Shown here one piece after another: positions 1-10,550 of a stretch of DNA of 10,550 bases; the stretch's first letter is position 1, and each line of letters opens with the position of its first letter. The stretch covers positions 1 to 10,550 of the forward strand of contig JAWCFL010000054.1 of NCBI GenBank assembly GCA_038858525.1, given 5' to 3'. Position numbers and translations under genes: made by a program. The notes beneath the pieces were generated by a model. That model was not told where the DNA came from, searched no databases, and was given only the letters and a program-made list of their open reading frames with translations. This stretch comes from Candidatus Jordarchaeales archaeon. Lineage in GTDB: Archaea; Asgardarchaeota; Jordiarchaeia; Jordiarchaeales; Freyrarchaeaceae.

Positions 1-681
1 GGACTGTTGAGGAGAGAGGGGCTGAAGGCGTGCTGGGCATCGATGTTAACGAGAGCAGCATAGACTTGGCTGTTGTGAAGCCGGGTAAGGTTAGGTTCAT
101 CAAGATAGATATAAGTGAGGTGAAACACGTTAGAGGCAGGTACTTGAGGAAGAGGAGGAGCATTCAGGGTAAGACTTCGGGGGAAAAGAAGGCTAGGCTG
201 CTGGCGAAGTATTCTGGGAGGGAGAGGCGGAGGGTAAACGACGTACTCCATAGGGCGGCGAAGATTGTAGCTGGTGTGGTTGCCGAGGAAAACGTTAAAC
301 CGGTAATGGAGAAACTCACCCATATCAGGGAGAGGATACGGTATGGTAGGGTGATGAATAGAAGGCTCCACAGCATACCATTCAGAAGAATTCAGTTCTA
401 CATCTCCTATAAGGGGATGGAGCATGGCTTTAAGCCGGAAACCGTTGACGCTAAGAACACCTCCAAGACGTGCCCGATGTGTGGCGAAATTAGTAAGCCG
501 AATGGGCATGTCTTCAAATGCAGGAAATGCGGGTTCCAGGCGGATAGACACTTTGTTGCCGCTTGGAATATAGCTATGAAGCTCTTGATGTGCCGTCCTT
601 TACCGTTGGCGGCGAAAGCCACCGATGAATTTAAAGAGGTGGAACGGATAGTCATAAAAAGTTAACTATCCGACAACGGTA
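1..681 (+). mobile_element. Right part of an IS200/IS605 (IS1341-like) element; right boundary approximate
   Basis: tnpB followed by nested inverted repeats typical of the right end/omegaRNA scaffold. No tnpA is visible because the window starts inside tnpB. Confidence 0.7.
3..665 (+). CDS. tnpB: TnpB (IS200/IS605 OrfB, RNA-guided endonuclease family), 5'-truncated by window edge
   Basis: The frame is open from nt 3 (TVEERGAEGVLGIDVN...). It shows RuvC-I GIDVN, RuvC-II VMEKL, the TSKTCPMCG...CRKCG zinc finger and a RuvC-III-like ADRHFVAAWNI. Stop TAA at 663-665. Confidence 0.93.
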   Translation, partial: TVEERGAEGVLGIDVNESSIDLAVVKPGKVRFIKIDISEVKHVRGRYLRKRRSIQGKTSGEKKARLLAKYSGRERRRVNDVLHRAAKIVAGVVAEENVKPVMEKLTHIRERIRYGRVMNRRLHSIPFRRIQFYISYKGMEHGFKPETVDAKNTSKTCPMCGEISKPNGHVFKCRKCGFQADRHFVAAWNIAMKLLMCRPLPLAAKATDEFKEVERIVIKS

Positions 682-700
682 TCTGCGTTATGGCTGTGGG
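601..700 (+). ncRNA. Putative TnpB omegaRNA (3' scaffold plus candidate guide)
   Basis: TACCGTTG (601-608) pairs perfectly with CAACGGTA (674-681). This stem encloses a GGC-GAAA-GCC tetraloop hairpin (611-620) and an 8-bp hairpin CGGATAGT/ACTATCCG (645-652/665-672) spanning the stop codon. omegaRNAs are known to overlap the tnpB 3' end. The guide position is inferred. Confidence 0.55.
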
Positions 701-790
701 TGTTCAGCGGCCCTTCTACGGCTGGTGGAGAAAGCCGTGTTAAGGTGGTTGAGAGGAGAAGGATGAAGCTCATGGATCCCGTGAGGGCGG

Positions 791-806
791 GAGGAAAAAC
801 TTAAAT
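791..806 (+). promoter_or_regulatory. BRE/TATA promoter of rpl40e
   Basis: GAGGAAAAAC-TTAAAT lies about 50 nt upstream of the ATG, and a GGTGA Shine-Dalgarno-like motif sits just before the ATG at 853. Confidence 0.55.
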
Positions 807-852
807 CTTCCCGTTTCATCTTTTTGAGCGTGGCTTAGAGGCGGTGACCTGC

Positions 853-1005
853 ATGCCTATAGGTGACCCTGATAAGAGAAGGATAGCTGCGCATCACCTT
901 CTCCAAGTGAAGATCTGCAGGAAGTGCTACGCGAGAAACGCTCTTTCAGCCACTAAGTGTAGGCGGTGTAAGTCTACGAGGCTTAGGCTTAAAAAGAGGA
1001 AGTAG
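853..1005 (+). CDS. rpl40e: 50S ribosomal protein L40e (standalone, not ubiquitin-fused); missed by the ORF track
   Basis: Manual translation MPIGDPDKRRIAAHHLLQVKICRKCYARNALSATKCRRCKSTRLRLKKRK* (50 aa) contains the ICRKCYARN...CRRC zinc motif of eL40. Confidence 0.97.
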   Translation: MPIGDPDKRRIAAHHLLQVKICRKCYARNALSATKCRRCKSTRLRLKKRK

Positions 1006-1045
1006 CCGTCGGCAGGCTACCAGTCGGGTTCCGGATCGCCGCCTC

Positions 1046-1060
1046 CTCTTTTTGGGTTTG
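1046..1060 (+). terminator. Possible oligo-T terminator of rpl40e
   Basis: CTCTTTTTGGGTTTG about 40 nt after the stop codon, followed by further T tracts. Confidence 0.35.
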
Positions 1061-1134
1061 GCAGCGCTTGCTGAGCTTTTCTGGAAGCGTGTTTTCGCTT
1101 TGAGCTTGCTTTTTCAGCTGCCGGTTGGGTCGGT

Positions 1135-1172
1135 TGTTGCGCTGCGAAAGGAATGTTGCGCTGCGAAAGGAA
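1135..1172. repeat. Perfect 19-bp tandem duplication
   Basis: TGTTGCGCTGCGAAAGGAA at 1135-1153 and 1154-1172. Confidence 0.95.
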
Positions 1173-1204
1173 GAGTGCTGCTCGTTTCTTTTTGGAGGCT
1201 GCGT

Positions 1205-2074
1205 TCACCTTTCCCTTGCCTGCTTTTTCTTTGTGGCCTCGTAGTAGCCTTTGACGAGGTCTAACTCGTTGATTACTCCGACGAGGTTGCCTTCCGCGTC
1301 CTTGACGGGTAGCTGGTTTAGGTCGTGCTTCATCATTTTGAGGGCGCACTCGCTGAGGCTGGTGTGCTCGCTCACCGTGACGACTTCGCTGGTCATGATG
1401 CTTCTCACCGGCGCATCGGAGAGGTTGAGCTTCTTCGTCGTTATGTAGAATATGCTGCTCGCATCCCAGCTCCAGTCTGTTCCCTCGCTCGTCGATATTA
1501 TGCTGGACACTTTCTCCTCCGACACCACATCGCTGGCCTTCAGGAAGTCGGACTCGTCTACCACGCCGACCAGCTTTCCCTTGTCGTCGAGGACGTGGAG
1601 GACGGGCGCCTTGGCCAGCTTCATAACGCTGTAGGCGACGGGCAGCGGGGTTTTGTCCCACACGGCTATTATTACGCGCTGGACGAAGGGCTTTATTGGC
1701 TCCGCTCTCTTCTCTACAGCGACTACCTTTCTGACGACGTCGGAGAGCGAGACAACCCCGACGAGGTTTCGCCCGTCGTCGATGACGGGGACGTGGAAGA
1801 CGTCCTTCTCCAGCATCAGCTTAACCAGGTTCTCTACTTCGTCCTCCGCCGAGATGGTTTCGGGGTCCCTTCTCATAAGGAGTGCTATCTGCGTCTCGTT
1901 CGGCTTCTCCATAAGCTCTCTATGCGTCACTATGCCTGCGAGCGTCATAGTTCCCTTCTTGACGATGGGCACCACCTTTACGCCGTGCCTCCTCATGAGC
2001 TCTAAGACCTCGTCACGCGTCCCGGGAACAGAGGCGTAGACGATGCTTTTCCCCAAGATCTCCTTAACCTTCAA
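1205..2074 (-). CDS. CBS-domain protein (two CBS pairs / Bateman modules)
   Basis: 289 aa with a TTG start and GGAGG upstream. It has repeated CBS motifs (VPIV...LAGIVT, VPVID...LVGVVS, VLD...LVGVVD, LPVKD...LVGVIN) and an acidic EGTDWSWD insertion in the second pair. Confidence 0.92.
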   Translation of the reverse strand: MKVKEILGKSIVYASVPGTRDEVLELMRRHGVKVVPIVKKGTMTLAGIVTHRELMEKPNETQIALLMRRDPETISAEDEVENLVKLMLEKDVFHVPVIDDGRNLVGVVSLSDVVRKVVAVEKRAEPIKPFVQRVIIAVWDKTPLPVAYSVMKLAKAPVLHVLDDKGKLVGVVDESDFLKASDVVSEEKVSSIISTSEGTDWSWDASSIFYITTKKLNLSDAPVRSIMTSEVVTVSEHTSLSECALKMMKHDLNQLPVKDAEGNLVGVINELDLVKGYYEATKKKQARER

Positions 2075-2228
2075 TGACGTAACCTCCAGTTAAAAGTTGG
2101 AGTTGGCAGCTCTCCTCTGAGAAGGAAGCCTCCATCATGAATTAAATGAAAACCGGGAATATAAACTATTTGCAAACGCAAATTGCGAGTCGTCTCACGC
2201 CGCAGCTTGGAGCATTCCTTGGCGCTCG

Positions 2229-4454
<2,226 letters not shown>

Positions 4455-4477
4455 TCAAGTAAAAGGGACGGAAAGAC

Positions 4478-4570
4478 CGCTTAAAAGCTTTCCTAACAGT
4501 GAAGGCGAGACAGCGCAACCAAACGCAGAAAAAGAGTAACCCGCCAGGAGACGGCAACGCTTTTAAAGTC
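4478..4570. promoter_or_regulatory. Divergent TATA boxes for cdc48 (minus) and rps17e (plus)
   Basis: GCTTTTAAGC on the minus strand (about 4479-4488) and TTTTAAA on the plus strand (4561-4567). GGAGG at 4604-4608 precedes the rps17e TTG. Confidence 0.5.
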
Positions 4571-4615
4571 ACCCTCCAAAGATAACAACAGCAAGAAGTT
4601 AATGGAGGGAAACCT

Positions 4616-4948
4616 TTGGGAAAAGTGCGGTCAACCTACGTTAAAAGAATCGCGCGGCAAATCATGGCCAATTATGGAAACATGGTGACGGACAACTTCG
4701 AGGAGAACAAGAAACTCCTGAATGAAATGTTCGAGATAAAGTCGAAGAGGCTGCGCAACAAGGTTGCAGGCTACCTTGTCAGGCTAGTGAAGCTCGGACG
4801 CGAAGAATATGTGATCCCAACGGCAGAAGAAAGAAGAAGCGAGGAAGAATACGAAAGAGAAATACAGAAGTACGAGGAGGAAGCCGAAAAAGCAGGGATC
4901 ACCGAGGAAGCAGCCGAGGAAGAAGAGGGGGAAGAACAAGAAGTGTAG
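4616..4948 (+). CDS. rps17e: 30S ribosomal protein S17e with acidic C-terminal extension
   Basis: MGKVR...VKRIAR...NFEENKK...KSKRLRNKVAGY is the eS17 signature. About 50 extra Glu-rich residues follow. TTG start. Confidence 0.96.
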   Translation: MGKVRSTYVKRIARQIMANYGNMVTDNFEENKKLLNEMFEIKSKRLRNKVAGYLVRLVKLGREEYVIPTAEERRSEEEYEREIQKYEEEAEKAGITEEAAEEEEGEEQEV

Positions 4949-5442
4949 CGGAATGCAAGTGCCTTCACGGCTTTCATCTTCTTACCGCTTTGACTGTCCG
5001 CTGCCACCGGAAAAGAAGGTCACCTTGTTTATTACTGAATAATTGTTGTTTTATGTTATCGCCGCTGTCCCCTTACGGGTTTCCTTTAAGGTTCTTCGCC
5101 ACAACGGAATGGATGATGCATCATCATGCGTTTCGCAGTAGCACTTCAAGCGGCGGCTATCTAATTCATCTGATTGGGAGCTGCGTCTTCCATGCTCTCC
5201 TACCGGTTTGGCTTTCAGTTTGTTGCGCGTCGGGTGCAAGTTTTAAGCAAAATGAGAAAAATGCATTAAAAGAAGGTTAACTACTTGGAGTTGCTGACAG
5301 GTTTGTTACTGTAAACTTTGACGTATTTGTTCTAGCACGCTTTCTTCTCCATGTATTTAGACTTCGTGAAATTAAAAAATGGAATTATGTTGCTGCTTTT
5401 TTCTTTTCTGTGTTTTTGTGTCTTTACTTGTGTGACGTGCTG

Positions 5443-5754
5443 TCATGTGACGTCTATTTTTTCGGGGGAGAATCCGACGGATACGAGGAAATCTCTGGCC
5501 TTATACCTGTGATCCCCCTGCAGCTCTATGCGTCCCTCCTTGAATGTGCCGCCACACGCGCAGTGCGCCTTCAACTTTGCTGCCAGCTCCTCCAAGTTAA
5601 CCTCCCTGTTGTCTATGCCCTCTATTATGGTGACTTCTCTACCCCACTTTCTCTTCTCAACTCTCAACTTGACTCTCTGCTCCTCTTTACCGATCTCTTG
5701 GCACACACAAATGTCCTTAGGCAACCCACATACAGGGCATATTTGGTGCGCCAT
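5443..5754 (-). CDS. sui1: Translation initiation factor aIF1 (SUI1 family)
   Basis: N-terminal CPVCGLPKDICVC motif, then VTIIEG, CACGGT and IELQGDHR SUI1 motifs. ATG at 5754 is preferred; an alternative GTG lies at 5760. Confidence 0.96.
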   Translation of the reverse strand: MAHQICPVCGLPKDICVCQEIGKEEQRVKLRVEKRKWGREVTIIEGIDNREVNLEELAAKLKAHCACGGTFKEGRIELQGDHRYKARDFLVSVGFSPEKIDVT

Positions 5755-5854
5755 CAGCACATCATTCCCGTTTCCAACAAATTTTCCTTATTCCTTTAGG
5801 CGAGTAGGGGCGTTATTAATGTTGTGGTCTCCGCCGCACAGTTCGAGCCCTGGG

Positions 5855-6565
5855 CTACGTGCTCCTCCACGCTTCCTCGATCTCGCTGGCTGTCAGCTTC
5901 CTCAGCTTCTTATCTTCCTTCATTATTACTGCTACTTCGACTTGGTCCTGGCTGAGCTTGTCGACCGCGGCTCTAAGTGCCTTCAGGGCTAGCTTCACCC
6001 CCTCCGCGACTGTTACATTCCTCCTATACTCTTTCTCTAGGACCTCCATGGCTTTCTGCTCGTTCTCTCCTATGACGGCCGCCATGTAGCCTATAGCGGC
6101 GCCGCTAGTATCAAGAACCACGACTTCAGCTTCACCATCATCAGCGACCCCCCCTATTATGAGTGAGCAGCCGAAGGGCCTCACCCCCCCGAACTGCGTG
6201 TACTGCTGCATGGTGAGCGACAGCCGCCTAGCTACGTATGAGGGCTTAGCTCCCTCTCCATACGTCATCCTGTACCGCTGTGCGACCTGCCTTGCTAGGT
6301 CCGTTAGGACCCTCGAGTCGGACATGTAACCTGCGCCCACTATGCCTATATGCTCGTCGACCATCAGCACCTTCTCGTAGTCGTCAAGAAGCTTCTCATG
6401 CTTTCTCTTGACGCCTGCTAGGACGACACCGTCGGCAGCCCTCACCCCGACCGCTGGAGCCCCCCTTCTCACAGCGCTCTTAGAGTACTCGACTTGGAAT
6501 ATTCTTCCGTCAGGGGAGAACATGGCAATAGTCTTGTCGTACTCGGATATCTCTGGAAGTTCCAA
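5855..6565 (-). CDS. psmA: 20S proteasome alpha-type subunit, divergent (likely a paralogue)
   Basis: YDKTIAMFSPDGRIFQVEY is the alpha N-terminal signature, with YTQFGGVRPFG later. No N-terminal catalytic Thr. TTG start with GGTGA upstream. Confidence 0.9.
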   Translation of the reverse strand: MELPEISEYDKTIAMFSPDGRIFQVEYSKSAVRRGAPAVGVRAADGVVLAGVKRKHEKLLDDYEKVLMVDEHIGIVGAGYMSDSRVLTDLARQVAQRYRMTYGEGAKPSYVARRLSLTMQQYTQFGGVRPFGCSLIIGGVADDGEAEVVVLDTSGAAIGYMAAVIGENEQKAMEVLEKEYRRNVTVAEGVKLALKALRAAVDKLSQDQVEVAVIMKEDKKLRKLTASEIEEAWRST

Positions 6566-6596
6566 ACCCTCTCACCTTCGCCTCTCTACGATTTCT

Positions 6597-6700
6597 CTTA
6601 AGTCTTAAGGCTTAAAAGACTATCTGAGCTAAGAGAGGCGCTAACGGTTCAGCCGTGAAGAATGTAACATCGATGTAACACTAAAATATTTTTGATATAT
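6597..6700. promoter_or_regulatory. Divergent promoter region between psmA and the 484-aa gene, with short repeats
   Basis: CTTTTAAG on the minus strand (6611-6618), CTTAA at 7-bp period (6597, 6604, 6611), ATGTAACA direct repeat at 11-bp spacing (6662-6669, 6673-6680) and an AT-rich TATA-like stretch at 6682-6700. Confidence 0.45.
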
Positions 6701-6767
6701 GCTTTTGATGTCCTTTAGGGCTTTGGATTGTTTTCGCCTTCAGCTTCCCGCCGGGAAAGGTGGTGTT

Positions 6768-8222
6768 TTGAGGCTGTTTGAAGATTACGCGTGTTGCATC
6801 TGCAGGCAGAGGGAGGCCAGCTATTACTGCGAGTCGTGCTTCCTCACTTTTTGCTCCTCGTGCACGAAGAGGAAGAGCGTCAATTACTCAGCCTGCGAGA
6901 AGTGCGGCTCAGCTCACTACTTCGACGCAAAGTCAGGCCCCCCTAGCGTTTGCACCATGTGCGGCCACGAGTCGTTCAGGCTAGGCGTCAGGAAGCTCGT
7001 CGTCTGTCCCCGCTGCCTGTCGGAGAACGTTGTGGATTTAGTTAGGAAGAGGGAGGAACAAACCGCACGTCTCAACGCGATCACCCGCTCCCTTCTCTCC
7101 GCGTCGTCGCTGATGCTTAACGTTATTAACTCAGCCTCGAAGGCGAAGGCCCGCCTACTAAACCTGAGGAAAAAAGGCTTCCTTCACAACCCTCAACTTG
7201 AAGAGGATGTCTTAGGAGTCTACGAGGCGCTCTCCGCCCTCAAGGTCAAGGCTCTCTCGAAGGCGGAGAGAATAATGAGCAGCGCCGCCTCTAGAGCAGC
7301 TCTCCTTATCAGGGAATGGTCTCCTCGAAGCATCAGGGAAATAGAAGCTTGCTTCGAGCAGGTTGAGGGAGCGCTGAGAGACTACAGGCAGCTGGTAGAG
7401 GAGGAATGCAGATGTTTAGAGGAAAGACTGAGGGAGATCTCCTCAGTCCTAGACTACCTCGACTTTCACAGAGAGCTCTTTGAGGAACGTGAACAGCTCC
7501 TCGCCATGGAAGCTTCGGAGAAGCCTGTCTGCGCGCTCCCCCACGTAAAGTACGTCGGGAGCTCCTACCTTCCCTCGAACAAAGGGACAGGTGTACTCTT
7601 CCTCACAACAGAGAGGGTCGTCTTCTTGAAGAAAGAAGGAGTCCTGAGGCATTCCTTTAAGAAGTACTTTTCCCTCCCACTAGCTGAAGTCGAGCTAAAC
7701 GTTAAACGCGGCCTACGCGGCTACTTCACTCTTAAAACAGACAAGGGTACGGTGCGCTTCACCGCTCCACGCCAAGTCCTGGAGAACGTCGAAGCATACT
7801 TCACGCTCGCCAAAAACTTCCAAGCGAACTCTCAGTTAGACCGCTCCCTAACTCTTAAACTCGAAAGCACCGCTATAGGGCTAAGCGACTTCAGAAGGGC
7901 GATCGCCTCTCTAATAGACTCGACACTAAAGATGGGTGAGGAGGGCGCGAGAAGCACTGCTACCCCCAAGCAACGTCCTCCTCCAATCGCCCGCCCATGT
8001 CCACGTCCCATCAATCGTCCCGCTTCGCCCTCAACAGGAGACCAGGAAGCCCTCATGAACCTCGAAAAGAAGAAGTATGCTGTCGAGCAGAACCTCAAAA
8101 GGCTCAAGGAACTTTGGGATGAAGGCGAAATACCCCTAGAAGAGTACCTTAAAATGTCGAGGAGGCTTGAAAGCGACCTATACGAGTTAAACGTGAAAAT
8201 TCAGAAGCTGAAGAACGGGTAG
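6768..8222 (+). CDS. Multidomain protein: six CxxC Zn region + helical/coiled-coil + PH/GRAM/GLUE-like domain + Pro-rich linker + Vps23/TSG101-like steadiness box (ESCRT-I-like)
   Basis: Long ORF; the start is placed at TTG 6768 behind AGGTGGTG (the ORF track uses ATG 6699). CxxC pairs are CCIC, CESC, CSSC, CEKC, CTMC and CPRC. GVLFLTTERVVF...FSLPLAEV is PH-like. The C-terminal hairpin AVEQNLKRLKELWDEGEIPLEEYLKMSRRL aligns without gaps to the TSG101 core. Confidence in the CDS is high; domain calls are moderate. Confidence 0.75.
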   Translation: MRLFEDYACCICRQREASYYCESCFLTFCSSCTKRKSVNYSACEKCGSAHYFDAKSGPPSVCTMCGHESFRLGVRKLVVCPRCLSENVVDLVRKREEQTARLNAITRSLLSASSLMLNVINSASKAKARLLNLRKKGFLHNPQLEEDVLGVYEALSALKVKALSKAERIMSSAASRAALLIREWSPRSIREIEACFEQVEGALRDYRQLVEEECRCLEERLREISSVLDYLDFHRELFEEREQLLAMEASEKPVCALPHVKYVGSSYLPSNKGTGVLFLTTERVVFLKKEGVLRHSFKKYFSLPLAEVELNVKRGLRGYFTLKTDKGTVRFTAPRQVLENVEAYFTLAKNFQANSQLDRSLTLKLESTAIGLSDFRRAIASLIDSTLKMGEEGARSTATPKQRPPPIARPCPRPINRPASPSTGDQEALMNLEKKKYAVEQNLKRLKELWDEGEIPLEEYLKMSRRLESDLYELNVKIQKLKNG

Positions 8223-8233
8223 ATTCAGCTGAC

Positions 8234-8248
8234 AGACTTAACAAGTCT
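8234..8248. terminator. Small hairpin between convergent genes, possible terminator element
   Basis: AGACTT-AAC-AAGTCT inverted repeat 12 nt after the stop of the plus-strand gene. Confidence 0.2.
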
Positions 8249-8321
8249 TACCACGTTTCCCCTCTACCAGTCGAAGCGGCGAGAGACGCCACACCTTCCA
8301 ATTGAAACGTTTCCGCCCCGT

Positions 8322-8957
8322 TTACTCTTTTTCTCCCGTCTTTTCCTCTTCTTCGTCAAGCTCTCTTCTGGCTTTTTCCAGCTCCTCTAGGAGTTGGCTC
8401 TTCTCCGGTACTGGTGTCTCTGAAGGCACCTCTGGCTCTTTGACTCCCTCAAGCGCTATCTCCGCCTCAAGCCTATCAAGCTCGGCTGAAACGTCTATCC
8501 CCTCCATGCCCGTGCTCAATGGAGACGAGAGCAGCTCACCGCTCCTGTCTATTTCCTCCATCATCTGCTCGTGCCGCACCGTCATCTCCATTATGTCGTC
8601 CGAGCTTGCAAGCTTCATGGCGCTCTCCATAAGCTTACCCGCAGCCTCAACGCTCTCCTTAACCTGAACTATGTCATGGGCCTGCTCTATAGCGAAGAGG
8701 CGTGCCTCAAGGTTCTCTATGAACCCCGCATACCTGTTGAGCGCGCCAAGGTAAAAGTGGTATCTTCTCAGGGCGAGCTCAGCCCCCTTCCTGTTCCCTG
8801 CTTTAAGGTAAGCCTTAGCGGTCTCTCTAGCCCTCGCAGCCTGTTGCTCGTACCTCTTCGACTTCACGATCAAACTATTAATGGTAGCCCTTATCTCGCT
8901 GATCGCCTGATCCTTCGTCTTGGGCTTCTTGCCAAACAACTTATCCTTAAAGCTCAT
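8322..8957 (-). CDS. ESCRT-III subunit, Snf7/Vps20/Vps32 (CHMP4/6-like) class
   Basis: 211 aa with an amphipathic N-terminus MSFKDKLFG, a basic helical hairpin (AKAYLKAGNRKGAELALRR), an acidic C-terminal half, D(V)SAELDRLEAE helix 5 and a Pro-rich EPEVPSETPVP MIM2-like motif. Confidence 0.88.
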   Translation of the reverse strand: MSFKDKLFGKKPKTKDQAISEIRATINSLIVKSKRYEQQAARARETAKAYLKAGNRKGAELALRRYHFYLGALNRYAGFIENLEARLFAIEQAHDIVQVKESVEAAGKLMESAMKLASSDDIMEMTVRHEQMMEEIDRSGELLSSPLSTGMEGIDVSAELDRLEAEIALEGVKEPEVPSETPVPEKSQLLEELEKARRELDEEEEKTGEKE

Positions 8958-8966
8958 CCGGAAGCG

Positions 8967-9040
8967 CCTCCCTCAACACTAGAATGCACGCCGCAAGTTA
9001 TTAAACCTCTCCCTTAAGGCATCAAGCTTAAGGCATCAAG
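8967..9040 (-). promoter_or_regulatory. ESCRT-III promoter: SD, TATA and an upstream 14-bp tandem repeat
   Basis: GGAGG (minus strand, 8967-8971), TTTAATAA (minus strand, 8998-9005) and CTTAAGGCATCAAG twice (9013-9026, 9027-9040). Confidence 0.55.
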
Positions 9041-9219
9041 CCCACAGCACCCACCAGCAGCTCCCAGAGTGGCGCCGCGAAACAGTCCCTAAATAAAAAC
9101 CCGCCTGGTTTAGCAGGGGTAGCCTTCAGAACACATGAAATAGAATCGCAATAGCGTTCCCCCTAAAGGCTGACGGCTCATCCGAGAGAAATCCAACGAC
9201 GAACCACCACGCAACCGCT

Positions 9220-9245
9220 AAAAAACCAAACTGAAAGGAAAAAAA
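9220..9245 (-). terminator. Oligo-T terminator of the HerA-like gene
   Basis: T7 and T6 tracts on the minus strand (plus-strand A runs 9239-9245 and 9220-9225) just after the stop at 9257. Confidence 0.5.
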
Positions 9246-9256
9246 TCGCACCCATT

Positions 9257-10549
9257 TCACCTTTGCAGTGCTCTCTTAAGCTCCTCTATTTTTCTGAACG
9301 CCTTCCTCTTAAGGAAGAGGTATTCCTCTTCAGTCATCCTACCAAGCGAATAGTACTCGTGGAGGCTCTGAAGGTACTTCTGGATCCGCTGGATCTTGGC
9401 TGCCGCCTCCTCCGGCGAGATAGCCTCCTCAGCCCCCCCAACCTTTCCCTCCTCCACCTTCACCTCCTCTCCAGCCTCCTTCACCTCCTCTCCAGCCTCC
9501 TTCACCTCCTCAACTCTCCCCTCCTTCTCAGGGAGTCTCTTCTCGGGCTTCCGCCTTGATGGGGGAGGCGCCCACTCAGCAACTCCAGCCTCACGCAGAG
9601 TGCTCTCTAAGGCGTCCTTCACCTTCGCTGCGGCATCCCTACTTGAGGCTGCTACCTCCACGGCGACCAGCGTAGCGTCGCCGCCCAGCGCCAAGGCTAC
9701 AGCCAGCTTTACGTCGCTCCTCTCCGCTATTACCACAAGCTCCTCTCCACTATGCTCTGACAGGGTCCACCCCTGAGCCTTCAGCGTTTCCTTTAACTTG
9801 CCCAGAACCTTTCCGGGGCTCGCCTTTACAGCTATCTGTAAACCCGTGGTCTCCACTCTTGGCGACTGGTAGATATACTCGTAGAACCTATACTTTACAA
9901 GTCTCGAAAGATAGTCGAGTGCCAAGTCTTGTGGAGCATCGATGACAGCCAACGCCGGCTCCTCAACGAGAGCCACACTGCTAATGGACGACGCTACCGC
10001 TGGGGCTTCCCTTGCTTGCTCAACAGTTTCTCCTACCGCTGGGGCTTCCTCAGTAACGCCCTCCTCTTTTTCCGTCTTCAAGCGGGGTGTTACCTCCCTC
10101 CCTGCATGCCTGCTCAGCCGGGGCCTAACCTTAACTGCGAAGGTTCTCCCCGTCTCCACCGTCCCGTCAGAGACGAGCGCGACACCAGCCGGGAGCTTGC
10201 GCACGGCGTCACCTGCGAGCTCACCTGGAACAGTGTTTGGCGCCCTCCTAGTGAACGCTTCTATGTCTAACTCGAAGACGAGCCGGTGCGCTAAGACCAC
10301 GTCCACCTGTGACAGGACTTGGTCACTGGTGGCTGATGGTTGCTGCGTCGCCAGAACTAAGGCGCAGCCCGGCATCCTTCCAAGCTTCGCGTACTCTATT
10401 AGCGGCTTCGATGCTGCAGTTTCGCCTTTCGCCGGAACTAGGACGTGTGCCTCATCCACCATTAGCCACGTGACGGGAATGTCGCCCCCCTCTACTCCCC
10501 CCGCTTTCTCAGCCCTCGCCTGCTTCATCCTCCTCTCCAGTATCCTCCT
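9257..10549 (-). CDS. HerA/FtsK/VirB4-superfamily P-loop ATPase (DUF87-like) with C-terminal extension; 5'-truncated by window edge
   Basis: The frame is open to the window edge (RRILERRMKQ...). It has Walker B WLMVDEAH, KLGRMPGCALVLATQQPS and VLSQVDVVLAHRL, typical of HerA-like ATPases. Walker A lies outside the window. Confidence 0.85.
   Translation of the reverse strand, partial: RRILERRMKQARAEKAGGVEGGDIPVTWLMVDEAHVLVPAKGETAASKPLIEYAKLGRMPGCALVLATQQPSATSDQVLSQVDVVLAHRLVFELDIEAFTRRAPNTVPGELAGDAVRKLPAGVALVSDGTVETGRTFAVKVRPRLSRHAGREVTPRLKTEKEEGVTEEAPAVGETVEQAREAPAVASSISSVALVEEPALAVIDAPQDLALDYLSRLVKYRFYEYIYQSPRVETTGLQIAVKASPGKVLGKLKETLKAQGWTLSEHSGEELVVIAERSDVKLAVALALGGDATLVAVEVAASSRDAAAKVKDALESTLREAGVAEWAPPPSRRKPEKRLPEKEGRVEEVKEAGEEVKEAGEEVKVEEGKVGGAEEAISPEEAAAKIQRIQKYLQSLHEYYSLGRMTEEEYLFLKRKAFRKIEELKRALQR
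9457..9511. repeat. In-frame 21-bp tandem repeat (2.6 copies) encoding EEVKEAG
   Basis: CCTTCACCTCCTCTCCAGCCT at 9457-9477 and 9478-9498, with a partial copy at 9499-9511. Confidence 0.92.
9994..10049. repeat. 17-bp direct repeat encoding EAPAV twice in a linker
   Basis: CTACCGCTGGGGCTTCC at 9994-10010 and 10033-10049 (offset 39 nt, in frame). Confidence 0.85.
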
Positions 10550-10550
10550 C

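Follow-up and report, generated by a model that had tools for sequence, protein, structure and literature searches.

Organization of the locus

The window, i.e., the whole stretch of DNA analyzed here, corresponds to the entire contig C54 (10.5 kb), the end of which cuts the third of three neighboring genes. These genes lie at 6768 to 8222 (plus strand), 8322 to 8957 (minus strand), and 9257 to 10550 (minus strand, open at the contig end), where an earlier note on this DNA had placed them, and both of the tail strings quoted in that note are present. A second assembly (L005), identical (100%) to positions 4904 to 10550 of the window, which are its last 5.6 kb (5,647 bp), provides the complete ATPase gene (956 aa) and, 5 bp upstream of it, a Vps2/24/46-class Snf7 gene coding for 203 aa. 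The lack of a second ESCRT-III gene in the window is therefore due to contig truncation. The source is an Asgard archaeon resembling Candidatus Jordarchaeum, and the region is its four-gene ESCRT-III core locus, in which the genes would be those of a Znr_CC_PH_SB adaptor, of two ESCRT-III paralogues, and, in between the paralogues, of a HerA-superfamily ring ATPase. As for Vps4 and the canonical ESCRT genes, which the earlier note had proposed to look for elsewhere in the genome, the Vps4-Vps25 and UEV-Vps23/Vps28/Vps22 genes were found on contigs other than C54. The idea of a noncanonical module devoid of a second ESCRT-III gene finds no support, given the Vps2/24/46-class gene just past the contig end and the adjacent Vps4-Vps25 genes of sister lineages.

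The plus-strand gene (6768 to 8222) encodes a 484-aa protein, counted from the ATG common to all homologues, that belongs to the Asgard Znr_CC_PH_SB family according to its invariant Cys residues, its AF2 model (mean pLDDT, 87.8), its homologues, and the published account of the family (PMC10936438). Its residues 1 to 90 (6768 to 7037) contain three Cys4 zinc ribbons, seen as beta-hairpin elements in the AF2 model, with 12 Cys residues invariant in the family alignment A4 (C9, C12, C21, C24, C29, C32, C43, C46, C62, C65, C80, and C83). They are followed, on the same strand, by a coiled coil of long antiparallel helices (residues 91 to 245; 7038 to 7502), modeled by AF2 at 91 to 108, 111 to 135, 142 to 182, and 186 to 240; by a PH-like beta sandwich with a C-terminal helix (residues 253 to 349; 7524 to 7814), with strands at 253 to 332 and the helix at 335 to 349 in the AF2 model and with DH/PH tandems, dynamin, and the Lam6 PH-like domain among the Foldseek matches of the protein; and by a steadiness-box helical hairpin (residues 423 to 483; 8034 to 8216), supported by Pfam, the tail HMM, and AF2. 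Homologues were identified in 313/400 Asgard genomes, usually next to ESCRT-III, and their open frames in the largest sampled family (f20) extend over about 490 to 730 aa, mostly 660 to 730 aa. This protein is not something new but a membrane-and-cargo adaptor of the already known Znr_CC_PH_SB family of Asgard ESCRT proteins and a regular member of the Asgard ESCRT cluster. In particular, it shares with cog.011556, described by Makarova et al. (2024; PMC10936438), the three zinc ribbons, the coiled coil, the PH domain, the C-terminal steadiness box, and the ESCRT-III-adjoining position, with no notable difference, and represents a short member of the family.

The middle gene (8322 to 8957, minus strand) encodes an ESCRT-III protein of 211 aa of the Vps20/32/60 (Snf7/CHMP4-like) class, and its earlier reading as Snf7-type ESCRT-III was confirmed by Pfam Snf7 (68.1 bits, cutoff 27.3; 9.5e-19). 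The best solved relatives are the Heimdall ESCRT-IIIB 9ftl (2.2e-12), the Vps20/32/60-like 9fn1, and yeast Snf7. Between this gene and the ATPase gene, the sequence presents an intergenic spacer of 299 bp (8958 to 9256, minus strand), against 51 to 117 bp in sister genera, with T-tracts directly past the ATPase stop, one terminator-like hairpin (9117 to 9100), and, about 35 bp ahead of the ESCRT-III start, a TATA-like box rich in A/T.

The HerA-like ATPase

The third gene (9257 to 10550, minus strand, open at the contig end) encodes the last 430 of the 956 residues of a HerA-superfamily ATPase, while the remaining core and the N-terminal domain lie past the contig end. Residues 527 to 680 (10088 to 10549, minus strand) form the C-terminal part of the ATPase core according to alignment A3 and the HerA fold, with the Walker B motif WLMVDE at 554 to 559, where D558 and E559 are invariant in A3; the Walker A motif reads GQRGSGKS, with invariant G303, R305, and G306 to S310. 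Downstream of the core, on the same strand, we could distinguish an alpha/beta domain to which no function is assigned (residues 733 to 847; 9587 to 9931), modeled with block-mean pLDDT values of 78 to 93 over most of its length and found in all Asgard-clade members (coverage of 0.93 to 1.0 in 25/25 aligned orthologues); a Pro/Glu/Lys-rich, disordered, and unconserved linker (residues 856 to 900; 9428 to 9562; pLDDT of <50), variable among genera; and a helical-hairpin tail with a steadiness-box-like pattern (residues 905 to 955; 9263 to 9415), delineated by AF2, sequence identity, and hhalign.

The full protein matches Pfam DUF87 (52.6 bits, cutoff 23.2), and residues 236 to 686 share the fold of Sulfolobus solfataricus HerA 4d2i (Z 33.4, VIA; Foldseek, 2.5e-16), in agreement with the HerA likeness already noted. 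The closest structural relatives, HerA and DndH (Z 27.1), are both DNA translocases, whereas the protein-handling VirB4, TrwB, and EccC score Z 15 to 26. Neither a membrane anchor nor an FtsK gamma domain was found in the ATPase, which matches Pfam FtsK_SpoIIIE with an E value of 0.11 only, and no NurA occurs beside it in the Pfam-annotated flanks. With its 956 aa, the protein is a soluble ring ATPase from the HerA superfamily, not a repair or defense HerA. The source genome encodes a second, separate HerA (498 aa) on contig C34. The assignment to repair or defense HerA was considered and rejected, the score being 53.7 bits against NCBIfam equivalog cutoffs of 800 to 970.

Conservation of the gene order

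The co-directional order of a Vps2/24/46-class gene, the ATPase gene, and a Vps20/32/60-class gene is shared by many Asgard families. The synteny check proposed in the earlier note found it kept in f1 and f2 (Jordarchaeum/Freyarchaeota), f26 (Hod labeled), f16 (Helarchaeota Hel_GB_B), f15, f32, and f33, and the link of a HerA-like ATPase with ESCRT-III at an Asgard ESCRT locus is supported and much broader than could be perceived from the window. In the Heimdall-labeled f13, five of nine loci have the downstream ESCRT-III gene only, at a distance of 1.2 to 2.9 kb. In most loci, the ATPase gene follows its upstream neighbor with a gap of between -4 and about 110 bp; in a metagenomic relative, the ATPase start and the Snf7 stop share 4 bp. 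Vps4-Vps25 is directly adjacent in many of the loci, including those of sister lineages.

In the phylogenetic tree, the ATPase groups with the other Asgard ones in a single, Asgard-specific clade (SH-aLRT, 99). The branches of this clade are ESCRT linked, the exceptions being the long branch of Thor and four loci of the Heimdall clade. Furthermore, all of the ESCRT-linked orthologues carry an N-terminal helical domain that the unlinked Thor and f30 ones lack. Among the unlinked relatives (Thorarchaeia and non-Asgard), none of 60 loci presented a Snf7 HMM match beside the ATPase gene, and no shared partner gene was found. Since the Thorarchaeial ATPases lie away from ESCRT genes and only 3 of the 135 f20 genomes, one-third of the sample, encode a relative at an E value of ≤1e-10, Asgard ESCRT function in general does not depend on the ATPase. 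The position of the ATPase gene between two ESCRT-III genes, in at least seven Asgard families, seems to be undescribed: no HerA/DUF87 ATPase is mentioned for Asgard ESCRT loci in the portions of PMC9192718 and PMC10936438 considered here, where a neighborhood table may list the gene uncommented.

The hairpin tails

As had been noticed from the sequence, the two flanking proteins end with similar tails, for each of which AF2 predicts a helical hairpin preceded by a disordered linker (block-mean pLDDT over the hairpin of 77 to 97 for the adaptor and 84 to 96 for the ATPase, with helices at 905 to 927 and 933 to 955 in the latter). The similarity of the tails goes beyond what their composition accounts for: the Smith-Waterman score between them is 53, against 26.5 ± 4.9 for shuffled sequences (0/5,000 reach 53) and 27 to 35 for other helical segments of the locus. 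Moreover, hhalign aligned the ATPase tail with the adaptor tails in register over 39 columns (E, 5.7e-4; probability, 29.5%).

Pfam Vps23_core is matched by the tails of the adaptor family only, in 14 of 20 cases (best, 2.7e-7), compared to 0 of 11 ATPase tails. The 75-residue tail piece of the adaptor alone matches Vps23_core (9.8e-4) and CdvA (4.9e-4), the latter being matched by 6 of 20 tails of the family, and the adaptor tail HMM detects the Vps23-like box of the source genome at 1.1e-13. The steadiness-box HMM assigns the ATPase tail an E value of 3.4, against 1e-13 to 0.03 for six other boxes in the source genome, and ranks it 24th of 8,102 ORFs; the ATPase-tail HMM, in turn, ranks the Vps23-like box 9th. 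The kinship of the ATPase tail to the steadiness box is suggestive, not significant.

Between the two Jordarchaeial families, no segment of the ATPase is better conserved than the tail, the f2 tails being 57 to 65% identical to that of the window, compared to 53 to 54% for the core; across both families, the last 60 residues are 50 to 88% identical, while the preceding linker is unconserved. However, the tail is present only in Jordarchaeia and one metagenomic lineage; the ESCRT-linked ATPases in the Hod-, Hel-, and Heimdall-labeled lineages, f15, f32, and f33 lack it, which implies that it is not the general basis of the coupling. From the overall picture given in the earlier note, the genes, the HerA identity, and the similar hairpins stand, whereas the missing second ESCRT-III and the ATPase steadiness box are not confirmed, and hairpin-hairpin assembly finds no support as the coupling mechanism, because the gene linkage occurs without the tail and the steadiness-box membership is unproven.

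Possible role of the ATPase

The gene order suggests that the ATPase cooperates with ESCRT-III, and its conserved position raises the prospect of a second motor acting alongside the proteins that cut the membrane. It is possible to hypothesize that the hexameric ATPase is a DNA pump, clearing or moving DNA through the ESCRT-III-constricted membrane neck, as FtsK does at the bacterial septum, or, in a variant, that it loads DNA into ESCRT-made vesicles. An ESCRT-III core locus with a HerA-like ATPase as the ESCRT-III partner, most likely a DNA pump, is the best explanation of the whole, and we regard it as evenly poised between right and wrong; action on DNA, taken on its own, is possible but somewhat doubtful. 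VirB4 and EccC, from the same superfamily, handle proteins, which counts against this reading, as does the lack of a membrane anchor and of an FtsK gamma domain. In Jordarchaeia, the ATPase would have gained the flexible linker and the conserved hairpin, which could tether it to a partner, plausibly a steadiness-box protein (adaptor, Vps23, or Vps28), while the N-terminal helical domain, confined to ESCRT-linked orthologues, would be the better contact candidate elsewhere.

The adaptor and ATPase tails might instead be paired steadiness boxes that assemble in the fashion of ESCRT-I into a complex recruiting ESCRT-III and coupling the translocase. Such a pairing would fit the confidently modeled hairpins on flexible linkers, their above-shuffle and in-register similarity, the weak reciprocal HMM ranks, the strong constraint on the ATPase tail, and the remark by Makarova et al. 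(PMC10936438) that ESCRT-I may be a docking site for steadiness-box proteins of diverse architecture. We consider it unlikely, since the hhalign probability is low, the ATPase tails fail on both Vps23_core and the steadiness-box HMM, where the adaptor tails or the six other boxes succeed, and a tail absent from the other ESCRT-linked lineages named above is at best a lineage-specific add-on. It also appears improbable that the ATPase acts on protein, either as a second remodeling or unfolding motor for ESCRT-III polymers or, like VirB4 or EccC, as an export or coupling ATPase delivering cargo to ESCRT-made buds. In eukaryotes, the Vps2/24/46 class is the ESCRT-III class that engages the disassembly ATPase, and here it is the Vps2/24/46-class gene to which the ATPase gene is tightly coupled; the fold class takes in protein-handling enzymes, and the additional N-terminal helical and C-terminal alpha/beta domains resemble, in the models, partner-binding modules. 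However, the nearest structural relatives are DNA translocases, Vps4 is already available in these genomes for ESCRT-III disassembly, and a membrane channel partner is absent from the loci.

Finally, the neighborhood could be a frozen accident, the ATPase performing an unrelated job in DNA repair, defense, or otherwise. Related genomes are not independent, and the linkage in all of the linked lineages may stem from one ancestral event and be partly kept by inertia; the unlinked relatives lack both an ESCRT-III neighbor and a common partner, and PADLOC yields generic HerA and mad8 matches. Against this stands the repeated reshuffling of the surroundings, with Vps4-Vps25 near or far, the adaptor gene adjacent or not, and an extra 345-aa gene inserted in some loci, despite which the ESCRT-III-to-ATPase order, strand, and short gaps are kept among ATPases that are 33 to 41% identical overall across families. 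In addition, the linked orthologues have a common domain that the unlinked ones lack, and the defense and repair models score far under their cutoffs, so that we give this reading a low probability as well.

Comparison with known systems

The source genome shares with the Asgard ubiquitin-ESCRT gene cluster presented by Hatano et al. (2022; PMC9192718) and Makarova et al. (2024; PMC10936438) two ESCRT-III paralogues, one each from the Vps2/24/46 and Vps20/32/60 classes, a Znr_CC_PH_SB gene convergent with them, a co-directed Vps4-Vps25 pair, and a second operon with UEV-Vps23/Vps28/Vps22. It differs in the 956-aa HerA-like gene between the ESCRT-III genes and in the Vps4-Vps25 pair, which in this lineage has moved to another contig.

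Like the HerA of HerA-NurA, the ATPase features a HAS-barrel, a RecA-like core with Walker A and B motifs, and a probable hexameric state, but it has no NurA, Mre11, or Rad50 neighbors and carries an added N-terminal (alpha/alpha)-toroid-like domain, the C-terminal alpha/beta domain, and the hairpin tail. With FtsK at the bacterial septum it shares the ATPase superfamily (Z 18.6 to 2ius) and a gene tied to a membrane-constriction machinery; different from FtsK, it has neither a transmembrane anchor nor a gamma domain, and its partner would be ESCRT-III instead of FtsZ. Iyer et al. are said to have proposed, in 2004, HerA as the archaeal counterpart of FtsK. The window also recalls the CdvA-CdvB-CdvC operon of Thermoproteota, where a membrane-binding recruiter with a CdvA/steadiness-box-type hairpin likewise adjoins ESCRT-III, although the recruiter of the window bears zinc ribbons and a PH domain instead of a PRC barrel, and the system includes an extra HerA-type ATPase besides Vps4/CdvC.

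ESCRT-III genes and the rest of the ESCRT set

The gene at 8322 to 8957 (minus strand) matches the Pfam Snf7 profile with 68.1 bits against a cut-off of 27.3 (9.5e-19), covering profile positions 1 to 170 of 171, and its closest solved structures are 9ftl (Heimdall ESCRT-IIIB), 9fn1 (Vps20/32/60-like) and yeast Snf7. Its sequence assigns it to the Vps20/32/60 class of ESCRT-III, and a Pro-rich stretch occurs near the C terminus of the protein. The neighboring HerA-like ATPase gene (9257 to 10550, minus strand) is cut by the end of the contig (C54). Since a 418-kb contig of GCA_038866325.1 (locus L005) has 100% identity to window positions 4904 to 10550, it was safe to read past this end, where the ATPase reaches 956 amino acids. 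In L005, as well as in five further assemblies with an identical adaptor, a gene encoding a 203-amino-acid Snf7 protein of the Vps2/24/46 class precedes the ATPase gene at a distance of 5 bp; it matches CHMP1a, CHMP1b and CHMP3, with CHMP1a and CHMP1b as the best matches, and is absent from the source assembly itself. It follows that both ESCRT-III classes are present and flank the ATPase gene.

A search of the source genome for Vps4 and the canonical ESCRT genes, as the earlier note had advised, located them on two other contigs: Vps4 (with MIT, AAA and Vps4_C domains) followed by Vps25 on C21, and an operon of Vps23-like, Vps28 and Vps22 genes on C3. Given these genes and the second ESCRT-III gene past the contig end, the description of the locus as a "non-canonical module" had to be abandoned: it is a normal ESCRT-III/adaptor locus with two changes, namely, the insertion of the HerA-like gene and the relocation of Vps4-Vps25.

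The spacer between the stop of the ATPase gene and the start of the Vps20/32/60-class gene (8958 to 9256) is 299 bp long and contains T-tracts and an A/T-rich TATA-like box, which suggests that the Vps20/32/60-class gene is here transcribed independently. The same spacer measures 51 to 117 bp in sister genera, and the sister assembly L013 has its own 260-bp spacer with a called 63-amino-acid open reading frame (ORF). Two further variants were observed in this region. In a genome of the same genus (G114, L040:10789-11657), the Vps20/32/60-class gene shows up as a pair of neighboring ORFs, 117 and 171 amino acids long, which may reflect a frameshift or a partial duplication, and in the closed f2 genome G116 (L026:10817-11059 and 11059-12949), an extra 80-amino-acid ESCRT-III-like fragment and about 1.9 kb separate the adaptor from ESCRT-III.

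Genomic setting

The source assembly comprises 2.09 Mb in 63 contigs and is 92.7% complete, C54 being 10,550 bp in its entirety. To the left of the three genes lie, from left to right, a TnpB/IS605 fragment at the contig edge and genes for ribosomal protein L40e, a CBS-domain protein, CDC48, ribosomal protein S17e, SUI1 and proteasome alpha. These housekeeping neighbors place the locus in a chromosomal setting and not in a mobile element. The TnpB/IS605 OrfB fragment (3 to 665, plus strand), at the extreme edge, carries a Cas12f1-like TNB domain (4e-18); since the sister assemblies are likewise broken there or contain a complete copy of 385 to 390 amino acids, the IS element is probably behind the assembly break. 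The G+C content of C54 (0.536) is the highest of the 63 contigs, the others ranging from 0.415 to 0.518, with 0.428 for C21, which carries Vps4-Vps25. Mis-binning of C54 is unlikely because sister assemblies have the same locus on contigs of 418 to 436 kb.

Conservation of the gene order in Asgard archaea

A search of 400 Asgard genomes with the 956-amino-acid ATPase revealed strong orthologues in many families. For about 50 Asgard loci, we scored the flanking sequences with the ESCRT proteins of the window and with ESCRT-III HMMs that were derived from the resulting hits. The order Vps2/24/46-class ESCRT-III, ATPase, Vps20/32/60-class ESCRT-III, all on one strand, occurs in f1 and f2 (Jordarchaeum/Freyarchaeota), f26 (Hodarchaeota or Promethearchaeota records), f16 (Helarchaeota Hel_GB_B), f15, f32 and f33, so that the synteny check proposed for these genes came out in favor of the linkage between ESCRT-III and the ATPase. 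In most loci, the gap between the upstream ESCRT-III gene and the ATPase gene ranges from -4 to about 110 bp, and in several families Vps4-Vps25 lies immediately beside the ESCRT-III/ATPase genes. In the Heimdall-labelled family f13, the Vps20/32/60-class gene is found 1.2 to 2.9 kb downstream of the ATPase gene in five of nine loci. In the largest sampled family, f20, the ATPase is rare, with a relative at an E value of ≤1e-10 in 3 of 135 genomes.

The orthologues of f31 (Thorarchaeal) and of f30 are unlinked, and the same holds for every non-Asgard relative that was sampled (from Methanofastidiosa, Theionarchaea, Hadarchaeota, Thermoplasmatota and several DPANN groups); none of the 60 unlinked loci gave a Snf7 HMM match in its vicinity. 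Beside the non-Asgard and Thor relatives, we found neither NurA nor ESCRT-III nor any shared partner gene, the neighbors being lineage specific (EMC6-like, transglutaminase, TPR and housekeeping genes). In a maximum-likelihood tree, the Asgard ATPases group in a single clade (SH-aLRT, 99), with Thermoplasmatota as its sister and Thor on a long internal branch; the simplest reading of the tree would be that the linkage arose once, early in Asgard archaea, and was subsequently lost by Thorarchaeia. Every linked orthologue has the N-terminal helical domain of the ATPase and the unlinked Thor and f30 proteins lack it, which should be counted together with the linkage as one correlated change rather than as many independent ones.

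Other features were noticed during the survey. An all-helical protein of about 345 to 390 amino acids with no Pfam match (L081:8071-9108, plus strand; G298:C138:64201-65202; L029:12171-13328, minus strand) is encoded immediately 3' of the HerA-like gene in f2 and f26, and in f28 between two ESCRT-III genes at a locus with no HerA-like gene. It was detected in 14 of the 400 genomes (E ≤ 1e-8), is absent from the source genome and may be another accessory of the ESCRT-III operon. An apparent 1,169-amino-acid ESCRT-III-ATPase fusion in L062 turned out to be a scaffold gap translated as X and was discarded. Two records with Asgard-type ESCRT/HerA-like loci, L086 (DATKTP010000243.1) and L109 (DATKZI010000013.1), bear the names Candidatus Deferrimicrobium sp. 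and Candidatus Bathyarchaeia, respectively, in their titles, which are probably taxonomic mislabels.

Identity and domains of the HerA-like ATPase

The ATPase matches DUF87 with 52.6 bits against a cut-off of 23.2 and contains intact Walker A (GQRGSGKS at residue 303) and Walker B (WLMVDE at residue 554) motifs, with G303, R305, G306 to S310, D558 and E559 invariant among 25 orthologues. In its predicted structure (mean pLDDT, 84), the core (residues 236 to 686) aligns over 344 residues with HerA of S. solfataricus (4d2i; VIA Z score, 33.4; rmsd, 3.9; Foldseek, 2.5e-16), followed in the VIA comparison by DndH, VirB4, TrwB and FtsK. Sequence and model together identify the protein as a predicted ring ATPase of the HerA/FtsK superfamily, with a HAS-barrel and a RecA-like fold. 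Around the core are an N-terminal helical domain (10 to 233), a disordered linker, an alpha/beta domain (733 to 847), a second disordered linker and a hairpin (905 to 955). With Z scores of 11 to 13, which for helical repeats are suggestive at most, the N-terminal domain is similar to a portion of an (alpha/alpha)6 toroid. Matches in the structure search with the whole model were taken up by the HerA core and the toroid-like domain, and the ESM Atlas returned no usable match for the N-terminal and C-terminal parts.

Assignment to a known HerA or FtsK type was not obtained. Against the NCBIfam equivalogs of canonical HerA (the HerA-NurA repair helicase), the protein scored 53.7 and 49.9 bits, compared to cut-offs of 800 and 970, and no NurA partner was present among the Pfam-annotated genes flanking 10 loci. 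The FtsK_SpoIIIE profile gave an E value of 0.11, the FtsK/SpoIIIE arrangement of N-terminal anchor, motor and gamma was not found, and the sequence contains no membrane segment, its sole hydrophobic peak (1.81, residue 808) falling within beta strands of the alpha/beta domain. For the anti-phage forms (Sir2-HerA and DUF4297-HerA), the score was 36 bits versus a cut-off of 850, the PADLOC matches (1e-13 to 1e-20) were generic, and the neighboring genes encode ESCRT-III proteins, with no anti-phage effector alongside.

The adaptor and the two C-terminal tails

The adaptor (6768 to 8222, plus strand) has 484 amino acids when read from the start common to all homologues. Twelve invariant cysteines in groups of four, in an alignment of 22 homologues, define three N-terminal zinc ribbons, and the AlphaFold2 model (mean pLDDT, 87.8) comprises the zinc ribbons (1 to 90), the long helices of a coiled-coil region (91 to 245), a PH-like sandwich (253 to 349), a disordered linker and a helical hairpin (423 to 483); its Foldseek matches are DH/PH tandems, dynamin and the Lam6 PH-like domain (3e-6 to 3e-4). 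This is the architecture named Znr_CC_PH_SB (cog.011556) by Makarova et al. 2024 (PMC10936438), who proposed it as a likely, ancestral component of Asgard ESCRT-I; the accessible part of that survey lists a 650-amino-acid protein of Lokiarchaeum GC14_75 as a member. A word-indexed protein search with six relatives had given the impression of a narrow family, which was ruled out by a six-frame genome search that found relatives in 313 of the 400 Asgard genomes, those in f20 having E values of 1e-21 to 1e-33. In most sampled loci, the adaptor gene is directly beside ESCRT-III, in the layout Vps25-Vps4/ESCRT-III, ESCRT-III/adaptor.

Among the tails of the adaptor family, 14 of 20 match Pfam Vps23_core (best, 2.7e-7; the tail piece of the window's own protein, 9.8e-4), and an HMM of these tails retrieved from the source genome the Vps23-like box (1.1e-13), the Vps28 N terminus (7.5e-3) and four more hairpin proteins. 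On this evidence, the adaptor tail is clearly a steadiness box. The six other steadiness-box-type hairpins of this 2.1-Mb genome (C3:107719-108480, C17:38987-39325, C1:140904-141653, C62:10-1335, C3:107023-107709 and C3:113308-114507) belong to the Vps23-like protein, Vps28 and four proteins of other architectures, in line with earlier reports that steadiness-box fusions are widespread among Asgard archaea.

The ATPase tail forms a helical hairpin of about 50 residues in the AF2 model (helices 905 to 927 and 933 to 955; block-mean pLDDT, 84 to 96). The earlier note had regarded both tails as similar steadiness-box-like hairpins. The similarity is real at the level of the pattern, since both consist of a helix, G-x-[I/M]-x-x-E-[E/D]-Y and a helix, with a Smith-Waterman score of 53 against 26.5 ± 4.9 for shuffles. 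However, hhalign, which placed 39 columns in register at an E value of 5.7e-4, put the probability at just 29.5%, and searches against families gave different outcomes for the two tails. In particular, none of 11 ATPase tails matched Vps23_core, CdvA or Mod_r at an E value of ≤1; a steadiness-box HMM derived from the genome ranked it 24th of 8,102 ORFs (E = 3.4), and an ATPase-tail HMM ranked the Vps23-like box 9th (E = 2.5). The ATPase tail is plausibly a distant relative of the steadiness box. A complex prediction for the two tails, with both supplied as alignments, reached a best score of 0.10 against a mark of 0.32 and carries no weight for or against their pairing. The end of the ATPase tail was inspected by eye for a MIM1-like motif, which was rejected because the Leu/Arg spacing does not fit.

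Between f1 and f2, the tail is 57 to 65% identical, compared to 53 to 54% for the ATPase core and 23 to 27% for the other domains, and the linker preceding it is not conserved. Such constraint indicates that the tail matters to the organism, whatever its kinship to the steadiness box. Outside these families, one metagenomic orthologue, likewise preceded by Snf7, has a similar tail, which is absent from all other ESCRT-linked orthologues, where the gene linkage exists all the same; therefore, the tail cannot be what brings about the coupling in general.

Possible role of the ATPase

The loci around the ESCRT-III/ATPase core have been repeatedly rearranged, and the overall identity of the ATPase between families is only 33 to 41%. 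The constancy of the core gene order in this context is the main argument for taking the association as functional, and it bears directly on the explanation that the ATPase simply occupies an inherited neighborhood among the ESCRT-III genes, with no function there. Descent from one early linkage would be compatible with such an explanation, which we consider improbable in view of the order maintained through rearrangement. Under a functional association, the ATPase would work together with ESCRT-III, and its substrate could be DNA or protein. Action on protein, either in the manner of VirB4/EccC or by remodelling ESCRT-III, is in keeping with the appearance of VirB4 among the structural matches and with the close coupling to the Vps2/24/46-class gene, and seems unlikely to us, the nearest structural relatives being DNA translocases.

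For this last reason, we prefer the reading in which the ATPase would be a hexameric DNA pump at the ESCRT-III neck, working like FtsK or loading vesicles, and in which the tail of the Jordarchaeial protein might serve as a tether to a steadiness-box partner. It is possible to hypothesize, tentatively, that Asgard archaea ancestrally had a dedicated HerA-type DNA pump in the ESCRT-III operon, which would be the long-sought archaeal analogue of FtsK and would clear chromosomal DNA from the neck severed by ESCRT-III or feed cargo DNA into it.

The adaptor and the ESCRT-III genes were already known. No paper found in our literature search connects the ESCRT-III of Asgard archaea with a HerA/DUF87 ATPase: the accessible part of the most detailed survey (Makarova et al. 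2024, PMC10936438) makes no mention of a HerA-like ATPase at Asgard ESCRT loci, and those of Lokiarchaeum and LC_3 tabulated there are, as far as that part shows, without the ATPase gene. This absence, together with the rarity of the gene in f20, may be why it went unremarked.

An open question in the study of eukaryogenesis is what ESCRT does in Asgard archaea, the candidate roles being division, the budding of vesicles and sorting directed by ubiquitin. These archaea also carry FtsZ, and few are cultivable. In archaea labelled Jord-, Hod-, Hel- and Heimdallarchaeota, a second motor, of the HerA type, has maintained its position between the two ESCRT-III genes, which provides a testable handle on this role. 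If it acts on protein, it would be a new component of the ESCRT-III cycle. If it moves DNA, it would revive the proposal, reportedly made in 2004, that HerA-like pumps are the archaeal FtsK, and would connect the ESCRT-III of Asgard archaea with cell division or with vesicles that carry DNA, beyond protein sorting of the eukaryotic kind.
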